Shown: positions 1 to 64,000 of the stretch, piece by piece
Layout of the letters: the number at the start of each line of letters is the position of its first letter
Position numbering within the stretch: position 1 is the stretch's first letter
Assembly (NCBI RefSeq): GCF_050920415.1
Contig: NZ_CP169309.1
DNA length: 64,000 nucleotides
Reading direction: 5' to 3' (one strand)
Source of the DNA: Escherichia coli
GTDB taxonomy: Bacteria; Pseudomonadota; Gammaproteobacteria; Enterobacterales; Enterobacteriaceae
Position numbers and translations under genes: made by a program
Notes under the pieces: model-generated
The model's input: the letters and a program-made list of their open reading frames with translations, nothing else
Told to the model about the DNA's origin: nothing
Databases searched by the model: none

Positions 1-210
1 ACGCGTGTATTTAACATGCTTGTTAACGAAGGCGCTGATCTGCAAATCCGCCGTCAATCGCCCCATACACTATTAATCCACGTCAATCGCTCAGGCGTGA
101 CACTTTGGTTTGAAGCAGATGAAGAACAGTCTGGTGAACCGCAGAATTATATGCTGATGGCATTTGGTTTGACACATCGCGATTACGATGCAAGATTTCA
201 ATATTCATAA
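1..210 (+). CDS. 3' end of a CDS truncated by the window start (stop at 208-210), convergent with ushA; by K-12 synteny this position corresponds to ybaK, identity not confirmed from the fragment
   Basis: Open frame runs from base 1 to a stop at 208-210, 37 bp from the ushA stop; assignment rests on gene order only. Confidence 0.5.
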   Translation, partial: TRVFNMLVNEGADLQIRRQSPHTLLIHVNRSGVTLWFEADEEQSGEPQNYMLMAFGLTHRDYDARFQYS

Positions 211-213
211 ATG

Positions 214-236
214 GCGGCGTCATATCATGACGCCGC
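214..236. terminator. 10-bp perfect inverted repeat (GCGGCGTCAT-ATC-ATGACGCCGC) between the convergent upstream CDS and ushA; no clear T-run
   Basis: Palindrome read directly in the 37-bp convergent intergenic gap. Confidence 0.4.
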
Positions 237-247
237 GACGGGGTTCA

Positions 248-1900
248 TTACTGCCAGCTCACCTCACCTTTCGGTTCATAGACACTCACATCCAGCGGCG
301 AGCTTTTCTGGATATACGCTTTCAGCACTTCGGCATCAATAAAGCCAGTATTCACATAGCCCGGTTTGTTATCCAGACGCGGATAGCCATCACCGCCAGT
401 GGCATTGAAGTTTAATGTCGCCATACGGTAAGTTTTCGCCGGATCGACCGGTTCGCCTTTGATTTTCAGGTCGTTCAGTTTGCCGTCTTTCGCCACAAAG
501 CTAACGTTGGCAAATTGCGGATAGGCACCAGAATCAGGCTTCATTTGTGCGACGGCGGTCAGGTAATCAATCACCTCTTTACCGGTCATGTCGGCATACA
601 CCACCACATTGCCGAATGGCTGCACTTTCAGCACATTTTTATAGCTGATATCACCTGCTTCGATAGAATCACGAATTCCGCCTCCGCTCATCACCGCAAA
701 GTCGGCACCAGTGCGATCCATTTGTGCTGCCAGAATCAACCGCCCCATATTGGTCTGTACAAAACGCACTTTGCTGCGGTCGCCTTCCAGACGACCATTG
801 GTTTCGCCTATTTTCACTTCCAGCTGCGCTTTGCCTTTGTTCTGGAAAGGTGATAACAGCGAAATCATTTGCTGGTTTTCGGCGATTTCAGGGGTGTAAA
901 GCACACGCTCGCTTTTCCCGTCTTCCCAGGTCACTTTCTTCTTCAGGTTTACTGGAATCAACTGGTAGTTGACCATTTTCATTTCGCCGTTGCGAAACTC
1001 AAAGTCGGCCCGACCAACGTACTTGCCCCACTCATGCGCCTGTACAATCCAGATGCCATTTTGTTGATCCGGTTTGCATGGCGTACCAGGAACGTAATCG
1101 ACCTGTTTTTTATTTTCTGCCGCCATACAGACTGGATCTTGCGAGTGACCTCCGACGATCATCGCCAGCGATCCGGCAGGCAGCGCGCGTGCCATCTCCA
1201 CATCGCCCGGTGCATTAGAGCCGTGCTCACCGTTGTCGTAATGCCCCATATGGGTCGCCGCGATAATAATGTCTGGCTTTTCTGTCTGTTGCAGCTCCTG
1301 AATCACCAGCTTCGCTTCATCAGCGGGCTTACGAAATTCGATATCAGTGAAATATTCCGGATTACCAATTTTGGCTGTGTCATCGGTTGTCAGCCCAATA
1401 ACGGCAATTTTCAGATCCTGACGCTTAAACAACGCCCATGGTTTAAACAGGCGCTCACCAGTGCTTTTTTGGTAGATATTGGCGGAAAGCAACGGGAACT
1501 TAGCCCACTTTTCCTGCTGGCGTAATACGGTGAGCGGGTTATCAAATTCATGATTACCGATCGCCATTGCATCATAGCCCACCAGATTCATACCGCGAAA
1601 ATCAGGTTCGGCATCCTGTAAGTCGGACTCGGGCACGCCAGTATTAATGTCGCCACCGGAAAGTAGCAGCACGCTACCACCTTCAGCCGCAACCTCTTTG
1701 CGAATACCGTCCACCAGCGTTTTTTGCGCCGCCAGACCATATTCGCCATATTCATTACGCCAGAAATGACCATGATGATCATTGGTATGCAGAACTGTAA
1801 TTTTGTAGGTTTTATCCTGCTCATAAGCCAGAGCAGTTTCACTCGCCAGTGTAAATGTGGTTAACAGTACTAACGCCACGCCCCGCTGCAATAATTTCAT
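248..1900 (-). CDS. ushA: UDP-sugar hydrolase / 5'-nucleotidase, periplasmic (550 aa)
   Basis: Full-length ORF with N-terminal signal peptide and metallophosphatase motifs (HTNDHHG, GNHEFD); protein recognised as E. coli UshA. Confidence 0.93.
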   Translation of the reverse strand: MKLLQRGVALVLLTTFTLASETALAYEQDKTYKITVLHTNDHHGHFWRNEYGEYGLAAQKTLVDGIRKEVAAEGGSVLLLSGGDINTGVPESDLQDAEPDFRGMNLVGYDAMAIGNHEFDNPLTVLRQQEKWAKFPLLSANIYQKSTGERLFKPWALFKRQDLKIAVIGLTTDDTAKIGNPEYFTDIEFRKPADEAKLVIQELQQTEKPDIIIAATHMGHYDNGEHGSNAPGDVEMARALPAGSLAMIVGGHSQDPVCMAAENKKQVDYVPGTPCKPDQQNGIWIVQAHEWGKYVGRADFEFRNGEMKMVNYQLIPVNLKKKVTWEDGKSERVLYTPEIAENQQMISLLSPFQNKGKAQLEVKIGETNGRLEGDRSKVRFVQTNMGRLILAAQMDRTGADFAVMSGGGIRDSIEAGDISYKNVLKVQPFGNVVVYADMTGKEVIDYLTAVAQMKPDSGAYPQFANVSFVAKDGKLNDLKIKGEPVDPAKTYRMATLNFNATGGDGYPRLDNKPGYVNTGFIDAEVLKAYIQKSSPLDVSVYEPKGEVSWQ

Positions 1901-2117
1901 ACTTCTCTCCCTGATCAGATTTCAACGTGTTGAAAAATAGTATGACGCGACATCAGAGACAAGTCTGCGTCCGGTGAAGATAAATCTGCATCCAGATTAG
2001 AAATTCTGTATTCAGCGTTGAGACTTCCTTCAGGCGGCGCATACAGGTATGTTAGTCGGGTAATAATCACAAATAAGATCATTCTTTACATCGCAACCCT
2101 GAAAAAGTGACTTTCCT

Positions 2118-3338
2118 ATGGCAATGAGTGAACAAACCCAGCCAGTGGCTGGCGCTGCTGCGTCAACGACCAAGGCCCGAACATCGTTTGGTATTTTAGG
2201 TGCTATCAGCCTCTCACATCTGCTGAACGACATGATCCAATCGCTGATTCTGGCGATTTATCCCCTGCTTCAGTCAGAATTTTCTCTGACATTTATGCAA
2301 ATTGGCATGATAACCCTCACCTTCCAGCTCGCCTCTTCACTATTGCAACCGGTGGTCGGCTACTGGACGGATAAATATCCGATGCCGTGGTCGTTGCCGA
2401 TTGGCATGTGCTTTACCTTGAGCGGTCTGGTGCTGCTGGCGCTGGCGGGCAGTTTTGGCGCAGTTCTGCTGGCGGCGGCGTTGGTCGGCACTGGTTCGTC
2501 GGTCTTTCATCCGGAATCCTCACGCGTGGCCCGAATGGCTTCCGGCGGGCGTCATGGCCTGGCGCAATCTATCTTTCAGGTCGGCGGCAACTTTGGCAGT
2601 TCCCTGGGGCCCTTGCTGGCAGCGGTGATTATCGCGCCTTATGGCAAAGGCAACGTGGCCTGGTTTGTGCTTGCAGCACTGCTGGCAATCGTGGTGCTGG
2701 CGCAAATCAGCCGTTGGTACTCGGCACAGCACCGAATGAATAAGGGCAAACCCAAAGCAACGATTATCAATCCACTGCCGCGCAACAAAGTGGTACTGGC
2801 GGTCAGCATTCTGTTAATCCTGATTTTCTCGAAATATTTCTATATGGCGAGCATCAGCAGCTATTACACCTTTTATCTGATGCAAAAATTCGGATTATCT
2901 ATCCAGAATGCCCAGCTTCATCTGTTTGCATTCCTGTTTGCCGTTGCGGCAGGTACGGTGATCGGCGGGCCTGTAGGGGATAAAATTGGACGGAAATATG
3001 TGATTTGGGGCTCTATCCTCGGCGTTGCGCCGTTTACGCTGATTTTACCCTACGCCACCCTGCACTGGACGGGGGTTTTGACGGTGATTATTGGATTTAT
3101 CCTCGCTTCGGCGTTCTCTGCCATTCTGGTCTACGCTCAGGAGCTACTTCCGGGACGTATCGGTATGGTTTCTGGACTCTTTTTCGGTTTTGCTTTCGGC
3201 ATGGGAGGTCTGGGAGCGGCAGTTCTGGGGCTTATCGCCGACCACACCAGCATTGAGTTAGTCTATAAAATCTGTGCTTTCCTGCCACTATTGGGGATGC
3301 TAACCATATTCCTGCCTGATAACCGGCCTAAAGACTGA
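2118..3338 (+). CDS. fsr: Fosmidomycin resistance MFS transporter (406 aa)
   Basis: 406-aa polytopic membrane ORF, position divergent from ushA as in E. coli. Confidence 0.85.
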   Translation: MAMSEQTQPVAGAAASTTKARTSFGILGAISLSHLLNDMIQSLILAIYPLLQSEFSLTFMQIGMITLTFQLASSLLQPVVGYWTDKYPMPWSLPIGMCFTLSGLVLLALAGSFGAVLLAAALVGTGSSVFHPESSRVARMASGGRHGLAQSIFQVGGNFGSSLGPLLAAVIIAPYGKGNVAWFVLAALLAIVVLAQISRWYSAQHRMNKGKPKATIINPLPRNKVVLAVSILLILIFSKYFYMASISSYYTFYLMQKFGLSIQNAQLHLFAFLFAVAAGTVIGGPVGDKIGRKYVIWGSILGVAPFTLILPYATLHWTGVLTVIIGFILASAFSAILVYAQELLPGRIGMVSGLFFGFAFGMGGLGAAVLGLIADHTSIELVYKICAFLPLLGMLTIFLPDNRPKD

Positions 3339-3345
3339 TTTCATC

Positions 3346-3380
3346 GCAGCCAAAGGCAAACTTTGGCTGCATCGTTTTAC
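3346..3380 (+). terminator. Rho-independent terminator after fsr (GCAGCCAAAG-GCAAA-CTTTGGCTGC then T-run)
   Basis: Perfect 10-bp stem followed by CGTTTTAC directly downstream of the fsr stop. Confidence 0.7.
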
Positions 3381-3576
3381 AGTCGCCATAAGCCTTTCCT
3401 CTGTTAAACCGCCTTCTGTTTTCCGATCCGTGCTTTTTTTTGCCGCTAATTCCATTTTTCTGCAAAATTCAACAATTATTCATAAACATCACCAATGAAA
3501 TTGTCATAAACTATTACCTGTAATTTTGGTTTTCCCGGCCAAAAATGGACAATAACCACCAGGAAAAGGAGACGGA

Positions 3577-5253
3577 ATGCATCACGCCACCCCGCTTATC
3601 ACCACCATTGTTGGCGGCCTTGTGCTCGCCTTTATCCTCGGCATGCTGGCCAATAAACTACGCATTTCTCCTCTGGTGGGATATCTGTTAGCGGGTGTGC
3701 TGGCGGGACCATTCACTCCTGGCTTTGTTGCCGATACCAAGCTCGCGCCGGAACTGGCGGAGCTGGGCGTTATTCTGCTGATGTTCGGCGTCGGTTTGCA
3801 CTTTTCGCTGAAGGATTTGATGGCGGTAAAGGCCATCGCCATTCCCGGCGCGATCGCCCAGATAGCCGTGGCGACGCTGCTGGGTATGGCGCTCTCCGCC
3901 GTGCTGGGCTGGTCGTTAATGACCGGTATCGTGTTCGGTTTATGTCTTTCCACCGCCAGTACCGTGGTGTTACTGCGCGCACTTGAAGAACGGCAATTAA
4001 TAGACAGCCAGCGTGGGCAAATCGCCATCGGTTGGTTGATTGTGGAAGACCTGGTCATGGTTCTGACGCTGGTATTGCTGCCCGCAGTAGCAGGAATGAT
4101 GGAACAGGGTGATGTGGGCTTTGCCACTCTTGCAGTCGATATGGGGATCACCATCGGCAAGGTGATCGCATTTATCGCCATTATGATGCTGGTAGGTCGC
4201 CGTCTGGTGCCGTGGATTATGGCACGCAGCGCGGCAACCGGTTCCCGCGAGCTGTTTACCCTGTCGGTGCTGGCGCTGGCGTTAGGGATTGCCTTTGGTG
4301 CGGTAGAGCTGTTTGATGTCTCCTTCGCACTCGGTGCGTTCTTTGCCGGGATGGTACTGAACGAGTCTGAACTGAGTCACCGTGCTGCCCACGATACGCT
4401 GCCATTGCGCGACGCGTTTGCGGTGCTGTTTTTTGTCTCCGTCGGAATGCTGTTTGATCCGTTAATTCTGATTCAGCAACCACTGGCGGTGCTAGCGACG
4501 CTGGCGATTATTCTGTTTGGTAAGTCATTAGCCGCGTTTTTCCTGGTGCGACTGTTTGGTCACTCTCAACGTACGGCATTAACTATCGCCGCCAGCCTGG
4601 CGCAAATTGGTGAGTTCGCTTTTATCCTGGCGGGGCTGGGGATGGCGCTGGATCTGCTGCCGCAGGCCGGGCAGAACCTGGTGCTGGCAGGGGCAATCCT
4701 GTCGATTATGCTTAACCCGGTGCTGTTCGCGCTGCTGGAGAAATATCTGGCGAAGACCGAAACGCTGGAAGAGCAGACGCTGGAAGAGGCAATCGAAGAA
4801 GAGAAGCAGATCCCAGTGGATATTTGCAACCATGCGCTACTCGTTGGCTATGGTCGTGTAGGCAGCCTGCTGGGGGAGAAATTGCTCGCCTCTGATATTC
4901 CTTTAGTGGTGATTGAGACGTCACGTACTCGCGTCGATGAGCTGCGCGAGCGCGGGGTCCGCGCAGTATTGGGCAATGCGGCGAACGAAGAGATCATGCA
5001 ACTGGCGCATCTGGAATGTGCAAAATGGCTGATCCTGACGATTCCCAACGGTTATGAAGCGGGCGAGATTGTGGCGTCTGCCCGCGCGAAAAATCCGGAT
5101 ATTGAGATTATTGCCCGCGCCCATTATGACGATGAAGTGGCGTATATCACCGAACGTGGCGCGAATCAGGTAGTGATGGGTGAGCGTGAAATTGCCCGAA
5201 CTATGCTGGAACTGCTGGAAACGCCACCGGCGGGTGAAGTGGTGACGGGGTAA
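3577..5253 (+). CDS. ybaL: CPA2-family cation/proton antiporter with C-terminal RCK/TrkA-N domain (558 aa)
   Basis: N-terminal polytopic membrane domain plus C-terminal Rossmann motif (GYGRVGS); K-12 synteny. Confidence 0.88.
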   Translation: MHHATPLITTIVGGLVLAFILGMLANKLRISPLVGYLLAGVLAGPFTPGFVADTKLAPELAELGVILLMFGVGLHFSLKDLMAVKAIAIPGAIAQIAVATLLGMALSAVLGWSLMTGIVFGLCLSTASTVVLLRALEERQLIDSQRGQIAIGWLIVEDLVMVLTLVLLPAVAGMMEQGDVGFATLAVDMGITIGKVIAFIAIMMLVGRRLVPWIMARSAATGSRELFTLSVLALALGIAFGAVELFDVSFALGAFFAGMVLNESELSHRAAHDTLPLRDAFAVLFFVSVGMLFDPLILIQQPLAVLATLAIILFGKSLAAFFLVRLFGHSQRTALTIAASLAQIGEFAFILAGLGMALDLLPQAGQNLVLAGAILSIMLNPVLFALLEKYLAKTETLEEQTLEEAIEEEKQIPVDICNHALLVGYGRVGSLLGEKLLASDIPLVVIETSRTRVDELRERGVRAVLGNAANEEIMQLAHLECAKWLILTIPNGYEAGEIVASARAKNPDIEIIARAHYDDEVAYITERGANQVVMGEREIARTMLELLETPPAGEVVTG

Positions 5254-5264
5254 GACATTGATTT

Positions 5265-5446
5265 CATTGCCGGATGCGATGCTGGCGCATCTTATCCGGC
5301 CTACAGGTGCCACCTTCCGAAGGTCGGATAAGGCGTTTATGCCGCATCCGACTGTCATTGCCGGATGCGATGTTGACACATCTTATCCAGCCTACAGGTG
5401 CCATCTTTCGTAGGTCGGATAAGGCGTTTATGCCGCATCCGACTGT
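5265..5446. repeat. Two tandem 91-bp units of REP/BIME-type palindromic repeats between ybaL and gsk
   Basis: Unit beginning CATTGCCGGATGCGATG repeats at 5265 and 5356 with a few substitutions; contains GCCGGATGCG...CGCATCCGGC-type palindromes typical of enterobacterial REP elements. Confidence 0.85.
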
Positions 5447-5461
5447 CATCAGTCCGATAAC

Positions 5462-6766
5462 TTAACGATCCCAGTAAGACTCTTCCAGACTGTCTTCACG
5501 CTCCGGTAAGCCGCGCGTTAAACGAGGTGAATGCTGGTTCAGTACCTGATAGCTCACACGGTTAGCATATTTACACACCTGCGCTAATGACGAATACGTT
5601 AACCAGGTGAATTTATGTTTGCTGGAGTTTGGTACGTTGCTACGGTGGTAGCTGTTGGCGGTAATGTCATGCAGCAATGCTGCCAGTGCGCCATCCCCCG
5701 CTCCGTTAGTGTTCATGATTTTTTCCGGCCCGCCCATGTACGGCGCAATGTGCGAATAGACACGCAACGGATTCTGACAATCCTTGTGGCGCATGGCGCG
5801 GCTAAACTCATACTGGTTAAATTCCGCGATAGCGCCCGGCAGCAGCGGATGCTGGGTTTTGCGTTTCGCTTCGTCTTCGGTAAAGCCCGCCATATACAAG
5901 CCGATTGGTCCGGCGGTACACAGCACCAGATCAACCCAGTCCAGCGCCTTGTCAGATGCCAACAACGGATCGCTTTCTCCGGTCAACGCTTCGGCCTCAT
6001 CTTCGTTCATCGCAAGGATAGAGACGTGATCTTTGAGGAATTGCTGCCACCACTGCGGATTCTCGGCAATGACAAACTTGGTGCCCAGCGTCAGCACCAC
6101 CGGTACGTTATATTTCTTCGCGTACTCAATGGCTTTCATGGTTGCTTCCGGCATGGGTTCACCCGGCTTGCAACGCACCAGATAAGAAGTGAGAACCAGC
6201 GCCGAGGCTCCGGCAATCACATCTTCCGGAATACTTTCAGCCCGCAGCTGGTTCATGTGGCCAGGGCTGATAGCAAAGGTACGTTCCCCGGACTCGCCAA
6301 TCAGCGTAAAGCAACGACCAATCGGGCCATCCACGCCTTGTAGATAGTTAAGATCGGTACGGCTGGAGGTGTTACATAGGTAACGATAGGCATAGCTGCC
6401 AATTTCAATATTGCTGCACATGACGCCCAGCAGCACCGAACGGTCGTCCGCGAGCACCGAGTAGTTGTGCATGGTGTTACCAATAGTGCCACCCGCAAAT
6501 TGATGGGTAATCAGGTTTTTCTGTTTCAGCTCCTGATAAAGTGCTTCGGCAACATCATCCTCAATCACCAGTGAATGCCCGGCGCTTAATCCATAACGCT
6601 CAATGAACTCATCATCCACTTTCGCTTCAATATCGACCAGCGTTTGATCGATACCCACTACCCAGGCAGCGCTGGTTTCGTTTTCTGGCTGGAATTGCTG
6701 AAGCAGCGGATCTCGTGCGTTTACGGGAAAATAATGTTTGGATTTACGTTTGCCGGGAAATTTCAT
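5462..6766 (-). CDS. gsk: Inosine-guanosine kinase (434 aa)
   Basis: Full-length ORF recognised as E. coli Gsk; synteny. Confidence 0.88.
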   Translation of the reverse strand: MKFPGKRKSKHYFPVNARDPLLQQFQPENETSAAWVVGIDQTLVDIEAKVDDEFIERYGLSAGHSLVIEDDVAEALYQELKQKNLITHQFAGGTIGNTMHNYSVLADDRSVLLGVMCSNIEIGSYAYRYLCNTSSRTDLNYLQGVDGPIGRCFTLIGESGERTFAISPGHMNQLRAESIPEDVIAGASALVLTSYLVRCKPGEPMPEATMKAIEYAKKYNVPVVLTLGTKFVIAENPQWWQQFLKDHVSILAMNEDEAEALTGESDPLLASDKALDWVDLVLCTAGPIGLYMAGFTEDEAKRKTQHPLLPGAIAEFNQYEFSRAMRHKDCQNPLRVYSHIAPYMGGPEKIMNTNGAGDGALAALLHDITANSYHRSNVPNSSKHKFTWLTYSSLAQVCKYANRVSYQVLNQHSPRLTRGLPEREDSLEESYWDR

Positions 6767-6917
6767 GGTTGTTTTTACGGGTGGTTAACTGAGCGGCGAA
6801 TGTTAACACAATCTGACGGGAGCGCGCGAGACGCAGCCAGTTTCAATATCAGCAGGCGGGATCGCATTTTCATGGCAGTGGTTCCTTACAATGACGTAAT
6901 TTGAAAGGAGTTTTTGC

Positions 6918-7877
6918 ATGAAGCCGGAAAACAAATTACCCGTTCTGGACCTTATTTCTGCTGAAATGAAGACCGTTGTGAATACTCTTCAGCCGGATTT
7001 ACCGCCCTGGCCCGCAACGGGAACGATTGCAGAGCAACGTCAGTATTACACGCTTGAACGCCGATTCTGGAATGCTGGCGCTCCAGAAATGGCAACCAGC
7101 GCTTACATGGTTCCCACACCTTATGGTCAGGTCGAGACTCGCCTCTACTCACCCAAAAGTCACAGCCCGGCGACACTATTTTATCTGCATGGTGGTGGTT
7201 TTATTCTCGGCAATCTTGATACCCACGATCGGATTATGCGACTGCTGGCAAATTACACCCAATGTACAGTGATTGGTATTGCTTACACTCTTTCGCCGGA
7301 AGCACGTTTTCCGCAGGCAATAGAGGAAATTGTGGCTGCCTGTTGCCACTTCCACCAGCAGGCAGAGGATTATCAAATCATTATGTCCCGCATTGGTTTT
7401 GCCGGTGATTCCGCAGGTGCCATGCTGGCGCTCGCCAGTGCGTTGTGGTTACGTGATAAACAGATAGATTGCGGTGAAGTTGCGGGCGTTTTGCTGTGGT
7501 ATGGGCTTTACGGATTACGGGATTCCGTGACTCGTCGTCTGTTGGGCGGTGTCTGGGATGGCTTAACGCAACAGGATTTACAGATGTATGAAGAGGCGTA
7601 TTTAAGCCACGACGCTGACCGCGAGTCGCCGTATTACTGCCTGTTTAATAATGATCTCACTCGTGAGGTTCCGCCCTGTTTTATTGCCGGAGCGGAGTTC
7701 GATCCGCTGCTGGATGACAGCCGTCTGCTTTACCAGACGTTAGCGGCGCATCAGCAGCCCTGTGAGTTCAAACTCTACCCAGGCACGCTGCACGCCTTTT
7801 TGCATTATTCACGGATGATGAAAACCGCCGACGATGCTCTTCGCGACGGCGCTCAGTTCTTTACCGCTCAGCTTTAG
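6918..7877 (+). CDS. aes: Acetyl esterase, alpha/beta hydrolase (319 aa)
   Basis: HGGGF oxyanion-hole motif and GDSAG nucleophile elbow present; synteny. Confidence 0.9.
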
Positions 7878-8836
7878 CGATACGCAGCAACAAGATTAGC
7901 CATCATTTCGATATGTTCCGGTGTGGCATTAAGCGCCGGAATATATTCGTATTTTTTCCCGCCCGCACCGAGGAAGACCTCACGGTTTTGCTCGGCAATC
8001 TCTTCCAGCGTCTCCAGACAATCTGCAGCAAAGCCCGGGCACATCACCTGAATATGACCTACGCCTTTTTCTCCGAGCATTTTCAGCGTTTCGTCGGTAT
8101 AAGGCATCAGCCAGGGTTCCCGCCCAAAGCGCGACTGAAAGGTCATCATCACTTTTTCCGGTGCCATCCCCAGTACGGAAGCCAGTTCGCGAGTCGTTGT
8201 GCGACAACGTTGCGGGTAATCATCGCCTTCATCGGCATAACGCTGGGGAATACCGTGATAAGAGAGCAGCAGTAGATCCGGTTCGCCATGTTTGGCAAAA
8301 GAAGCACGTACGCTGTTCGCCAGTGCATTAATGTAATCGTGGTTATCGGCGTAATCACGAATAAACGATATCCCCGGAATGCTACGTTTGCGCGCCAGAA
8401 TGCGTGCCAGTTCATCCCATACCGCACCGACCGTTGAACAGGAGTATTGCGGATAAAGCGGCAGCACCACGATATGATCTACATGTTCTGCCAGTAGTTC
8501 ATCTACGGCGCTTTCCAGTGATGGCGAGCCGTAGCTCATTCCCAGCGCCACGGGCGTCTCCGGTAAACGTTGTGCCAGCGCCTGCTGTTGCTGGCGACTG
8601 TAAACCATCAGCGGCGAGCCGCCTTCCATCCAGACCGAGGCGTACAGCTTAGCTACGCGCGGTGAGCGCAGCGGCAAAATTACGCCGCGCAGCAACGGCC
8701 ACCACAACAGCCGTGAGGTATCAACCACGCGTCTGTCGCTTAAAAATTGTTTCAGGTAGCGTTTTACCGCTTCAGGTGTGGGGGCATCGGGCGTACCCAG
8801 GTTTGCCAGCAGAATACCGGTTTTAGTTTGACGCAT
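7874..8836 (-). CDS. hemH: Ferrochelatase (320 aa)
   Basis: Full-length ORF recognised as E. coli HemH; its stop overlaps the aes stop (TTAG shared). Confidence 0.9.
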
Positions 8837-8967
8837 TACCGCCTCTTATCGATTCAACTTGTTGATAATTGTAGCGGAAAAGTGAAGAAGAAGAACTAAT
8901 TGCTGCAAGAGGTATTGCCTGAGGAGAATGAGCAGACCTGCCCGAAAGCAGATCTGCTGCGGCTTGA

Positions 8968-9684
<717 letters not shown>

Positions 9685-9792
9685 TCAAGAAAGGCACCTG
9701 GGGCTGAAACGGTTAATGGCGAGATAATTTGCGGAAAGGACAGATGATGAAAAGAAAAATGCCGGATGACACGAGGGTCATCCGGCATTACA

Positions 9793-11667
9793 TCAGGAAA
9801 CCAGCAGCTGGTTCATACGACGAATAAACAGGTTCGGATCTTCCAGCGTACCGCGCTCTGCCAGCAGCGCCTGATCCAGCAGCAGTTCTACCCACTCGCT
9901 GAACTTCGCTTCATCTTCAGTATCTGCCGCACGTTTCACCAGTACGTGATCCGGGTTCAGTTCGAAGATGTATTTCACTTCTGGTACTTTCTGGCCCGCC
10001 GCAGCGAACAGTTTCGCCATCTGGGTGCTCATTTCGTCCGCGTCGGTCGAAACGATCGCTGGCGTATCGGTCAGACGGTGAGTCAGACGGACATCTTTCA
10101 CGCGCTCGCCGAGCAGGGCTTTCACACGGTCGATGAACGGAGTCAGTGCTTTCTCCGCTTCTTTCGCGCTCTCATCAACTTCGTCAGCCAGTTTTTCCAG
10201 CGACTCGTCAACTTTAGACACAGACTGGAACGGTTTACCGTCGAACTCAGTCAGATAGTTCATCATCCACTCATCAATGCGGTCGGAAAGCAGCAGAACT
10301 TCGATGCCTTTCTTACGCAGCAGCTCCAGGTGCGGGCTGCTCTTCGCTGCCGCGTAGCTGTCTGCGGTGATGTAGTAGATTTTCTCCTGCCCTTCTTTCA
10401 TGCGGGAAACGTAGTCTTCCAGAGACACGGTCTGCGCAGAAGAGTCGGTATGTGTAGAAGCAAACCGCAGCAGTTTGGCGATCGCTTCCTGGTTAGCGAA
10501 ATCTTCCGCCGGACCTTCTTTCAGCACCAGGCCAAACTGTTGCCAGAAGGTCTGATATTTTTCCGCGTCGTCTTTCGCCAGTTTTTCCAGCATTTGCAGC
10601 ACACGCTTAGTCAGCGCATTGCGCAGGTTGCGCGTTACTGTGCTGTCCTGGAGGATTTCACGGGAAACATTCAGCGGCAGATCGCTGGAGTCAATCAGAC
10701 CACGCACGAAGCGCAGATAGTTCGGCATGAACTGTTCTGCGTCGTCCATGATGAACACACGCTGGACGTACAGTTTCAGGCCGTGCTTATGATCGCGGTT
10801 CCACATATCCCACGGTGCCTGCGACGGGATGTACAGCAGGCTGGTGTACTCCTGCTTACCTTCGACACGGTTGTGGCTCCAGGTCAGCGGATCGTTAAAG
10901 TCGTGAGCGATGTGTTTGTAGAACTCTTTGTACTCTTCATCGGTAATTTCCGACTTGTTACGGGTCCACAGCGCCTGCGCTTTGTTGATTTTCTCCCAGG
11001 AGATAACGGTTTCGCCGTCTTTCTCTTCGCGTTTTTCGATCTCTACCGGCAGCGCGATATGGTCGGAGTATTTGCTGATGATGGAACGCACACGCCAGTC
11101 ATCGAGGAACTCGTCTTCGCCTTCACGCAGATGCAGGGTGATTTCAGTACCACGATCTTCTTTGGTGATGTCGGCAACGGTATATTCACCTTCGCCAGCC
11201 GATTCCCAGAAGACGCCGTTTTCTGGTTTTTCGCCTGCCGCGCGAGTACGCACGGTCACTTTGTCGGCCACGATAAACGCAGAGTAGAAACCAACACCAA
11301 ACTGACCGATCAGTTGGCTGTCTTTCGCCTGGTCAGAACCCAGGGATTCGAGGAATGATTTGGTGCCGGATTTAGCGATAGTCCCCAGATGGTCAATCAC
11401 TTCGTCGCGGGTCATCCCCACGCCGTTATCGGAGATGGTCAGCGTACGCTTGTCTTTATCGAAAGAGACACGAACGCGCAGTTCGCCATCACCTTCGTAC
11501 AGGTCCGGGTTAGAGAGCGCGCGGAAACGCAGCTTGTCCGCCGCATCGGAGGCGTTAGAGATAAGCTCACGCAGGAAGATTTCTTTATTGGAATAGAGAG
11601 AATGGATCATCAGGTGCAGAAGTTGTTTCACTTCTGACTGAAAACCACGAGTTTCTTGTCCTTTCAT
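9793..11667 (-). CDS. htpG: Hsp90-family chaperone HtpG (624 aa)
   Basis: Full-length ORF with GHKL ATPase N-terminus; recognised as E. coli HtpG. Confidence 0.95.
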
Positions 11668-11718
11668 GTAGGTCTACCTCAATAATGCCATTTTAAGGTT
11701 AAAAACAGGATGAGGGAG

Positions 11719-11747
11719 AGATGGGGACAAGGGAGAATAATTTCAAG
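11719..11747 (-). promoter_or_regulatory. Sigma32 heat-shock promoter of htpG: -35 CTTGAAA, 14-nt spacer, -10 CCCCATCT
   Basis: Minus-strand reading CTTGAAATTATTCTCCCTTGTCCCCATCT matches the sigma32 consensus (CTTGAAA ... CCCCATnT). Confidence 0.75.
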
Positions 11748-11776
11748 CGAGAGCAGGTGATCCTGCTCTCGTTTGC

Positions 11777-12381
11777 TTAAAAACGAATCTTATGACGCCC
11801 GGCAAGGGAGTGTGACAGCGTGGTGCCATCGACCATTTCCAGCTCGCCGCCAACCGGTACGCCATGAGCGATTCGGCTGGCTTCCACGTCATATTGCGCG
11901 CAAAGCTCGGCAATGTAGTTAGCGGTAGCTTCACCTTCAACCGTGGGGTTGGTGGCGAGGATCACTTCAGTGATTTTTTCCTCTGCCAGACGCTGTTCCA
12001 GACGATCAAGGCCGATATCATCCGGACCGATGCCGTCCAGCGGTGACAGATGTCCCATCAACACAAAATAACGACCTGAAAACTGCCCCGTCTGCTCAAT
12101 GGCGTAAATGTCCGCCGGACTCTCCACCACGCAGATTTGACCGTTTTCCTGACGACGCGGATTCGAACAGATGTTACAGACTTCCTGTTCGGTGAAGGTG
12201 CGGCAATCGGCGCAGTGGCCGATTTCCGACATCGCCCGGGTGAGCGCCTGCGCCAGACGCATCCCGCCGCTACGATCGCGCTGAAGCAGCGTGAACGCCA
12301 TACGCTGCGCCGACTTCGGGCCAACGCCCGGCAGACAGCGCAGTGCTTCCATAAGCTGTGTTAACAGCGGGCTGGTTTGCA

Positions 12382-12382
<1 letters not shown>
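11777..12382 (-). CDS. recR: Recombination protein RecR (201 aa)
   Basis: Cys4 zinc finger (CxxC...CxxC) and Toprim region; dnaX-ybaB-recR order. Confidence 0.92.
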
Positions 12383-12726
<344 letters not shown>

Positions 12727-12763
12727 TCACGTTAAGGATGACGAACGTAAGCTGTGCTTACGA

Positions 12764-14695
12764 TCAAATGGGGCGGATACTTTCTTCATCCAGCTCCGCA
12801 TCGAAGAACCGACGCAGGGTCTGAATATTATTATCCGCAATAATGGACTCGCGCGCCTGCGCAAGTTTTTCTTCGTATATCGCCTGACGCCATTCCAGCG
12901 GCGTACGCACCGCGGGATTATCATCTTCAACGATAGTCAGTTCAACCGTTGAACCTTTTAACGTGCTCAACGCTTCAGCCAGTTTTTGCTGTGCGCCGCT
13001 GTTATTCAGATGACGCTGAGAGGAGCGCAAATGCAGACACACCGTGTTGCCGTTCTCCTCTTTCCAGGCATTTAACGCCACCTGTTCGACCAGTTTTGGT
13101 AGCGAAAGTTGACTCACCTGAGCCGCCCACGGGTCGCGCTCAATGGCTTCTGCCGCCAGCTTCGCCGCCAGTTCCGGCGTTTTTTCATGTTCCAGCGCTT
13201 TTTTTAGCGCCTTCGGCGTGGCGACCACTTCTTTTTGCTGCATCACTGGAGTGGTAGCCTTCCAGCGATACGCTTCTTTTTTGGCTGGTGCTTTTTCCAG
13301 CGCCGATGGCACCGGACGCGCCTGAACGCGATCGGTGACCGAAGCCAGTCTTTCCAGCGCAGCGTTATTCACCGGCCGCGCGCGGGTAGCGGCTGCCGGT
13401 TCACTCTTTTTTGCTTTGGTTGCTCCCTGTGCGCGCTGCAGTTGTTGGCGCGCCGCCAGCACCTGGCTGGTGGTTTCTGAGAGCGGTACAGTCGGTGCCT
13501 GCTGCGGAGCTGATTGCGGTTGCGGCGGCACCTGGGTTGGCGTCATTACTGCCGTTGGCGCGACGGGCGCAAAAGACTGGCGTGGCACTTCTGGCTCAGG
13601 CAGCGGCATACGCGGATGAAACGCCAGTGCGCGCAACAGCGTCATCTCAACGCCCATGCGGCGGTCCGGCGCATACGGTAATTCTTTGCGACCAATCAAC
13701 AGCGTTTGATAGTAAAGCTGAATATCCGTCGGCGGTATGGTGCGCGCCAGTTCACGCATCCGCAGCTCGATGGCGGCCATGTCGTTGCCCAGCGCAGCAG
13801 GGGAAAGTTGCACCATTGCAATGCGGTGCAACAGGCCGAGCATTTCTACCAGCAACGCTTCCCACTCAATACCACGAGCGGCGGCTTCATTAATCAGCGA
13901 CATTACACGCTCGCCGTTGGCTTCAACCATCGCTTCAACCAGCGACAGCGCCTGATCGTCGTCAAGCGTACCCAGCATCGCACTGACCGCCTGAGTTGAA
14001 ACCTGGCCGTCACCGCTGGCAATCGCCTGGTCGGTCAGACTTAAGGCATCTCGCAGGCTGCCTTCAGCGGCGCGCGCCAGCAATTGCAGCGCCCGCGGCT
14101 CGTGAGCGATATGTTCTTCGTTGAGGATGTGCTCAAGCTGATGGCGAATTTGCTCGACATCCAGCGCTTTGAGATGAAATTGCAGACAGCGTGACAAAAT
14201 CGTCACCGGCAATTTCTGCGGATCGGTCGTCGCCAGCAGAAACTTGACGTGCTCCGGCGGTTCTTCAAGGGTTTTTAACAGTGCGTTAAAGCTGTGGCGC
14301 GACAGCATATGCACTTCGTCGATCAGATAAACTTTAAAACGACCACGCGCTGGCGCGTACTGGACGTTATCCAGCAGGTCGCGGGTATCTTCGACTTTGG
14401 TACGCGAGGCGGCGTCGATTTCAATCAGATCGACAAAGCGCCCCTGCTCAATTTCACGACAGTTATCGCACACGCCGCACGGCGTCGCGGTAATGCCGGT
14501 TTCGCAGTTTAGCCCCTTCGCCAGCAGTCGGGCGATAGAGGTTTTTCCGACGCCACGGGTGCCGGAAAAAAGATAAGCATGATGAATACGCCCTAACGAC
14601 AAGCCGTTCGCCAGTGCGGTCAGCACATGTTCCTGGCCGACGACGTCAGCAAAGGTTTGTGGGCGCCATTTTCGGGCTAAGACCTGATAACTCAT
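12764..14695 (-). CDS. dnaX: DNA polymerase III subunits tau/gamma (643 aa tau)
   Basis: AAA+ Walker A (GTRGVGKTS) and Zn-binding cysteines; internal A-AAA-AAG frameshift site. Confidence 0.95.
   Translation of the reverse strand: MSYQVLARKWRPQTFADVVGQEHVLTALANGLSLGRIHHAYLFSGTRGVGKTSIARLLAKGLNCETGITATPCGVCDNCREIEQGRFVDLIEIDAASRTKVEDTRDLLDNVQYAPARGRFKVYLIDEVHMLSRHSFNALLKTLEEPPEHVKFLLATTDPQKLPVTILSRCLQFHLKALDVEQIRHQLEHILNEEHIAHEPRALQLLARAAEGSLRDALSLTDQAIASGDGQVSTQAVSAMLGTLDDDQALSLVEAMVEANGERVMSLINEAAARGIEWEALLVEMLGLLHRIAMVQLSPAALGNDMAAIELRMRELARTIPPTDIQLYYQTLLIGRKELPYAPDRRMGVEMTLLRALAFHPRMPLPEPEVPRQSFAPVAPTAVMTPTQVPPQPQSAPQQAPTVPLSETTSQVLAARQQLQRAQGATKAKKSEPAAATRARPVNNAALERLASVTDRVQARPVPSALEKAPAKKEAYRWKATTPVMQQKEVVATPKALKKALEHEKTPELAAKLAAEAIERDPWAAQVSQLSLPKLVEQVALNAWKEENGNTVCLHLRSSQRHLNNSGAQQKLAEALSTLKGSTVELTIVEDDNPAVRTPLEWRQAIYEEKLAQARESIIADNNIQTLRRFFDAELDEESIRPI
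13406..13412 (-). other. Programmed -1 ribosomal frameshift heptamer A-AAA-AAG in dnaX (codons 428-430); the -1 frame reads GAG then UGA, producing gamma
   Basis: Heptamer located in frame by counting codons from the dnaX start; GC-rich hairpin immediately 3' at about 13372-13400. Confidence 0.85.
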
Positions 14696-14823
14696 TGGCA
14701 GGCTCTGAAACGCTGGAAGGTGGATTCACGAAGGGGTAATGCTAACACAGCCCCGTCAGAACGGCGAGGCTGAATGCACATCTTGTGCTGCCCGTAGCGT
14801 GAGCAGCGCAAGACTGACGATAA

Positions 14824-15375
14824 TTAATGGCCCGGGAACGGAACAAGGCTGTAGCTGGTAATGCCCTGTTTTTCGAGACGCTGTTCGCCGCCGAGATCGA
14901 ACAGGTTGATAATGAACGCAGCATCAGCCACTTCACCACCCAGACGACGGATCAGTTTAACGGTCGCTTCGATAGTGCCGCCGGTTGCCAGCAGGTCGTC
15001 CACCACCAGAACTTTGTCGCCCGGTTTGATGGCATCAACGTGGATTTCCAGCTGATCGGTGCCGTATTCCAGATCGTAAGTTTCACTGATGGTCTCACGC
15101 GGCAGTTTGCCCGGTTTACGGACCGGTACAAAGCCAACGCCCAGACCCAGAGCTACCGGAGCGCCAAACAAGAAGCCACGCGCTTCGGTGCCGACAACTT
15201 TGGTAATGCCCGCATTTTTGTAACGCTCAACCAGCAAGTCGATGCTGAGAGCGTAAGCTTTCGGGTCTTCCAGTAAGCTGGTGACATCACGGAAAAGAAT
15301 GCCGGGTTTTGGGTAGTCCTGAATGCTTTTGATGCTATTTTTGAGATACTCAAGCTGCTGTGCAGTCGCGGTCAT
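14824..15375 (-). CDS. apt: Adenine phosphoribosyltransferase (183 aa)
   Basis: Starts [15 protein letters not shown]; PRPP-binding motif [13 protein letters not shown]. Confidence 0.92.
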
Positions 15376-15527
15376 AAGTGTATGCCTGCTTGTTACGGTG
15401 GTACTCACGGCGCGTTTTAAACGTATCAAAAGTAACAGTTGTTTAACCTTTGACCGCCTGCGCCTGTGCTCGAAAACGCCAGAATGTACTGGCTGTACGC
15501 AATAATTGCAACTGCGATTGTTGTGCT

Positions 15528-15905
15528 TCAGTGCTTTTCTTGCTTTTCATCAATCACCGGAATTCGCCACATATAAAAAAGCAAACAGGCGAGAATTACC
15601 AGCAACATGATGCGCACCCATGGCATCTGGACGAACCACAGAGAAATGGCAAACGTGAGCAAAATAAGCAAAATCGCCCGCGGTTTGACGCCGCGCGGCA
15701 TCGCATGATGTTTCTGCCAGAAACGTAGATAGCTACCAAACCATGAGCGGTACAGCAACCAGGCGTGAAAGCGCGGGGAAGAACGGGCAAAGCACCAGGC
15801 CGCCAGCAGGATAAACGGCGTCGTCGGTAATACCGGTAATACCACGCCCAGCGTACCCAGCACTACCGCCAGCCAGCCAATGATGATTAAAATGATTCGT
15901 TGCAT
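15528..15905 (-). CDS. ybaN: Small inner-membrane protein YbaN (125 aa)
   Basis: Hydrophobic 125-aa ORF divergent from priC, as in K-12. Confidence 0.75.
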
Positions 15906-15974
15906 ATTGAGTGTTGTCAGCTTACAGAGTTGCTACTTTAGCATAACAATTATCATTTTCATTGAGGTCTTATC

Positions 15975-16502
15975 GTGAAAACCGCCCTGCTGCTGGAAAA
16001 ACTGGAAGGACAGCTCGCCACGCTGCGTCAGCGTTGTGCCCCGGTAGCGCAATTTGCCACGCTAAGTGCCCGTTTTGACAGGCACCTTTTTCAGACCCGT
16101 GCGACAACACTACAGGCTTGTCTCGATGAGGCGGGCGATAATCTGGCTGCGCTTCGTCATGCGGTTGAGCAGCAACAGCTGCCGCAAGTGGCCTGGCTGG
16201 CGGAACATCTGGCTGCACAACTGGAAGCCATCGCGCGTGAAGCCTCCGCCTGGTCATTGCGCGAGTGGGACAGTGCGCCACCGAAAATTGCCCGCTGGCA
16301 GCGTAAACGTATTCAGCATCAGGATTTTGAGCGGCGGCTACGTGAGATGGTAGCCGAACGTCGAGCCCGCCTGGCGCGGGTGACCGATCTCGTGGAACAG
16401 CAAACGCTGCATCGTGAAGTGGAAGCCTATGAAGCGCGCCTGGCACGCTGCCGCCATGCGCTGGAAAAAATCGAAAACAGGTTAGCGCGTTTAACCCGCT
16501 AG
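15975..16502 (+). CDS. priC: Primosomal replication protein PriC (175 aa), GTG start
   Basis: 175-aa basic, Arg/Ala-rich ORF at the syntenic position. Confidence 0.8.
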
Positions 16503-16515
16503 CAATGGAGAGAGT

Positions 16516-16677
16516 ATGTCACTGGAAAATGCCCCTGACGATGTCAAACTGGCTGTCGATTTGATTGTGCTGCTGGAAGAAAATCAGATCCCAGCACGCA
16601 CCGTGCTGCGCGCGCTGGATATTGTAAAACGCGATTATGAAAAGAAATTAACGCGCGATGATGAGGCGGAAAAGTGA
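16516..16677 (+). CDS. ybaM: Small protein YbaM (53 aa)
   Basis: ATG 14 bp after the priC stop; 53 codons ([23 protein letters not shown]...). Confidence 0.65.
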
Positions 16678-16730
16678 GAAATAAATGGGGCCGCTAAATG
16701 TCCCCTAAGATTGCGGGCAAACGCAAAACT

Positions 16731-16835
16731 GCCTGATGCGCTACGCTTATCAGGCCTACACCGCTCCTGCAATATATTGAATTCTTGCGGTTTCGTAGGC
16801 CGGAGAAGGCGGTCACGCCGCATCCGGCATGAACA
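16731..16835. repeat. REP element pair between ybaM and mscK, flanked by two copies of a GGGGC..CTAAATGTC..CCCC motif (16687-16705 and 16859-16880)
   Basis: CTGATGCGCTACGCTTATCAGGCCTACA and GTAGGCCGGAGAAGGCG...GCCGCATCCGGCA palindromic units read directly. Confidence 0.8.
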
Positions 16836-16888
16836 ACGCGCACTTTGTCAGTAATCTCGGGGCAACTAAATGTCGCCCCCTTTGGTTA

Positions 16889-19800
16889 TTACCCTACCGC
16901 TGGTGTTGGATCGTCGCCTTTGTAGTCGCGTTTCACTTCCGTCACTTCATCGCCCTTCTCGTTGTGCAGATGCACTTCAAGCTGGTTAAAGGCAATGTTG
17001 ATGTCGTTTTCACGGCACAGCTGATCAATAGTACGGTTCAGCTCATCAACAGTACGACTGCGGTCACGCAGTTCACGCACGTAAAGGCGCAGCTCGTGAT
17101 CCAACGTGCTGGCACCAAACGCCGTAAAGAAGACTTCCGGCATGGGTTCGTGCATCACCCTTGGGTGCTCAGTCGCCGCCTTCAGCAACACTTTACGCAC
17201 TTTTTCCAGATCGGAGCCATAGGCCACGCCCAGGCGGATCACCAGACGCGTGGTGGTGTCGGTTAACGACCAGTTGATCAGACGCTCGGTAACAAACGCT
17301 TTGTTCGGGATGATCACTTCTTTGCGATCGAAATCGGTAATCGTTGTCGCACGAATACGGATCTTACTGACCGTCCCAGAGTAGGTACCAATGGTTACCG
17401 TGTCGCCAATGCGCACCGGACGTTCGAACAGGATAATCAAACCGGAGACGAAGTTACCGAAGATCTCTTGTAAACCAAAACCAAGACCTACGGATAATGC
17501 CGCCGCCAGCCACTGGAGTTTATCCCACGAGACACCCAGCGATCCGAACACCGTCATCGCACCAACGGCAATAATGATGTAGTTAAGGATGGTAGTAATG
17601 GCATACGACGCGCCCTGGCGCATATTCAGTCGCGAGAGCACCAATACTTCCAGCAAACCAGGCAGGTTGCGAATCAACGCCCAAGCTACCATTGAGGCGA
17701 TAATCGCAAACAACAGACTGCCCATGGTGACGTTTTTCACCACCGCAGCGCCAGCTTCAGTGCCGTTGTAATGCCAGAGCGTGATGCTGTCGAGATAGCT
17801 GAAAACGGTGATCAAATCTGACCAAATTGCCCAGAACATGACACCGAACAGCGCAAACATCAGCAACATAGTAATACGCAGCGTCTGTTGGTTAACCTGC
17901 TCCAGTGCAATGGTAGGTTCTTCCGGCGGTTCGGCCCCTTCTGCGCCCTCTTTCACCAGATTCTGTCGACGCGCCAGCGCACGACGCCAGGCGATACGCC
18001 GCGCCGCTACGCTTAAGCCGCGCAATACCGTCTGGTACAGCAGGTTCCAGATAATCACCAGATACACGGTTTCAATCCAACGTCCGGAGAGGCGCAGTGT
18101 GGTGTAGAAATAACCCGTGGCGGTCAGCACCATCAACGCAATCGGGATTATCGACAGTATGGTAATGGTGACAAGTCGCATGGTGTGCGACTCTTTATCA
18201 CGCCAGCTTTCGCGGCACATTGGCCATACCAGGAAGGCAATCAGCAGCAGGTTGAAGAAAATCATCGCCTGCCCCAGCACATCATCCATCAGATGCAGCG
18301 GGGAAAGTTCTGCCACCACAGACCAGAAATGGATAGGCAGCAACGCGAGACTGATGCGGACAATTTGCCGACGCCAGTGGCTGGTCTGCTGTTCCGGCAT
18401 GCCGAAGTGACGCACGGCAACACCGTTTTTCTCCAGTACCTTCCAGCACAGGCCAAACACCAGCCAGAAAATCGCCAGTTTTTTGCTGAACGACCATAGC
18501 AGTTCGCTGATGTTGAGTTGCATGGTCAACAGAATCAGACCAACCGCAAGAATAATCAGACATACTGGCAGTGCGCGAATCAGGTCGATAAGGATCGCTT
18601 TTGGTGTGTTGAGCTGGCTGTCGTTACGCAGGGAGCCCACAGCGGAAGCCAGTTTTTGTTGATACGCTTTCAGCCAGCCCAGACGCCAGTGGATCAGCCC
18701 GGCAATTAATAGCAGTGGTAAACCAGCGAGGAAAGCGATAAAGACGGCAGGCCAGGCTTTTTCCCAGTTTACCGTGATCTTCATCGACTTAAATTCATCT
18801 TTCAGCGTTTGTGGGAACGCTTTGATCCAGTCCCAGTCCATTGGACGGTTACTGTTCACCCAAAAGATTTGCTGAGTCAGGATGGATTTCAGGTTTTTCG
18901 ACACACTCATTAACTGCTGCTGGTTGATTTGCAGGTTAATGGCCATCATCAATTGGTTACCCAACTGTTTGTTAAGCTGATCCAGCAATTCGCGACGCAT
19001 ATCAACCACTTGCAATAATGCATCGTGAACTTCGCTGTTGACTTCGTTGGTGTGACCTTCTTCCAGTTTGTTGACGAACGCATCGCTCTGGAAGAGTGCA
19101 TCACGCTGCTGGTTAACTTCAAACTGTTCGAGACGCAAATCCGCGATGCGGTTGGTCATGTTTTCCAGTTCATCCGCCGAGGGCAGCGTTTGTTGTTGCT
19201 GGTAAAGGATACGAGACAACAGCAGGCTGCCCTTCAGGACGGCAATCTGCTCTTTAATATTTCGTTCCGATTGCAGCGCCCGCTCAAGCCAGTTTTTGAC
19301 TTTAATGTTTTGCTGCATTAGCTGATTACCGTTTTCAGTCGCGGTAATCAGACGCTGACTCAACTGCTGGTTAATTTCCAGTTCCTGTTTCACCAGAGGA
19401 TTAGCCTGAATACGTGCAGCTTCATCCGGAGAGACGGCTTCCTGCGCCGTTTTTTCGGTTAAGGTCAGGCGCTTACTGTTTACCGCTTCTTGCAACAGTT
19501 GCAACTGGTGTTCCAGACGAGCACTGTTCGCCGTCACGTAATCACGCTGCTTTTGCAAGGTATCCTGTAAGACGGTGTTCCCTTCCAGGCTTTTTCGTTG
19601 CTGGTCAATCTCAGCATTCAGCAAAACCTGCTGGGCCTGCATCAACACTTTCTGGCTGGGACGTAAGGCAGTATCGCCAACATCAGTGCCATCCAGGCGG
19701 CTGCGAATTTGTTGCAGCTGCTGCGAAGCGTTATACATCGCATTTTGCACGCGTTCGGGCTGCGTCTGTAACGAAACCAGCTGGCTGTTATAAGACGCCA

Positions 19801-20251
19801 GATCGTTTTGTGCGTTTTGCAAATCGTCCAGCGCCTGGGCAACGCGAGTTTCCAGCTGGCGCAACGAAAGCGTGCTCAGAATTTTGCGCGTTTCTTCGTC
19901 GTTATCGACATCGCTAAGTGCTGTTAACGCCGCGGTCGCCTGACGCATTTTTTCCGGCGCTTCAGCGACTTTTTGCCGTAGCTGAACTGTCTCTTCTTTT
20001 ATGCGATCGATTTTATCGAGGGTGGCTAATGTATCTGTCAGATCCTGCTGCACCAGTTTGTCCTGAGCAGAAAGATCTTTTTGTTTATTCAGTGAGTCAA
20101 GTTGTGCCTGCAGGTCCGCTTTTGTCGGCAGATCACCATTCGATGGCGCCCGCGCAAACGCCGCATTCTGGCATAACAAGACCAAAACAAAAGCAATGAA
20201 TGCTGAAAAAACAAAATGCCGTGATCGTTTGTAATACTGGAACATAGTCAT
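16889..20251 (-). CDS. mscK: Potassium-dependent mechanosensitive channel MscK/KefA (1120 aa)
   Basis: Signal peptide, long coiled-coil periplasmic region, multiple TM helices and C-terminal MscS-like domain. Confidence 0.9.
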   Translation of the reverse strand: MTMFQYYKRSRHFVFSAFIAFVLVLLCQNAAFARAPSNGDLPTKADLQAQLDSLNKQKDLSAQDKLVQQDLTDTLATLDKIDRIKEETVQLRQKVAEAPEKMRQATAALTALSDVDNDEETRKILSTLSLRQLETRVAQALDDLQNAQNDLASYNSQLVSLQTQPERVQNAMYNASQQLQQIRSRLDGTDVGDTALRPSQKVLMQAQQVLLNAEIDQQRKSLEGNTVLQDTLQKQRDYVTANSARLEHQLQLLQEAVNSKRLTLTEKTAQEAVSPDEAARIQANPLVKQELEINQQLSQRLITATENGNQLMQQNIKVKNWLERALQSERNIKEQIAVLKGSLLLSRILYQQQQTLPSADELENMTNRIADLRLEQFEVNQQRDALFQSDAFVNKLEEGHTNEVNSEVHDALLQVVDMRRELLDQLNKQLGNQLMMAINLQINQQQLMSVSKNLKSILTQQIFWVNSNRPMDWDWIKAFPQTLKDEFKSMKITVNWEKAWPAVFIAFLAGLPLLLIAGLIHWRLGWLKAYQQKLASAVGSLRNDSQLNTPKAILIDLIRALPVCLIILAVGLILLTMQLNISELLWSFSKKLAIFWLVFGLCWKVLEKNGVAVRHFGMPEQQTSHWRRQIVRISLALLPIHFWSVVAELSPLHLMDDVLGQAMIFFNLLLIAFLVWPMCRESWRDKESHTMRLVTITILSIIPIALMVLTATGYFYTTLRLSGRWIETVYLVIIWNLLYQTVLRGLSVAARRIAWRRALARRQNLVKEGAEGAEPPEEPTIALEQVNQQTLRITMLLMFALFGVMFWAIWSDLITVFSYLDSITLWHYNGTEAGAAVVKNVTMGSLLFAIIASMVAWALIRNLPGLLEVLVLSRLNMRQGASYAITTILNYIIIAVGAMTVFGSLGVSWDKLQWLAAALSVGLGFGLQEIFGNFVSGLIILFERPVRIGDTVTIGTYSGTVSKIRIRATTITDFDRKEVIIPNKAFVTERLINWSLTDTTTRLVIRLGVAYGSDLEKVRKVLLKAATEHPRVMHEPMPEVFFTAFGASTLDHELRLYVRELRDRSRTVDELNRTIDQLCRENDINIAFNQLEVHLHNEKGDEVTEVKRDYKGDDPTPAVG

Positions 20252-20378
20252 GATGAATGAAGGTTTCTGAACCTGAAGAACGACCTGAAAAAGTCAAACC
20301 GTAAGAATATCACGACGCAATGAACCAGAATAGCAACGGCGAAAATGTCCAGGAAAAATCCTGGAGTCAGATTCAGGG

Positions 20379-21026
20379 TTATTCGTTAGTGGCAGGGTAA
20401 CGAAGCGTGGGGCACAGGAGATACATCTCGAGTAAGATGGCGACGTAATCGCGAGCTTCTTTTTTAAGATCAAAAGATTGCGGGGCAAAGAGCCAGTTTT
20501 CCATCAGGCCGGAAATATAGCCACGCATAATAATTGCTGCGCGACGTGTCATTAAATCCGCAGGCAACATTTTTGCTTCAATACAATGTTTTAACGTTTG
20601 TTCTATACGGTCATAACTTTCCAGACAGAGATTACGTTGTGCCTGTTGCACAACAGCCATTTCTCCGACAAATTCGCATTTGTGGAATATAATCTCCATC
20701 AATAATCGACGCCGTTCTTCTGTCACCGTGGATTCAAGAACATGAATTAATATCTCTCTTAATACTGAGAGTGGATCGCCAGGGAATTTTGCCTGATACT
20801 CAAGCTCTAGTTCACCAATATTGGATTCTGACAGTTCCCAGATCTCACTGAACAAATCCGACTTGTCTTTAAAATGCCAGTAGATTGCACCGCGCGTAAC
20901 GCCAGCTGCTTTTGCAATCTCGCCCAGCGAGGTGGATGATACCCCCTGCTGTGAGAAAAGACGAAGAGCCACATCGAGGATGTGTTGGCGCGTTTCCTGC
21001 GCTTCTTGTTTGGTTTTTCGTGCCAT
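20379..21026 (-). CDS. acrR: TetR-family repressor AcrR (215 aa)
   Basis: N-terminal TetR helix-turn-helix; divergent from acrAB. Confidence 0.93.
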
Positions 21027-21054
21027 ATGTTCGTGAATTTACAGGCGTTAGATT

Positions 21055-21078
21055 TACATACATTTATGAATGTATGTA
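21055..21078. promoter_or_regulatory. 24-bp palindromic AcrR operator in the acrR/acrA divergent promoter region
   Basis: TACATACATTTATGAATGTATGTA, inverted repeat with one central mismatch, between the acrR and acrA starts. Confidence 0.75.
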
Positions 21079-21167
21079 CCATAGCACGACGATAATATAA
21101 ACGCAGCAATGGGTTTATTAACTTTTGACCATTGACCAATTTGAAATCGGACACTCGAGGTTTACAT

Positions 21168-22361
21168 ATGAACAAAAACAGAGGGTTTACGCCTCTGGCG
21201 GTCGTTCTGATGCTCTCAGGCAGCTTAGCCCTAACAGGATGTGACGACAAACAGGCCCAACAAGGTGGCCAGCAGATGCCCGCCGTTGGCGTAGTTACAG
21301 TCAAAACTGAACCTCTGCAGATCACAACCGAGCTTCCGGGTCGCACCAGTGCCTACCGGATCGCAGAAGTTCGTCCTCAAGTTAGCGGGATTATCCTGAA
21401 GCGTAATTTCAAAGAAGGTAGCGACATTGAAGCAGGTGTCTCTCTCTATCAGATTGATCCTGCGACCTATCAGGCGACATACGACAGTGCGAAAGGCGAT
21501 TTAGCGAAAGCCCAGGCTGCAGCCAATATCGCGCAATTGACGGTGAATCGTTATCAGAAATTGCTCGGTACGCAGTACATCAGTAAGCAAGAGTACGATC
21601 AGGCTCTGGCTGATGCGCAACAGGCGAATGCCGCGGTAACTGCGGCGAAAGCTGCCGTTGAAACTGCGCGTATCAATCTGGCTTACACCAAAGTCACCTC
21701 TCCAATTAGCGGCCGCATTGGTAAGTCAAACGTGACGGAAGGTGCCCTGGTGCAAAACGGTCAGGCGACTGCGCTGGCAACCGTGCAGCAACTTGATCCG
21801 ATCTACGTTGATGTGACTCAGTCCAGCAACGATTTCCTGCGCCTGAAACAGGAACTGGCAAATGGCACGCTGAAACAAGAGAACGGCAAAGCCAAAGTGT
21901 CGCTGATCACCAGTGACGGCATTAAGTTCCCACAGGACGGTACGCTGGAGTTCTCTGACGTTACTGTCGATCAGACCACCGGGTCTATCACCCTACGCGC
22001 TATCTTCCCGAACCCGGATCACACTCTGCTGCCGGGTATGTTCGTGCGCGCACGTCTGGAAGAAGGGCTTAATCCAAACGCCATTTTAGTCCCGCAACAA
22101 GGTGTAACCCGTACGCCGCGTGGCGATGCTACCGTCCTGGTGGTAGGCGCGGATGACAAAGTGGAAACCCGTCCGATCGTTGCAAGCCAGGCTATTGGCG
22201 ATAAGTGGCTGGTGACAGAAGGTCTGAAAGCAGGCGATCGCGTAGTAATAAGTGGGCTGCAGAAAGTGCGTCCTGGTGTCCAGGTAAAAGCACAAGAAGT
22301 TACCGCTGATAATAACCAGCAAGCCGCAAGCGGTACTCAGCCTGAACAGTCCAAGTCTTAA
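21168..22361 (+). CDS. acrA: RND efflux periplasmic adaptor AcrA (397 aa), lipoprotein
   Basis: Starts MNKNRGFTPLAVVLMLSGSLALTGC (lipobox); track ORF starting at 21132 is an upstream extension. Confidence 0.95.
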   Translation: MNKNRGFTPLAVVLMLSGSLALTGCDDKQAQQGGQQMPAVGVVTVKTEPLQITTELPGRTSAYRIAEVRPQVSGIILKRNFKEGSDIEAGVSLYQIDPATYQATYDSAKGDLAKAQAAANIAQLTVNRYQKLLGTQYISKQEYDQALADAQQANAAVTAAKAAVETARINLAYTKVTSPISGRIGKSNVTEGALVQNGQATALATVQQLDPIYVDVTQSSNDFLRLKQELANGTLKQENGKAKVSLITSDGIKFPQDGTLEFSDVTVDQTTGSITLRAIFPNPDHTLLPGMFVRARLEEGLNPNAILVPQQGVTRTPRGDATVLVVGADDKVETRPIVASQAIGDKWLVTEGLKAGDRVVISGLQKVRPGVQVKAQEVTADNNQQAASGTQPEQSKS

Positions 22362-22380
22362 CTTAAACAGGAGCCGTTAA

Positions 22381-25533
<3,153 letters not shown>

Positions 25534-25550
25534 TACAACGTGTAATCACT

Positions 25551-25575
25551 AAGGCCGCGCAAGCGGCCTTTTTTA
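25551..25575 (+). terminator. Rho-independent terminator after acrB (AAGGCCGC-GCAA-GCGGCCTT then TTTTT)
   Basis: Perfect 8-bp stem, GNRA-like loop and T-run. Confidence 0.8.
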
Positions 25576-26079
25576 GATGCATAACCTACGAGTTGAATGG
25601 GGAACTGAACAATCAACTCAGAATCTCATATGAAAACCAGTATTAACTTCGCATAAAATTCATAAAAAATACTGATTGTTAGTTAATTTATATTAAGTAG
25701 CGCTAATAGATTTAATAATCCATAATCATTTAGAGGCTTTTCTTAATTATTTGCGGTAATTCTTTATTCATTCATCGGTTATTACGACATATTCAGAGCA
25801 TTCCTGGTATTAGTGTGACCAATTTCATCTGGCGATAATCTTGAAATGTTATGAACAGTTCGAGCAAACTGCTTTTACCTGCAGCGGGTTGGTGCTAGTA
25901 TGAAAAAGTGAGTCCTATCCCGCTTCCTTCCTATTTGTAATTTTTCGTAATAATGCGATGAAAACCTGCAAAGAGTGGCTTATAGTTAAGCTAACAAACG
26001 AGAGGGCAAGTCCAGGTCAGTAAGTTTTTTCCATCCCGAAAGGTGTCCGTTAGTTCAACCGCTAAGAAGGGGACGCGTT

Positions 26080-26454
26080 ATGGATGAATACTCACCCAAA
26101 AGACATGATATCGCACAGCTTAAGTTTCTCTGTGAAACCCTGTATCATGATTGCCTTGCAAACCTTGAAGAAAGCAACCATGGCTGGGTTAACGACCCAA
26201 CCTCGGCGATCAACCTCCAGTTGAATGAACTGATTGAGCATATTGCGACCTTCGCACTTAATTACAAAATTAAGTATAATGAAGACAATAAGCTCATTGA
26301 GCAGATCGACGAATATCTGGATGACACCTTTATGTTGTTCAGTAGTTATGGTATTAATATGCAGGATCTTCAAAAATGGCGGAAGTCAGGTAATCGACTA
26401 TTCCGTTGTTTTGTCAATGCGACGAAAGAGAATCCTGCGAGTTTATCTTGTTAG
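26080..26454 (+). CDS. tomB: Hha toxicity modulator TomB (124 aa)
   Basis: 124-aa ORF immediately upstream of hha. Confidence 0.85.
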
Positions 26455-26479
26455 AATTATTACAACCATGGGTAGAAGT

Positions 26480-26698
26480 ATGTCCGAAAAACCTTTAACG
26501 AAAACCGATTATTTAATGCGTTTGCGTCGTTGCCAGACAATTGACACGCTGGAGCGTGTTATCGAGAAAAATAAATACGAATTATCAGATAATGAACTGG
26601 CGGTATTTTACTCAGCCGCAGATCACCGCCTCGCCGAATTGACTATGAATAAACTGTACGACAAGATCCCTTCCTCAGTATGGAAATTTATTCGCTAA
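26480..26698 (+). CDS. hha: Haemolysin expression modulator Hha (72 aa), H-NS partner
   Basis: Starts [35 protein letters not shown]; track ORF 26234..26698 is an upstream extension. Confidence 0.9.
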
Positions 26699-26869
26699 TA
26701 AATAATTGGCTTTCGGAGCTATAACCAGCTGTTTATTAAGAATTTTATACTTTATCGCCATGAAGGCGCACCCTATGTGATCTTCATCACACAGACGTAA
26801 TGGGAACGTTCTCTTCACTGACTTTTCGTCTTACTGTGTTGCCGCATTTTCAGCAACCGGAGGTCAGTA

Positions 26870-27421
26870 ATGAGCACAGAAAAAGAAAAAATGATTGCTG
26901 GTGAGTTGTATCGCTCGGCAGATGAGACGTTATCTCGCGATCGCCTGCGCGCTCGTCAGCTTATTCACCGATACAATCATTCCCTGGCGGAAGAGCACAC
27001 ATTACGCCAGCAAATTCTCGCTGAATTATTCGGTCAGGTGACAGAGGCTTATATTGAGCCAACGTTTCGCTGTGACTATGGCTATAACATTTTTCTCGGC
27101 AATAATTTTTTCGCCAACTTCGATTGCGTGATGCTTGATGTCTGCCCTATTCGCATCGGTGATAACTGTATGTTAGCGCCAGGTGTTCATATCTACACGG
27201 CAACACATCCCATCGACCCTGTAGCACGTAATAGCGGTGTTGAACTGGGGGAACCCGTCACCATCGGTAATAACGTCTGGATTGGCGGACGCGCAGTCAT
27301 TAACCCTGGTGTGACCATTGGTGATAACGTCGTGGTAGCCTCAGGTGCAGTTGTCACAAAAGATGTCCCGGACAATGTTGTCGTGGGCGGTAATCCAGCC
27401 AGAATCATTAAAAAATTGTAA
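26870..27421 (+). CDS. maa: Maltose O-acetyltransferase (183 aa), hexapeptide-repeat family
   Basis: Left-handed beta-helix hexapeptide repeats near the C-terminus. Confidence 0.9.
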
Positions 27422-27536
27422 CCTGTTTTTCGCAACTGTTATGCAAAATCGTGGCAAATCTGTTACTTTCCCTCTACTATTCCCACGTTAAAATAGGGTG
27501 TTCCCTGGAAAGTTGCAGATACCACGAAGGCAAACG

Positions 27537-28007
27537 ATGACCGAAATACAACGCCTGCTGACCGAAACGATTGAGTCTCTGAATACCCGCGAAAAACGCG
27601 ACAACAAACCCCGCTTTAGTATCAGTTTTATCCGTAAACATCCGGGGCTGTTTATCGGTATGTACGTTGCTTTTTTTGCCACCCTGGCGGTGATGTTACA
27701 GTCCGAAACGCTGTCAGGCTCTGTCTGGCTACTGGTTGTATTATTTATCCTGCTTAATGGTTTCTTCTTTTTCGATGTCTACCCACGCTACCGCTATGAA
27801 GATATCGACGTGCTGGATTTCCGCGTTTGCTATAACGGCGAATGGTACAACACGCGCTTTGTACCTGCCGCGCTGGTTGAAGCCATCTTGAACTCTCCGC
27901 GTGTCGCGGATGTTCATAAAGAACAACTGCAAAAAATGATCGTCCGTAAAGGTGAACTGTCTTTTTACGATATTTTTACCCTCGCTCGCGCCGAATCAAC
28001 ATCTTAA
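27537..28007 (+). CDS. ylaC: Inner membrane protein YlaC (156 aa)
   Basis: Start [15 protein letters not shown] chosen for K-12 length; two hydrophobic segments. Confidence 0.7.
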
Positions 28008-28164
28008 GTTAGGGTTACATACCAGGCGTAAAGCTCTGCGCCTGGTCAAATGACAACGTTCGTTTCCACCCATCTCTTCATGAAATCCCGGCTCTACCTC
28101 CTTATCTCCTGCCAGCCTTTTTCCACAATCAGATATACTTTCCCTACACTGTGTTAATAAGGAT

Positions 28165-29721
28165 ATGCTGGTGAGAACACGACATCTGGTCGGCCTTATT
28201 TCGGGAGTACTGATTCTTTCAGTATTGCTGCCTGTCGGCTTAAGCATCTGGCTGGCCCATCAGCAGGTAGAAACATCATTTATTGAAGAGCTGAATACGT
28301 ATTCCTCCCGCGTCGCTATTCGGGCCAATAAGGTGGCGACACAAGGGAAAGATGCGCTGCAAGAGCTGGAAAGGTGGCAAGGTGCGGCCTGTAGCGCAGC
28401 CCATCTCATGGAAATGCGTCGGGTATCTTACAGTTATCGCTATATTCAGGAAGTGGTTTATATCGATAACAACGTTCCCCAGTGTTCGTCTCTGGAGCAT
28501 GAAAGCCCGCCCGATACCTTCCCCGAGCCAGGTAAAATTTCGAAAGATGGTTATCGTGTCTGGTTAACATCGCATAACGATTTAGGCATTATCCGTTACA
28601 TGGTTGCCATGGGAACGGCACATTATGTCGTCATGATCGACCCCGCTTCCTTTATTGATATCATTCCCTATAGCTCATGGCAAATTGATGCCGCCATTAT
28701 TGGCAATGCCCATAACGTTGTGATAACCAGCAGTGATGAAATTGCTCAGGGAATTATTACCAGGCTACAAAAAACACCCGGTGAGCATATCGAAAATAAT
28801 GGAATTATTTACGATATCCAGCCCTTCCCGGAGATGAATATTTCGATCATCACCTGGGCTTCAACGAAAATGTTGCAGAAAGGCTGGCATCGGCAAGTCT
28901 TTATTTGGTTACCGCTCGGGTTGGTGATTGGCCTGCTGGCAGCGATGTTTGTGCTGCGTATTTTGCGCCGTATCCAGTCACCGCATCATCGGCTGCAGGA
29001 TGCTATCGAAAATCGTGATATTTGCGTGCACTATCAGCCGATTGTCTCCTTAGCCAATGGCAAAATTGTCGGTGCTGAGGCACTGGCGCGCTGGCCGCAG
29101 ACAGACGGTAGTTGGTTGTCACCAGATAGTTTTATTCCGCTGGCACAGCAAACGGGGCTTTCTGAGCCGTTGACGCTACTGATTATAAAAAGTGTCTTTG
29201 AAGATATGGGCGACTGGCTGCGTCAGCATCCGCAGCAGCATATTTCGATCAATCTTGAATCCACCGTACTCACCTCGGAAAAAATCCCGCAATTGCTGCG
29301 TGAAATGATCAATCACTATCAGGTTAATCCCAGACAGATCGCGCTTGAACTCACTGAACGCGAGTTTGCCGATCCGAAAACCAGCGCCCCGATAATTTCT
29401 CGCTACCGGGAGGCGGGCCATGAAATTTATCTCGATGATTTTGGTACGGGGTATTCAAGTTTAAGCTATTTACAGGATCTGGATGTCGACATTCTGAAGA
29501 TCGATAAATCTTTCGTTGATGCGCTGGAATATAAAAATGTCACGCCACATATCATCGAAATGGCAAAAACACTGAAACTGAAAATGGTAGCGGAGGGAAT
29601 CGAAACCAGTAAACAAGAAGAGTGGCTACGCCAGCATGGCGTGCACTACGGCCAGGGCTGGCTCTACAGCAAGGCATTACCGAAAGAGGATTTCTTACGC
29701 TGGGCCGAGCAACATTTGTGA
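28165..29721 (+). CDS. pdeB: c-di-GMP phosphodiesterase PdeB (YlaB): periplasmic sensor domain plus EAL domain
   Basis: N-terminal TM helix, second TM, C-terminal EAL domain (GAEALARW); start may instead be the GTG at 28171. Confidence 0.85.
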   Translation: MLVRTRHLVGLISGVLILSVLLPVGLSIWLAHQQVETSFIEELNTYSSRVAIRANKVATQGKDALQELERWQGAACSAAHLMEMRRVSYSYRYIQEVVYIDNNVPQCSSLEHESPPDTFPEPGKISKDGYRVWLTSHNDLGIIRYMVAMGTAHYVVMIDPASFIDIIPYSSWQIDAAIIGNAHNVVITSSDEIAQGIITRLQKTPGEHIENNGIIYDIQPFPEMNISIITWASTKMLQKGWHRQVFIWLPLGLVIGLLAAMFVLRILRRIQSPHHRLQDAIENRDICVHYQPIVSLANGKIVGAEALARWPQTDGSWLSPDSFIPLAQQTGLSEPLTLLIIKSVFEDMGDWLRQHPQQHISINLESTVLTSEKIPQLLREMINHYQVNPRQIALELTEREFADPKTSAPIISRYREAGHEIYLDDFGTGYSSLSYLQDLDVDILKIDKSFVDALEYKNVTPHIIEMAKTLKLKMVAEGIETSKQEEWLRQHGVHYGQGWLYSKALPKEDFLRWAEQHL

Positions 29722-29762
29722 ATTTTTGGGCTGACGGCACGCCGCACAGCCCGTCACGCTAC

Positions 29763-30116
29763 CTATTCGTCGATGATTGACTCGAATCCGCCATAGATCA
29801 TTCGCTTGCCATCAAACGGCATGGACTCGCCGAACTCCTTCATCCGTGGGTCCGACATCATCTTTTGATTAGCAGCGTCGCGGACCTCTTTTGAAGGGTA
29901 TTCAATCCAGCTAAAGACAACCTCTTCATTCTCTTCCGCTTTCACCGCCATACGAAAATCGGTCACTTTGCCATCCGGTACATCGCTGGCCCAGCATTCG
30001 ACAATACGAAGCGCGCCAAACTCTTTAAACAATGGCGCGGCCTTAGCGGCCATTTCCCGATAGGCATCCTTTTTATCGGCAGGAACGGCAACCACAAAAC
30101 CATCAACATACTTCAT
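29763..30116 (-). CDS. ybaA: Conserved protein YbaA (117 aa)
   Basis: 117-aa ORF at the syntenic position next to ffs. Confidence 0.8.
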   Translation of the reverse strand: MKYVDGFVVAVPADKKDAYREMAAKAAPLFKEFGALRIVECWASDVPDGKVTDFRMAVKAEENEEVVFSWIEYPSKEVRDAANQKMMSDPRMKEFGESMPFDGKRMIYGGFESIIDE

Positions 30117-30226
30117 CAGACATACCTCCGAAGCGTACTGCGCAGCCAGACAATTCTTGCGACGTCAGTTGTGGTTAAAGTTTAGCCATGTTGGGATTTT
30201 TTGACGAAACGGGGGGAGGCAGAAAT

Positions 30227-30340
30227 GGGTGGGGGCCCTGCCAGCTACATCCCGGCACACGCGTCATCTGCCTTGGCTGCTTCCTTCCGGACCTGACCTG
30301 GTAAACAGAGTAGCGTTGCGGGAGAACCAACAGAGCCCCC
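30227..30340 (-). ncRNA. ffs: 4.5S RNA, the RNA component of the signal recognition particle (114 nt)
   Basis: Reverse complement reads GGGGGCUCUGUUGGUUCUCCCGCAACGC...GGCAGGGCCCCCACCC, matching the E. coli 4.5S RNA as recalled from memory, with the conserved GGAA tetraloop region. Confidence 0.93.
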
Positions 30341-30416
30341 ATTGAGAGCGTTGAGAACCAACGCGCAGGCGCATTATCACTGCTGCCCCGGCTAATTGCA
30401 ACCCATTGCGTGCCAG

Positions 30417-30806
30417 ATGCTGGTTTCTTGCGCAATGCGGCTTCACTCGGGCGTTTTTCCAGATTATGCTGAAAAATTACCTCAGGAAGAAAAGATGGAA
30501 AAAGAAGATTCATTTCCCCAACGCGTCTGGCAAATCGTAGCCGCTATTCCCGAAGGCTATGTCACCACTTACGGTGATGTGGCGAAACTGGCGGGATCGC
30601 CCCGCGCCGCGCGCCAGGTGGGTGGTGTGTTAAAGCGTCTCCCGGAAGGCAGCACCTTGCCCTGGCATCGGGTGGTTAATCGCCACGGCACCATTTCGCT
30701 AACCGGACCGGATTTACAGCGTCAGCGACAGGCATTACTGGCAGAAGGTGTGATGGTGTCAGGAAGAGGGCAAATCGACTTGCAGCGTTATCGCTGGAAC
30801 TACTAA
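30417..30806 (+). CDS. atl: Alkyltransferase-like protein Atl/YbaZ (129 aa)
   Basis: MGMT-like fold with PWHRV replacing the catalytic PCHRV (Cys to Trp). Confidence 0.85.
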   Translation: MLVSCAMRLHSGVFPDYAEKLPQEEKMEKEDSFPQRVWQIVAAIPEGYVTTYGDVAKLAGSPRAARQVGGVLKRLPEGSTLPWHRVVNRHGTISLTGPDLQRQRQALLAEGVMVSGRGQIDLQRYRWNY

Positions 30807-30836
30807 CCCTCTCCGGGCGGAGAGGGTTAACTTCGC

Positions 30837-31409
30837 TTAATATTGCGTAGGAGCCGGAACTGCCGAAGACGGATTCACCTGGGTTGGTGAGGTCGAAGGT
30901 ACGGTAGTCGTTGCGCCACCGCTGGCCTGAACCGGCACGGCGGTTTGCTGCACCGGCACTAATGTCAGGTCCGCTTTGGTCCCGCCCTGGTTGATCACCG
31001 GCTGAACGGTATCGGTGATAAATACCAGTTTGTCATTCACGGTAATCGCCGCACTCAACAGAATACGCGCGTTCGGCTGAACGTCTGCCGGGTTAAATGG
31101 CAGAACAAAGCTGAATGGTGACTGTTTACCTTCAGTACGCACCGCTTTTTGCGCCAGCACTTTTGACGGTGCATCGGCTAATGATGCGTCAGAAAGTGTC
31201 ACGGTCAGCACGGCATCAGGCGGCAGTGCGACTTTCTGACGGATCCAGACGGTACCGGAAACATTCGGTTGCTGGATAGCAGGTTGCTGTGTTGCTGAAA
31301 TAGACGTATTTGCAGCCGGTGCTGGCGTCTGAATATCCGCGCTTTTATCTGCGCAAGCCGCCAACGCAATCGCAACCGCTAAACCACTGGCCATGTGCAC
31401 GAGTTTCAT
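30837..31409 (-). CDS. ybaY: Lipoprotein YbaY (190 aa)
   Basis: Signal peptide with lipobox (LAACA); syntenic position. Confidence 0.8.
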   Translation of the reverse strand: MKLVHMASGLAVAIALAACADKSADIQTPAPAANTSISATQQPAIQQPNVSGTVWIRQKVALPPDAVLTVTLSDASLADAPSKVLAQKAVRTEGKQSPFSFVLPFNPADVQPNARILLSAAITVNDKLVFITDTVQPVINQGGTKADLTLVPVQQTAVPVQASGGATTTVPSTSPTQVNPSSAVPAPTQY

Positions 31410-31626
31410 TTACTTCTCCTTATTATCAATGCACCAGCGGGCTAACTTTCCTCGCCGGAAGAGTGGTTAACAAAATAGTAACGTCAACAAGTGTGGCACA
31501 CATCACGCATTTCTGCCTGTAATTGGCTAGTAATTCAGACTATTGCACCCATCGGACCAGTGGCAAATTTGCGTTATACTCAACTCACTTTGGCTTGCTG
31601 CGGCAGCTTTGTTACTGGAGAGTTAT

Positions 31627-32487
31627 ATGAGTCAGGCGCTAAAAAATTTACTGACATTGTTAAATCTGGAAAAAATTGAGGAAGGACTCTTTCGCGGCCA
31701 GAGTGAAGATTTAGGTTTACGTCAGGTGTTTGGCGGCCAGGTCGTGGGTCAGGCCTTGTATGCTGCAAAAGAGACCGTCCCTGAAGAGCGGCTGGTACAT
31801 TCGTTTCACAGCTACTTTCTTCGCCCAGGCGACAGTAAGAAGCCGATTATTTATGATGTCGAAACGTTGCGTGACGGTAACAGCTTCAGCGCCCGCCGGG
31901 TTGCTGCTATTCAAAACGGTAAACCGATTTTCTATATGACAGCCTCTTTCCAGGCTCCGGAAGCGGGTTTCGAACATCAAAAAGCTATGCCACCCGCACC
32001 CGCACCTGATGGCCTGCCTTCAGAAACGCAAATCGCCCAATCGCTGGCGCACCTGCTGCCGCCAGTGCTGAAAGATAAATTCATCTGCGATCGTCCGCTG
32101 GAAGTCCGTCCGGTGGAGTTTCATAACCCACTGAAAGGGCATGTCGCAGAACCGCATCGTCAGGTATGGATCCGCGCAAATGGTAGCGTGCCGGATGATC
32201 TGCGCGTTCATCAGTATCTGCTCGGTTACGCTTCTGATCTTAACTTCCTGCCGGTAGCTTTACAGCCGCACGGCATCGGTTTTCTCGAACCAGGGATTCA
32301 GATAGCGACCATCGACCATTCCATGTGGTTCCATCGCCCGTTTAATTTGAATGAATGGCTGCTGTATAGCGTGGAGAGCACCTCGGCGTCCAGCGCACGC
32401 GGCTTTGTACGCGGTGAGTTTTATACTCAGGACGGCGTGCTGGTTGCCTCGACCGTTCAGGAAGGGGTAATGCGTAATCACAATTAA
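31627..32487 (+). CDS. tesB: Acyl-CoA thioesterase II (286 aa)
   Basis: Starts [31 protein letters not shown]; track ORF is an upstream extension. Confidence 0.9.
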
Positions 32488-32493
32488 AAAAAT

Positions 32494-32525
32494 AGCCGGA
32501 GGTGAAAACCGTCCGGCTGTTTTTT
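32494..32525. terminator. Bidirectional rho-independent terminator between convergent tesB and amtB
   Basis: AGCCGGA...TCCGGCT stem flanked by an A-run upstream and a T-run downstream. Confidence 0.75.
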
Positions 32526-32535
32526 GCAGTGCTTA

Positions 32536-33822
32536 TTACGCGTTATAGGCATTTTCGCCGTGGCTGTTGACGTCCAACCCTTCTCGCTCCTGTTCTTCCG
32601 GTACACGCAGACCAACCGTCAGATCCGCCAGTTTGTAGCCAATAAACGCCACCACACCGGACCAGACAATCGTAATGGCAATGCTTTCCAGCTGTACCAG
32701 CAACTGATGGCCCATCGTCACACCTTCAGCGAAGCCCACGCCGCCCAGCGAGCTGGCGGCAAAAATCCCGGTCATGATACAGCCGACAATGCCACAAACG
32801 CCGTGCACACCGAAAACATCGCAGGGATCATCCACCCGCAGCAAGCGTTTGAGCATGGTAACGCCCCACAAGCCCGCCAGACCAGCTACCACGCCGATAA
32901 TCAACGCGCCGCCAACACCAATGTAGCCACAGGCTGGCGTCACGCCGACCAGACCGGCAATCGCGCCTGAACACGCTCCCAGCAGTGAAGGCTTACCACG
33001 CAGCGCCCATTCACCGAAGATCCAGCCAAGAATTGCCGCCGCCGTTGCGACCACAGTATTCACAAATGCCAGTGCTGCGATTTCATTCGCCGTGCCCGCT
33101 GACCCGGCGTTAAAGCCAAACCAACCGATATAGAGAATGGCAGTACCGGTAAAGACCATCGGCAGGTTGTGCGGTTTAAACGCCTCTTTGCCGAAGCCCA
33201 CGCGTTTGCCAATTAGATATGCGCCCACCAGACCTGCAATTGCGGCGTTAATGTGCACCACCGTGCCACCCGCAAAATCCAGCGCACCGTGAGAAGCCAG
33301 CAAACCGCCGCCCCAGACCATATGCGCAATCGGAATGTAAGAGAGCGTCAGCCACACCACCACGAAAATCAGCACAGCTGAGAAGCGGATCCGTTCCGCC
33401 AGCGCCCCGACGATCAAGCCTACGGTAATGCAGGCAAACGATCCCTGAAACGCCACGTGGATATACTGATAAATGCTGCCCATCACCGCCGTCAGTTCGA
33501 TGTTTTTCAGCATCAACCAGTTAATGTTGCCAAAGAAGTTGTTGCCCTCACCAAACGCCAGCGAGTAACCGTAAACCACCCAGAGAATACAGACCAGTGC
33601 AAACGTCACCGTCACCTGCGTCAGCATCGACAGCACGTTTTTGCCGCGAATTAACCCACCGTAAAACAGGGCAATCCCCGGAATAGTCATAAACAGCACC
33701 AGCGCAGTACAAATCATCATAAACGCATTGTCGGCTTTATCGGCCACCGCAGGTGCAGCCATTACCAGTCCCGGCAGCATCGCCAGTGAAGCAAGCCCAG
33801 TTTTTATCGTCGCTATCTTCAT
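32536..33822 (-). CDS. amtB: Ammonium channel AmtB (428 aa)
   Basis: Signal peptide plus 11-TM Amt fold; downstream of glnK. Confidence 0.95.
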   Translation of the reverse strand: MKIATIKTGLASLAMLPGLVMAAPAVADKADNAFMMICTALVLFMTIPGIALFYGGLIRGKNVLSMLTQVTVTFALVCILWVVYGYSLAFGEGNNFFGNINWLMLKNIELTAVMGSIYQYIHVAFQGSFACITVGLIVGALAERIRFSAVLIFVVVWLTLSYIPIAHMVWGGGLLASHGALDFAGGTVVHINAAIAGLVGAYLIGKRVGFGKEAFKPHNLPMVFTGTAILYIGWFGFNAGSAGTANEIAALAFVNTVVATAAAILGWIFGEWALRGKPSLLGACSGAIAGLVGVTPACGYIGVGGALIIGVVAGLAGLWGVTMLKRLLRVDDPCDVFGVHGVCGIVGCIMTGIFAASSLGGVGFAEGVTMGHQLLVQLESIAITIVWSGVVAFIGYKLADLTVGLRVPEEQEREGLDVNSHGENAYNA

Positions 33823-33851
33823 TTTTCGTTCCTGTTGCTGTGTGCCAGAGA

Positions 33852-34190
33852 TTACAGCGCCGCTTCGTCGGCTTCGCCGGTACGAATACGAATGACGCGT
33901 TGCAATTCAGCGACGAAGATTTTGCCGTCGCCAATTTTTCCGGTGTAAGCCGCTTTGCTGACGATATCGATCACTTCATCGAGTTGGTCATCAGCAATCG
34001 CCACATCAATTTTTACTTTTGGCAGAAAGTTGACGCTGTATTCCGCCCCCCGGTACAGCTCGGCATGCCCTTTCTGACGCCCGAAACCTTTCACTTCGGT
34101 GACGGTCAGGCCCTGAATACCAATGGAAGATAACGCTTCACGAACGTCTTCCAGCTTGAATGGTTTGATTATCACGGTCACCAGCTTCAT
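33852..34190 (-). CDS. glnK: PII nitrogen regulatory protein GlnK (112 aa)
   Basis: Starts MKLVTVIIKPFKLEDVREAL; T-loop RGAEY with the uridylylation Tyr. Confidence 0.95.
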   Translation of the reverse strand: MKLVTVIIKPFKLEDVREALSSIGIQGLTVTEVKGFGRQKGHAELYRGAEYSVNFLPKVKIDVAIADDQLDEVIDIVSKAAYTGKIGDGKIFVAELQRVIRIRTGEADEAAL

Positions 34191-34242
34191 AGATCCCCTC
34201 CGGTCAGAATTCGGTAATGGTTCTGCTACACGAATAAGGTAT

Positions 34243-34258
34243 TGCAAGCGGTGTGCCA
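34243..34258 (-). promoter_or_regulatory. Sigma54 promoter of glnK-amtB (TGGCAC-N5-TTGCA)
   Basis: Minus strand reads TGGCACACCGCTTGCA, an exact -24 GG / -12 GC match, about 53 bp upstream of the glnK ATG. Confidence 0.85.
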
Positions 34259-34311
34259 GAAATGAAAAACGAGAAAGAGAGCAGGAAGTTAAGAAGATTG
34301 AAAACAAAAAC

Positions 34312-34351
34312 GCACTATGACAGTGCACAGTGCGTTACATTTTTGCACCAA
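34312..34351 (-). promoter_or_regulatory. Probable NtrC enhancer sites upstream of the glnK sigma54 promoter
   Basis: GCAC-N7-GTGC palindrome at 34312-34326 and TGCACCA at 34344-34350; resembles the NtrC site TGCACC-N5-GGTGCA. Confidence 0.45.
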
Positions 34352-34370
34352 CGATGAAATATTGCGCTAT

Positions 34371-37917
<3,547 letters not shown>

Positions 37918-37946
37918 GCGTAGTGTCCTGACCTGATTCTGGATAT

Positions 37947-38405
37947 TTATTCGATGGGTAAAGAAGTGGTGTATTTAATCTGTTCCATCGCGAAGCTGGA
38001 AGTGACGTCCGACAGCCCCGGCACGCTGTTTACCAGACGCTTATAAAACTCGTCGTAGCGTTTCATGTCGGCAACCTGGACGCGCATCAGATAATCGTAT
38101 TCCCCGGCCATGCGCCAGAACCCCAGCACTTCTGGCATTTCAGTAACCACCGTCACAAAGCGGCAATACCATTCGCTGCTGTGATGTTGCGTTTTTATCA
38201 GCACAAAGGCGGTCAGACCGAGGCCAATTTTTTCCGGGTCCAACAGGGCGACTTTGCCGATAAGGATACCGTCATCCTCCAACCGTTTCAGTCGCTTCCA
38301 GCAAGGCGTGGTTGTCAGATTAACGGCTTCAGCCAATGCCTGCAAAGAGAGGGTGCAATCCTGCTGTAGTAAGGCCAGCAGCTTACGGTCAATTTTATCT
38401 AACAT
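37947..38405 (-). CDS. decR: Lrp/AsnC-family transcriptional regulator DecR/YbaO (152 aa)
   Basis: Starts [16 protein letters not shown] with HTH and RAM domain; track ORF is an upstream extension. Confidence 0.85.
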
Positions 38406-38557
38406 AACCCTTCCACAGAGAATTTTTTTCTCTTTTAATTCTATTTTAAAGGTGAAATCGCGACAATTTATTCTGTGCGGTTTAAACATCACGGCACAAA
38501 ATGACAAATTCAACGCAAAAAAAACCGGGCAATTGCCCGGTGCTGGAAGGGATCTCG

Positions 38558-39376
38558 TTATTCGGGGGAATAAGGTAGATGTGGATAGTCCAGCCAGTGC
38601 GTCAAATAGTGAGAGACCGCCTGATTTCGGCAATGTCCAATCACCGGTAAATGCGGGAGCTCCGCGCGCAGTTGCGGCATCGCATTGCCCATAATAAAGC
38701 CACTACCGACGCTGCCTAACATTTCGCGATCGTTCATCGCATCACCAAAGGCCATGCATTCGCGCAACGATAAACCTAAATGTTGGGTCAGCACCGTCAA
38801 TGCAGCGCCTTTATTGCAGCCCACCGGGAGCACTTCGAGGCAATCCGTCGCGGAAAAACACAAATGTGCACGCTCGCCTAATGCTTCGTGTAGTTGGATC
38901 TGCAAGCGTGTAAGATCGTCGTGATCGCCACAGAAGCAGATCTTGGTGACGCTGCCGAGTGGCATTTTTTTAACATCGATTATCTGATAACGAAAACCGC
39001 TATAGACAAATGCCTGCAACAACGCAGGGATCTCTTTTCCGGTAAACCAACCATCGTCATTGAAAATATGCATGCTGGCTCGGGTATCCCATTGCTGATA
39101 CAGCACCAGCTCTGCCACATCCGCAGGTAAATCATCACGATGTAAAAGTTCACCTTCCAGAGAATGCACGCGCGTTCCGTTGCCGGTAATCAAATACGCA
39201 TCCAGCGATAGCGCCCCGAGAATATGCTGCATCTCCAGCGCATGACGACCTGTGGCGAAAGTGAGGGTAATGTCGCGTTCACGCAGTCGTGCCAAAGTAG
39301 AGAGTGTTTTCTCACCTAAATGATGGTCAGGCATCAATAAAGTGCCGTCCATATCAAATGCTGCCAGACGAGCCAT
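38558..39376 (-). CDS. cof: HAD-family phosphatase Cof (HMP-PP phosphatase, 272 aa)
   Basis: Starts [14 protein letters not shown] (HAD motif I DxDGT). Confidence 0.85.
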
Positions 39377-39475
39377 TTCTTTCTCCACTCTGTGACACGG
39401 TTAATAGTGATTGAGTATCACCTGATATATACGGAAGTAATAGTGAATAGTTAAATAATATTGTTCCGGGTTTAT

Positions 39476-41176
39476 ATGCGACTGCTCAACCGTCTTAACC
39501 AGTATCAACGTCTGTGGCAACCTTCCGCCGGAAAGCCGCAAACCGTCACCGTCAGCGAACTGGCCGAACGCTGTTTTTGCAGCGAACGCCATGTTCGTAC
39601 TCTGTTACGCCAGGCACAGGAGGCGGGATGGCTGGAGTGGCAGGCGCAGTCAGGACGCGGAAAGCGCGGTCAACTACGCTTTCTGGTCACGCCGAAATCG
39701 CTACGCAATGCGATGATGGAACAGGCGCTGGAAACCGGAAAGCAGCAAGATGTGCTGGAGCTGGCGCAACTGGCCCCAGGTGAGCTGCGCACTCTGTTAC
39801 AGCCGTTTATGGGCGGACAATGGCAAAACGACACGCCAACGTTGCGTATTCCCTACTATCGCCCGCTCGAACCGTTACAACCGGGCTTTTTGCCCGGCCG
39901 TGCCGAGCAGCATCTCGCCGGGCAAATATTTTCCGGCCTGACCCGCTTCGATAATCATACCCAGCGCCCGATTGGCGATTTAGCGCATCACTGGGAAACC
40001 TCTACTGACGGGTTACGCTGGGACTTTTATATTCGCTCAACCCTACACTGGCATAACGGCGATGCAGTAAAAGCCACACAGTTACACCAGCGGTTAATGA
40101 TGCTGTTACAGCTGCCGGCACTGCATCAATTATTTATTAGCGTGAAGCGTATTGAAGTCACCCATCCGCAGTGTCTGACCTTCTTTTTACATCGCCCTGA
40201 TTACTGGCTTGCGCACCGGCTGGCGAGCTATTGCAGCCATCTGGCGCATCCGCAATTCCCCCTGATCGGCACTGGTCCTTTTCGCTTAACACAATTCACA
40301 GCGGAACTGGTGCGCCTGGAGAGTCATGATTATTACCATTTACGTCATCCGCTGCTTAAAGCGGTTGAGTACTGGATAACTCCGCCGCTTTTCGAAAAAG
40401 ATTTGGGAACCAGTTGTCGGCATCCCGTGCAAATCACTATCGGCAAACCTGAGGAGCTGCAACGGGTCAGCCAGGTCAGTAGTGGCATCAGTTTAGGTTT
40501 TTGCTATTTAACGTTGCGCAAAAGTCCCCGACTGTCCCTCTGGCAGGCGCGAAAAGTGATCTCCATTATTCATCAATCCGGTTTATTACAAACGTTAGAA
40601 GTCGGAGAAAACCTGATCACCGCCAGTCATGCATTACTGCCTGGCTGGACTATTCCACAATGGCAAGTACCGGATGAAGTCAAACTACCGAAAACCTTGA
40701 CGCTGGTTTACCACCTGCCGATAGAACTTCATACCATGGCAGAACGCTTACAGGCGACGCTGGCCGCGGAAGGCTGTGAACTTACAATTATTTTTCATAA
40801 CGCAAAAAACTGGGACGACACGACCCTACTGGCACACGCAGACCTCATGATGGGCGACAGGTTAATTGGCGAAGCGCCGGAATATACCCTGGAGCAATGG
40901 CTGCGATGCGATCCGCTGTGGCCACATGTTTTCGACGCTCCAGCATTTTCACATCTGCAATCGACACTGAACGCAGTGCAAGTAATGCCTGATGAGGAAA
41001 ACCGATTTAATGCCCTGAAAACGGTCTTTAGCCAGTTAATGGCAGACGCGACACTGACGCCGCTGTTCAACTATCACTATCGCATTAGCGCTCCACCCGG
41101 CGTGAATGGTGTGCGACTGACTCCGCGCGGCTGGTTTGAATTTACCGAAGCCTGGCTTCCCGCACCGTCACAATGA
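39476..41176 (+). CDS. ybaE: Conserved protein YbaE (566 aa), solute-binding-protein-like fold, function unknown
   Basis: Start MRLLNRLNQYQ chosen for K-12 length; syntenic position. Confidence 0.75.
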   Translation: MRLLNRLNQYQRLWQPSAGKPQTVTVSELAERCFCSERHVRTLLRQAQEAGWLEWQAQSGRGKRGQLRFLVTPKSLRNAMMEQALETGKQQDVLELAQLAPGELRTLLQPFMGGQWQNDTPTLRIPYYRPLEPLQPGFLPGRAEQHLAGQIFSGLTRFDNHTQRPIGDLAHHWETSTDGLRWDFYIRSTLHWHNGDAVKATQLHQRLMMLLQLPALHQLFISVKRIEVTHPQCLTFFLHRPDYWLAHRLASYCSHLAHPQFPLIGTGPFRLTQFTAELVRLESHDYYHLRHPLLKAVEYWITPPLFEKDLGTSCRHPVQITIGKPEELQRVSQVSSGISLGFCYLTLRKSPRLSLWQARKVISIIHQSGLLQTLEVGENLITASHALLPGWTIPQWQVPDEVKLPKTLTLVYHLPIELHTMAERLQATLAAEGCELTIIFHNAKNWDDTTLLAHADLMMGDRLIGEAPEYTLEQWLRCDPLWPHVFDAPAFSHLQSTLNAVQVMPDEENRFNALKTVFSQLMADATLTPLFNYHYRISAPPGVNGVRLTPRGWFEFTEAWLPAPSQ

Positions 41177-41240
41177 ATAGCTGGTCCGGGTTAATCGCAG
41201 GCGTTACCATAACGCTTTTATTGTTCAAGCAGGATTATCT

Positions 41241-41936
41241 ATGAAACGTGCTGTCGTTGTGTTCAGTGGAGGCCAGGATTCCTCCACCTGTCTGGTGCAG
41301 GCATTACAACAATATGATGAAGTCCATTGCGTGACGTTCGATTACGGTCAGCGACATCGCGCGGAAATCGACGTGGCACGCGAACTGGCGCTGAAACTGG
41401 GGGCACGCGCGCATAAGGTTCTTGATGTAACGCTGCTCAACGAGCTGGCGGTCAGCAGCCTGACGCGTGACAGCATTCCGGTGCCTGATTATGAACCTGA
41501 AGCTGATGGCATCCCGAATACGTTTGTCCCTGGACGTAATATTTTGTTCCTGACACTGGCGGCAATATATGCGTATCAGGTAAAAGCAGAAGCCGTAATT
41601 ACCGGCGTCTGCGAAACGGATTTCTCCGGTTACCCGGATTGCCGCGATGAGTTTGTGAAAGCACTAAACCATGCCGTCAGTTTAGGCATGGCGAAAGATA
41701 TTCGTTTTGAAACGCCGCTGATGTGGATTGATAAAGCGGAAACCTGGGCGCTGGCTGATTATTACGGCAAACTAGATTTAGTCCGTAACGAAACGTTGAC
41801 CTGTTATAACGGCATTAAAGGCGACGGTTGCGGTCATTGTGCGGCGTGTAATTTACGCTCCAACGGTTTGCATCATTATCTGGCCGATAAACCGACGGTG
41901 ATGGCAGCGATGAAGCAGAAAACCGGGTTGAAGTAA
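41241..41936 (+). CDS. queC: 7-cyano-7-deazaguanine synthase QueC (231 aa)
   Basis: PP-loop SGGQDS and C-terminal Zn-binding cysteines (CGHCAAC). Confidence 0.9.
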
Positions 41937-41950
41937 TTATTCCGGGTGTC

Positions 41951-41975
41951 GCCGGATGCGGCTTGAGCATCCGGC
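41951..41975. repeat. REP-like 9-bp-stem hairpin between convergent queC and fadM
   Basis: GCCGGATGC-GGCTTGA-GCATCCGGC. Confidence 0.6.
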
Positions 41976-41987
41976 ACCACAAAACGT

Positions 41988-42386
41988 TTACTTAACCATC
42001 TGCTCCAGCTTTTCGCGCAATTCCCCTTCCAGAGCTAATGCTTTCTGCGTTTTAAGATCAATACAAACAAACGTAATAAGCGCATCCGCGACCACCTGCC
42101 CTTCCGGCTCCAGTGTAATGACCTGGCTTAAGATGCCGCTTTTACCGTTTAATTGCTGCAACTGACTGGTAATGGTTAACAGGTCGCTTAATACCGCCGG
42201 GCGACGATAATTAATATTGATATTGACCACGATGAAGGCAATGTTATGGGCGGTCATCCACTGGAAACTTTCGCTATTTTCTAGTCCATCCCAGCGGGCT
42301 TCTTCCAGAAATTCAAGGTAGCGGGCATTGTTAACGTGCTGGTAGACATCGAGATGATATCCACGAACTTTGATTTGTGTTTGCAT
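41988..42386 (-). CDS. fadM: Long-chain acyl-CoA thioesterase III FadM (132 aa)
   Basis: Hotdog-fold 132-aa ORF at the syntenic position. Confidence 0.85.
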   Translation of the reverse strand: MQTQIKVRGYHLDVYQHVNNARYLEFLEEARWDGLENSESFQWMTAHNIAFIVVNININYRRPAVLSDLLTITSQLQQLNGKSGILSQVITLEPEGQVVADALITFVCIDLKTQKALALEGELREKLEQMVK

Positions 42387-42439
42387 AGCGCAATAACCTT
42401 ACGTTGTTGTTATAAGAACTGTTATAAGTACAGAGGTCA

Positions 42440-42471
<32 letters not shown>

Positions 42472-42472
42472 T

Positions 42473-42905
<433 letters not shown>

Positions 42906-42919
42906 ACAGTGAAAACAGG

Positions 42920-44885
<1,966 letters not shown>

Positions 44886-45076
44886 GGTGTAACAACACTC
44901 CGCTGTAGATGACTGTGTACCTCACGCAACGTATCGATGCGCGCAAAGGCCTATTGTGACAAGAAACGGGGGCAATTGTCAGCCCACAAGACGCAGAAAG
45001 TCACCGAATACAAATAAAAAAGGCACATCAGTAGATGCGCCCTTGAACTTCGTCACATCCCCACTGGGGACAACGC

Positions 45077-45349
45077 TTAGTTTACCGCGTCTTTCAGTGC
45101 TTTACCTGCACGGAAGCTCGGTACTTTAGCGGCAGCGATGGTGATCTCTTTACCGGTCTGCGGGTTGCGGCCAGTACGGGCAGCACGCTCTTTAACGGCA
45201 AAAGTACCAAAACCTACCAGTGCTACATCATCCCCTTCTTTCAGAGATTCAGTTACGGAAGCAATAATAGCATCTAACGCACGGCCAGCCGCAGCTTTAG
45301 AGATATCAGCCCCTGCAGCAATCTTGTCGATCAATTGAGATTTATTCAC
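45077..45349 (-). CDS. hupB: DNA-binding protein HU-beta (90 aa)
   Basis: [27 protein letters not shown]...; HU signature. Confidence 0.95.
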
Positions 45350-45487
45350 TCTTCTCTTCCTCTTTATAATTTATATCGCACTTGAATCCTTCAAGGTACG
45401 AACGCGCAGCAGTTATATCAGGCCAGCCATCCCCTTACAACACCCCTTAATAAGGGCAAGCCCAATCCGCCATCTAACTTAGCGAGA

Positions 45488-45525
45488 CAAAAAAAGGCTG
45501 GCAAGTCCGAATTAGCCTGCCAGCC
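45488..45525 (-). terminator. Rho-independent terminator after lon
   Basis: GGCTGGCA...TGCCAGCC 8-bp stem with a T-run on the minus strand (A-run 45488-45495 on plus). Confidence 0.7.
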
Positions 45526-45557
45526 CTGTTTTTATTAGTGCATTTTGCGCGAGGTCA

Positions 45558-47912
45558 CTATTTTGCAGTCACAACCTGCATGCCAGACGGTTCATTTTGC
45601 AGCGCCAGAGTCAGAACTTCCTCAATGCGTTTCACAGGATGAATGTCCAGATCAGCAATTACGTTGTCAGGAATCTCTTCCAGATCGCGTTTATTTTCGA
45701 ACGGAATTAACACTGTTTTAATCCCGCCGCGATGCGCTGCCAGTAGTTTTTCTTTCAAACCACCGATCGGCAGTACCTGACCACGCAGAGTGATCTCACC
45801 GGTCATTGCCACATCGGCACGAACCGGGTTACCGGTCAGGCAAGAAACCAGCGCGGTGCACATAGCAATACCGGCACTCGGACCATCTTTCGGCGTCGCA
45901 CCTTCCGGTACGTGGACGTGGATGTCGCGTTTTTCGTAAAAATCAGGGTTGATCCCCAGTTTTTCCGCACGCGCACGAACCACCGTTAACGCCGCCTGAA
46001 TGGACTCTTGCATTACTTCGCCGAGCGAACCGGTATAGGTCAGTTTGCCTTTACCCGGAACGCACGCGGTTTCAATGGTCAGCAAGTCACCGCCCACTTC
46101 CGTCCACGCCAGACCAGTTACCTGACCGACACGGTTTTCGTTATCCGCGCGACCATAGTCGAAACGCTGAACACCGAGATAGTCGTGCAGGTTATCGCCG
46201 TTAATTTCGATATGTTTTAAAGACTTATCGAGCAACAACTGCTTAACCGCTTTACGGCACAGTTTGGAGATTTCACGCTCCAGGCCACGCACGCCCGCCT
46301 CACGGGTGTAGTAACGAATAATGCCGATAATGGCGCTATCGTCGACGGTCAGTTCACCTTTTTTCAGTGCATTACGTTCAATCTGCTTCGGCAGCAGGTG
46401 ACGTTTGGCGATGTTCAGTTTTTCATCTTCGGTATAACCGGAGAGGCGAATCACTTCCATACGATCCAGCAGCGGTGCCGGAATGTTCATGGAATTCGAC
46501 GTCGCGACAAACATCACGTCGCTGAGATCGTAATCCACTTCCAGGTAGTGGTCGCTGAACGCTACGTTCTGCTCTGGATCCAGCACTTCAAGCAGTGCGG
46601 AAGCCGGATCGCCTCGCATGTCAGAAGACATTTTGTCGATCTCATCGAGCAGGAACAGCGGGTTTTTCACGCCCACTTTCGCCATTTTCTGGATCAGTTT
46701 ACCCGGCATAGAACCGATGTAAGTACGGCGGTGACCACGGATTTCCGCTTCGTCACGCACGCCGCCCAGCGCCATACGAACATATTTACGTCCGGTAGCT
46801 TTGGCGATGGACTGACCAAGAGAAGTTTTACCTACCCCCGGCGGCCCTACCAGGCAGAGGATCGGTCCCTTGATTTTGTTGACACGGCTTTGAACCGCAA
46901 GATACTCAAGGATGCGATCTTTCACGCGCTCCAGACCATAATGGTCGGTATCAAGGATTTCCTGCGCCTGACGCAGGTCTTTTTTGACCTTGCTACGCGC
47001 ATTCCACGGTACCTGTACCATCCAGTCGATATAACCACGCACTACGGTCGCTTCTGCCGACATCGGAGACATCATTTTCAGCTTCTGCAACTCTGCTTCC
47101 GCTTTCTCTTTTGCCTCTTTCGGCATTTTCGCCGCGTCGATTTTGCGCTTCAGTGCTTCGTTTTCGTCCGGCGCATCGTCCATTTCGCCGAGTTCTTTCT
47201 GAATAGCTTTCATTTGCTCGTTCAGATAGTACTCACGCTGGGATTTCTCCATCTGCTTTTTAACGCGGTTGCGAATGCGTTTCTCAACCTGCAGCAGATC
47301 GATTTCCGATTCCATCATCGCCATCAGATATTCCAGACGTTCGTTGACGTCGGACATCTCAAGCACGGACTGTTTGTCAGCCAGTTTCAGCGGCATATGC
47401 GCAGCAATGGTATCCGCCAGACGCGCCGGATCGTCGATGCTGTTCAGCGACGTCAGCACTTCTGGTGGAATTTTTTTGTTCAGCTTGATGTAGCCTTCGA
47501 ACTGGCTGATTGCAGTACGCACCAGCACTTCCTGTTCCCGCTCATCAATGGTCGGCGACTCCAGATACTCCGCCTTCGCAGAAAAGTGTTCGCCATTGTC
47601 AGAGAGCGCAGAAATACGCGCGCGCTGTAACCCCTCGACCAGCACTTTGACGGTGCCGTCAGGCAGTTTCAGCATCTGCAATATAGAGGCCACGGTCCCG
47701 ACGGTGAAAAGATCGTTTACACCCGGCTCATCCGTTGAAGCTTCTTTCTGCGCGACCAGCATAATTTTTTTATCATGGTCCATCGCCGCTTCCAGACAAC
47801 GGATAGATTTTTCCCGCCCGACAAATAAGGGGATGACCATGTGCGGATAAACCACCACATCGCGCAGCGGCAATACGGGGATTTCAATGCGTTCAGAACG
47901 CTCAGGATTCAT
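45558..47912 (-). CDS. lon: ATP-dependent Lon protease (784 aa)
   Basis: Starts [37 protein letters not shown]; Walker [10 protein letters not shown]; catalytic Ser in PKDGPSAG. Confidence 0.95.
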
Positions 47913-47995
47913 AGAGCTCTCTCTTAGTTTAATTTCCGCCAGGTAATCAGATGACACGACTGTGCTTCACGCCATCTATTAACATGTACGTCAGT

Positions 47996-48024
47996 ATATG
48001 GGGATGTTTCCCCCACATTCAACG
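47996..48024 (-). promoter_or_regulatory. Sigma32 heat-shock promoter of lon: -35 GTTGAATG, 14-nt spacer, -10 CCCCATAT
   Basis: Minus strand reads GGCGTTGAATGTGGGGGAAACATCCCCATATACTGACG. Confidence 0.75.
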
Positions 48025-48037
48025 CCGAGAATAGAGG

Positions 48038-48071
48038 AAAAATTAAAGGGGAGATAAAATCCCCCCTTTTT
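48038..48071 (-). terminator. Hairpin terminator between clpX and lon
   Basis: GGGGAGA-TAAAA-TCCCCCC stem with T-rich flanks on both strands. Confidence 0.6.
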
Positions 48072-48099
48072 GGTTAACTAATTGTATGGGAATGGTTAA

Positions 48100-49374
48100 T
48101 TATTCACCAGATGCCTGTTGCGCTTCCGGCTTGCCATAAATCAGCAACGGTTTGCTTTGACCATCAATTACCGACTCGTCGATAACCACTTTCTCGACAT
48201 CTTCCATGGACGGCAGATCGTACATGGTATCGAGCAGTGCGGCTTCTACGATGGAACGCAGGCCACGGGCACCGGTTTTACGCGCCATCGCTTTCTTAGC
48301 GATAGCATCCAGCGCCTCGTCACGGAATTCCAGATCCACGCCTTCCAGATTAAACAGCGCCTGATACTGCTTGGTCAGGGCGTTTTTCGGCTCTTTGAGG
48401 ATCTGAATCAGAGCTTCTTCGCTCAGTTCATTCAACGTTGCGACAACCGGCAGACGACCAATGAACTCAGGGATCAGACCAAACTTGATCAGATCTTCCG
48501 GTTCAACCTGCGCCAGCAGCTCGCCTTCACTTGCTTTGTCAGATTTCGCTTTTACCGTCGCGCCAAAACCAATGCCGGAGCCTGTTTCTACACGATGGGA
48601 AATCACTTTATCCAGACCGGCAAACGCACCGCCACAGATAAACAGGATCTTAGAAGTATCAACCTGCAAGAATTCCTGCTGCGGATGTTTACGCCCACCT
48701 TGCGGCGGAACAGCAGCTACCGTACCTTCGATCAGTTTCAACAGTGCCTGCTGTACGCCTTCACCGGAAACGTCTCGGGTAATGGACGGGTTGTCTGACT
48801 TACGAGAAATCTTGTCGATTTCATCGATGTAGACAATCCCGCGCTGCGCTTTCTGTACGTCGTAATCGCACTTTTGCAACAGCTTCTGAATGATGTTTTC
48901 AACGTCTTCGCCCACATAACCGGCTTCGGTCAGCGTGGTTGCATCGGCCATGGTGAACGGGACGTCCAGCAGGCGCGCCAGCGTTTCGGCCAGCAGCGTT
49001 TTACCGGAACCGGTCGGACCGATCAGCAGAATGTTACTTTTGCCCAACTCGACACCATTGCTGGTATCTCCGTTGCGCAGACGTTTGTAGTGGTTGTATA
49101 CCGCGACCGCCAGCACTTTTTTCGCCTGTTCCTGACCGATAACGTAATCGTCCAGGTGGTTGCGAATTTCATGCGGCGTCGGTAGCGCACTGCGTTCACG
49201 ATGCGGTGCAACTTCTTTAATCTCTTCGCGAATGATGTCGTTACATAAATCAACACATTCGTCGCAGATATACACGGATGGACCGGCAATCAGCTTGCGC
49301 ACTTCATGCTGGCTTTTGCCGCAAAAAGAGCAATACAGCAATTTGCCTGAGCCATCTTTGCGTTTATCTGTCAT
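48100..49374 (-). CDS. clpX: ATP-dependent Clp protease ATPase subunit ClpX (424 aa)
   Basis: N-terminal C4 zinc finger (CSFCGK...CDEC) and Walker A GPTGSGKT. Confidence 0.95.
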
Positions 49375-49500
49375 GGGTCAAAACCTCTTCTTTGTTCTTT
49401 GTGCCGCACACGACGACGCAAATGCCATTCTCAGGCGCAAGCCGCTTTATAGCGTTGTGCCGCCCTGGATAAGTATAGCGGCACAGTTGCGCCTCTGGCA

Positions 49501-50124
49501 TCAATTACGATGGGTCAGAATCGAATCGACCAGACCGTATTCCACCGCTTCAGGGGCGGAAAGGAAGCGATCGCGCTCGGTGTCACGTTCAATCTGTTCT
49601 AATGATTGACCCGTATGAAGCGCCATAAGTTCATTCATACGCCCTTTAACTTTCAGAATTTCACGGGCATGAATTTCGATATCGGTCGCCTGGCCCTGGT
49701 AGCCGCCCAACGGCTGGTGAATCATCACGCGCGAATTCGGCAGGCAGAAACGTTTACCTTTTGCCCCTGCAGTCAGCAAGAAAGCGCCCATCGAAGCCGC
49801 CTGGCCCATACAGATGGTGCTGACATCAGGCTTGATAAACTGCATGGTGTCATAGATAGACATCCCGGCAGTGATCACCCCGCCTGGGGAGTTAATGTAC
49901 AGATAGATATCTTTTTCTGGGTTTTCTGCTTCCAGGAACAGCATCTGCGCCACAATCAAGTTAGCCATGTGGTCTTCAACCTGGCCAGTCAGAAAAATGA
50001 CGCGTTCCTTAAGTAGACGAGAATAGATATCAAAAGAGCGCTCACCACGTGAGGTCTGTTCAATGACCATCGGCACCAGCGCCATATGGGGTGCAAAGTT
50101 ATCTCGTTCGCCGCTGTATGACAT
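49501..50124 (-). CDS. clpP: ATP-dependent Clp protease proteolytic subunit ClpP (207 aa)
   Basis: Full-length ORF with Ser-His-Asp protease motifs (GQAASMGA). Confidence 0.95.
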
Positions 50125-50303
50125 TTCCGTCTCCTGGATAAAATTGAAAAAACCTGCTGTACCGATTGTAACCTTATGGACGGATTATCAGCTAGTCCCT
50201 GTGTTATGGGTACGGCATCACCATATTTCAAGCATAACAATCTTTTGTTGTTACGCTAACACCGAAAGAGGCTTTTCGCACGGTTCCATGCAAAATTCAT
50301 GAC

Positions 50304-50336
50304 AAAAAAAGGCCCACCACCTGGCGGTGATGGGCC
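50304..50336 (-). terminator. Rho-independent terminator after tig
   Basis: GGCCCA...TGGGCC stem followed on the minus strand by a T-run (plus-strand A-run 50304-50310). Confidence 0.75.
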
Positions 50337-50369
50337 TTTGTGCGAATTTAGCGCGTTATGCTGCGAAAA

Positions 50370-51677
<1,308 letters not shown>

Positions 51678-51930
51678 TCAAAAAATCACAGTGCTCGGTC
51701 AACTCTTACCCCGCAAGCACAGGTTGTTGGCTTCGCGGAACCGGGATGTTCTTATAATCAATCACATTCCCTGTTACCAGAATCATCCCGAAAGCATTCA
51801 AATAGGACGCGGCATTATAGCGGCATCACTTTTATGAGTCGAGAACGGTTATTGCGCGCTGTCGCGTATTTTTTCACAATTCCCGGGCAATTTTCGTCTG
51901 AATGCTGGGCAAAAAGCGCAAAATCCAGAC

Positions 51931-51958
51931 AAAACAAAACGGCCCGCAGGCCGTTTTT
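51931..51958. terminator. Bidirectional terminator downstream of bolA (CGGCC-CGCA-GGCCG flanked by A-run and T-run)
   Basis: Hairpin with runs on both sides. Confidence 0.65.
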
Positions 51959-52011
51959 CATAAAATCTTTAGCAACATACTGGAAAAGCGCCGACAGTTG
52001 CAAATGCGTTT

Positions 52012-52329
52012 TTACGCGATGCTTCCTGCTCCACGACAGGGAGGAGAGGCAAAGACGGTGTCCTGCAACCCTTCCCACTCCTTAATAGTGTAAGTATGCA
52101 GAGCCAGCGCATGAACGGTAGTAGAGAGTTCCTCCGCTAAAGTACTGTAAATCATTCGATGACGATTCAGAAAACGTTCACCCGTAAAACGATCGCTGAC
52201 CAGCACAACTTTAAAATGGCTTTCAGAGCCGGCTGGGACATTGTGACGATAGCTTTCATCCACTACTTCGAGGAATACGGGTTGGAACGCCGCCCTTAAT
52301 TTTTCTTCTATCCGCTCACGTATCATCAT
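52012..52329 (-). CDS. bolA: Stress-response morphogene regulator BolA (105 aa)
   Basis: Starts [31 protein letters not shown]. Confidence 0.9.
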
Positions 52330-52633
52330 GAAATATCTCCTCCGACAACGCTGAGATGTCATCCATCCCTTTAAATACTAGCCGCTTTTACCGTTTCCAT
52401 TGCAGCTTAACAACAAATATTTAGGTTTCGTCCTGGTTTTTCCGTCAAGCGTATGAAGTTTACTGATTTAAAGATTGAAACACAGGCCTCGCATCAGCGT
52501 TTCTTTTACCAGGGGCGATTATTTCGTCAACATGATGAATTTACATGCCTTACCCACTTCCCCTCGCCGTTGGCAATGTTATGATGGCGGGAATTTTTAC
52601 CAAACACGCTTAAGAGTCTCTGAGAGCCCGAAC

Positions 52634-53212
52634 ATGTTCAAAAAAATCCTCTTCCCGTTAGTTGCTCTGTTTATGCTTGCAGGATGCGCAAAACCGCCAA
52701 CAACTATTGAAGTTTCTCCGACGATAACGCTGCCACAACAAGATCCAAGTCTGATGGGCGTCACCGTCAGCATTAATGGTGCTGATCAGCGTACCGATCA
52801 GGCGCTGGCAAAAGTTACCCGCGATAATCAAATCGTTACCCTGACAGCCTCCCGCGATCTGCGTTTCCTGCTGCAAGAAGTGCTGGAAAAACAGATGACC
52901 GCGCGTGGTTACATGGTTGGTCCGAATGGCCCGGTTAATCTGCAAATCATCGTTAGCCAACTGTATGCTGACGTGTCCCAGGGCAACGTGCGCTATAACA
53001 TCGCCACCAAAGCGGATATCGCTATCATCGCTACCGCGCAGAATGGCAACAAAATGACCAAAAACTATCGTGCCAGCTACAACGTTGAAGGTGCGTTCCA
53101 GGCCTCCAACAAAAATATCGCCGATGCGGTTAACAGTGTGCTGACCGATACCATCGCTGATATGTCTCAGGACACCAGCATCCACGAATTCATCAAGCAG
53201 AACGCGCGTTAA
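52634..53212 (+). CDS. yajG: Lipoprotein YajG (192 aa)
   Basis: Starts MFKKILFPLVALFMLAGC (lipobox); track ORF is an upstream extension. Confidence 0.8.
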   Translation: MFKKILFPLVALFMLAGCAKPPTTIEVSPTITLPQQDPSLMGVTVSINGADQRTDQALAKVTRDNQIVTLTASRDLRFLLQEVLEKQMTARGYMVGPNGPVNLQIIVSQLYADVSQGNVRYNIATKADIAIIATAQNGNKMTKNYRASYNVEGAFQASNKNIADAVNSVLTDTIADMSQDTSIHEFIKQNAR

Positions 53213-53255
53213 TTTCTGCCCTCTGGCCCGGTGCAAGCCGGGCCTGTAGACGCCC

Positions 53256-54731
53256 ATGTCCAGTCAATATTTACGTATTTTTCAACAGCCACGTTCAGCC
53301 ATATTGCTGATTCTGGGTTTTGCTTCCGGGCTACCGCTCGCCCTGACATCCGGCACCTTACAGGCCTGGATGACGGTCGAGAATATCGATCTTAAAACCA
53401 TTGGTTTCTTCTCTCTGGTAGGCCAGGCTTACGTTTTTAAATTCCTCTGGTCACCGCTGATGGACCGCTACACGCCCCCATTTTTCGGGCGGCGGCGCGG
53501 TTGGTTGCTCGCCACACAAATCCTGTTATTAGTCGCTATTGCGGCGATGGGGTTTCTCGAACCTGGCACCCAACTCCGCTGGATGGCGGCGCTGGCAGTA
53601 GTGATTGCTTTTTGCTCTGCATCCCAGGATATCGTCTTCGATGCGTGGAAAACCGATGTGCTCCCGGCAGAAGAGCGTGGTGCGGGCGCGGCAATCAGCG
53701 TGCTGGGGTATCGTCTGGGGATGCTGGTTTCCGGCGGGTTAGCCCTGTGGCTGGCAGATAAATGGCTGGGCTGGCAGGGCATGTACTGGTTGATGGCGGC
53801 GCTGTTGATCCCCTGTATTATCGCGACGTTGCTTGCACCAGAACCAACCGACACCATTCCTGTGCCAAAAACGCTGGAACAAGCGGTTGTTGCACCTCTG
53901 CGCGATTTCTTTGGTCGCAATAACGCGTGGCTTATTTTGCTTCTTATCGTGCTGTATAAGCTGGGCGACGCATTCGCCATGAGCCTGACAACCACGTTTT
54001 TGATTCGCGGCGTCGGGTTTGATGCAGGTGAAGTAGGCGTGGTTAACAAAACGCTTGGCTTGCTGGCGACCATTGTTGGCGCGTTGTACGGTGGGATTTT
54101 GATGCAGCGCCTGTCACTGTTCCGGGCACTGCTGATTTTCGGCATTTTACAAGGTGCATCTAACGCCGGTTACTGGCTGCTGTCGGTTACTGATAAGCAT
54201 CTCTACAGCATGGGCGCAGCCGTCTTTTTCGAAAACCTCTGTGGCGGGATGGGTACATCAGCCTTTGTCGCGCTGTTAATGACGCTGTGTAATAAGTCCT
54301 TTTCTGCGACGCAGTTTGCCTTGCTCTCAGCGCTTTCTGCTGTAGGGCGAGTTTATGTCGGCCCCGTGGCAGGTTGGTTTGTTGAATCACACGGTTGGTC
54401 GACGTTCTATCTTTTTTCCGTCGCCGCCGCCGTACCAGGGCTTATTTTATTGCTGGTTTGCCGCCAGACGCTTGAATATACACGGGTAAATGACAACTTT
54501 ATCTCCCGCACCGAGTATCCGTCAGGTTATGCCTTTGCCATGTGGACACTGGCGGCGGGCGTCAGCCTGTTGACCGTGTGGTTACTGCTGTTGACGATGG
54601 ACGCGCTGGATTTGACGCACTTCTCTTTTCTGCCTGCTCTGCTGGAAGTCGGGGTTTTAGTCGCCCTTTCTGGCGTCGTGCTTGGTGGTTTGCTGGATTA
54701 TCTGGCGCTACGAAAAACGCATCTGACGTAA
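53256..54731 (+). CDS. ampG: Muropeptide (anhydromuropeptide) MFS permease AmpG (491 aa)
   Basis: Polytopic MFS ORF at the syntenic position upstream of the cyo operon. Confidence 0.9.
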   Translation: MSSQYLRIFQQPRSAILLILGFASGLPLALTSGTLQAWMTVENIDLKTIGFFSLVGQAYVFKFLWSPLMDRYTPPFFGRRRGWLLATQILLLVAIAAMGFLEPGTQLRWMAALAVVIAFCSASQDIVFDAWKTDVLPAEERGAGAAISVLGYRLGMLVSGGLALWLADKWLGWQGMYWLMAALLIPCIIATLLAPEPTDTIPVPKTLEQAVVAPLRDFFGRNNAWLILLLIVLYKLGDAFAMSLTTTFLIRGVGFDAGEVGVVNKTLGLLATIVGALYGGILMQRLSLFRALLIFGILQGASNAGYWLLSVTDKHLYSMGAAVFFENLCGGMGTSAFVALLMTLCNKSFSATQFALLSALSAVGRVYVGPVAGWFVESHGWSTFYLFSVAAAVPGLILLLVCRQTLEYTRVNDNFISRTEYPSGYAFAMWTLAAGVSLLTVWLLLLTMDALDLTHFSFLPALLEVGVLVALSGVVLGGLLDYLALRKTHLT

Positions 54732-55191
54732 TCTGTAAATATTATTTAGCTGTAGTAATCACTCGCCGTAATTATTACGGCTAAATAAACATCAGCATCG
54801 CTTATTAATATTTGTTCTTTTGTGCGGCTTAGTGTTTGGAAATTATTGACGCCATTTATGAATTCTATTTTTTCTTACACGATTCAGCTAATGAGACTTT
54901 ATTTCCCCACCACCCAATTGTCACCTTAATGATAATTATTTGTTAAATAAATGTTTTATTTAGCATTGATTATACCAATTGCCCGCTCAGACTCCTTCTG
55001 CACTCCCCTTTCGTTATAACGCCCTTTTGCAACAGCTTCTTAAAATCAACTTGATATGTTTTGCAACATATGTGACCTGGCAGCCAAATCCAAGTAACAG
55101 GAATTTAATCATGTTTACAGTAATGTAACCTTCCCGTAAAATGCCCACACACTTTAAACGCCACCAGATCCCGTGGAATTGAGGTCGTTAA

Positions 55192-56139
<948 letters not shown>

Positions 56140-56148
56140 AGGGGTTGA

Positions 56149-59085
<2,937 letters not shown>

Positions 59086-59096
59086 GAGCGGCGGTT

Positions 59097-59987
59097 ATGA
59101 TGTTTAAGCAATACCTGCAAGTAACGAAACCAGGCATCATCTTTGGCAACCTGATCTCGGTGATTGGGGGATTCCTGCTGGCCTCAAAGGGCAGCATTGA
59201 TTATCCCCTGTTTATCTACACGCTGGTTGGGGTGTCACTGGTTGTGGCGTCGGGTTGTGTGTTTAACAACTACATCGACAGGGATATCGACAGAAAGATG
59301 GAAAGGACGAAGAATCGGGTGCTGGTTAAAGGCCTGATCTCTCCTGCTGTCTCGCTGGTGTACGCCACCTTGCTGGGTATTGCTGGCTTTATGCTGCTGT
59401 GGTTTGGCGCGAATCCGCTGGCCTGCTGGCTGGGGGTGATGGGCTTTGTGGTTTATGTCGGCGTTTACAGCCTGTACATGAAACGCCACTCGGTCTACGG
59501 CACGTTGATTGGTTCGCTCTCCGGCGCAGCGCCGCCGGTGATTGGCTACTGTGCAGTGACAGGCGAGTTCGATAGCGGCGCAGCAATCCTGTTGGCTATC
59601 TTCAGCCTGTGGCAGATGCCTCATTCTTATGCCATCGCCATTTTCCGCTTTAAGGATTATCAGGCGGCAAACATTCCGGTACTGCCGGTGGTGAAAGGCA
59701 TTTCGGTAGCGAAAAACCACATCACGCTGTATATCATCGCCTTTGCTGTTGCCACACTGATGCTCTCTCTTGGCGGTTACGCAGGATATAAATATCTGGT
59801 GGTCGCCGCGGCGGTTAGCGTCTGGTGGTTAGGTATGGCCCTGCGTGGTTATAAAGTTGCTGATGATCGAATCTGGGCACGCAAGCTGTTCGGCTTCTCG
59901 ATCATCGCCATCACTGCCCTCTCGGTAATGATGTCCGTTGATTTTATGGTGCCGGACTCACATACGCTGCTGGCTGCTGTGTGGTAA
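59097..59987 (+). CDS. cyoE: Protohaem IX farnesyltransferase (haem O synthase, 296 aa)
   Basis: Starts [18 protein letters not shown]; UbiA-family motif [15 protein letters not shown]. Confidence 0.92.
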
Positions 59988-60001
59988 CACAACCTCTCTA
60001 T

Positions 60002-60029
60002 AAAAAAGGTGCTACGGCACCTTTTTTAT
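60002..60029 (+). terminator. Rho-independent terminator of the cyo operon (AAGGTGC-TACG-GCACCTT then T-run)
   Basis: Perfect 7-bp stem, 4-nt loop, T-run, 15 bp after the cyoE stop. Confidence 0.8.
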
Positions 60030-60040
60030 TGTCTGAGAAC

Positions 60041-60067
60041 AGAGATACGGCTAATAACCGTATCTCT
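60041..60067. promoter_or_regulatory. Operator-like palindrome 1 (AGAGATACGG-CTAATAA-CCGTATCTCT) abutting the -35 of the toxin-antitoxin promoter
   Basis: Perfect 10-bp arms with a 7-bp spacer; shares the ATACGG/CCGTAT core with palindrome 2. Confidence 0.6.
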
Positions 60068-60095
60068 TGACAGAGTGAGTATATGAACATAAATT
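60067..60095 (+). promoter_or_regulatory. Putative sigma70 promoter of the toxin-antitoxin operon: -35 TTGACA (60067-60072), 17-bp spacer, -10 TAAATT (60090-60095)
   Basis: Consensus -35 hexamer and optimal spacing read directly; about 75 bp upstream of the antitoxin ATG. Confidence 0.6.
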
Positions 60096-60099
60096 AATC

Positions 60100-60118
60100 A
60101 TACGGTTGATAGCCGTAT
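60100..60118. promoter_or_regulatory. Operator-like palindrome 2 (ATACGG-TTGATAG-CCGTAT) just downstream of the -10, over the predicted transcription start
   Basis: 6-bp arms with a 7-bp spacer, same half-site as palindrome 1. Confidence 0.6.
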
Positions 60119-60171
60119 TATGCATGAGATCGACTCCCTACGATTTCATTCAGTTAATCAAAGAGGTCATA

Positions 60172-60483
60172 ATGCCTGGAAAAACAGTCGCTCTACCCGA
60201 TATCGATAAAACGCTGAAAAATGCGCGGGTTGAACTCAAAACCAGTCCCGACGCCAAAAACAAACTTCGTGAAGCTGCGCAAGCCGTTGGGGTAGATTTA
60301 AGCGCTTTTATTTTGAGCGCAGCTATGGAACGCGCCGAAAGTGTGCTTGATAACCAACGTCGCCGTGAGCTTTCGAATCAAAGCTGGGAACTGATGAACC
60401 AACTCATCGCTGAACCTGCTCAACCGACGCTCGCCCTCAAGGCGTTAATGAAAAGGAAAAACAGCGATGGTCGACAAGCATGA
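60172..60483 (+). CDS. DUF1778-family ribbon-helix-helix antitoxin (TacA/AtaR/ItaR/KacA-like), 103 aa
   Basis: AAGAGG ribosome-binding site 6 nt upstream of the ATG; sequence fits the family pattern (VELKTSPDAKNKLREAAQAVGVDLSAFILSAAMERAESVLDNQRRRELSNQSWELM); overlaps the toxin start by 17 nt. The track ORF at 60106 is an upstream extension. Confidence 0.8.
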   Translation: MPGKTVALPDIDKTLKNARVELKTSPDAKNKLREAAQAVGVDLSAFILSAAMERAESVLDNQRRRELSNQSWELMNQLIAEPAQPTLALKALMKRKNSDGRQA

Positions 60484-61009
60484 AGAGATTACTCTGCCCA
60501 TAGTCCTCTCCTGTAATTATCAGTCTGATATTACTTATCCTGGGCAAAAACAGTTTGATTGCGGTAACCCTGTTATCGATAAATTTGTACGCGCATCGCT
60601 AAAGAAAAGTGTGCGTAATAGCGACTGTGCTGCTAAAGCACTTATTGACAGACAAAGTGGTGAACTGATTGGCATCTGTACTTTTACGGCATATTCGCTG
60701 GAAAAACAACGCGTTTCTGGCGTCCTTCAGGGTTCACAACCTTCAGAGATTGGTGTTGTCAGATTAGTCATGTTAGGGGTAGCGCGGAAATATCAAAAGC
60801 GGGGCTTTGGTCAGGACCTACTATGTGATTTTTTTGAACATGTAAAAATAATTCACCGGGCATTACCAATTAAAGGGGTTTATCTTGATGCTGACCCTGC
60901 CGCCATTAACTTTTATACTCGTCTCGGCTTTGTTCAGCTTTCAGCGAGGCCCAATGTTTTCGGTGCTGTACCGATGTTTTTAGCGATTCAGCATATTCTC
61001 GCGGCTTAG
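60467..61009 (+). CDS. GNAT-family acetyltransferase toxin (TacT/AtaT/ItaT/KacT-like), 180 aa; predicted aminoacyl-tRNA acetyltransferase
   Basis: N-terminal FDCG motif typical of these toxins, acetyl-CoA motif A (QKRGFGQ), C-terminal YxxLGF; ATG overlaps the antitoxin 3' end. Confidence 0.8.
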   Translation: MVDKHEEITLPIVLSCNYQSDITYPGQKQFDCGNPVIDKFVRASLKKSVRNSDCAAKALIDRQSGELIGICTFTAYSLEKQRVSGVLQGSQPSEIGVVRLVMLGVARKYQKRGFGQDLLCDFFEHVKIIHRALPIKGVYLDADPAAINFYTRLGFVQLSARPNVFGAVPMFLAIQHILAA

Positions 61010-61253
61010 ATTTTTATCGCCTCCGGCCATGGCAAGTTTTGCCTCAGCCGGAGACTGAACAGCGTTACCACTTTTGTTCAATTGCCCCCGCTTTCATCAG
61101 GTCCACATCCTTGCCTTTAATGGTTGCCGTTGCGGCAACGATCGTGGTCCTTATAGCTGCACAAGATTTTCGTTCAAATTCCGGTTTATAAAGAATAAGC
61201 AACGAATTACTGGTAAATGAATCAAGCCGGTAATCTGTAAAGTTAATATCCAG

Positions 61254-62000
61254 TCAGTTTAAGCCGAAAGGTGCAAAGCCGACCGTTTGAATAGTTTCCT
61301 TACCTGACGGACTCTTGATGTTGTACGTAACACGAAGATTGGCCACTTCGCCTAATTTATTGGTTTTGGCAAAGAGGCTATCCATGCAGGAAAAACCTTT
61401 ATCTAAAAAATTATCCCGCATTCCAGAACGGGTAATCGTGATCACCGGTAACGTATCGTCAACCGTTTTTCTGTCAATCATATCTTTTCGACAGGCGGCC
61501 ATAAAGTCTTCCGGACCAGCATAAATGTGAACACCCTTATCAAGATATTCTTTCGCTTTACTACAATCCACCTCGACATACTGACCATTGGCGTACATCA
61601 TGCCCAACCTGGACCATGCTAAATTCACACCGCGTTGCGTAGCCTGATTAAATAACGCATACGCTTTGGCATAATCCACCCGCACCTGTTCACCTTCGTA
61701 GTAGATATCCCCCAGCGCTAACGGAGCTTCTTCATCACCTTGTTTAGCGGCTAACTCGAACCATTTAATGGCTTCCGGAACGTTGGGTTTGGTATCGTAG
61801 CGGGGCTGATAATATTCCCAGCCTAACAGGCTTTGCGCGTCGACATCCCCCGACTCAGCCATTTTATGCAGTGTCCTTATCACATCGGGGGCAGGCTTTT
61901 CACTGTATATGCTGTCATACAATTCATGCGCTTTCTCGCTTGCCAGTGAACCTTGTGAGGCAATTAATAAAATAGCCAATAAACTCTTTTTATTTAACAT
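61254..62000 (-). CDS. Secreted Sel1-repeat (TPR-like) protein with an unassigned C-terminal domain of about 85 aa (248 aa)
   Basis: N-terminal signal peptide (MLNKKSLLAILLIASQGSLA|SE), about three Sel1-like repeats (e.g. LGDIYYEGEQVRVDYAKAYALFNQATQRG, LGMMYANGQYVEVDCSKAKEYLDKG); the C-terminal 85 aa has no motif I recognise. Confidence 0.75.
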   Translation of the reverse strand: MLNKKSLLAILLIASQGSLASEKAHELYDSIYSEKPAPDVIRTLHKMAESGDVDAQSLLGWEYYQPRYDTKPNVPEAIKWFELAAKQGDEEAPLALGDIYYEGEQVRVDYAKAYALFNQATQRGVNLAWSRLGMMYANGQYVEVDCSKAKEYLDKGVHIYAGPEDFMAACRKDMIDRKTVDDTLPVITITRSGMRDNFLDKGFSCMDSLFAKTNKLGEVANLRVTYNIKSPSGKETIQTVGFAPFGLN

Positions 62001-62416
62001 AAATAACCTTTATGCATCCATCACTGTATTTTTCAATATACCTAACCACCAAACATCCACTTCATGAATAAATACACAGCCATAACAACCTCAGGTAATA
62101 AGCAAACATTTAAGCTGAAGCAGAATAACCAGCACCGCCAACACCTCTATTTATTGCGATAAAATAACACCATCCTTTAATAAAAAATCACACGCTCATC
62201 AACAAATCCGAAAATAATATCATTCGTGGCAGGATAAAATCAGGCGAGCTTTTCATTTGTTATATTTAACGCGCAAAGTATTAATGGCAAGAATACGAGA
62301 GAAGCGCATGCCTGACGTAAAAATCACGCTCTTATGTAATATTTACTCATTAACACTCTGTTTACCCAACATGCGCTCCGCACTACACTATGTGGGCAAT
62401 TTTTTAAGAGGTGGTA

Positions 62417-63781
62417 ATGAACGATTATAAAATGACGCCAGGTGAGCGGCGCGCGACCTGGGGTTTAGGGACCGTATTTTCATTGCGCATGCTGGGCATG
62501 TTTATGGTACTGCCGGTTCTAACTACGTACGGTATGGCACTGCAAGGTGCCAGTGAAGCATTAATCGGTATTGCCATTGGTATTTATGGCCTGACTCAGG
62601 CCGTTTTTCAGATTCCGTTTGGCCTGCTCTCAGACCGTATTGGTCGCAAACCATTAATTGTCGGCGGGCTGGCGGTGTTTGCTGCCGGTAGTGTTATCGC
62701 TGCGCTTTCCGACTCAATCTGGGGAATTATTCTGGGCCGGGCGTTACAAGGTTCTGGAGCGATTGCCGCTGCCGTTATGGCGCTACTTTCTGATCTCACG
62801 CGCGAACAGAACCGTACCAAAGCGATGGCGTTTATCGGCGTGAGTTTTGGTATTACCTTCGCCATTGCGATGGTGCTTGGCCCAATCATCACTCACAAAC
62901 TTGGGCTGCATGCGCTGTTCTGGATGATCGCTATTCTGGCAACAACCGGCATTGCGTTGACCATTTGGGTGGTGCCCAACAGCAGCACGCACGTACTTAA
63001 TCGTGAGTCCGGGATGGTGAAAGGCAGTTTCAATAAAGTGCTGGCGGAACCGCGGCTGCTGAAACTCAACTTCGGCATTATGTGTCTGCACATGCTGCTG
63101 ATGTCGACGTTTGTTGCCCTGCCCGGACAGTTGGCTGATGCGGGATTCCCGGCGGCTGAGCACTGGAAGGTCTATCTGGCGACGATGTTAATCGCCTTTG
63201 GCTCGGTTGTGCCTTTCATTATCTACGCGGAAGTTAAGCGCAAAATGAAGCAAGTCTTTGTCTTCTGCGTCGGGCTGATCGTCGTTGCGGAAATTGTGTT
63301 GTGGAACGCACAAACGCAGTTCTGGCAACTGGTGGTCGGCGTGCAGCTTTTCTTTGTGGCGTTTAATTTGATGGAAGCCCTCCTCCCCTCGCTTATCAGT
63401 AAAGAGTCGCCAGCCGGTTACAAAGGTACGGCGATGGGCGTTTACTCCACCAGCCAGTTTCTTGGCGTGGCCATTGGCGGTTCGCTGGGTGGCTGGATTG
63501 ACGGCATGTTTGACGGTCAGGGCGTATTTCTCGCTGGCGCAATGCTGGCCGCAGTGTGGCTGGCAGTCGCCAGTACCATGAAAGAACCGCCGTATGTCAG
63601 CAGCTTGCGCATTGAAATCCCATCGGACATTGCCGCAAACGAGACGTTAAAAGTGCGTTTGATGGAAACTGCGGGTGTCAAAGAAGTGTTGATTGCAGAA
63701 GAAGAACATTCAGCTTATGTGAAAATCGACAGCAAAGTGACGAATCGCTTTGAGGTTGAACAGGCAATTCGTCAGGCATAA
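62417..63781 (+). CDS. yajR: MFS transporter YajR with C-terminal cytoplasmic domain (454 aa)
   Basis: Starts MNDYKMTPGERRATWGLGTVFSLRMLGMF; MFS motif GLLSDRIGRKP; the GTG at 62411 is an alternative start. Confidence 0.88.
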   Translation: MNDYKMTPGERRATWGLGTVFSLRMLGMFMVLPVLTTYGMALQGASEALIGIAIGIYGLTQAVFQIPFGLLSDRIGRKPLIVGGLAVFAAGSVIAALSDSIWGIILGRALQGSGAIAAAVMALLSDLTREQNRTKAMAFIGVSFGITFAIAMVLGPIITHKLGLHALFWMIAILATTGIALTIWVVPNSSTHVLNRESGMVKGSFNKVLAEPRLLKLNFGIMCLHMLLMSTFVALPGQLADAGFPAAEHWKVYLATMLIAFGSVVPFIIYAEVKRKMKQVFVFCVGLIVVAEIVLWNAQTQFWQLVVGVQLFFVAFNLMEALLPSLISKESPAGYKGTAMGVYSTSQFLGVAIGGSLGGWIDGMFDGQGVFLAGAMLAAVWLAVASTMKEPPYVSSLRIEIPSDIAANETLKVRLMETAGVKEVLIAEEEHSAYVKIDSKVTNRFEVEQAIRQA

Positions 63782-63795
63782 AAAACGAGGCGAAT

Positions 63796-63890
63796 TGCCT
63801 GTTGCGCTACGCTTTTCAGGCCTACAAAGTTCCTGAGTGACAAATCTTTGTAGGCCGAATCAGACGTTCATGCCGCATCTGACATGAACA
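63796..63890. repeat. REP-type palindromic repeats between yajR and the downstream convergent gene
   Basis: TGCGCTACGCTTTTCAGGCCTACA and CTTTGTAGGCC...GCCGCATCTGACATGAAC units, including a 10-bp inverted repeat GCCTACAAAG/CTTTGTAGGC. Confidence 0.8.
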
Positions 63891-63908
63891 AAGCGCAGGT
63901 TGTCGCGA

Positions 63909-64000
63909 TTAATCGCGGAAGTTTTTGAACTGGAACGGCTGACCCAGATCGCCACCACGTACCATCGCCATGACAGCCTGCAAATCATCACGAGATTTGC
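63909..64000 (-). CDS. 3' end of a convergent CDS truncated by the window end; by K-12 synteny the position of yajQ
   Basis: Minus-strand frame ends ...DLQAVMAMVRGGDLGQPFQFKNFRD then stop at 63909-63911; only about 30 codons visible. Confidence 0.5.
   Translation of the reverse strand, partial: KSRDDLQAVMAMVRGGDLGQPFQFKNFRD

Follow-up and report, generated by a model that had tools for sequence, protein, structure and literature searches.

Given the tryptophan found where O6-alkylguanine-DNA alkyltransferases (AGTs) carry their alkyl-acceptor cysteine, we questioned what kind of protein is encoded by a small open frame within the window (the whole 64,000-nt stretch of Escherichia coli DNA analysed here, contig NZ_CP169309.1), and where its coding sequence begins. 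The gene is atl (ybaZ) of E. coli, ordinary and already well studied. With high confidence we take its product to be an alkyltransferase-like (ATL) protein that has Trp for the acceptor Cys, flags O6-alkylguanine for nucleotide excision repair (NER) and is likely 103 residues long. None of the analyses run gave a result that contradicts the ATL assignment. The protein and its state are already known, and little is added here to published work; the by-product is an annotation note on the start codon, for which the K-12 record (129 aa) and PGAP (103 aa) differ and comparative evidence favours the short form.

Locus, allele and gene neighbourhood

The plus-strand frame ending at 30806 is a single open frame, and counting from the ATG at 30417 gives a stop-free translation of 129 aa with TAA at its end (ORF listing and translation; Table 1). 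The K-12 counterpart (ybaZ, b0454, NP_414988.1) is recorded as a 390-nt gene for a 'DNA base-flipping protein'. Both proteins (the K-12 one is also called eATL) read PWHRV and are identical at 128 of 129 residues (99%), the sole difference being Arg117 here against Ser117 in K-12; the 129-aa start of the reference is also probably too long. Because column 117 is freely variable (S, E, N, D, G, T or R among 22 aligned enterobacterial homologues), an effect of this replacement is unlikely. The gene order of the window, pdeB (+), ybaA (-), ffs (-), atl (+), ybaY (-) and tesB (+), is that of K-12 reversed (tesB-ybaY-atl-ffs-ybaA-pdeB), and with an identical neighbourhood and 99% identity to b0454, the earlier note was right to call this the known state of E. 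coli Atl.

The locus is part of the core E. coli chromosome. A match to positions 30100-30900, with the same neighbouring genes, was found in 5424 of 5426 complete E. coli genomes. Identity over these 801 bp was mostly 95-99%, reaching 100% in 2 genomes and at least 99% in only 18 of the 5424, and the window therefore represents a minority lineage or allele. In NZ_CP169399.1, which is 100% identical over the atl region, an IS2 transposase lies just upstream of pdeB (positions 1-460 of its locus); the window has ylaC-like and maa-like ORFs in that place (about 27500-28165), and so it is not simply that strain, or else the IS2 sits further upstream.

Table 1. Features of the atl region, in positions of the window.
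Feature	Position	Strand	Basis or remark
ffs, 4.5S signal-recognition-particle RNA	30227-30340	-	between ybaA and atl, transcribed away from atl
ffs promoter-like site, TTGCAA-17-GATAAT	30401..30373	-	sigma-70 scan
atl/ybaZ legacy ORF (K-12 b0454 annotation)	30417..30806	+	129 codons plus TAA; translation
Candidate atl promoter: TTCACT (30442-30447), 17-nt spacer, TATGCT (30465-30470)	30442..30470	+	by eye, conservation
Shine-Dalgarno-like AGGAAG	30484..30489	+	5 nt before ATG 30495
Probable real atl CDS, 103 aa from legacy Met27	30495..30806	+	PGAP, conservation, codon pattern
Tyr52 codon TAC, equivalent to human AGT Tyr114	30570..30572	+	invariant in 22 enterobacterial homologues
Arg66 codon CGC, equivalent to human AGT Arg128	30612..30614	+	invariant in 22 enterobacterial homologues
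Leu75 codon, at the AGT asparagine-hinge position (human AGT Asn137, Ogt Asn)	30639..30641	+	alignments
PWHRV motif (counterpart of AGT PCHRV), residues 82-86	30660..30674	+	translation, alignments
Pro82	30660-30662	+	
Trp83 codon TGG	30663-30665	+	alkyl-acceptor Cys column
His84	30666-30668	+	
Arg85	30669-30671	+	
Val86	30672-30674	+	
11-bp G+C-rich hairpin overlapping the atl stop codon	30804..30829	.	30-nt gap between convergent atl and ybaY

Tryptophan at the acceptor position

The earlier note had read PWHRV in place of PCHRV, and thus Trp in place of the active-site Cys, and both readings hold. The translated frame around the motif is STLPWHRVVNRHG, and W83 (W57 in the numbering of the 103-aa form) shares a column with Cys139 of Ogt and Cys321 of Ada in a MAFFT alignment (both sequences from the K-12 record). 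According to the HMMER alignments, the same residue lies opposite the Cys of Mycobacterium tuberculosis OGT (4bhc) and matches the Trp of Schizosaccharomyces pombe Atl1 (3gva, PWHRV) and of Vibrio parahaemolyticus Atl (vpAtl; 2kif, PWFRV). The frame is secure, and re-checking it gave no Cys at the motif; translation and four independent alignments ruled out both a misread frame and a hidden Cys. Cys was likewise found at the motif position in none of the 120 closest 90%-identity cluster representatives, which comprised 101 with PWHRV, nine with PWYRV, six with PWFRV, one with PWQRV, two with PRHRV and one garbled sequence.

Landmark residues were placed by alignment to a sequence that we take to be human AGT, compared with the literature at the landmarks alone and agreeing there (Y114, R128, N137, C145, H146 and E172). 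The equivalences are Y52 to Y114, R66 to R128, L75 to N137, W83 to C145, H84 to H146 and E110 to E172. W83, as well as Y52 and R66, is invariant across the 22 enterobacterial sequences. A published review (PMC10779285) describes the equivalent of Tyr114 as a tyrosine supporting base flipping, that of Arg128 as the arginine finger, situated in the helix-turn-helix, and ATLs as without the Asn hinge. In the alignments, the flipping residues and the His-Glu pair are kept and the nucleophile and Asn hinge are lost, a combination that fits the ATL description given there.

There is no cysteine in residues 27-129 (the 103-aa core), and the only one in the 129-aa ORF is C5, within a doubtful extension; suicide alkyl transfer through a thiol acceptor is therefore impossible. 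That Atl might be a true alkyltransferase using a different nucleophile would be in keeping with the retention of His84 and Glu110, whose counterparts in AGTs work with the catalytic Cys. We regard this as the most improbable of the readings considered, both from the Cys-free core and from the literature, in which E. coli ATL shows neither alkyltransferase nor glycosylase nor endonuclease activity and gains none when PWHRV is changed to PCHRV by a W-to-C substitution (PMC10779285).

Family and domain assignment

Profile searches placed residues 33-112 in Pfam PF01035 (6-O-methylguanine DNA methyltransferase, DNA-binding domain) at 94.3 bits (E 3.9e-27; gathering score 27), with the match spanning profile positions 2-81 of 81. 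A score of this size over nearly the whole profile puts both the reading frame and the homology beyond chance. PF01035 was the only Pfam match in Atl, a single-domain protein that lacks the N-terminal domain of AGTs. When compared with solved structures using HMMER, its best relatives were themselves ATLs (vpAtl 2kif, E 2e-28; S. pombe Atl1 3gva, E 2e-17), and structures of true AGTs trailed them (E about 1e-10). Neither the NCBIfam equivalog for Ogt (NF007626, 44.3 bits against a cut-off of 192) nor that for Ada (NF011964, 37.1 bits against 345) was reached, and the superfamily model TIGR00589 was the only NCBIfam pass (53.2 against 46.4). The RefSeq name 'MGMT family protein' is thus right only at the superfamily level.

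The sequence features by which an ATL is recognised were all found, namely AGT C-terminal homology, a replaced Cys, no N-terminal domain, a retained flipping apparatus and no Asn hinge. Those of an O6-alkylguanine-DNA alkyltransferase, a nucleophilic Cys in (I/V)PCHR(V/I) and an equivalog-level score to Ogt or Ada, were absent. Like Atl, vpAtl (2kif/2kim) and S. pombe Atl1 (3gva, 3gx4 and others) are single-domain proteins, of about 100-116 aa, and they align with residues 30-128, sharing the Trp at the Cys position, the Tyr and the Arg finger. They differ from it in detail: vpAtl reads PWFRV rather than PWHRV, Atl1 has short insertions near its C-terminus, and neither has anything matching the 26-residue legacy extension. 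Ogt, the C-terminal domain of Ada and human AGT/MGMT have the PF01035 fold in common with Atl (about 34% domain identity), together with the helix-turn-helix, the Tyr, the Arg finger, the motif His and the Glu. However, these true AGTs act as suicide methyl acceptors and carry the acceptor Cys (Ogt C139, Ada C321, human AGT C145), the Asn hinge and the N-terminal domain, whereas Atl has none of the three and has Trp at the acceptor position.

Selection and proposed role in repair

We assessed whether the core evolves as a coding sequence by comparing it between genera. Between E. coli and Salmonella, 57 of the 74 nucleotide differences in the 103-codon core lie at third codon positions, and synonymous and nonsynonymous codon changes over codons 27-129 number 49 and 13, respectively; the comparison with Citrobacter gave the same picture. 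This pattern marks atl as a functional gene that is being maintained, as opposed to a relic, and it excludes pseudogene status. The loss of the catalytic Cys, the Asn hinge and the N-terminal AGT domain would each be expected of a decaying, functionless remnant of an ogt-type gene, either a dead enzyme or a pseudogene. Such a reading is nonetheless very hard to sustain, being only marginally less improbable than an alternative nucleophile, since the 103-aa core is under strong purifying selection, atl is present in 5424 of 5426 E. coli genomes and across the Enterobacteriaceae with Trp, Tyr and Arg invariant, the family extends to Vibrio and fission yeast with lesion-bound structures solved, and phenotypes and UvrA binding have been published for E. 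coli ATL.

The functional statements that follow concern the published K-12 allele (S117), as given in reviews, and the window carries the R117 allele. E. coli ATL binds O6-alkylguanine with nanomolar to sub-nanomolar affinity, bulky lesions especially; it adopts a closed form and introduces a bend of about 45 degrees into the DNA (PMC10779285). It also binds UvrA (KD about 100 nM), co-translocates with it on DNA and contacts UvrC (PMC10779285). As cited in passages of PMC6449902 and PMC7835731, NER of O6-alkylguanine adducts is enhanced in vivo (Mazon 2009 and 2010) and Atl shields O6-alkylguanine from futile mismatch repair and its toxicity (Mazon 2010).

A stepwise mechanism can be proposed for an ATL protein of this kind. 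Atl is a stand-alone copy of the DNA-binding and base-flipping C-terminal domain of the AGTs and would contact DNA through its helix-turn-helix, with Arg66 and Tyr52 expected to flip O6-alkylguanine into the pocket. Because alkyl transfer is impossible, the protein would stay locked on the lesion, and the strongly bent complex could then be recognised by UvrA and UvrC, so that the lesion would pass to NER and be kept from futile mismatch repair. The window sequence is consistent with each step: it retains the DNA-binding and flipping residues, lacks the nucleophile and shows purifying selection on the gene. The earlier note had predicted binding to alkylated DNA without alkyl transfer, which the literature on the K-12 protein and the Cys-free core support, and a damage sensor recruiting NER, which the reviews support through the UvrA and UvrC contacts; to this the published role adds shielding from mismatch repair. 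By that literature, Atl here would bind O6-alkylguanine tightly and contact UvrA and UvrC, and it would not transfer the alkyl group, in line with its Cys-free core. Atl is a textbook example of a bacterial repair 'pseudo-enzyme' that links direct-reversal chemistry to NER, and the copy in the window is a normal one.

Position of the start codon

The earlier note had placed the gene at 30417-30806. Its open frame and its end stand, but its start is probably 78 nt too far upstream: we consider it likely that Atl begins at ATG 30495 and is 103 aa long. For a strain with 100% identical DNA in this region, PGAP calls a 312-nt CDS at 30495-30806 (WP_000409907.1, 'MGMT family protein'). All 22 aligned enterobacterial homologues keep Met27, which marks an abrupt onset of conservation, with variable, indel-bearing sequence upstream. 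At the place of the Shine-Dalgarno-like site, Salmonella, Citrobacter, Kluyvera and Enterobacter likewise carry an AGGA or GGAG.

The alternative is that the 129-residue product from ATG 30417 is real and that its 26-residue N-terminal tail is functional. The long frame is open from its ATG in E. coli, Salmonella and Citrobacter, its first residues (MLxSC) are fairly conserved, and the K-12 reference record retains the 129-aa start. However, codons 1-26 evolve like non-coding DNA. In the comparison of E. coli with Salmonella, their synonymous and nonsynonymous changes stand at 2:13, whereas the core has 49:13 (Fisher p = 4e-6), and the three codon positions carry 11, 6 and 7 differences, with no third-position bias. 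The same contrast between codons 1-26 and the core was obtained for E. coli and Citrobacter (Fisher p 1e-4). Besides the indels, Enterobacter has the frame closed by a stop 6 codons before its Met27 equivalent, and in Kluyvera the upstream ATG is missing. The DNA block 'ATGCTG..TTGCGCAA' persists in genomes with a closed frame, a sign of non-coding constraint beside the ffs promoter. Lengths among the 120 closest cluster representatives also favour the short form (103 aa in 47, 129 aa in 22), as does the PGAP call on identical DNA, and the solved ATLs have no such tail (vpAtl 2kif and Atl1 3gva start at query residues 30-31), the extension matching nothing.

Initiation of a long transcript would in turn be constrained by the neighbouring RNA gene. 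The -35 box of ffs (30401-30396) lies only 16 nt from ATG 30417, which leaves a long-form promoter no place except within ffs or the ffs promoter. In Klebsiella pneumoniae, a transcription start site (TSS) has been mapped 20 nt before the ATG of the 103-aa form and 8 nt after the same TATGCT as in the candidate atl promoter (PMC3415461 supplement). The E. coli TSS table of the same paper (PMC3415461) has no entry between ybaY and ffs, and the supplement of the tetracycline ribosome-profiling paper (PMC4909307) makes no mention of ybaZ or b0454. On balance the functional 129-residue product is unlikely, and a minor long isoform of Atl may exist beside the 103-aa protein. The choice of start affects residue numbering, recombinant constructs and the reading of the ffs-atl intergenic region.

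The ffs-atl intergenic region

On the minus strand, Rfam RF00169 (4.5S SRP RNA, ffs) matched 30236-30332 at 68 bits, and the -10 box GATAAT of its promoter-like site is located about 33 nt upstream of the mature 5' end. The 4.5S RNA precursor has a 5' leader that is trimmed by RNase P, and the spacing of the -10 box fits this. A sigma-70 scan at a threshold of 9 of 12 gave no promoter for atl and returned only the ffs promoter on the minus strand; the candidate atl promoter in Table 1 scores 8 of 12, under that threshold. Its TATGCT is kept in Citrobacter, Kluyvera and Klebsiella, in the last of which ffs is about 700 bp away. From this site, transcription of atl is predicted to start at about 30477-30479, inside the legacy extension and downstream of ATG 30417.

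A block of DNA at 30415-30436 (GATGCTGGTTTCTTGCGCAAT) contains the perfect palindrome TTGCGCAA (30428-30435). Conservation of the GATGCTGGTTTCTTGCGCAAT block as DNA extends over E. coli, Salmonella, Citrobacter, Enterobacter and Kluyvera, including cases in which the atl frame is closed. Klebsiella, whose ffs is not next to atl, lacks the block. We take it as a probable non-coding element of the divergent ffs/atl promoter region. More tentatively, the 78 nt of legacy codons 1-26 could be non-coding altogether and form a regulatory region shared by the divergent ffs and atl promoters, in which the TTGCGCAA palindrome block would possibly serve as a protein-binding or upstream-promoter element. 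If so, any 129-aa recombinant 'eATL' used in experiments would have carried a non-native N-terminal tail.

In Salmonella, a ChIP-seq peak for MarA, RamA and SoxS has been labelled 'ybaZ', with the motif GCCCTGCCAGCTACA (PMC10268841). The GCCCTGCCAGCTACA motif sits within ffs (positions 30233-30247 of the window) and not within atl, and high transcription of the locus may have given rise to an artefactual peak.

The 3' end of atl

Downstream, the hairpin that overlaps the atl stop codon has a folding energy of -19.7 kcal/mol (z = -4.5), and 0 of 200 shuffled sequences folded as well. It is probably a bidirectional terminator shared by atl and ybaY. The ybaY-ybaZ pair has been listed as a convergent transcriptional overlap, or 'excludon' (PMC12288877).

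Follow-up and report, generated by a model that had tools for sequence, protein, structure and literature searches.

Which elements of the spacer between mdlB and glnK control the glnK-amtB operon of Escherichia coli, and could the palindrome that it carries have more than one use? Within a stretch of 64,000 nucleotides of an E. coli genome (GCF_050920415.1, NZ_CP169309.1; hereafter, the window), a sequence-only reading had placed at 34243..34351, on the minus strand, a sigma54 promoter with NtrC-like sites further upstream, the architecture expected of an operon controlled by nitrogen limitation. On re-reading the sequence we found its coordinates, strand and distances all to be right. The corresponding promoter of E. 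coli K-12, glnKp, was reportedly characterised by van Heeswijk et al. in 1996 and by Atkinson et al. in 2002.

The mdlB-glnK junction

The genes and the translation signal that frame the spacer are as follows.

32536..33822, minus strand: amtB, ammonium transporter (428 aa), second gene of the operon (NCBIfam equivalog NF007947, RefSeq annotation)
33852..34190, minus strand: glnK, PII-2 nitrogen regulator (112 aa) (NCBIfam equivalog NF007946, RefSeq annotation)
34194..34201, minus strand: Shine-Dalgarno (SD) sequence of glnK, GGAGGGGA, read from the sequence and sufficiently conserved to serve as the anchor of a scan for related loci
34371..36152, minus strand: mdlB, SmdB-family ABC exporter, the gene upstream of glnK (NCBIfam NF008056 on the C-terminal part, RefSeq annotation)
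36145..37917: mdlA (RefSeq annotation of a 100%-identical genome)

The names glnK and amtB proved correct. GlnK scored 236.8 bits against NF007946 (cut-off, 181) and AmtB 880.5 bits against NF007947 (cut-off, 657), and the RefSeq annotation gives the gene order mdlB, glnK, amtB. We took gene coordinates in the window from the annotation of strain MFDS1022581, which is 100% identical over 401 bases around the spacer. The spacer itself spans 180 bp on the minus strand, from the mdlB stop codon (34373..34371) to the glnK ATG at 34190, and the 401-base region was matched in 5423 of 5426 complete E. coli genomes, always at the mdlB-glnK junction. Elsewhere in the window, the annotation of the 100%-identical genome NZ_CP169399.1 shows an IS2-family (IS3-like) transposase at approximately 26831..28059, between ylaC and pdeB.

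K-12 MG1655 carries the same locus (glnKp, b0450-b0451), and its spacer differs from that of the window by four substitutions, none of which falls in the sigma54 core, the NtrC-like palindrome (and the box that includes it), the half-site or the ribosome-binding (SD) site. The differences affect a T-run (TTTTCATTTT in K-12, TTTTTGTTTT in the window strain), position 34235 (-3 of glnKp, within a CT-rich anti-SD segment; A in the window strain, C in K-12) and a single further base of the spacer. The 60 other Escherichia-type loci that we fetched all agree with K-12 in having C at 34235.

The sigma54 core promoter

Two features define the core of the promoter.

34243..34259, minus strand: sigma54 (RpoN) core of glnKp, CTGGCACACCGCTTGCA, with the -24 GG at 34257..34256 and the -12 GC at 34245..34244
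34232, minus strand: predicted transcription start, 42 nt before the glnK ATG, from the spacing rule of Bonocora et al.

The exact TGGCAC-N5-TTGCA element claimed for this locus is present base for base at 34258..34243 of the minus strand, where TGGCAC (34258..34253), the spacer ACCGC and TTGCA (34247..34243) follow one another and the final A lies 53 bp from the glnK ATG. This 16-mer occurs once in the 64 kb, against 0.07 copies expected. We also scored the element, as had been proposed, with a sigma54 position weight matrix (PWM) built from 40 ChIP-bound motifs (Bonocora et al., 2015, Table 1), leaving out the glnK motif and the clpP site that lies in the window. It reached 16.58 bits, a score at the 57th percentile of true sites and second in rank in the window; 21% of random 64-kb sequences contain an equal score somewhere. 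By itself the motif is thus suggestive; together with its position it is convincing.

The matrix ranked two other motifs close to that of glnK. The top score in the window (16.63 bits) belongs to CTGGCATTATTAATGCT at 42661..42677 of the plus strand, antisense inside ybaV, a motif that is identical in K-12 and that the published tables of sigma54-bound sites do not list; this is a good motif left unbound or else a site below the threshold of the study. The third rank (15.21 bits) went to TTGTCATGAATTTTGCA at 50289..50305 of the minus strand, in the tig-clpP spacer, an exact copy of the sigma54 ChIP-seq site OS02 upstream of clpP.

The position of the core is conserved across genera. All the enterobacterial loci fetched except one carry TGGCAY-N5-TTGCW, and each of 14 Enterobacterales loci has a core with no more than one mismatch whose end lies 43-88 bp upstream of the ATG. 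With the start placed 19 bp downstream of the motif centre (the rule of Bonocora et al.), the distance from predicted start to ATG was 41-44 nt in nearly all of 64 distinct related sequences. A search of the mdlB-glnK spacer for a sigma70-like promoter found none. The 2015 EcoCyc listing gives the glnK promoter as "predicted".

NtrC-like sites upstream of the core

Upstream of the core we distinguish three further features.

34260..34300, minus strand: looping spacer between enhancer and promoter, T- and CT-rich, with CTTCCTGCTCTCTTTCTC at 34288..34271
34311..34327, minus strand: main NtrC box (enhancer or UAS, candidate bases), TGCACTGTCATAGTGCG, centred near -87 and including GCAC-N7-GTGC
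34344..34360, minus strand: second, weak NtrC-like site centred near -120, of which only the right half, TGGTGCA (34350..34344), matches

Both sequence elements attributed to NtrC by the earlier reading are there. The GCAC-N7-GTGC palindrome (GCAC at 34326..34323 and GTGC at 34315..34312 of the minus strand) lies 54 bp upstream of TGGCAC, and the TGCACCA half-site of the plus strand is the TGGTGCA of the minus strand, up to 92 bp upstream. The palindrome belongs to a 17-bp box that matches the NtrC consensus TGCACCAnnnTGGTGCA at 10 of 14 specified positions, with four mismatches. Sites with four mismatches number 32 in the window, where 32.6 are expected, and approximately 0.08 would be expected in a stretch the size of the spacer. 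Because the box is not enriched over chance, we rejected the sequence match as sole evidence for it; the caution with which the NtrC sites had been graded as a weaker match than the sigma54 element was justified. Support for the NtrC-like sites comes from conservation and experiment rather than from the consensus match, and the placement of NtrC at these exact 17 bp, which draws on consensus, conservation and low-resolution ChIP, is to be read as a prediction.

The closest match to the NtrC consensus in the window lies elsewhere, inside the 5' end of queC (TCCACCTGTCTGGTGCA, 41283..41299, plus strand, two mismatches), with a four-mismatch site (41305..41321) 22 bp from it.

The second site lies approximately 33 bp upstream of the main box, and its left half has no consensus match. 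Another register, TGCAAAAATGTAACGCA at 34347..34331, would centre the site near -107 with five mismatches. TGGTGCA was conserved to at least 90% in an alignment of 32 enterobacterial sequences, and Citrobacter retains an NtrC-type box 33 bp upstream of the main one. Upstream of glnK in six loci of other Proteobacteria (L025, L055, L056, L063, L067 and L009), we observed overlapping pairs or triplets of NtrC-like boxes that are offset by 13 bp and have TGCA in common; the E. coli half-site (34360..34344) and the alternative box (34347..34331) show the same 13-bp offset.

For conservation we relied on the glnK loci of 79 species, fetched by protein match, and on 120 more enterobacterial contigs, which were anchored on the glnK ribosome-binding region alone in order to avoid a bias toward the enhancer. 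In each of the 14 Enterobacterales species, a TGCACnnnnnnnGTGCG-type box precedes the sigma54 core. The orthologous boxes of other genera have one to three mismatches and are often nearer the consensus than that of E. coli, as in Superficieibacter (TGCACCAGCATGGTGCG, one mismatch). Under strict criteria, the composite of sigma54 core and box was found in 25 of the 79 proteobacterial glnK upstream regions and in 4 of 2407 control segments drawn from the same loci. Among 32 distinct enterobacterial sequences, the TGCAC and GTGCG arms of the box never change, and the dyad shows zero covariation, with five of its seven pairs never varying. The phylogenetic footprint thus bears out the palindrome and the half-site alike as conserved elements, and part of the conservation of the box could stem from a hairpin that overlaps it.

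The distance between box and promoter is also constrained. Relative to the start, the box is centred at -87 in E. coli and at -97, -108, -119, -130 or -141 in other lineages, six spacing classes that follow a period of 10.8-11 bp (R = 0.98; 6 of 20,000 random sets did as well). Such helical phasing is what one expects of an activator that is confined to one helical face if it is to touch the polymerase across a short loop. When we searched the spacer for the IHF consensus WATCAANNNNTTR, allowing at most one mismatch, we found no site. A distal CT-rich region of glnKp has been described (bioRxiv 10.1101/086108).

A terminator-like hairpin overlaps the main NtrC box

The same stretch of DNA could also form a structure in the mdlB transcript, to which the sequence-only reading had made no reference.

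34301..34336, minus strand: terminator-like element, composed of a hairpin (34336..34309) and a T-run (34310..34301), overlapping the main NtrC box

The hairpin, AACGCACTGTG-CACTGT-CATAGTGCGTT, has an 11-pair stem (5 G-C pairs) and a 6-nt loop, is followed by the T-run TTTTTGTTTT and starts 34 nt past the mdlB stop codon, on the same strand. A terminator scan reported it at 34336..34300 as AACGCACTGTG-CACTGT-CATAGTGCGTT followed by TTTGTTTTC, and the centroid of the predicted RNA fold is exactly the 11-bp hairpin, at -14.1 kcal/mol. Its axis differs from that of the NtrC dyad: the box is made up of the last two bases of the stem, the loop and the descending arm. The region also contains a perfect 7-bp tandem repeat, GCACTGT GCACTGT (34320..34333, minus strand), in which the left half of the NtrC box occurs a second time, providing the hairpin with its upstream arm; the corresponding sequence of Citrobacter and E. 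albertii is GCACTAT GCACyGy.

We lean slightly toward a dual use of the palindrome region, as an NtrC enhancer in the DNA and as a Rho-independent terminator of mdlA-mdlB in the RNA, a reading that extends the promoter assignment rather than replacing it. Besides the geometry and fold of the hairpin and its location just past mdlB, this reading draws on conservation. Essentially all of 56 distinct blocks contain the hairpin and the T-run, most of them with free energies of -13 to -20 kcal/mol; 93.8% of the cells in the hairpin alignment are paired, and the four T that open the T-run do not vary. A compensatory pair (C-G in 25 sequences, U-A in 6) has its 5' partner in column 22, outside every candidate NtrC box, and none of 500 shuffles matched the count of double changes. 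Furthermore, the invariant CAC of the NtrC box sits in the hairpin loop, where a terminator does not require it. Taken together, the patterns make it probable that the box is constrained by a sequence-specific protein, and the upstream arm and T-run by an RNA hairpin that would most simply be the mdlB terminator.

Several observations weigh against a dual use. The compensatory pair is the only one and probably arose just once, in the Escherichia/Citrobacter lineage, and the fold of the 81 nt around the hairpin has a z-score of only -1.96. The upstream arm could be conserved as a third, weak NtrC box, and the T-run could alternatively be a DNA bend for looping. Yersinia and Rahnella have the NtrC box without the T-run, and a simple scan for a separate mdlB terminator in these two genera detected none, so that the junction may not need one; Photorhabdus has a separate hairpin after mdlB. 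Our literature search returned nothing relevant on an mdlB-glnK terminator and no Term-seq or other 3'-end data for the junction. An Rfam search of the spacer yielded no RNA family; the sole match, to a snoRNA, lies inside glnK and is of no significance (E = 0.57).

The more specific proposal is that, in Escherichia, Citrobacter, Enterobacter and Klebsiella-type genomes, these approximately 36 bp (34301..34336) act both as the mdlAB terminator, in RNA, and as the principal NtrC box of glnKp, in DNA, one operon's terminator having been taken over as the enhancer of the following operon or having fused with it. We put it forward with slightly more doubt than belief. Between genera, the spacer tolerates changes in length only as whole helical turns. 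If the proposal is true, NtrC~P bound during starvation could also block polymerases that come in from mdlB or modulate the terminator. The overlap of enhancer and terminator is probably a modest refinement of a known promoter.

It is very unlikely that the palindrome is the mdlB terminator and nothing else, with NtrC acting instead at TGGTGCA or at a site inside mdlB near -289. Such a reading could accommodate the chance frequency of four-mismatch sites like the main box, and the mdlB-internal sequence, with three mismatches, is conserved in E. albertii and Citrobacter. However, TGCAC and GTGCG are invariant down to the bases in the loop, and boxes nearer the consensus persist in Yersinia, Photorhabdus, Rahnella and Pseudomonas, all of which lack the T-run. 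Nor would a terminator impose the helically phased spacing to the sigma54 core. We examined the mdlB-internal site (GACACCATTCTGGTGCT, 34513..34529, minus strand, approximately 289 bp upstream of the glnK start) as a candidate enhancer and rejected it: it is probably a coincidence because it is coding sequence (…DTILVL…, in the ABC domain), which explains its conservation otherwise.

Probable insulation from mdlB read-through

A further element of the spacer bears on transcripts that enter it from upstream.

34232..34239, minus strand: proximal CT-rich segment CCTTATTC, an anti-Shine-Dalgarno "insulator" just upstream of the predicted transcription start

When transcribed from upstream, the glnKp core silences the downstream gene via CT-rich anti-SD segments (Levy et al., bioRxiv 10.1101/086108). 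Most important among them is a CT-rich stretch of 7 nt centred at -4, mutations of which relieve the silencing (bioRxiv 10.1101/086108). In the window, the sigma54 core has the same CT-rich segments on either side, and our folds reproduce the sequestration of the SD only for the read-through RNA. In the predicted folds, the SD GGAGGGGA was unpaired with a probability of 0.60 in the transcript from the predicted start and of 0.09 in the read-through RNA, where it is sequestered because it pairs with CCTTATTC. The A at 34235 of the window strain weakens the predicted read-through stem from -25.0 to -21.1 kcal/mol and leaves the SD paired. The words "terminator" and "mdlB" are absent from the study of Levy et al. 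(bioRxiv 10.1101/086108), which did not consider an upstream terminator. The hairpin would add to the anti-SD segment a second barrier that insulates glnK-amtB at an earlier point.

Binding and expression data place the promoter under NtrC control

Published experiments address the locus directly. The sigma54 ChIP-seq site OS03, assigned to glnK, has the motif CTGGCACACCGCTTGCA and a start predicted 42 nt from the ATG (PMC4591121), and genomic SELEX (gSELEX) peaks in the mdlB/glnK spacer were obtained with the RpoN holoenzyme, with NtrC and with both together, the same 17-mer being given (PMC8743547). The comparison with the known E. coli promoter that the earlier reading had suggested therefore comes out as identity, since the 17-mer of the window is the one reported in both studies. 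In N-starved cells, glnK-amtB is peak 1 of the NtrC ChIP-seq (PMC4066584). The interval, 471741-471821 in the old K-12 numbering (PMC4066584), falls on the promoter and 5'UTR, between 40 and 100 bp downstream of the box; such an offset is within the resolution of ChIP-seq, but the peak does not prove the position of the box. ChIP-exo and RNA-seq likewise place glnK in the NtrC regulon (PMC9853098).

Expression follows NtrC as well. A glnG deletion left glnK mRNA not readily detected, and complementation brought it back (PMC4066584), which contradicts the NtrC-independent expression that had been named as grounds for refuting the assignment. The promoter has been described as a pure reporter for NtrC~P activity, 400-fold higher under starvation, with glnK activated late and needing more NtrC~P than glnA (PMC3870243). 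The orthologous Salmonella promoter rose under N limitation from 1.1 to 1778 Miller units (approximately 1600-fold) in a sigma54-dependent manner (PMC3844500), and a sigma70 promoter was not predicted for Salmonella glnK-amtB (PMC3844500). Sigma54 and NtrC binding, glnG-dependent mRNA and the sigma54-dependent Salmonella reporter together support nitrogen-limitation control of the operon, as the sequence-only reading had expected.

Least probable of all, to the point of being hardly credible, is that the sigma54-like element is non-productive or coincidental and that glnK owes its expression to a different promoter or to read-through from mdlAB: non-productive sigma54 motifs and binding sites are indeed numerous in E. 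coli (PMC4591121), the ybaV motif at 42661..42677 scores as high and is missing from the published bound sites, and about a fifth of random sequences reach the same score, but this reading is already contradicted by the published data, with ChIP-seq and gSELEX binding at exactly the glnK motif, glnK mRNA that strictly depends on NtrC and a Salmonella reporter that depends on sigma54, and also meets a spacer in which we found no sigma70-like promoter, a position held constant before the ATG across genera, and a terminator-like hairpin and anti-SD element that oppose expression by read-through.

The promoter of glnK-amtB is thus a real finding that had been read correctly and was already known in E. 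coli.

A model for glnKp

We regard this locus as almost certainly glnKp, the single sigma54-dependent, NtrC-activated promoter of glnK-amtB. As we envision its operation, sigma54-RNA polymerase would occupy the -24/-12 region (34259..34243) in a closed complex unable to start transcription alone. When nitrogen is scarce, NtrB would phosphorylate NtrC, and NtrC~P would bind the enhancer, that is, the 17-bp box near -87 and the weak half-site some 33 bp further upstream. Oligomers of NtrC~P would then reach the polymerase by looping the short, phased DNA and spend ATP to open the promoter, with transcription predicted to begin approximately 42 nt before the glnK ATG. Read-through from mdlB would probably be kept out of glnK-amtB by the hairpin terminator and the CT-rich anti-SD segment. 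The weakness of the E. coli box fits the reported need of glnK for higher levels of NtrC~P than glnA, so that the promoter would fire only on real starvation. Which bases NtrC contacts, which register the second site has and exactly where transcription starts are predictions that we infer from the sequence.

The accepted picture of nitrogen control is unchanged by these results, which may nonetheless be of use to those who work with glnKp, which is routinely employed to report NtrC activity and to build synthetic enhancers. A likely terminator shares DNA with the enhancer box, and the distance between box and promoter is limited to whole helical turns. Furthermore, constructs cut between the mdlB stop codon and the box may drop an insulating element.

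Comparison with known promoters

The closest likeness outside E. coli is the promoter of Salmonella Typhimurium STM0462, which has an orthologous sigma54 core, TGGCACATCCTTTGCA, with N5 spacer bases that differ from those of E. coli, and for which dependence on NtrC and N limitation has been demonstrated with a reporter (PMC3844500). Within E. coli, the promoter resembles glnAp2 in combining a sigma54 -24/-12 core with an upstream NtrC site and a second one, putative in glnKp, approximately three helical turns away, and both promoters are activated by looping without an IHF site. The NtrC sites of glnAp2 are at -108 and -140, a spacing of 32 bp (PMC1865078), whereas the main box and putative second site of glnKp are at about -87 and -120. 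The enhancer of glnKp is nearer its promoter, and with a four-mismatch box and a half-site it is a much poorer match to the consensus than that of glnAp2. Finally, glnKp lacks both the overlapping sigma70 promoter (glnAp1) and the "governor" sites that distinguish glnAp2.

Follow-up and report, generated by a model that had tools for sequence, protein, structure and literature searches.

Terminator, promoter and insertion-sequence target in the clpX–lon intergenic region of an Escherichia coli genome, and the SraA annotation on the opposite strand

The clpX–lon intergenic region in the 64,000-nucleotide stretch of Escherichia coli DNA analysed here (the window) most probably combines an intrinsic terminator of clpX, a sigma32/sigma70-type promoter of lon and, in the spacer of that promoter, a target site of IS186. 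To this picture as a whole we assign a probability of about 0.92. It is built on the positions of the elements, their match to consensus sequences, mapped RNA ends, conservation and an IS186 junction, all of them established in this analysis. The original prediction, made from the letters alone, had recognised a sigma32 promoter of lon next to a hairpin that probably terminates clpX. This reading was incomplete rather than wrong, since it lacked the sigma70-type -10 element, the IS186 hotspot and the annotation of SraA on the opposite strand.

The surroundings of the interval 47996-48071 contain open reading frames (ORFs) on the minus strand only:

50370-51668, minus strand: ORF of 432 aa (ORF list)
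49501-50124, minus strand: ORF of 207 aa (ORF list)
49374-48100, minus strand: clpX, ORF of 424 aa (ORF list and K-12 annotation)
48100..48102, minus strand: stop codon TAA of clpX, with ClpX ending in ...PEAQQASGE* (translation and RefSeq annotation of the identical K-12 sequence)
47912-47910 (ATG) to 45558, minus strand: lon, a long ORF

The minus, transcribed, strand reads ...GGTGAATAA-(30 nt)-AAAGGGGGGATTTTATCTCCCCTTTAATTTTTCCTCTATTCTCGGCGTTGAATGTGGGGGAAACATCCCCATATACTGACGTACATG... across the interval. The 187-bp region between clpX and lon is 100% identical to that of K-12 MG1655, as are the 251 nt that span it, and the genes flanking the identical sequence in K-12 are tig, clpP, clpX, lon, hupB and ppiD. 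A 301-nt query over the feature finds a match of at least 99% identity in 5424 of the 5426 complete E. coli genomes, and the annotations at these matches are clpX and lon. The window thus carries the E. coli tig-clpP-clpX-lon-hupB heat-shock block, with wild-type lon regulation and without an IS186 insertion. Window positions (x) are converted to NC_000913.3 coordinates as K12 = 458888 + (47912 - x).

The four strings on which the original prediction was based are all present where it had placed them. Their strands are mixed, the promoter octamers having been read from the minus strand and the hairpin arms from the plus strand:

48023-48016, minus strand: promoter octamer GTTGAATG
48003-47996, minus strand: promoter octamer CCCCATAT
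48048-48054, plus strand: hairpin arm GGGGAGA
48060-48066, plus strand: hairpin arm TCCCCCC

The hairpin arms belong to a terminator that occupies the clpX-proximal part of the intergenic region:

48045..48069, minus strand: clpX intrinsic-terminator hairpin AAAGGGGGGAU-UUU-AUCUCCCCUUU (fold, terminator scan and EcoCyc centre)
48036..48047, minus strand: terminator T-tract TTTAATTTTT(CC), with the mapped 3' ends inside

The G+C-rich hairpin begins 31 nt past the clpX stop codon and folds into an 11-bp stem, with one G.U pair, and a 3-nt loop (dG -15.5 kcal/mol); the U-tract UUUAAUUUUU follows. T-rich flanks had been predicted, and on the minus strand they are found as AAAAA upstream and TTTAATTTTT downstream. 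Scanning of positions 47700-48300 returned five terminator-like sites versus 0.5 expected. The predicted role of the hairpin in ending clpX transcripts is borne out by two sets of mapped 3' ends, both within the T-tract. The MG1655 Term-seq data of Adams et al. 2021 (PMC7815308) contain a curated 3' end at 458758 on the plus strand, which corresponds to window position 48042, the first U past UUUAA; it was recorded under two of the three growth conditions, and its intrinsic-terminator score is 6.2 (threshold 3). In the SMRT-Cappable-seq data (Yan et al. 2018, PMC6131387), full-length clpPX reads that begin at four clpP-proximal starts (456554, 456576, 456604 and 456642) end at 458758/458759, i.e., at window positions 48042/48041. 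These ends are flagged there as the known b0438 terminator, the centre of which (458743, window 48057) falls in the hairpin loop (PMC6131387). According to the published SMRT-Cappable-seq counts, 10 of 170 reads (5.9%) pass the terminator in M9 and 19 of 121 (15.7%) in rich medium. RegulonDB includes a clpX-lon unit, which fits a read-through of 6-16%. Transcripts from the clpP promoters would therefore be expected to cross clpX, fold the hairpin and be released in the U-tract, and termination would be of the classical intrinsic type, with an efficiency of about 85-94%.

Downstream of the terminator, the minus strand carries the elements of the lon promoter and the lon leader:

48018..48030, minus strand: extended sigma32 -35 region TCTCGGCGTTGAA, matching 9 of the 11 specified positions of TNtCNCcCTTGAA
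48017..48022, minus strand: -35 hexamer TTGAAT, common to both promoter types (sigma32 and sigma70-type), with no variation in 104 species
47995..48003, minus strand: sigma32 -10 element CCCCATATA, matching 8 of the 9 positions of CCCCATtTa, 14 nt from TTGAA
47993..47998, minus strand: sigma70-type -10 hexamer TATACT, 18 nt from TTGAAT, overlapping the sigma32 -10 element (consensus scan)
47985..47988, minus strand: lon transcription start (47985 by Cappable-seq, 47988 by SMRT-Cappable-seq)
47913..47984, minus strand: lon 5' UTR, about 73-76 nt (alignment A2, see below)

The sigma32 consensus has been given as TNtCNCcCTTGAA at -35 and CCCCATtTa at -10 (PMC12077118). When the -35 region of lon is compared with CTTGAA, the TTGAA core is exact and the preceding C is replaced by G. 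The spacer of 14 nt that had been proposed holds for the cores TTGAA (48022-48018) and CCCCAT (48003-47998) and not for the quoted octamers, which are 12 nt apart. The two cores are also 14 nt apart in the dnaK P1 scaffold of the sigma32 open-complex structure, in which the T of CCCCAT is at -10 (PMC10216364). By this geometry, the lon start is predicted at 47988. Sequences of the form TTGAA-N12-16-CCCCAT occur twice in the 64-kb window, versus 0.16 expected from shuffles, and both of these strict matches stand upstream of heat-shock genes, lon and htpG. The dependence of lon expression on sigma32 was reported previously (PMC7279449 and PMC9961632, citing Goff 1984 and Grossman 1984).

The mapped 5' ends are consistent with this promoter. 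In SMRT-Cappable-seq, a clustered lon start supported by 264 reads lies at NC_000913.3 position 458812 (window 47988) and its reads cover lon or lon and hupB. In the Cappable-seq entries, which cover the K-12 plus strand up to about 1 Mb, the dominant lon start is at U00096.2 position 458039, with a score of 189 versus 3-6 for its neighbours. The offset between U00096.2 and U00096.3, which we take to be 776 bp, places this start at window position 47985, 3 nt downstream of the sigma32 start predicted from dnaK P1 and in better agreement with the sigma70-type TATACT. In K-12 coordinates, the lon starts thus cover 458812-458815. Since the mapped lon 5' ends sit 7-10 nt past CCCCATATA and not elsewhere, start mapping does not contradict the lon promoter, and the TTGAA/CCCCAT pair, which fits the sigma32 consensus, was correctly singled out. 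All these start data were obtained from unstressed cultures, in which the contributions of the sigma32 and sigma70 holoenzymes are not separable. In the mechanism that we propose from the sequence elements, sigma32 RNA polymerase would bind TTGAA (-35) and CCCCATATA (-10), 22 nt beyond the terminator, and lon transcription would begin 7-10 nt downstream of the -10 element with a leader of ~75 nt.

Several weaker ends were recorded around the main start. Minor capped 5' ends on the minus strand are located at 48020, 47968, 47941 and 47919, with Cappable-seq scores of 3-6 versus 189 for the main start, and minor SMRT-Cappable-seq starts of lon-hupB transcripts are at K-12 positions 458724 and 458779. 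Among the minor starts, one at about 48076 precedes the terminator hairpin and another falls within the -35 element. At the other end, lon transcripts in the SMRT-Cappable-seq data stop at one of two places, 461310 behind lon, where a novel TTS was called, or 461784 behind hupB, where the terminator is known, and therefore lon and hupB are partly co-transcribed.

Conservation was analysed in 120 Enterobacterales loci, which were retrieved with a DNA pattern for the first 26 residues of Lon and thus with no constraint on the upstream sequence. The genera sampled include Escherichia, Salmonella, Citrobacter, Klebsiella, Enterobacter, Pantoea, Erwinia and Serratia, as well as Yersinia, Dickeya, Pectobacterium, Edwardsiella, Hafnia, Providencia, Photorhabdus and Xenorhabdus. 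Of 115 upstream regions, 110 carry TTGAA-N14-CCCCAT, none of them with any other spacer length, and a single real -10 variant, CCCAAT, was found among the orthologues. In an alignment of 104 sequences (A2), TTGAAT is invariant and so are CCCCATATA and the T that follows it (the -10 element in 103 of 104), and the 13 nt between TTGAAT and CCCCATATA vary freely in sequence. Invariant elements separated by a spacer of variable sequence are the signature of a promoter. The leader of lon contains two further blocks, ACCTGGCGG (47944-47936) and AAGAGAGAGCTCT (47925-47913), which are invariant or nearly so across the 104 Enterobacterales; the sequence that separates these blocks from the promoter varies freely. 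The second block directly precedes the lon ATG and carries the palindrome AGAGCTCT, and the minor Cappable-seq end at 47941 lies inside the first one. Folding did not support a conserved structure of the lon 5' UTR, which folds no better than its shuffles (mean z -0.5).

A hairpin is found between the clpX stop codon and the -35 element in all 104 Enterobacterales species, and it takes the form of 67 distinct sequences with stems of 8-17 bp. As stem lengths vary between clades and MAFFT misaligned the arms, hairpins were compared species by species and not from the MAFFT alignment. When they are anchored at the loop, nearly every stem position shows several Watson-Crick types, with exchanges among G-C, A-T and T-A (for instance, A-T 36, T-A 16 and G-C 10 at pair 8), although this tally of compensatory changes is anchored on the predicted fold of each species and is thus biased towards structure. 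In every species, the hairpin region folds better than its shuffles (mean z -4.2). The distal TTTT run of the T-tract is invariant or nearly so in alignment A2.

The spacer between the two promoter elements contains a further feature:

48001..48013, minus strand: spacer palindrome GGGGAAACATCCC, IS186 insertion hotspot, duplicated in BL21

The spacer palindrome GGGGGAAACATCCCC is a known hotspot of IS186 (PMC3045373, PMC11251521). In BL21(DE3) (NC_012971.2), an element of 1337 bp from the IS186/IS421 family is located between clpX and lon with GGGGAAACATCCC at each of its junctions, indicating that the insertion splits the lon -35 element from the -10 element. Of 5424 complete E. coli genomes, 5368 have an uninterrupted 71-nt promoter core, and in 55 of 5425 E. 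coli records this core is divided between two places. The palindrome is restricted to the group of Escherichia, Salmonella, Citrobacter and Enterobacter, and the other genera have unrelated spacers. In most species, the G4-N-C4 palindrome would be incidental to promoter function; in E. coli it is the preferred target of IS186, the insertion of which parts -35 from -10 and silences lon, as in BL21. NZ_CP069132.1 (BW25113 substr. CHXR1G20) was considered as a second case of IS186 insertion on account of a truncated promoter match and rejected, because the assembly contains N's and the intergenic region has its normal length of 187 bp. In this laboratory-evolved strain, the run of N's lies exactly over the lon -10 element and the start region; it may reflect a mixed population, e.g., with IS186 in a subpopulation, that was collapsed by the assembler.

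Two of these assignments have to be weighed against other explanations of the same data. The 3' end at 48042 could stem from Rho-dependent termination, or from exonucleolytic trimming to a stable hairpin, rather than from intrinsic termination; indeed, it lies in a 'significant Rho termination region' with a Rho score of 1.66 (Adams et al., PMC7815308). This score is uninformative, because the downstream window in which reads were counted contains transcripts from the lon promoter. The hairpin and its U-tract are canonical, the 3' end is 6 nt past the G+C core and within the U-tract, the intrinsic-terminator score is well above threshold, and two independent methods recovered the same end, all of which makes an origin by Rho or trimming highly improbable. 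As for the sigma factor, we see an even chance that, during ordinary growth, the lon promoter is essentially a sigma70 promoter, that sigma32 matters only in heat shock, and that 47985 is the sigma70 start, so that the label 'sigma32 promoter' would be incomplete. The consensus scan found TTGAAT-18-TATACT at 48022-47993 with 9 of 12 matches to the sigma70 consensus. A start at 47985 puts TATACT at -13 to -8, with a normal discriminator of 7 nt, and CCCCATAT at -18 to -11, and the start data come exclusively from unstressed cells. Moreover, the -7 T of TATACT (T47993) does not vary among the 104 species, even though the quoted sigma32 consensus does not include it, and for this reason the lon promoter is regarded as a putative dual sigma32/sigma70 promoter. 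Against an essentially sigma70 promoter, the SMRT-Cappable-seq start at 47988 is exactly the one predicted for sigma32 from the geometry of dnaK P1, and CCCC, which a sigma70 promoter does not need, is invariant. The sigma70 view complements the main explanation and does not exclude the use of sigma32. Overlap between sigma70 and sigma32 promoters was reportedly described by Wade et al. 2006. TATACT would share its -35 element with the sigma32 promoter and, in unstressed cells, provide basal expression of lon, most likely from an identical or neighbouring start. For sigma32 dependence and dual-sigma use we rely on the literature and on inference.

The third alternative concerns the opposite strand, where an annotated sRNA covers almost exactly the same interval:

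47984..48079, plus strand: Rfam RF02029 sraA match (annotated sRNA SraA), 106.7 bits versus a gathering score of 56

The match extends over the full model (positions 1-95 of 95) and almost exactly contains 47996-48071. SraA reportedly came from the screen of Argaman et al. 2001. It is listed as an sRNA of E. coli and Salmonella from the clpX-lon interval, and one RNA-seq study detected it in every condition. Adams et al. label the 3' end of clpX as 'antisense to sraA' (PMC7815308). The interval could accordingly be thought to encode chiefly a plus-strand sRNA, acting as a regulator in trans or as an antisense RNA to the lon promoter and leader, with selection on the RNA behind its conservation. 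The full-length match, the sRNA listing and RNA-seq detection, and a plus-strand hairpin followed by uninterrupted UUUUU favour this possibility. The two stem-loops of the sraA model correspond, nevertheless, to elements of the other strand: in reverse complement, SL1 is the stretch of the lon promoter formed by -10, spacer and -35, and SL2, which is followed by UUUUU, is the clpX hairpin. In the alignment of the sraA strand (A3), SL1 shows no covariation, with 81.2% of positions paired versus a shuffle mean of 81.3%, and no compensatory pairs, no pair being altered on both sides. The two central pairs of SL1 are disrupted in roughly half of the distinct sequences, one of its arms is the invariant CCCC of the lon -10, and its invariant bases are exactly those of the lon -35 and -10. 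Stability of the shared hairpin favours the clpX-sense RNA in 51 species and the antisense RNA in nine, and does not differ between the two in 44. For the E. coli stem alone, the values are -14.5 kcal/mol on the clpX strand versus -10.6 kcal/mol on the sraA strand, where the G.U pair becomes an A.C mismatch. The consensus scan did not find a plus-strand sigma70-like promoter for SraA, and the Term-seq list for three conditions has no 3' end of the sraA strand at this locus. Overexpression of SraA gave no phenotype in a screen of biofilm formation and motility, and a phenotype of the Salmonella sraA deletion was not reproduced. Taken together, these observations make an interval devoted chiefly to a selected sRNA unlikely.

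Our reading is that two elements of the opposite strand, the promoter of lon and the terminator of clpX, fully explain the sequence conservation of the sraA family. The clpX/SraA hairpin probably terminates transcription in both directions. We tentatively propose, at slightly less than even odds, that RF02029 does not describe an RNA under selection, that its stem-loops are reverse-complemented cis-elements, and that SraA is an unselected antisense by-product which ends at the bidirectional terminator. In a weaker form of the by-product idea, antisense transcription into the lon promoter may tune lon by interference. A caution for sRNA catalogues follows from this comparison: a high-scoring match to an sRNA family of Rfam can rest wholly on a promoter and a terminator of the opposite strand.

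Other sites of related kind were noted elsewhere in the window. The second strict sigma32-type motif, TTGAAATTATTCTCCCTTGTCCCCAT (11721-11746, minus strand), is located 54 nt upstream of the ATG at 11667 of an ORF whose product matches BL21 HtpG with 100% identity, and this position identifies it as the htpG heat-shock promoter. A relaxed sigma32-type motif, TTGAAATATGGTGATGCCGTACCCAT (50206-50231, minus strand), precedes the ATG of clpP (50124) by 82 nt. Of the four clpP starts in the SMRT-Cappable-seq data, the one at 456604 (window 50196) is 10 nt past this motif, which is probably the heat-shock promoter of clpP and accounts for one of several clpP starts. Searches against Rfam also returned the DnaX ribosomal frameshifting element (13367-13431, minus strand, 94.6 bits) and the small SRP RNA/ffs (30236-30332, minus strand, 68.1 bits), both above their gathering scores, as well as a marginal REP-type match to naRNA4 (5322-5392, plus strand, 63.1 bits versus a gathering score of 59.5).

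All features of the interval, namely the terminator of clpX, the heat-shock promoter of lon, the hotspot of IS186 and the sraA annotation, have been described before in E. coli K-12, and outside annotation their importance is slight. Only the comparative case that the sraA family of Rfam rests on cis-elements of the opposite strand is mildly new. The window matches RF02029 at full length and above the gathering score, and the comparison between species gives no sign of selection on the RNA itself. The terminator is the same element as the Rho-independent terminator of clpX in EcoCyc/RegulonDB and does not differ from it, the annotated centre coinciding with the loop, and its read-through falls within the range of known terminators in the same SMRT-Cappable-seq study. 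Comparison with the characterised E. coli lon promoter, lonp of the K-12 sigma32/RpoH heat-shock regulon, likewise shows the same locus, an identical sequence and the same -35, -10 and starts. The spacing of TTGAA and CCCCAT is the one found in dnaK P1. Finally, in the lon promoter of E. coli B/BL21, IS186 is inserted in GGGGAAACATCCC, which is the basis of the Lon deficiency of these strains, whereas the window carries the uninterrupted wild-type promoter with its target intact.

Follow-up and report, generated by a model that had tools for sequence, protein, structure and literature searches.

What occupies the site between cyoE and yajR in this Escherichia coli genome, and did it arrive there or was it lost elsewhere? 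In the window (by which we mean the whole 64-kb stretch of DNA analysed) cyoE stops at 59987 and the yajR ATG lies at 62417, leaving a gap of 2,429 bp which measures 148 bp in a K-12-type genome, much as an earlier note on this DNA had put it (about 2.4 kb and 150 bp). That note saw three genes inserted into a K-12-like core. The best explanation overall, in which we have good confidence, is a known toxin-antitoxin operon, itaRT, beside an old Sel1-repeat locus that is broken in this genome, with the history of the site proposed below.

Extent, occurrence and make-up of the extra DNA

Comparison with a K-12-type genome (L002) by BLAST and MAFFT placed the extra DNA at 60031 to ~62337 (2.3 kb), the final ~25 bp on the right being ambiguous, since the edge of the islet shows weak homology to the K-12 filler AGCATTAGAAACATATCCCTCTCGA; an initial MAFFT placement of this filler was misleading and was corrected by local alignment across six taxa. 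The left edge is marked by the cyoE terminator hairpin, core DNA which is found in K-12-type genomes and whose stem carries compensatory changes in Pseudocitrobacter and the related locus L017, and the yajR upstream region, common with K-12-type genomes, likewise falls outside the islet (table below). Outside the islet the window is colinear with K-12 (~97% identity), apart from two short intergenic repeat differences. GC content is 43.2% in the islet and averages 51.2% over the window, a value as low as that of the islet being reached by 0.7% of equal-sized windows, all others of which are in the tomB-hha area, and GC3 of its three genes is 0.37-0.45 against 0.59-0.68 in flanking genes, which bears out the claim that it is AT-richer than its flanks. 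Across 5,426 complete E. coli genomes it was present at the cyoE-yajR site in 1,367-1,369 (~25%; whole block in 1,367, Sel1 part in 1,369), and the site was empty in 4,053, all with one and the same junction. It is absent from K-12 and thus accessory in E. coli, as had been supposed.

The ORFs of at least 40 aa in 59988-62416 are itaR, itaT and the Sel1 gene plus short unassigned frames, mostly overlapping those three, and annotated genomes show just these three genes in the gap. The DUF1778/GNAT pair and convergent Sel1 gene of the earlier note are thus present, but the 248-aa Sel1 ORF (61254-62000) is only the front part of a 311-codon gene. The absence of an integrase, transposase, tRNA or convincing repeat was confirmed: the ORF list holds no integrase or transposase in the islet, ARAGORN found no tRNA in 58000-64000, and a repeat search found no convincing direct repeat around the whole islet, matches of ~20 nt at 70-74% being judged chance. 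The islet therefore has neither the integrase, transposase or relaxase nor the tRNA/tmRNA insertion site of a classical genomic island or mobile element. An Rfam scan of 59800-62600 at E <= 1 gave nothing that passed the threshold; its one hit, to STnc50 over the cyoE terminator, scored 23.5 bits against a gathering score of 55 and was rejected.

Features of the cyoE-yajR gap (positions in the window)
Feature	Position	Strand	Basis or remark
cyoE intrinsic terminator hairpin, ATAAAAAAGGTGC-tacg-GCACCTTTTTTAT	60000-60029	+	perfect 13-nt inverted repeat
Whole accessory islet, absent from K-12-type genomes	60031-62337		BLAST and MAFFT against L002; composition
itaRT cargo module, 1,053 bp	60032-61084	+	junctions against Escherichia sp. 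E4930, E. albertii, L029
Predicted ItaR-ItaT operator 1, palindrome	60041-60067		core ATACGG-N7-CCGTAT at 60045-60063; putative function
Predicted itaRT sigma-70 promoter: TTGACA, 17-nt spacer, TAAATT	60067-60095	+	10/12 matches
Predicted operator 2, ATACGGTTGATAGCCGTAT	60100-60118		inverted repeat just downstream of -10 hexamer
itaR antitoxin, 103 aa, TacA1/DUF1778 family with ribbon-helix-helix DNA-binding part	60172-60483	+	HS identity, Pfam
itaT GNAT toxin, 180 aa	60467-61009	+	HS identity, PDB 7BYY match, Pfam GNAT domains
Hairpin between convergent itaT and Sel1 genes	61021-61053		inverted repeat; -21 kcal/mol, z = -3.0
Sel1-repeat gene, 311 codons, pseudogene here	61065-62000	-	probable signal peptide, three Sel1 repeats, C-terminal beta-sandwich
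Sel1 recombination tract	61200-61800	-	sliding identity: 97-98% to E. albertii, 79-93% to common E. coli allele
Nonsense codon 249, CGA to TGA	61254-61256	-	CGA or CGG there in EC42405, HS, CE10, E. albertii
AT-rich spacer upstream of Sel1 gene	62001-62337		90% over 381 bp to E4694 yajR-Sel1big spacer
yajR upstream region, core DNA	62338-62416	+	motif TAATATTTACT..TTAAC.C..TGTTTACCC conserved across genera

The gap contains two unrelated pieces at one variable site, 60032-61084 with itaRT and 61085-62337 with the Sel1 gene and its upstream spacer. Within the islet, only the itaRT sub-module looks like inserted cargo when junctions are aligned: in Escherichia sp. E4930 the slot is empty and the sequence uninterrupted (TTTTTTATTGCCCCC / TTTTTTATTGCCCCCAC), and in E. 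albertii and L029 other cargo sits at exactly the insertion point of itaRT. The module contains the promoter with its candidate operators, itaR, itaT and the hairpin, and also supplies the end of the Sel1 gene (four codons and the stop); it is bordered on both sides by ATTG (60028-60031 and 61081-61084), 4 bp being short enough for coincidence and too short to separate target duplication, microhomology and chance. Its left junction TTTTTTATTGTCTG is common to E. coli and Pseudocitrobacter. The Pseudocitrobacter sequence downstream of itaT is unrelated to that of E. coli, and itaRT may therefore have entered on more than one occasion.

The Sel1-repeat gene

The 55 bp around the TGA at codon 249 of the Sel1 gene are identical in 10 of 18 genomes with the same allele, and for an identical sequence RefSeq records a pseudogene, citing the internal stop. 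With this codon the gene is therefore a pseudogene in the window's genome, and since truncation costs the protein its last four strands and an invariant cysteine, the product is most likely dead. The protein shows three Sel1 repeats (Pfam; PF08238), the alpha-solenoid-forming units of which a Sel1-like repeat (SLR) protein has several, and lacks the intact frame. Judged by eye its N-terminus is a probable Sec signal peptide, and in the AlphaFold model (pLDDT 88) the C-terminal domain is an IrmA-like beta-sandwich held by conserved cysteines, a likeness of fold only; C146, C170, C205 and C280 are invariant across the family. The small secreted beta-sandwich IrmA of uropathogenic E. coli (5EK5) is 18% identical and stands alone, whereas here the fold is one domain within a larger Sel1 protein, and no common function is to be assumed from it. 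Secreted Sel1-like-repeat proteins such as E. coli c5321 (4BWR), Helicobacter HcpC (1OUV) and Legionella LpnE (6DEH) share the Sel1 helical hairpins and a signal-peptide-like N-terminus, but the window's protein differs from them in having only three repeats, in its fused C-terminal beta-sandwich, which belongs to no Pfam family, and in being truncated. The Sel1 protein is probably a periplasmic or secreted protein-binding factor. Its sole PADLOC match was weak and partial (E = 2.5e-4), none of the domains passing individually, and a literature search for the Sel1 locus tags, or for cyoE/yajR with itaRT, returned nothing relevant. STM0438 is given as a Salmonella virulence-database gene in one paper, and no tie to the Sel1 genes was seen here. 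The C-terminal tail of the protein changes with each change in the neighbouring cargo slot, reading EQKW, HPKP, HQKL or KNPPE.

The window's Sel1 allele is rare (18 genomes) and mosaic, with an E. albertii-like tract of ~600 bp and a dS of 0.16 to E. albertii against 0.41 to HS. The spacer upstream of the gene is just 60-67% identical to the HS allele and, by its alignment, is derived from the one which related species have ahead of another, larger Sel1 gene. A remnant of that larger gene itself was sought in the Sel1-yajR spacer by tblastn and none was found, the spacer being homologous to the region upstream of it. A broader reading is that this Sel1-plus-IrmA-like family, found in the cyoE-yajR gap across Escherichia, Salmonella and Pseudocitrobacter, is a fast-evolving secreted factor for host or envelope interaction, whose alleles are kept or exchanged across species by selection; itaRT would then be just one of a number of cargoes able to replace each other in a site-specific slot downstream of the cyoE terminator. 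We regard this as doubtful; it would fit the dS between alleles, the E. albertii-like tract and the rewriting of the tail.

History of the site

The neighbourhood of the gap differs between relatives. Salmonella has cyoE-Sel1-Sel1-ORF-yajR, Pseudocitrobacter and L017 have cyoE-itaRT-Sel1-Sel1big, Escherichia sp. E4694 has the same four genes as Pseudocitrobacter (itaRT-Sel1-Sel1big), Escherichia sp. E4930 has the Sel1 pair without itaRT, and E. albertii has other cargo plus Sel1. A 325-aa E. albertii gene and a 343-aa Salmonella gene at the locus are unrelated to each other and to any family. As Sel1 genes lie in the outgroup gaps and the empty E. coli sites all have one junction, the locus appears to be an old resident lost in a single event, and the K-12 empty site is most likely one old deletion; the direction of this change was read by comparing five outgroup lineages. 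The proposed insertion into a K-12-like core is thus retained only for the itaRT sub-module, the islet as a whole being probably resident and the K-12 state a deletion.

The steps can be set out as follows. A Sel1 gene pair between cyoE and yajR would be ancestral to Escherichia and relatives, itaRT would have entered the slot directly behind the cyoE terminator, the larger Sel1 gene would then have been lost in E. coli, and one later deletion of everything would have produced the K-12-type site. Ordinary homologous recombination in the core genes on either side may carry both states between E. coli lineages, and for this no mobility gene is needed.

The contrary view, that the whole 2.3-kb block is a recent horizontal islet inserted as a unit into a K-12-like gap by an unspecified mechanism, seems to us improbable. 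Its low GC (43%) and GC3 and its restriction to about a quarter of E. coli genomes speak for it, as do the relatives of ItaT on Citrobacter and Serratia plasmids (63-77% identity) and the homologues of ItaRT that Serratia, Rahnella and Buttiauxella carry in other genomic surroundings, but Sel1-family genes fill the exact gap in Salmonella, Pseudocitrobacter, E. albertii and both Escherichia sp. E4694 and E4930, the left junction of itaRT is shared with Pseudocitrobacter, the Sel1-yajR spacer has its homologue upstream of Sel1big in E4694, a sole empty-site junction runs through 4,053 genomes, and the block as a whole is without mobility genes, tRNA or flanking repeats. Near-identical ItaT hits filed under plasmids were set aside, these records being 1.2-4.8 Mb and evidently chromosomal sequence. 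A foreign origin would also agree with GC and GC3 being low in all three genes, although AT-rich accessory loci of long standing are able to retain these values. As we propose for this locus, what looks like an AT-rich islet and has no mobility genes can be an old resident lost from the reference strain and not a newcomer.

The ItaR/ItaT pair and its control region

The toxin-antitoxin pair, which the earlier note had treated as anonymous, is on its sequence identity the already-characterised ItaR/ItaT of E. coli HS and BL21(DE3), a type II GNAT/DUF1778 system (Wilcox et al. 2018, PMC6125619) with a solved structure (7BYY; PMC7367177); the system is thus already known, and published work implies that K-12 lacks it. 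The HS locus likewise lies between cyoE and yajR and agrees in gene order, promoter region and the 17-nt overlap of the two genes, which are on the same strand with the antitoxin first. ItaR is identical to its HS counterpart at 100 of 103 residues (97%) and ItaT at 176 of 180 (98%), the differences being three in ItaR (A6V, T7A, V11I) and four in ItaT (Q131R, A151T, T160R, A163V). ItaT matches PDB 7BYY with E = 1e-115, and in this alignment the acetyl-CoA motif Q110-x-x-G113-x-G115 (QKRGFG, residues 110-115) and Y150 are intact, the roles of G115 and Y150 being known (PMC7367177); V36, I37, F40 and M102 of the substrate pocket are retained as well. ItaR, for which RefSeq annotates an identical sequence, matches Pfam TacA1 (PF08681, E = 1.3e-17, residues 19-96), with a weaker NikA-like RHH match besides. 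The pair thus has the gene order and overlap, GNAT motif with tyrosine and RHH antitoxin of a GNAT/DUF1778 (TacAT-type) system, together with near-identity to a known member at the same locus. Matches of ItaR, ItaT and the Sel1 protein in NCBIfam were all far under curated cut-offs and gave no equivalog name, and the PADLOC defence models gave no match for ItaR or ItaT. In annotation the pair is to be named ItaR/ItaT, and the Sel1 gene marked as a pseudogene.

In HS, ItaT acetylates Ile-tRNA-Ile, ItaR neutralises it and the complex represses the promoter (PMC6125619, PMC7367177, PMC9177977); the operon was cloned from that strain and tested in MG1655. By extension from the HS proteins, the dimeric GNAT toxin of the window would transfer an acetyl group from acetyl-CoA to the alpha-amino group of charged Ile-tRNA-Ile, with Val- and Met-tRNA as poorer substrates, ribosomes would stall at Ile codons and growth would stop, and ItaR binding would neutralise the toxin, the ItaR-ItaT complex repressing its own promoter. 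Three other GNAT/RHH toxin-antitoxin pairs, TacAT of Salmonella, AtaRT of E. coli O157:H7 and KacAT of Klebsiella, share the two-gene architecture, fold, aminoacyl-tRNA acetylation and autoregulation by the complex. However, ItaT has only distant similarity to the KacT and AtaT structures (E = 1e-5 to 1e-9), its preferred tRNA is Ile and not Gly or initiator Met, and it belongs to a different clade from these toxins (clade B in PMC9177977).

It could be argued that itaRT is decaying like its Sel1 neighbour, leaving an inactive toxin or a functionally antitoxin-only remnant in an islet of dead DNA: the adjacent gene is a pseudogene, itaT of L017 has shrunk to a 79-aa remnant, and A151T adjoins the catalytic Y150. 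We consider this still less probable than recent insertion of the block, as both frames are intact, the overlap, ribosome-binding site, promoter and palindromes are conserved, every residue shown to matter is present, homologues have A, T or V at position 151, dN/dS is 0.10 for itaT and 0.29 for itaR, and identical proteins (WP_000227787.1 and WP_001353405.1) recur in CE10 and further E. coli genomes examined, at least three in all. Least probable of all is that pair and Sel1 gene form one functional unit, such as an addiction module guarding the Sel1 locus or a three-gene defence or host-interaction system, since against their near-constant co-occurrence in E. coli, their adjacency also in Pseudocitrobacter, L017 and E4694 and the last four Sel1 codons contributed by the itaRT module stand E4930, E. 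albertii, Salmonella and L029, which have Sel1 genes but no itaRT, five other genera and plasmids, which have itaRT homologues but no Sel1, convergent genes which are not co-transcribed, the lack of a meaningful PADLOC match, and a Sel1 gene broken here beside an intact itaRT.

The known operon, as we read it, also carries candidate control elements. The hairpin between itaT and Sel1 has no U-tract and is a likely transcript end. Upstream of itaR, the palindrome of operator 1 ends where the -35 hexamer starts, base 60067 being common to both; its core is invariant in HS, Pseudocitrobacter and L017, with neighbouring bases variable, and the palindrome has 2 matches in the 64 kb against 0.07 expected. 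A 172-bp upstream fragment drives ItaRT-repressible transcription (PMC6125619) and the predicted promoter falls inside it; the palindromes are absent from that report, whose test covered the whole fragment only. Repression may act via the two ATACGG-N7-CCGTAT palindromes, which bracket the TTGACA-17-TAAATT promoter, and these conserved candidate sites offer a concrete, testable proposal for the ItaR-ItaT operators.

The cyoE-yajR gap

In the window 2,429 bp lie between the end of cyoE (59987) and the ATG of the annotated yajR (62417), against 148 bp in the K-12-type laboratory genome. BLAST aligned the two up to 60030 and again from 62338, with 25 K-12-type bases unmatched; in a local alignment of six taxa these bases showed weak homology to the right-hand end of the islet (the extra DNA), and the region upstream of yajR was common to all taxa from 62338 on. 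From these breakpoints and this alignment the accessory segment is 60031 to about 62337, so the segment of the earlier note is real, though slightly shorter than the 60030-62416 first proposed. A 3-kb query across the gap was at least 80% covered in 1,367 of 5,426 complete E. coli genomes, including E. coli HS (source of the characterised ItaR/ItaT pair), and matched at the cyoE and yajR ends only in the rest; the Sel1 half as query matched 1,369 genomes, and the K-12-type junction was found unbroken, at 96.8-100% identity, in 4,053. Given the occupancy counts and the unbroken junction, the site exists in E. coli in essentially two states, of which the empty one has a single junction, and this presence/absence pattern bears out the accessory status.

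The earlier note had also called the segment AT-richer than its flanks and free of integrase, transposase, tRNA and flanking repeats, and both descriptions held. GC content is 43.2% vs. 51.2% for the window, a value as low being found in 0.7% of equal-sized windows (the remaining ones all around tomB-hha), and GC3 is 0.37-0.45 in the three islet genes vs. 0.59-0.68 in cyoB, cyoE and yajR. Searches of the islet region for a tRNA, an Rfam family or a mobility ORF found none, and no repeat of any weight flanked the whole islet. The remainder of the window was colinear with HS and K-12 (~97% identity), save two intergenic repeat-element differences. Elsewhere in the window, equal AT-richness occurs only in the acrB-tomB-hha-maa area (minimum 42.5% GC per 2.3-kb window).

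Positions of features in the window
Feature	Position	Strand	Basis
ybaL-gsk intergenic region	5254-5454		
hemH-adk spacer	8914-8966		
AT-rich acrB-tomB-hha-maa area	about 24450-28800		
lon-clpX spacer	about 48001-48013		
cyoE stretch compared	59100-59999		
ATTG, left and right module ends	60028-60031 and 61081-61084		
DNA parting the E4930-type halves	60032-61084		
Palindrome 1, core ATACGG-N7-CCGTAT	60045-60063		repeat search
Predicted sigma-70 promoter, good match (TTGACA, 17 nt, TAAATT)	60067-60095	+	sequence
Palindrome 2, core ATACGG-N7-CCGTAT	60100-60118		repeat search
Hairpin between convergent itaT and Sel1 genes	61021-61053		
Sel1 gene frame, TGA at codon 249	61065-62000	-	
Motif upstream of yajR	62330-62366		

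Origin of the islet

A genomic-context look-up placed Sel1 homologues between cyoE and yajR wherever both flanks were visible, often together with a second, larger Sel1 gene.

Gene order at the locus in other genomes
Genome	Order	Detail
Salmonella enterica (L023)	cyoE, Sel1 (489 aa), Sel1 (503 aa), unknown ORF, yajR	343-aa ORF at 3483-4514 between yajR and the two Sel1 genes; no family match
Pseudocitrobacter genome	cyoE, itaR, itaT, Sel1 (308 aa), Sel1 (494 aa)	stretch read ends without yajR
Metagenomic enterobacterial relative (L017)	cyoE, itaR, itaT remnant, Sel1 (308 aa), Sel1 (478 aa), yajR	itaT cut to 79 aa (4984-5220), itaR intact: antitoxin-only state
Escherichia sp. E4694	cyoE, itaR, itaT, Sel1 (311 aa), Sel1 (499 aa), yajR	
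Escherichia sp. E4930	cyoE, Sel1 (312 aa), Sel1 (499 aa), yajR	without itaRT
E. albertii (L015)	cyoE, unrelated 325-aa ORF, Sel1 (311 aa), yajR	ORF at 5048-6025, in the slot held by itaRT in E. coli
Rare E. coli variant (L029)	cyoE, amidohydrolase-like ORF and fragments, Sel1 (313 aa), yajR	third cargo kind, 4443-6134: 315-aa ORF and fragmentary ORFs

The larger Sel1 gene appears to have been lost cleanly from E. coli, since the 380-bp Sel1-yajR spacer of the window is 90% identical to the E4694 spacer preceding that gene. The outgroup states and the one empty junction suggest that the K-12 empty state is most likely a single old deletion, from which it follows that the islet would most likely be ancestral and eroding rather than recently imported. 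Occupied and empty states may be exchanged through homologous recombination in cyoE and yajR, which can swap either state, so mobility genes would be unnecessary. Divergence from HS and K-12 increases beside the islet, cyoE being 100% identical to about 59400 and 93-97% beyond, and yajR 94-95%. Over the initial ~300 bp of cyoE examined, identity was 100% with HS and 99% with E. albertii, falling from about 59400 to 93-97% and 89-94%, respectively; this sharp change resembles a recombination breakpoint.

E4930 has the cyoE terminator joined directly to the Sel1 3' end (GGGTTTTTTATTGCCCCCAC), and in the window the two halves are parted by 1,053 bp. Both ends of this itaRT module carry ATTG, four bases being too few to decide between target duplication, microhomology and chance. 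Other cargo occupies the identical point in E. albertii and the rare E. coli variant, and the last four or five residues and stop codon of Sel1 are set by the cargo (EQKW, HPKP or HQKL; KNPPE with an empty slot). The left junction is common to the window and Pseudocitrobacter, and the sequence past itaT differs. Plasmids of Citrobacter and Serratia carry relatives of ItaT (63-77% identity), and in five genera such relatives lie in different chromosomal surroundings, which argues that the mobile part of the islet is the toxin-antitoxin module. The horizontal acquisition proposed in the earlier note thus applies at most to this 1-kb module, but not to the islet as a whole, given the Sel1 genes at the site in outgroups and the single empty junction. 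Two Citrobacter freundii plasmids of ~97-99 kb (NZ_CP145667.1 and NZ_CP056338.1) encode a GNAT/DUF1778 pair with a toxin sharing 77% identity with ItaT, and such plasmids are a possible vehicle for past movement of the module. For the 325-aa E. albertii ORF no Pfam hit is recorded, and neither NCBIfam nor PADLOC gave a match; another E. albertii genome has it broken into two ORFs, and ~50 bp at its cyoE-side end are shared with the amidohydrolase cargo.

The ItaR/ItaT pair and its regulatory region

Pfam agreed with the gene families first assigned to the islet, giving TacA1/DUF1778 for ItaR, GNAT domains for ItaT and three Sel1 repeats for the remaining protein. The 180-aa GNAT protein matched PDB 7BYY (E = 1e-115), the inactive ItaT(G115D) mutant produced for crystallisation (PMC7367177); the window protein has the native G at residue 115. 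With 176 of 180 ItaT and 100 of 103 ItaR residues identical to HS at the same locus, the pair is the known ItaR/ItaT system, which BL21(DE3) carries in virtually identical form (PMC6125619). HS ItaT is toxic by itself, with normal growth when ItaR is co-expressed (PMC6125619); it acetylates Ile-tRNA-Ile, with weaker activity on Val- and Met-tRNA (PMC6125619, PMC7367177), AUU and AUC codons become ribosome pause sites in its presence, and its toxicity is counteracted by peptidyl-tRNA hydrolase (PMC9177977). All residues of shown importance are kept (G115, Y150, V36, I37, F40 and M102), the variant (Q131R, A151T, T160R and A163V relative to HS) recurs in other E. coli genomes, e.g. CE10, and comparison with HS gives dN/dS values of 0.10 (itaT) and 0.29 (itaR); the window itaRT is therefore intact and most likely active.

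Two palindromes with a common core bracket the predicted promoter. The core pattern occurs twice in 64 kb vs. 0.07 times expected, and is unchanged in HS, the Pseudocitrobacter genome and the metagenomic relative, with variable bases nearby. A 172-bp promoter fragment is repressed by the HS ItaR-ItaT complex, not by ItaR alone (PMC6125619), and the palindromes, which that paper does not mention, are proposed here as candidate ItaR-ItaT operators. This proposal and the anatomy of the cargo slot are small additions to the known ItaRT system.

The Sel1 gene and minor differences elsewhere

The Sel1 gene, 311 codons long in HS, is interrupted in the window by a CGA to TGA change, and RefSeq labels the identical sequence 'internal stop'. 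Strain EC42405 has an intact, otherwise near-identical allele; the 55 bases surrounding the stop are the same in 10 of the 18 genomes with the window allele and differ at one base in the other 8. By eye, the N-terminus looks like a Sec signal peptide. In the AlphaFold model (pLDDT 88) residues 40-179 form a helical solenoid and residues 187-310 a beta-sandwich; across 21 homologues, four cysteines and several residues of the C-terminal part do not vary. Because the stop removes the final four strands and C280, the truncated product is unlikely to fold, and the gene reads as a pseudogene, a dead copy of an old, uncharacterised Sel1-repeat gene.

The allele is rare, the Sel1 half as query matching at 98% or above in only 18 genomes and at 80-90% in the other 1,351. 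Identity to HS is 97-98% in itaR and itaT, 86% in the Sel1 gene and 60-67% in the spacer upstream of it. At synonymous sites the Sel1 gene diverges by 0.41 from HS vs. 0.16 from E. albertii, the latter below the 0.24-0.27 by which cyoE and yajR of the window differ from E. albertii. By sliding identity, 61200-61800 is closer to E. albertii (97-98%) than to the common E. coli allele (79-93%), and the Sel1 5' end and spacer resemble neither, a mosaic that indicates interspecies recombination at this gene.

Elsewhere, the ybaL-gsk region holds two tandem REP/BIME-like units of ~95 bp (CATTGCCGGATGCGATG...GCATCCGACTGT) for which the 125-bp K-12-type spacer gives no alignment. At 53 bp, the hemH-adk spacer is shorter than the 157-bp one of the K-12-type genome, which has a GC-rich repeat element (CCCTCTCCCCGAGGGGGCGAGGGGAC) that the window lacks. 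Between lon and clpX the difference belongs to the comparison strain, since an IS4-like IS421-family element is present there and none in the window. The motif upstream of yajR is kept from E. coli to Salmonella and a Pseudocitrobacter-like relative, and is possibly a yajR promoter or regulator site.

What the first reader, a model, noticed from the sequence alone, without database searches (positions are those of the whole stretch)
60041..60118. Two palindromes with shared ATACGG-N7-CCGTAT core bracket the toxin-antitoxin promoter
A perfect 10-bp-arm palindrome (AGAGATACGG-N7-CCGTATCTCT) abuts a consensus -35 TTGACA, and a second palindrome with the same half-site (ATACGG-N7-CCGTAT) sits just after the -10 TAAATT, over the predicted transcription start. 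This is the layout expected for autorepression by an RHH antitoxin or toxin-antitoxin complex binding two operators. The repeated half-site is read directly; its role as operator is inference.
Basis: partly seen in the sequence, partly recalled or inferred. Interest (0 to 1): 0.6.

Follow-up and report, generated by a model that had tools for sequence, protein, structure and literature searches.

The report
Twin operators of the itaRT toxin-antitoxin promoter
The two palindromes are real and are almost certainly the repressor-binding sites through which the known E. coli ItaR-ItaT toxin-antitoxin pair shuts off its own promoter, so this is a correct but largely expected feature of a well-studied family.

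Summary
ATACGG-N7-CCGTAT occurs exactly twice in the 64-kb window, at 60045-60063 and 60100-60118 (0.07 expected by chance). The two copies flank a 10/12 sigma-70 promoter (-35 at 60067-60072, -10 at 60090-60095).

The operon is itaRT, a known E. coli GNAT/RHH toxin-antitoxin pair. The toxin is 97% identical to ItaT of PDB 7BYY. Published work shows that the ItaR-ItaT complex, but not ItaR alone, represses the upstream region. I found no paper that maps the operators.

All 24 related loci from other genera carry RTACGG-N7-CCGTAY upstream of the antitoxin gene. Thirteen Enterobacterales loci, this window among them, carry two copies 54-60 bp apart. One copy sits 3-4 nt before TTGAC and the other 3-9 nt after the -10.

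The promoter-proximal site matches, in sequence and position, the operators of KacA and AtaR (GTACGG-N7-CCGTAC, 4 nt after the -10). The KacA operator has been crystallised with a T-A2-A2-T hexamer.

Only the 19-bp core is conserved. The AGAG/CTCT arm extension is specific to this allele.

The sites are new members of a known kind of operator, and interest is low to moderate.

The parts
60045..60063 (.). Distal operator O1, conserved 19-bp core ATACGGCTAATAACCGTAT. In this allele the palindrome extends to 60041-60067 with perfect 10-nt arms.
   Evidence: Exact motif match. The equivalent site lies 3-4 nt upstream of an invariant TTGAC in 13 of 13 two-site Enterobacterales loci. The outer AGAG/CTCT carries almost no information (IC 0.1-0.3), and the major E. 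coli allele reads CCGTATGTCT.
60067..60072 (+). -35 hexamer TTGACA
   Evidence: Promoter scan, 10 of 12 matches with a 17-nt spacer. TTGAC is invariant in the alignment of 13 orthologous promoters.
60090..60095 (+). -10 hexamer TAAATT
   Evidence: Promoter scan. Orthologues carry TAGATT, TAAATT or TACAGT at the aligned position.
60100..60118 (.). Proximal operator O2, ATACGGTTGATAGCCGTAT. It covers the expected transcription start (about 60101-60103, inferred from the -10).
   Evidence: Exact motif match. It starts 4 nt after the -10, the same gap as the kacAT operator (TATATT-AAAT-GTACGG) and the ataRT operator (TATGCT-TAAT-GTACGG). The KacA palindrome is reported to span the kacAT transcription start (PMC6698736).
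60161..60166 (+). Shine-Dalgarno sequence AAGAGG of itaR, 5 nt before the ATG
   Evidence: Read from the sequence.
60172..60483 (+). itaR, a 103-aa RHH antitoxin of the DUF1778/TacA1 family
   Evidence: Pfam TacA1 PF08681, E=1.3e-17. PDB KacA 5ZGN_A, E=3.5e-11. The beta-strand segment KNARVELKTS is invariant in 20 homologues.
60467..61009 (+). itaT, a 180-aa GNAT aminoacyl-tRNA acetyltransferase toxin. It overlaps itaR by 17 nt.
   Evidence: Matches PDB 7BYY at E=1.3e-115, about 97% identity. 7BYY is ItaT(G115D) of E. coli HS (PMC7367177).

Best explanation
The two 19-bp palindromes are the operators of the itaRT promoter.

Each is most likely bound by one ItaT-ItaR2-ItaR2-ItaT heterohexamer. 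The two RHH dimers of a hexamer would insert their beta-sheets into successive major grooves, centred on the CpG of each TACGG half-site. These centres are 11 bp apart across a narrow AT-rich centre.

O1 lies at about -57 to -39 and ends 3 nt before the -35. O2 lies at about -2 to +17. Together they clamp the promoter from both sides, so that RNA polymerase can neither dock at the -35 nor open and clear the start site.

The toxin acts as co-repressor because it fixes two ItaR dimers at the spacing of the two half-sites.

What is shown: the sequence features, their conservation, their identity with the KacA and AtaR operators, and (from the literature, for the E. coli HS allele) repression by the complex only. 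What is inferred: the binding stoichiometry, occupancy of both sites, and the position of the transcription start.
For: - The motif is unique to this spot in the window and frames a strong sigma-70 promoter.
- All 24 related loci found in other genera (42-86% antitoxin identity) carry RTACGG-N7-CCGTAY upstream of the antitoxin gene. A scan of each whole 3.3-kb locus at up to 2 mismatches gave only one hit elsewhere.
- Thirteen promoters (this window plus 12 other Enterobacterales loci) have two copies with the same geometry: O1, then 3-4 nt, then TTGAC; the -10, then 3-9 nt, then O2; spacing 54-60 bp. Between these islands the sequence is unconserved.
- A logo built from 38 sites has 1.8-2.0 bits at TACGG and CCGTA and about 0 bits just outside the 19-mer.
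- The kacAT and ataRT promoters carry GTACGG-N7-CCGTAC 4 nt after their -10.
- The DNA crystallised with KacAT is AAATGTACGGTTATTAACCGTACATGA. KacA R8, D10 and R12 contact G5, C8, G9, G10 and their partner bases, which are positions 1, 4, 5 and 6 of the hexamer.
- ItaR has R19, E21 and K23 at the aligned positions, and these are invariant in its clade.
- Wilcox et al. 2018: the 172-bp upstream region drives about 40-fold expression. ItaR co-expressed with ItaT represses it almost to background, while ItaR alone has no effect.
- Salmonella TacAT binds two separate sites in its promoter by EMSA.
Against: - No binding, footprint or transcription-start data exist for ItaRT at these sites in any paper I could read.
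- The published reporter fragment is given as '-183 to -11' with an ambiguous reference point, so it is not certain that O2 was inside it.
- ItaR has Lys where KacA has Arg12, and Glu where KacA has Asp10. It also carries about 11 extra N-terminal residues, so the contacts may differ in detail.
- The O1-O2 spacing varies from 54 to 60 bp (mode 57, about 5.4 turns). This argues against a fixed in-phase contact between the two bound complexes, so cooperation between the sites is unproven.
- Xenorhabdus relatives keep only one full palindrome, so two sites are not obligatory.
Confidence: 0.85

Rival explanations
1. Only the proximal palindrome O2 is the working operator, as in kacAT and ataRT. 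O1 would then be a non-essential or vestigial duplicate with little effect on transcription.
For: The KacA-type and AtaR promoters examined have a single full palindrome, placed after the -10. One hexamer over the start site is enough for repression in those systems (PMC6698736).
Against: O1 is as well conserved as O2 in 13 of 13 two-site loci, with a fixed 3-4 nt gap to the -35. In Xenorhabdus it is the -35-proximal site that survives while the downstream one has decayed. Salmonella TacAT uses two sites.
Confidence: 0.08
2. The palindromes act as RNA or DNA hairpins rather than protein-binding sites. Palindrome 1 would be a second terminator or insulator after cyoE, and palindrome 2 a 5'-end stem-loop that stabilises or attenuates the itaRT mRNA.
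For: Both can form stem-loops. The terminator scan flags 60118-60100 on the minus strand as a weak terminator-like site.
Against: - The primary sequence of the arms is conserved (TACGG in 37-38 of 38 sites), not merely their pairing.
- Where arms vary, they vary independently. At positions 1/19, 9 of 33 distinct sites are the non-pairing A..C, and positions 7/13 include C..A and T..T.
- No T-run follows palindrome 1.
- The real cyoE terminator is 60000-60029 and is shared with K-12, which lacks the palindromes.
- A start at about 60102 would leave palindrome 2's left arm out of the RNA.
- No Rfam family matches.
Confidence: 0.02
3. The sites are shared targets, read by other DUF1778 antitoxins in the same cell (AtaR/KacA-type, often plasmid-borne) as well as, or instead of, ItaR. 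The promoter would then be wired into cross-regulation between GNAT/RHH systems.
For: The core RTACGG-N7-CCGTAY is common to ItaR-type, KacA, AtaR and three plasmid KacA-like promoters, even though antitoxin identity is only about 29-37%. KacA-like genes are found on 600 plasmids, 276 of them from Escherichia.
Against: The ItaR clade conserves extra inner positions (C7, T8 / A12, G13) that the KacA/AtaR-type sites lack, which suggests insulation between the systems. The genome identical to this window at this locus has no ataRT between livJ and panM. No cross-binding data exist.
Confidence: 0.05

Closest known systems
kacAT operator of Klebsiella pneumoniae (KacT-KacA2-KacA2-KacT hexamer on a 27-bp palindrome, PDB 5ZGN; PMC6698736)
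   Same: - Same antitoxin fold (DUF1778 RHH) and a GNAT toxin.
- Same half-site hexamer and N7 spacing (GTACGG-N7-CCGTAC against ATACGG-N7-CCGTAT), with an AT-rich centre.
- Same 4-nt gap after the -10, so the site spans the transcription start.
- Equivalent beta-strand contact residues (R8/D10/R12 against R19/E21/K23).
   Different: - kacAT has a single palindrome, whereas itaRT has a second one upstream of the -35.
- ItaR and KacA share only about 36% identity.
- The outermost base is A rather than G, and Lys replaces Arg12.
- ItaR-clade sites also conserve C7, T8 / A12, G13.
- KacA alone binds DNA weakly, whereas ItaR alone gave no repression in vivo.
ataRT operator of E. coli O157:H7 (AtaT-AtaR4-AtaT hexamer)
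   Same: The palindrome GTACGGTGACATACCGTAC lies 4 nt after TATGCT in the O157:H7 locus. A hexamer binding one palindrome, with toxin:antitoxin-ratio-dependent regulation, is reported in PMC6698736 and PMC8138530.
   Different: It has one full palindrome plus an extra downstream ATACGG half-site, and no site upstream of the -35. It sits at a different chromosomal locus (livJ-panM). I could not read the primary AtaRT-DNA paper.
tacAT promoter of Salmonella enterica (two binding sites by EMSA; PMC5449658)
   Same: Two separable binding sites for the toxin-antitoxin complex lie within about 80 bp upstream of the antitoxin gene. The toxin is needed for tight repression: tacA expression rises 28.6-fold in a tacT deletion.
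   Different: TacA is only distantly related to ItaR (PDB 7AK7_C, E=0.053). I could not compare its site sequences here. TacA acetylation alters its DNA binding, whereas no acetylation of ItaR was detected.
Generic type II toxin-antitoxin autoregulation by RHH antitoxins (RelBE, CcdAB, ParD, FitAB; conditional cooperativity)
   Same: An RHH dimer-of-dimers binds a palindromic operator that overlaps the promoter, with the toxin as co-repressor (reviewed in PMC8138530).
   Different: Different antitoxin families and different operator sequences. Conditional cooperativity has not been tested for ItaRT.

Membership tests
GNAT/DUF1778 (TacAT, AtaRT, KacAT, ItaRT) type II toxin-antitoxin operon | Upstream gene encodes a DUF1778/TacA1 ribbon-helix-helix antitoxin | tested here: met
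   Pfam TacA1 PF08681, E=1.3e-17, residues 19-96. PDB KacA E=3.5e-11 and AtaR E=8.6e-09.
GNAT/DUF1778 (TacAT, AtaRT, KacAT, ItaRT) type II toxin-antitoxin operon | Downstream, overlapping gene encodes a GNAT aminoacyl-tRNA acetyltransferase toxin | tested here: met
   Matches ItaT of PDB 7BYY at E=1.3e-115, about 97% identity over 180 aa. The genes overlap by 17 nt. Toxicity and tRNA acetylation were shown for the E. coli HS allele in PMC6125619 and were not tested here.
KacA/AtaR-type operator (palindrome bound by a T-A2-A2-T hexamer) | Palindrome with GTACGG-like half-sites separated by 7 AT-rich bp | tested here: met
   ATACGG-CTAATAA-CCGTAT and ATACGG-TTGATAG-CCGTAT, compared with kacAT GTACGG-AAAATAA-CCGTAC, the crystallised GTACGG-TTATTAA-CCGTAC and ataRT GTACGG-TGACATA-CCGTAC. 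The outermost base differs (A for G).
KacA/AtaR-type operator (palindrome bound by a T-A2-A2-T hexamer) | Palindrome lies just after the -10 and spans the transcription start | tested here: inconclusive
   Met at the sequence level for O2: the gap from the -10 hexamer is 4 nt in itaRT, kacAT and ataRT. The itaRT transcription start is only predicted. O1 has no counterpart in kacAT or ataRT.
KacA/AtaR-type operator (palindrome bound by a T-A2-A2-T hexamer) | Beta-strand residues that read the bases (KacA R8, D10, R12) are present | tested here: met
   ItaR has R19, E21 and K23 at the aligned positions, one identical and two conservative changes. They are invariant in 20 ItaR-clade sequences.
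KacA/AtaR-type operator (palindrome bound by a T-A2-A2-T hexamer) | Toxin and antitoxin form a T2A4 hexamer that binds the palindrome | not testable with these tools
   ItaR and ItaT co-purify in apparently stoichiometric amounts (PMC6125619). The oligomeric state and DNA binding are unknown.
Autorepressed type II toxin-antitoxin promoter | The toxin-antitoxin complex represses transcription from its own upstream region | not testable with these tools
   Reported for the E. coli HS allele: about 40-fold promoter activity, repressed almost to background by ItaR plus ItaT and unaffected by ItaR alone. This window's promoter region is 96.5% identical to the common E. coli allele, and all 5 differences lie outside the two cores and both hexamers. 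I did not verify that E. coli HS itself carries that common allele.

The most novel reading that the evidence does not exclude
The second, -35-proximal operator is a clade-specific addition that makes itaRT-type promoters a two-hexamer switch. The clade's extended half-site (RTACGGCT) would insulate these promoters from co-resident AtaR/KacA-type antitoxins that read the same TACGG core; alternatively, it would fail to insulate them, giving cross-regulation between chromosomal and plasmid GNAT/RHH systems.

The typical 57-bp spacing (about 5.4 turns) would place the two complexes on nearly opposite faces of the DNA. That suggests independent, stepwise occupancy and therefore a graded rather than all-or-none response to the toxin:antitoxin ratio.
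Probability: 0.2. Interest if true: 0.45.

Novelty: new member of a known kind. Interest (0 to 1): 0.25.

Why it matters
It pins the autoregulation of ItaRT to two defined 19-bp sites. ItaRT is present in about a quarter of complete E. coli genomes, including BL21. The sites give precise targets for footprinting and for point mutations, with the invariant CG of each half-site as the obvious place to start.

The comparison also shows that one operator grammar, RTACGG-N7-CCGTAY placed at the transcription start, is shared by DUF1778 antitoxins as far apart as ItaR, KacA, AtaR and Nitrospirae relatives. That raises a testable question: do co-resident GNAT/RHH systems cross-regulate each other's promoters? 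None of this changes how the family is understood to work.

Tried and rejected
- **Rfam:** a scan of 59900-60300 at E up to 1 gave only sub-threshold sRNA hits over the cyoE 3' end, so no known RNA element explains the palindromes.
- **NCBIfam:** it gave no informative family for ItaR, ItaT or the Sel1-like protein.
- **E. coli population variation:** the promoter region is 95.7-100% identical in 1368 genomes. The 5 differences between this allele and the common one all fall outside the cores and hexamers. By my own arithmetic that has a chance probability of about 0.11, so it proves little.
- **Papers not held:** the primary AtaRT-DNA paper (Jurenas 2019) and the TacAT3-DNA paper (Grabe 2021).
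- **Wilcox 2018 primer table:** it is not held, so I could not fix the exact reporter fragment.
- **Later ItaT and GNAT papers:** none mention an operator.
- **Co-residence with ataRT:** the genome identical to this window at this locus has livJ directly next to panM, with no ataRT there.
- **Hairpin or terminator reading:** I considered it and rejected it for the reasons given under rival explanations.

Full report
**Observation.** The sequence at 60041-60118 is as described. AGAGATACGG-CTAATAA-CCGTATCTCT occupies 60041-60067 and ATACGG-TTGATAG-CCGTAT occupies 60100-60118. With up to one mismatch, ATACGG-N7-CCGTAT matches only these two places in the 64-kb window; 0.07 matches are expected, and no shuffle out of 100 reached two. 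The promoter scan reports TTGACA, 17 nt, TAAATT (10 of 12) at 60067-60095. The -35 therefore shares its first T with the last base of the extended arm, and palindrome 2 begins 4 nt after the -10. The 'N7' is AT-rich and partly palindromic. A perfect 13-bp-arm terminator for cyoE lies just upstream at 60000-60029.

**What the locus is.** The palindromes precede a 103-aa ORF (60172-60483) with a Shine-Dalgarno sequence, and an overlapping 180-aa ORF (60467-61009). The first is a DUF1778/TacA1 ribbon-helix-helix protein: Pfam E=1.3e-17, with KacA and AtaR as its best solved relatives. The second is about 97% identical to PDB 7BYY, which is ItaT(G115D) of E. coli HS. The window is E. coli; its ItaR is 100% identical to a protein of strain IAI39.

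The pair, together with a Sel1-repeat gene, forms a 2.3-kb island (60031-62337) between cyoE and yajR. K-12 lacks this island, and 1368 of 5426 complete E. coli genomes, BL21 among them, carry it. The island begins directly after the cyoE terminator, so both palindromes and the promoter belong to it.

**What is already published.** Wilcox et al. 2018 (PMC6125619) cloned a 172-bp upstream region of itaRT before galK. It gave about 40-fold expression over the promoterless control. Co-expressing ItaR with ItaT, wild type or catalytically dead, reduced this almost to background, while ItaR alone had no effect. The words operator, palindrome and footprint do not occur in that paper. They are also absent from the later ItaT and GNAT papers I could read. 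[quoted passage not shown] A fragment ending at -11 from a true start would cut the -10 hexamer and should be inactive. I therefore infer that the numbering is from the start codon, which would give window 59989-60161 and include both palindromes. The primer table is not held, so this stays an inference.

**Comparative test.** The DNA-reading beta-strand segment KNARVELKTS is invariant in 20 ItaR homologues of 60-96% identity. This predicts that the operator should be conserved too. A scan of one genome per species returned 24 loci from Pseudocitrobacter, Rahnella, Buttiauxella, Phytobacter, Serratia, Kluyvera, Trabulsiella, Xenorhabdus, Nitrospirae and others, with 42-86% antitoxin identity. 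All but one have a GNAT gene downstream.

Every one of the 24 carries RTACGG-N7-CCGTAY upstream of the antitoxin gene. Scanning each whole 3.3-kb locus at up to 2 mismatches gave only one hit elsewhere. By my own arithmetic, about 0.02 exact matches would be expected by chance in that much sequence.

Thirteen promoters (this window plus 12 other Enterobacterales loci) have two copies with one architecture:
- O1, then 3 nt (10 loci) or 4 nt (3 loci), then an invariant TTGAC.
- A -10 such as TAGATT, TAAATT or TACAGT.
- Then 3-9 nt, then O2.
- Start-to-start spacing of 54-60 bp, with a mode of 57.

In the alignment, only the two palindromes, TTGAC and the -10 are conserved. A logo from 38 sites gives RTACGGyT-nnn-ArCCGTAY, with 1.8-2.0 bits at TACGG and CCGTA and 0.1-0.3 bits immediately outside. 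The AGAG/CTCT extension that makes the 10-bp arms in this window is therefore not part of the conserved element. The commonest E. coli allele already has CCGTATGTCT.

**Link to solved operators.** I fetched three reference promoters:
- The exact kacAT locus carries TATATT-AAAT-GTACGGAAAATAACCGTAC.
- The ataRT locus of E. coli O157:H7 carries TATGCT-TAAT-GTACGGTGACATACCGTAC.
- Three plasmid KacA-like loci carry GTACGG-N7-CCGTAC as well.

The window has TAAATT-AATC-ATACGGTTGATAGCCGTAT, that is, the same motif with the same 4-nt gap after the -10.

The DNA crystallised with KacAT is AAATGTACGGTTATTAACCGTACATGA. In that structure a KacT-KacA2-KacA2-KacT hexamer places one RHH dimer on each arm. 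R12 contacts G5; D10 contacts C8; R8 contacts G9 and the partner of C8; and D10' contacts the partner of G10. The central AT-rich minor groove is compressed, and the palindrome is said to span the transcription start. These contacted bases are positions 1, 4, 5 and 6 of the hexamer. In my logo, positions 4-6 are invariant or nearly so, and position 1 is R. ItaR has R19, E21 and K23 at the aligned positions.

O2 is thus the sequence and positional counterpart of a structurally validated operator. O1 is a second copy specific to the ItaR clade. Two binding sites are also reported for Salmonella TacAT by EMSA.

**Mechanism (inferred).** Taking the start as about 60102, O1 spans -57 to -39 and O2 spans -2 to +17. 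A 27-bp footprint like that of KacAT would cover 60041-60067, up to the first base of the -35. A second would cover 60096-60122, from just after the -10 to about +21. Two ItaT-ItaR4-ItaT hexamers would then block -35 recognition on one side, and open-complex formation and promoter clearance on the other.

The toxin is a co-repressor because it holds two ItaR dimers at the 11-bp register of the two CpG centres. This fits the finding that ItaR alone does not repress. The variable, mostly out-of-phase spacing of 54-60 bp argues against an obligatory contact between the two bound complexes.

**Rivals.**
- An RNA or DNA hairpin role is unlikely. The arms are conserved in sequence rather than by covariation, and the variable positions break pairing freely: 9 of 33 distinct sites have A..C at positions 1/19. 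No T-run follows palindrome 1, and Rfam finds nothing.
- O1 could be dispensable, but it is as conserved as O2. In Xenorhabdus it is the -35-proximal site that survives.
- Cross-recognition by other DUF1778 antitoxins is possible because the core is shared. However, ItaR-clade sites conserve extra inner positions that KacA/AtaR sites lack. The genome identical to this window at this locus has no ataRT at livJ-panM.

**Verdict.** Three refinements apply: the complex, not the antitoxin alone, is the repressor; the conserved unit is a 19-bp core; and each palindrome probably holds two RHH dimers. The toxin-antitoxin system and its autorepression are known, and the operator grammar is that of solved relatives. 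What this analysis adds is the assignment of the two ItaRT operators and the conserved two-site architecture of the ItaR clade. I class it as a new member of a known kind, of low to moderate interest.

Noticed in passing
window 60000-60029; island 60031-62337: A perfect 13-bp-arm, A/T-flanked (bidirectional-looking) terminator follows cyoE and is shared with K-12. The itaRT plus Sel1-gene island starts immediately after it and replaces about 25 nt of the K-12 cyoE-yajR spacer. I did not look for flanking repeats or mobility genes in this window. One other strain has an IS1 inside the Sel1-like gene.
   Followed up: partly
window 61068-62000 (- strand): The Sel1/TPR-repeat gene next to itaT aligns in one frame over all 311 residues of the homologue in strain 573. 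However, the ORF in this window ends at 61254 (248 aa), which implies an in-frame stop and so a truncated gene or pseudogene. It is only about 85% identical to that homologue, against about 97% for itaR and itaT.
   Followed up: partly
window 60106-60483: A public annotation (E. coli IAI39, 125 aa) starts ItaR at the TTG at 60106, which lies inside operator O2. Homologues are 101-107 aa, and the ATG at 60172 has a Shine-Dalgarno sequence, so the long form is probably a start-codon misannotation.
   Followed up: partly
L032 355-385 (E. coli O157:H7 ataRT promoter): Besides the GTACGG-N7-CCGTAC palindrome, the ataRT leader has an extra ATACGG half-site beginning 6 nt after the palindrome (CCGTACATATTATACGGAG). 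Its role is unknown.
   Followed up: no
L005, L007, L013 (Edaphovirga, Rahnella, Serratia): In these loci the two operators lie 208-284 nt upstream of the antitoxin ATG, against 36-147 nt in the other two-site loci. This implies a long leader or an unrecognised small ORF between the promoter and the antitoxin gene.
   Followed up: no
L014, L017-L023 (Xenorhabdus): Only the palindrome next to a -35-like TTGC hexamer is intact. After the putative -10 (TATCTT or TATTCT), only a GTACAA or GTACGA remnant is left where O2 would be.
   Followed up: partly
L025-L027 (Nitrospirae MAGs): Distant relatives (42-47% antitoxin identity) carry one copy of the same palindrome directly after TTGACA, apparently within the -35/-10 spacer. 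This is a different placement of the same operator.
   Followed up: no
window 59964-60063: Sub-threshold Rfam hits to the Salmonella sRNAs STnc40 (21 bits, + strand) and STnc50 (23.5 bits, - strand) lie over the cyoE 3' end and terminator. Both are far below their gathering scores and are probably driven by the terminator hairpin.
   Followed up: no

Follow-up and report, generated by a model that had tools for sequence, protein, structure and literature searches.

A natural variant of the ItaR–ItaT toxin–antitoxin operon between cyoE and yajR in Escherichia coli

ItaR–ItaT and other described GNAT toxin systems

The closest described relative of the gene pair analysed here is ItaR–ItaT of Escherichia coli HS (EcHS_A0501/0502; Wilcox et al. 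2018, Zhang et al. 2020), a system that is already known and characterised and of which the present copy is a natural variant. When HS ItaT is expressed, MG1655 stops growing and its incorporation of 35S-Met is blocked within minutes; growth returns if ItaR is co-expressed, and the two proteins co-purify stoichiometrically (PMC6125619). The toxin acetylates the aminoacyl moiety of Ile-tRNAIle (PMC6125619), and Val- and Met-tRNA were later found to be substrates as well (PMC7367177). Toxicity is abolished by Y150A (PMC6125619), and across the two studies Y150A and Y150F abolish or reduce it (PMC6125619, PMC7367177). Mutagenesis has identified an aminoacyl pocket, V36/I37/F40/M102, which explains the Ile/Val/Met preference; roles have also been assigned to G115 (cofactor loop), Y150 (general acid) and L133 (dimer interface), and a basic patch of K39/R42/K46/K47/R50/K80/R82 binds tRNA (PMC7367177). 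Ribosome profiling places ItaT-induced pauses specifically at Ile codons, AUU and AUC more than AUA, and overexpression of Pth counters the toxicity (PMC9177977). Reports on specificity differ between in vitro and in vivo work, the toxin being described either as exclusive for Ile or as preferring Ile over Val and Met (PMC9177977).

Other GNAT toxin systems are more distant from the pair found in the window, by which we mean the whole 64,000-nucleotide stretch of E. coli contig NZ_CP169309.1 (assembly GCF_050920415.1). KacA–KacT of Klebsiella pneumoniae (5ZGN, 5XUN) shares the two-gene architecture and the folds, as well as the catalytic Tyr and both motifs (FDCG and acetyl-CoA). However, KacT belongs to a different clade and matches the window toxin at E 1.7e-6 with ~27% identity over the aligned parts, and KacA matches the antitoxin at E 3.5e-11 (~35% identical over the aligned parts). 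AtaR–AtaT of E. coli O157:H7 (6AJM, 6GTS) likewise combines a GNAT toxin that acetylates aminoacyl-tRNA with a DUF1778 antitoxin and is autoregulated by the complex; AtaT is found at E 1.2e-5 and AtaR at E 8.6e-9 (~32% identical). AtaT is biased to Gly-tRNA and Met-tRNAfMet and is grouped in clade A, which is basal, while ItaT lies in clade B (PMC9177977). The TacA–TacT systems of Salmonella Typhimurium (TacT, TacT2 and TacT3; 5FVJ, 7AK8, 6G96) share family and chemistry, but their toxins match the window ItaT only weakly (E 8e-4 to 2e-3). Pth detoxifies the damage done by both TacT and ItaT (PMC9177977), and TacT is specific for Gly-tRNA in vivo. TacT also acetylates TacA, whereas acetylation of ItaR by ItaT was not seen (PMC6125619). 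A literature search for later work on ItaR or ItaT returned only letter-string false positives.

The itaR–itaT pair of the window and its allele

Both genes lie on the plus strand, with the antitoxin gene directly upstream. The itaR gene (60172..60483) runs from ATG 60172, which is preceded by AAAGAGG, to TGA 60481-60483 and encodes an RHH/DUF1778 (TacA1) antitoxin of 103 aa; itaT (60467..61009) runs from ATG 60467 to TAG 61007-61009 and encodes a GNAT aminoacyl-tRNA N-acetyltransferase toxin of 180 aa. The 17-nt overlap given by the first-pass annotation is exact (60467-60483). Longer itaR reading frames, starting at TTG 60106 (125 aa) or at the in-frame ATG 60124, were dropped: ATG 60172 was chosen because neither of the longer starts has a Shine-Dalgarno sequence and both conflict with the 11.4 kDa published for ItaR and with the 103 aa given by RefSeq. 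A search just 3' of itaT gave no canonical intrinsic terminator, and terminator-like matches inside the coding sequence (60926-60974) were not credited.

Family membership is clear for both proteins. The annotation had read the antitoxin as DUF1778/RHH and the toxin as a GNAT enzyme of the TacT/AtaT/KacT/ItaT clade, and had pointed to an FDCG motif and an acetyl-CoA motif; profile searches and motif inspection bear out each of these readings. ItaR is matched significantly by the Pfam model TacA1 (PF08681, DUF1778 family) at E 1.3e-17 over residues 19-96 of 103, alongside KacA and AtaR in the PDB, and ItaT by the GNAT models PF13508, PF13673 and PF00583 (E 1.6e-7 to 8e-6). The FDCG motif occupies residues 30-33 of ItaT, and QKRGFG at residues 110-115 fits the acetyl-CoA motif Q/R-x-x-G-x-G/A, with G115 intact; the form Q-x-x-G-x-G was defined in PMC7367177. 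The catalytic Tyr, the general acid, is present as Y150 and is invariant in a family alignment of 10 sequences. By sequence, the pair is confirmed as a member of the DUF1778/GNAT type II toxin–antitoxin family, far beyond chance. An NCBIfam search with both proteins gave no family above its curated cut-off, and hence no specific ItaRT/TacAT model, the sub-threshold matches being MobA, MshD and PaiA only.

Among the four toxins with which the annotation had asked for an alignment, ItaT is nearly identical to the window protein and AtaT, TacT and KacT are distant. The best PDB match, 7BYY, covers the full length at E 1.3e-115; this entry is the ItaT(G115D) of E. coli HS, a mutant engineered to be inactive (PMC7367177), and G115D is the sole difference it shows beyond those of HS ItaT, the window protein having the wild-type G115. 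Against wild-type HS, ItaT is identical at 176 of 180 residues (97.8%) and ItaR at 100 of 103 (97.1%), in both cases with no indels. Over the 838 bp of itaRT there are 22 nucleotide differences, and the codon changes in itaT comprise 11 synonymous and 4 non-synonymous ones. The HS pair has the same protein lengths (180 and 103 aa), the same 17-nt overlap and the same chromosomal slot between cyoE and yajR, the gene order in the window being cyoB-C-D-E, itaR-itaT, a TPR gene and yajR. The differences are seven amino-acid substitutions in total and the neighbouring TPR gene, which is intact (311 aa) in HS but interrupted in the window. From this comparison, the window pair is almost certainly a minority allele of the chromosomal E. 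coli itaRT operon, a type II module with the mechanism described for HS.

Every residue assigned a function in HS is kept. The aminoacyl pocket (V36, I37, F40, M102) is identical, as are G115, Y150 and L133 for acetyl-CoA binding, acid catalysis and the dimer interface, and the tRNA-binding patch K39, R42, K46, K47, R50, K80 and R82. Because these residues are unchanged and the substitutions fall in variable positions, we infer with high confidence that the ItaT encoded by the window allele is active and shares its primary target with that of HS. The target would be, with good confidence, Ile-tRNAIle primarily and Val- and Met-tRNA secondarily (PMC6125619, PMC7367177, PMC9177977). The annotation had proposed aminoacyl-tRNA acetylation as the mechanism, which agrees with what is published for the near-identical HS toxin, and had held that the target could not be read from the sequence. 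The latter was too cautious: the pair is itaRT itself in the same slot, and near-identity together with unchanged pocket and catalytic residues makes Ile-tRNAIle inferable as the target.

By analogy with HS, the window's ItaT would be a dimeric GNAT enzyme that acetylates Ile-charged tRNA. The acetylated aminoacyl-tRNAs would be unfit for peptide-bond formation, so that ribosomes would stall at Ile codons and growth would stop. ItaR would neutralise the toxin by tight binding, the operon promoter would be repressed by the ItaR–ItaT complex and not by ItaR alone, and peptidyl-tRNA hydrolase should be able to undo the damage. Judging from the gene arrangement, translation of the toxin may be coupled to that of the antitoxin through the 17-nt overlap.

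The module is widespread in the species. Of 5426 complete E. coli genomes, 1368 contain the 838-bp sequence, nearly always as a single chromosomal copy, with at least 99% identity in 103 carriers (the window allele class) and 95-99% identity in 1265 (the HS/BL21 class); the copy in BL21(DE3) has already been noted in the literature. RefSeq holds a protein identical to the window toxin (WP_000227787.1), named GNAT family N-acetyltransferase, and labels the antitoxin only as 'DUF1778 domain-containing protein' or 'TacA family antitoxin'. The name ItaRT and the Ile-tRNA target can be safely transferred to the copies that carry such labels, a step of little importance beyond annotation.

From HS to the window, the substitutions are Q131R, A151T, T161R and A164V in ItaT and A6V, T7A and V11I in ItaR. 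One could suppose that the protein belongs to the same family, yet that the four toxin substitutions shift its substrate preference or lower its activity. The substitutions are real, Q131R and T161R both introduce new arginines, and specificity shifts are known within the GNAT toxin family (PMC9177977); three of the four also fall within the 30 C-terminal residues, a segment whose nucleotide divergence from HS jumps to ~9%. Moreover, A151T adjoins the catalytic Y150 and Q131R lies two residues from L133 of the dimer interface, and for this reason a quantitative change in activity is possible. However, all four positions are variable columns in an alignment of 10 ItaT-like sequences (51-98% identical) in which no variation is seen at M102, G115, Y150, K46 or in the F-x-C-G core; Thr151 is found in an Aeromonas homologue, and position 131 can be K or E. 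None of the four is among the residues shown to be important for the pocket, the cofactor, the dimer or the tRNA, and the allele appears to be a standing rather than a decaying one because its class, at 99% identity or more, occurs in 103 complete genomes. An altered toxin is thus very improbable, and the substitutions near the active site are probably neutral. The three changes in ItaR lie in the unconserved N-terminal tail (residues 1-15), residues 16-96 being nearly invariant among six antitoxins.

Promoter, candidate operators and the surrounding island

The 184-bp spacer between cyoE and itaR contains the cyoE terminator hairpin (60000-60029), followed by a sigma-70-type promoter at 60067..60095 on the plus strand (TTGACA, 17-nt spacer, TAAATT; 10 of 12 matches). 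Two 19-nt palindromes bracket its hexamers on the same strand. The upstream one, ATACGGCTAATAACCGTAT (60045..60063), lies just 5' of the -35 element and would be an ItaR/ItaRT operator half-site pair; the downstream one, ATACGGTTGATAGCCGTAT (60100..60118), overlaps the expected transcription start and is a second candidate operator. With one mismatch allowed, the pattern ATACGG-n7-CCGTAT has only these two sites in the 64 kb, against 0.07 expected. The K-12 locus, which is without the module, does not have it; all ItaRT-like loci that were fetched, in four unrelated contexts from other Enterobacterales, carry it upstream of their antitoxin genes. Spacer identity to HS is 177 of 184 positions, with both palindromes and both hexamers identical.

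In HS, a 172-bp upstream fragment drives ~40-fold reporter expression; ItaR represses it together with active or inactive ItaT but has no such effect alone (PMC6125619). The window promoter lies inside the homologous region. The founding ItaRT paper (PMC6125619) makes no mention of an operator or palindrome. The two palindromes are likely to be the ItaR/ItaRT operators, and repression would most likely occur through ItaR–ItaT at both sites flanking the -35 and -10 elements. This testable operator prediction, with the two palindromes conserved across Enterobacterales, is a new by-product of the analysis. A single match, to STnc50, came from an Rfam scan of 59800-62600; it scored 23.5 bits where the gathering score is 55 (E 0.7), overlies the cyoE terminator hairpin and was taken as chance.

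The operon lies in a stretch that K-12 lacks. Homology to K-12 ends at 60027 and restarts at 62338, with only 28 bp between these points in K-12, and from this gap it follows that itaRT sits in a 2.3-kb island (~60028-62337). The island, absent from K-12, contains itaRT and a convergent Sel1/TPR-repeat gene, and its left junction lies immediately 3' of the shared cyoE terminator hairpin. Neither flanking direct repeats nor mobility genes were seen for 60028-62337.

The TPR gene (61065-62000, minus strand) encodes a protein with a signal-peptide-like N-terminus. Codon 249, which is Arg in HS, is an in-frame TAA (61254-61256) that shortens the product to 248 aa instead of 311, and RefSeq lists the gene as a pseudogene ('internal stop') in the 100% identical strain MFDS1022581. 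The co-inheritance of this gene with the toxin–antitoxin pair, with 1367 genomes covering at least 80% of a 2.4-kb query, could suggest a system of three genes, a reading that its orientation and its decay both contradict: it is convergent and not co-transcribed with itaRT, it is interrupted in the window and a pseudogene in MFDS1022581, and it diverges much faster (87% identity to HS, against 97-98% for the pair). ItaR alone also neutralises ItaT in K-12, which is without the island (PMC6125619), and no TPR gene stands beside the ItaRT-like pairs in four other contexts. A three-gene system is therefore extremely improbable and was rejected, being effectively refuted by the pseudogene state and by the absence of linkage outside E. 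coli. A PADLOC match of the TPR protein to PtuA (E 3.5e-4) was dismissed as negligible.

Identity to HS falls along the island between 60900 and 62340. Over the toxin–antitoxin genes up to ~60900 it is 97-98%. It drops to 91% at the 3' end of itaT, where three of the four toxin changes lie, to 87% in the TPR gene and to only 55-75% in the spacer between the TPR gene and yajR. This sharp gradient suggests that the 3' end of itaT contains a recombination breakpoint and that the island exists as distinct haplotypes. The flanking core genes (59400-59987 and 62417-63781) are also unusually divergent for E. coli: the 3' half of cyoE is ~94-95% identical to HS and yajR ~95%, and 62338-63000, mostly yajR, is only 91.5% identical to K-12. 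The 5' part of cyoE at 59100-59399, the first 300 bp compared, is 100% identical to HS. Such a pattern would fit a hotspot of recombination around the island.

Relatives beyond E. coli and their possible role

ItaT-like proteins with 60-78% identity can be found in Salmonella, Citrobacter, Enterobacter, Klebsiella, Serratia, Pectobacterium, Dickeya, Providencia and Xenorhabdus, and one with 52% identity in Aeromonas. In four independent contexts, an overlapping TacA1 gene lies upstream of the itaT-like gene, with overlaps of 17-29 nt. The first is a Salmonella contig with a ParA/MipZ-like gene. The second is a Serratia lambdoid prophage, where the pair (L006/L007) occupies an accessory ('moron') slot between the small terminase gene and the lysis and antiterminator Q genes. 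The third is a P2-like prophage, with the pair (L010/L011) in an accessory slot between gpA plus a Dam-like methylase gene and the portal gene, and the fourth is an ordinary chromosomal site in Dickeya. These four contexts show the ItaRT-type pair to be a mobile two-gene cassette. Its presence in prophage accessory slots is a further by-product of this work, which bears on what such modules are for, and hints at a phage-related role for ItaRT-like cassettes.

A stronger form of this idea would keep the mechanism as described and assign the module a purpose in anti-phage abortive infection or in stabilisation of mobile elements, not in stress tolerance, with the E. coli copy domesticated or a relict. 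The pairs in lambdoid and P2-like prophage slots (65-76% identity), the pair on the contig with the ParA/MipZ-like gene and the location of the E. coli copy on a 2.3-kb indel island all point in this direction. However, a prophage location is only suggestive and the Dickeya copy has an ordinary chromosomal context. PADLOC matched no defence-system model to the antitoxin or the toxin, and no experimental report tying DUF1778/GNAT pairs to phage defence turned up in a literature search. Such a purpose is accordingly considered unlikely.

Upstream of the antitoxin genes, the distant loci differ from E. coli in their leaders. In these loci, a leader of ~190-260 nt separates the ATACGG-n7-CCGTAT palindrome from the antitoxin start. 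Within it lies a mini-ORF of 16-21 codons that follows a Shine-Dalgarno sequence, as in MRYFDNALNLNRFRCFL and MRNQINSAKLHRYRCLS, and that may be a leader peptide or chance (L004 3616-3666, L006 3587-3652, L008 3612-3665, L010 3612-3665). The E. coli itaRT leader is only ~70 nt and is without a mini-ORF. A more speculative proposal would treat ItaRT-type cassettes as mobile abortive-infection modules with a conserved operator, in which the leader mini-ORF outside E. coli could serve as a sensor and the E. coli copy would be leader-less; alternatively, the allele R131/T151/R161/V164 would have a shifted tRNA preference. Taken together, these two options are distinctly unlikely, and the itaRT operon with the mechanism and target described for HS is the preferred reading. 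The Dickeya and P2-like-prophage loci have, after the ATACGG palindrome and before the antitoxin gene, a second palindrome of the same 6-n7-6 geometry and of another sequence, TAGCGTAAGAAACACGCTA (L008 3574-3592, L010 3570-3588).

Follow-up and report, generated by a model that had tools for sequence, protein, structure and literature searches.

The open reading frame that starts with the ATG at position 62000 of the window (the whole stretch of 64,000 nucleotides of Escherichia coli DNA analysed here) is very probably a lineage-specific nonsense allele of a conserved accessory gene and effectively a pseudogene. In its intact form this gene encodes a 311-residue protein, predicted to be composed of a Sec-type signal peptide, a short Sel1 alpha-solenoid (three canonical repeats plus capping helices) and a C-terminal FNIII/Ig-like beta-sandwich whose closest known structural counterpart is IrmA. 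The coordinates of the features discussed are collected in Table 1.

An internal stop codon in the reading frame

The original prediction had taken the open reading frame to be a complete gene, and the 248-residue product of this frame is the protein quoted there. Translation of positions 61065-62000 gave 248 residues, one stop and then 62 further codons that stay open up to the original stop at 61065-61067. Intact alleles of 311 amino acids were found in A30, 2017-02-2CC, 2013C-4282, R32_14_1F and BLR(DE3), and codon 249, which is TGA in the window, is CGA or CGG (Arg249) in the intact alleles. Across the stop, the window and allele L001 read AAC TGA CTG, as against AAC CGA CTG in the closest intact alleles (L003, L004 and L005), and a comparison of the window with the nearest two intact alleles (those of 2017-02-2CC and 2013C-4282) shows 7-8 differences in 936 nucleotides, C745T among them. 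Beyond the stop, the translation matches intact allele L004 without a difference and the remnant carries no further damage, which indicates that the mutation is recent. An early in-frame stop relative to intact orthologues, followed by recognisable downstream coding sequence, is the pattern that defines a pseudogene of the nonsense-allele type. Recoding of the TGA, as selenocysteine or otherwise, was rejected because all intact alleles encode arginine at this codon.

The annotation of related genomes also departs from the reading of this frame as complete. For E. coli MFDS1022581, which is 100% identical over the region, PGAP records a 936-nt pseudogene described as 'tetratricopeptide repeat protein, internal stop'. 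The 'internal stop' flag was present in all three of the genomes checked (a Korean food isolate, a Korean dog isolate and a Japanese human isolate), and a 61-nt probe centred on the stop had exact matches in 10 of the 18 complete genomes belonging to the allele class of the window. A potential confounder is that only one base separates the TGA allele from the intact alleles, such that the stop could be an error of sequencing or assembly in an organism whose gene is intact. We give this explanation almost no chance, given that the same base occurs in 10 independently assembled complete genomes, that all three genomes checked bear the PGAP flag and that the stop site lies outside any homopolymer. 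The correct annotation of the window copy is a 936-nt pseudogene and not a 248-aa protein, and what had been described as the least characterised gene in the window is a recently inactivated copy.

Table 1. Positions of the gene, its parts and its neighbours in the window
Feature	Position	Strand	Remarks
Truncated open reading frame, 248 codons plus TGA	61254..62000	minus	5' 80% of a 311-codon Sel1-repeat protein gene
Premature stop, TGA	61254..61256	minus	C-to-T at gene nucleotide 745, CGA (Arg249) to TGA; next base C
In-frame remnant, codons 250-311 plus original stop (61065-61067)	61065..61253	minus	Encodes the last four predicted beta-strands and Cys280
Signal-peptide coding region (aa 1-20)	61941..62000	minus	Predicted cleavage after S-L-A; from sequence inspection
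Three Sel1 repeats (aa 54-155)	61536..61841	minus	Pfam
Predicted IrmA-like FNIII-type beta-sandwich (aa 184-311 of the intact protein)	61068..61451	minus	Interrupted by the stop
Accessory islet of 2.3 kb (itaR, itaT, Sel1 gene)	60028..62337		Between cyoE and yajR; absent from K-12
ItaR (60172-60483) and ItaT (60467-61009), type II toxin-antitoxin pair	60172..61009	plus	Same islet
Inverted repeat, 15-nt arms and 3-nt loop	61021..61053		Between the stop of convergent itaT and the original Sel1 gene stop

Domain architecture and resemblance to IrmA

The N-terminus, which reads MLNKKSLLAILLIASQGSLA followed by SEKAHE, has on inspection the features of a type I signal peptide: a charged n-region (K4 and K5), a hydrophobic h-region (the 10 residues SLLAILLIAS, with a mean Kyte-Doolittle value of 2.6) and small residues at -3/-1, provided by the S-L-A that stands ahead of the conserved mature start. 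No lipobox cysteine was seen when the sequence of the N-terminus was inspected. Residues 1-20 diverge fast between alleles (dN 0.39), in contrast to the conserved mature start SEKAHELYDSIY, and residues 1-19 have pLDDT values below 50 in the AlphaFold2 model. Downstream of this segment, Pfam detected exactly three Sel1 repeats (PF08238; aa 54-89, E = 1.5e-6; aa 95-124, E = 8.7e-4; aa 131-155, E = 1.6e-3), phmmer comparisons with Sel1 proteins of solved structure reached values down to E = 1e-44, and the region has the paired antiparallel helices of the alpha/alpha solenoid that characterises the Sel1 family. The signal peptide and the approximately three Sel1 repeats that had been proposed from the sequence were therefore both recovered, the former as a signal-peptide-like N-terminus recognised by its charge, hydrophobic core and S-L-A. 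The PADLOC defence library yielded only a 16-bit PtuA match in the Sel1 region, which was judged to be spurious.

Other Sel1 proteins differ from this architecture. EsiB (c5321; PDB 4BWR), the Sel1-repeat protective antigen of ExPEC, is a 467-residue chain with Sel1 repeats throughout and without a beta-sandwich, whereas the family described here has only three canonical Sel1 repeats. The Helicobacter cysteine-rich proteins HcpB and HcpC (PDB 1KLX and 1OUV) possess a disulfide in each repeat and lack a C-terminal beta-domain, in contrast to the single Hcp-type cysteine pair of the present family.

The remainder of the protein had been set apart as an 85-residue C-terminal region with no recognised motif, for which profile searches and structure prediction were proposed. 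Sequence methods were indeed blank for this part of the protein. Pfam returned no match for aa 156-311 alone even at E <= 10, and at this threshold the family HMM of PF18673 also failed to match the C-terminal domain, which places the domain outside PF18673 by the Pfam model. NCBIfam searches with four family members gave no match for the C-terminal region at E <= 10, and no NCBIfam model matches IrmA either. A profile of the domain detected only noise among PDB sequences (4kh8 at E = 0.21, hemocyanins), with the IrmA structure 5ek5 absent from the matches. When this profile was searched against 1.84 billion representative proteins, only 34 matches were obtained, and in all of the full-length ones (263-598 aa) the domain was C-terminal to Sel1 repeats. 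A weak match to a giant protein of 5899 aa (E = 5e-6 over 7 stretches) was judged to be a generic beta-sandwich resemblance because the repeats of this protein look Calx-beta-like.

Structure prediction did yield a fold. An AlphaFold2 model of the full-length protein, built on an alignment of 20 sequences, had a pLDDT of 84.6 and a pTM of 0.82, and a model of the C-terminal domain alone (pLDDT 81.3) agreed with it. In the full-length model, helices extend up to residue 178 and are followed by an eight-strand beta-sandwich (strands at 187-191, 205-213, 219-229, 235-242, 263-270, 284-294, 297-300 and 307-310). As modelled, the C-terminal domain is an FNIII/Ig-like beta-sandwich for which E. coli IrmA is the outstanding structural match. 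The C-terminus can hence be assigned to a fold, which is part of the way to a place in a known family; the match is one of fold only, as the PF18673 model gives none. The stop falls after strand 4 and ahead of strand 5, with the loss of four of the eight strands and of Cys280. As the stop is located inside the domain, the 85-residue region consists of a linker helix and approximately the first half of a beta-domain of ~130 residues and is not a complete domain. Across the family, cysteines 146, 170, 205 and 280 show no or almost no variation, and these four conserved cysteines fit an oxidised protein that is either periplasmic or released.

The predicted domain has the FNIII-like beta-sandwich that marks the IrmA family, and IrmA (C1275/C3665 of UPEC CFT073; PDB 5EK5; PF18673) is, like the family described here, a Sec-exported enterobacterial accessory protein with such a sandwich. 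IrmA has been described as an FNIII-like sandwich with an unusual internal Cys21-Cys80 disulfide that forms a C-terminal strand-swapped dimer and binds IL-2, IL-4 and IL-10 (PMC4807369). Sequence identity between the domain and IrmA is 19-20%. Alignment of the two family alignments with hhalign gave a score of 20.1 (P 0.015; database-calibrated probability 2.9%), which was equalled in only 3 of 200 column shuffles, and hmmsearch comparisons of the domain with IrmA in both directions gave per-comparison P values of 2e-4 to 0.1. The hhalign alignment places C205 and C280 on C46 and C105 of the IrmA precursor, equivalent to Cys21 and Cys80 of the mature protein, and pairs LRVTxxIK with LTITLQLK, PFG with AFG and ATATIxGKxVDL with ATEESNGHRVSL. 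The motifs common to the domain and IrmA are L-x-[VI]-T-L-x-[LI]-K, [AP]-F-G and A-T-x-x-x-N-G-x-x-V-x-L. These data are suggestive of homology with IrmA as opposed to a convergence of folds, and a distant homology between the two is likely but not proven. There are also clear differences, as IrmA is a stand-alone domain of 126 residues encoded after agn43-yeeR in pathogenicity islands, whereas the domain found here forms the C-terminus of a Sel1 protein encoded next to cyoE, has an extra insertion of ~14 residues and has eight strands in the model. ApaG/DUF525 proteins (PDB 1XVS, 2F1E and 5HDW) are cytoplasmic, have 7-14% identity and lack the shared cysteines, so that in this case the resemblance is at the fold level only.

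The accessory islet and the distribution of the gene

The absence of the gene from K-12, as originally predicted, was confirmed by comparison with MG1655, which lacks the whole islet: the cyoE-yajR spacer of this strain is 148 bp, and its homology to the window extends up to 60027 and is taken up again at 62338. GC content is 0.35-0.49 in the islet versus 0.52-0.56 in the flanks. The neighbouring toxin matches PDB 7BYY at E = 1.3e-115, and 7BYY is the structure of ItaT (PMC7367177). The ItaRT pair was characterised from E. coli HS and has also been noted in BL21(DE3) (PMC6125619). The inverted repeat between the convergent genes can form a hairpin that follows the original stop and not the new one, and at this position a terminator hairpin shared by both genes is plausible. 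A promoter scan upstream of the gene on the minus strand detected no sigma-70 consensus, with counts not above the shuffled background. A search of the islet with Rfam produced one sub-threshold match, to STnc50 (23.5 bits, where the gathering score is 55; E = 0.65), and this was treated as chance.

Of 5426 complete E. coli genomes, 1369, or about a quarter, carry the gene, nearly always as a single chromosomal copy, and ~75% are without it. Most of the positive genomes (~1350, including BLR(DE3), C43(DE3), BL21 and its derivatives, and O104:H4, O111 and O121 strains) share a common allele class with only ~87% DNA identity to the window; the allele class of the window comprises only 18 genomes. 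Between these two classes dS is 0.35-0.40 and dN/dS is ~0.2 over the whole gene, which indicates purifying selection on the gene, and the classes are far older than typical divergence of the E. coli core. The window-class protein is 89% identical to an E. albertii protein as compared with 84% to the common E. coli class. Full-length homologues with 57-99% identity occur in Escherichia species, Pseudocitrobacter and an Enterobacteriaceae MAG. The named sources of the profile matches are Escherichia, Pseudocitrobacter, Affinibrenneria, Providencia and Achromobacter, to which a Foldseek search of AFDB50 adds Salmonella enterica, Pectobacterium, Morganella, Proteus and E. fergusonii. Records from Shigella sonnei, S. 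flexneri and E. coli include shorter forms, of which at least one bears the label partial and some may be contig-end fragments; these forms suggest a dispensable gene with repeated decay.

The question of whether the gene always co-occurs with the toxin-antitoxin pair has a different answer within E. coli and beyond it. ItaRT is contiguous with the Sel1 gene in 1366 of the 1369 E. coli genomes that have either, and the Sel1 gene also adjoins ItaRT in Pseudocitrobacter; E. coli R32_14_1F and several other genera, on the other hand, carry the gene without ItaRT. A 325-aa secreted protein of unknown function is encoded in place of ItaRT in R32_14_1F. At the same cyoE/yajR site, other Enterobacteriaceae have one or two longer paralogues (481-497 aa) together with hok/gef or no toxin-antitoxin pair, and in Affinibrenneria, Providencia and Achromobacter the gene is found at unrelated loci. 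In the contexts examined, no conserved enzymatic partner, secretion system or T6SS effector was seen nearby.

The adjacency in nearly all of the E. coli genomes and in Pseudocitrobacter could mean that the Sel1 gene is a functional third component of the ItaRT module. This proposal has, in our assessment, only a very slim chance of being correct and was largely refuted, as the association did not hold across taxa: the Sel1 gene of R32_14_1F has a different neighbour, and the homologues of other genera are accompanied by hok/gef, have no toxin-antitoxin pair or sit at other loci. Moreover, the genes are convergent with a hairpin between them, which argues for separate transcription units, and the Sel1 protein is predicted to be exported whereas ItaT acts on cytoplasmic aminoacyl-tRNA (PMC6125619). 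ItaRT cloned alone also works as a two-gene module (PMC6125619). The co-occurrence with ItaRT is a matter of linkage within one 2.3-kb islet and is genetic, not functional.

Possible functions of the intact protein and the effect of the stop

From its architecture, we infer that the intact protein is most likely non-enzymatic and serves in binding or as an adaptor, either in the periplasm or cell envelope or after release from the cell. The groove of the Sel1 solenoid would bind a protein or peptide, and the IrmA-like sandwich could be a second binding module or a dimerisation module because IrmA is a strand-swapped dimer. A Cys205-Cys280 disulfide would be the counterpart of the IrmA Cys21-Cys80 bond. 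The change from CGA to TGA at codon 249 would leave a product with half of a sandwich and an unpaired cysteine, the last four strands and Cys280 having been removed. Most likely this truncated product is misfolded and degraded, with loss of its function; the loss would include at least the C-terminal module and probably the whole protein.

Alternatively, the 248-aa product may still be functional, either as an exported Sel1 solenoid alone or because readthrough of UGA-C yields some useful full-length protein. The signal peptide and the three Sel1 repeats are all encoded ahead of the stop, the 62 codons downstream are undamaged, and Poole, Brown and Tate 1995 reportedly found UGA followed by C to be the weakest termination context in E. 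coli. The 10 complete genomes with this allele come from dog, human and food isolates of at least two countries, and the allele is therefore not strongly counter-selected. Clonal persistence of this kind is, however, equally expected from the neutral loss of a dispensable accessory gene, and Shigella and E. coli are also recorded with shorter versions (some possibly contig-end fragments). The stop splits a single compact sandwich, so that half of its eight strands are lost together with one member of an invariant cysteine pair, and protein fragments of this type are normally unstable in the periplasm. We consequently regard a functional truncated product as unlikely and favour loss of function through the nonsense mutation.

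For the intact family, one proposal is that it represents an orphan periplasmic immunity protein against a T6SS effector, similar to Pseudomonas PA5086-PA5088 or Klebsiella Sel1E, of which the window copy would be a decayed example. The protein is Sel1-built, non-enzymatic and predicted to be periplasmic, the gene is patchy and often lost, and tandem paralogues at the same site in other Enterobacteriaceae (481 aa and 497 aa at locus L013; 484 aa and 308 aa at locus L008) are reminiscent of immunity-gene arrays. We know of no Sel1 immunity protein that features an IrmA-like domain. A beta-sandwich is not reported for the Sel1 T6SS immunity proteins, which have no specific sequence relationship to this family, and PA5086 was a weaker structural match than many Sel1 proteins and was absent from the sequence matches at E <= 1. 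A paper on the Klebsiella T6SS treats Sel1 proteins extensively (PMC7108748). Linkage gives no support, as neither a T6SS gene nor an effector gene was seen within 6 kb of the Sel1 gene in E. coli and seven other contexts (Pseudocitrobacter, Affinibrenneria, Providencia, Achromobacter and metagenomic contigs), a distance criterion that orphan immunity genes would escape. Given the tandem paralogues and the known Sel1 immunity proteins, an orphan immunity role is possible, but we consider it distinctly improbable.

A host-directed role may also be proposed by analogy, in which the family would form an unrecognised class of envelope or released proteins that combine an EsiB-like solenoid with a divergent IrmA-like cytokine-receptor mimic and act on sIgA or interleukins in commensal and B1-type/STEC E. 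coli, Salmonella and relatives. According to Pastorello et al. 2013, EsiB is said to bind sIgA. This proposal is a long shot; if it were true, the lineage of the window would have lost the activity recently.

A literature search for the locus, for its locus tags and for the combination of Sel1 with IrmA returned nothing relevant, and as far as our searches show the Sel1 plus IrmA-like architecture is undescribed. While nothing here indicates a new mechanism or answers an open question, the analysis offers a first structural view of an uncharacterised family of accessory proteins, in the form of a Sel1 solenoid joined to a predicted IrmA-like sandwich with a putative disulfide, a sandwich for which the sequence libraries give no match. 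This result would justify the definition of a new domain family linked to PF18673.

Allele classes of the E. coli Sel1 gene

The Sel1 gene of E. coli occurs as two deeply diverged allele classes, one represented by the window's copy and the other by two E. coli comparison loci, L006 and L002, with a dS of 0.35-0.40 and a DNA identity of ~87% between them. The window's class is rare (18/5426 E. coli genomes), and its protein shares 89% amino acid identity with an E. albertii protein but only 84% with the class common in E. coli. Divergence between the classes is lower in the neighbouring ItaRT region than in the Sel1 gene itself. Because dS falls to ~0.15 over the last 62 codons, comparison of the coding sequences suggests a recombination breakpoint within the Sel1 gene.

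Names, resemblances and separate genes

Some E. coli family members are named 'putative zinc-dependent hydrolase' in UniProt and an Achromobacter member carries the name 'EsiB' (the AFDB entries behind the doubtful names are A0A0H3MM38, A0A376ZPS8 and A0A376P1S9). These names look like propagated misannotations because neither the sequence nor the predicted model of the family supports a hydrolase. P0069, a giant metagenomic repeat protein of 5899 aa whose repeats resemble Calx-beta repeats, matches the central part of the profile built from the C-terminal domain weakly and over several stretches (E = 5e-6); this match is probably a generic beta-sandwich resemblance. The CFT073 pathogenicity island containing agn43-yeeR-irmA also has a separate gene for a 378-aa 'SEL1-like repeat protein', and therefore Sel1 and IrmA-type genes are also found as separate genes within a single island.

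The cyoE/yajR site and its neighbours

Locations of the Sel1 gene, its neighbours and related features
Feature	Location	Strand	Setting
Sel1 gene	window 61065-62000	-	window's allele
ItaR/ItaT toxin-antitoxin pair	window 60172-61009	+	adjoins Sel1 gene
Inverted repeat with 80% complementarity between its 15-nt arms and a loop of 3 nt	window 61021-61053		between convergent itaT and the Sel1 gene's original stop
Rfam STnc50 match	window 59996-60063	-	downstream of cyoE
Secreted protein, ~325 aa, cysteine-rich middle	L005:3548-4525		beside Sel1 gene, E. coli R32_14_1F
Secreted protein, ~325 aa, cysteine-rich middle	L008:4998-5978		beside Sel1 genes, Pseudocitrobacter
'SEL1-like repeat protein', 378 aa	L007:24724-25860		CFT073, ~10 kb upstream of irmA

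The toxin-antitoxin pair beside the Sel1 gene is the experimentally characterised ItaR/ItaT, its toxin matching PDB 7BYY with E = 1.3e-115; ItaT is a GNAT toxin that acetylates Ile-tRNA (PMC7367177, PMC6125619). The inverted repeat is likely to be a bidirectional terminator. The match to STnc50, a Salmonella sRNA, scores 23.5 bits (E = 0.65), which is below the Rfam gathering threshold of 55; it is located directly downstream of the cyoE stop across the islet boundary at 60027 and is probably due to chance.

At the cyoE/yajR site of other Enterobacteriaceae (L013, L016 and the Pseudocitrobacter locus) there are one or two longer Sel1-gene paralogues of 481-497 aa, which have additional N-terminal Sel1 repeats and share the C-terminal domain of the E. 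coli form, and the 311-aa E. coli form looks like a shortened version of them. The ~325-aa secreted protein, for which no Pfam match is on record, is encoded downstream of the Sel1 gene in R32_14_1F, in the place of ItaRT, and between two Sel1 paralogues in Pseudocitrobacter. The two copies share 65% identity, and this protein may be a functional partner. A hok/gef gene replaces ItaRT in some other Enterobacteriaceae; the cyoE/yajR site is one that draws differing addiction modules.
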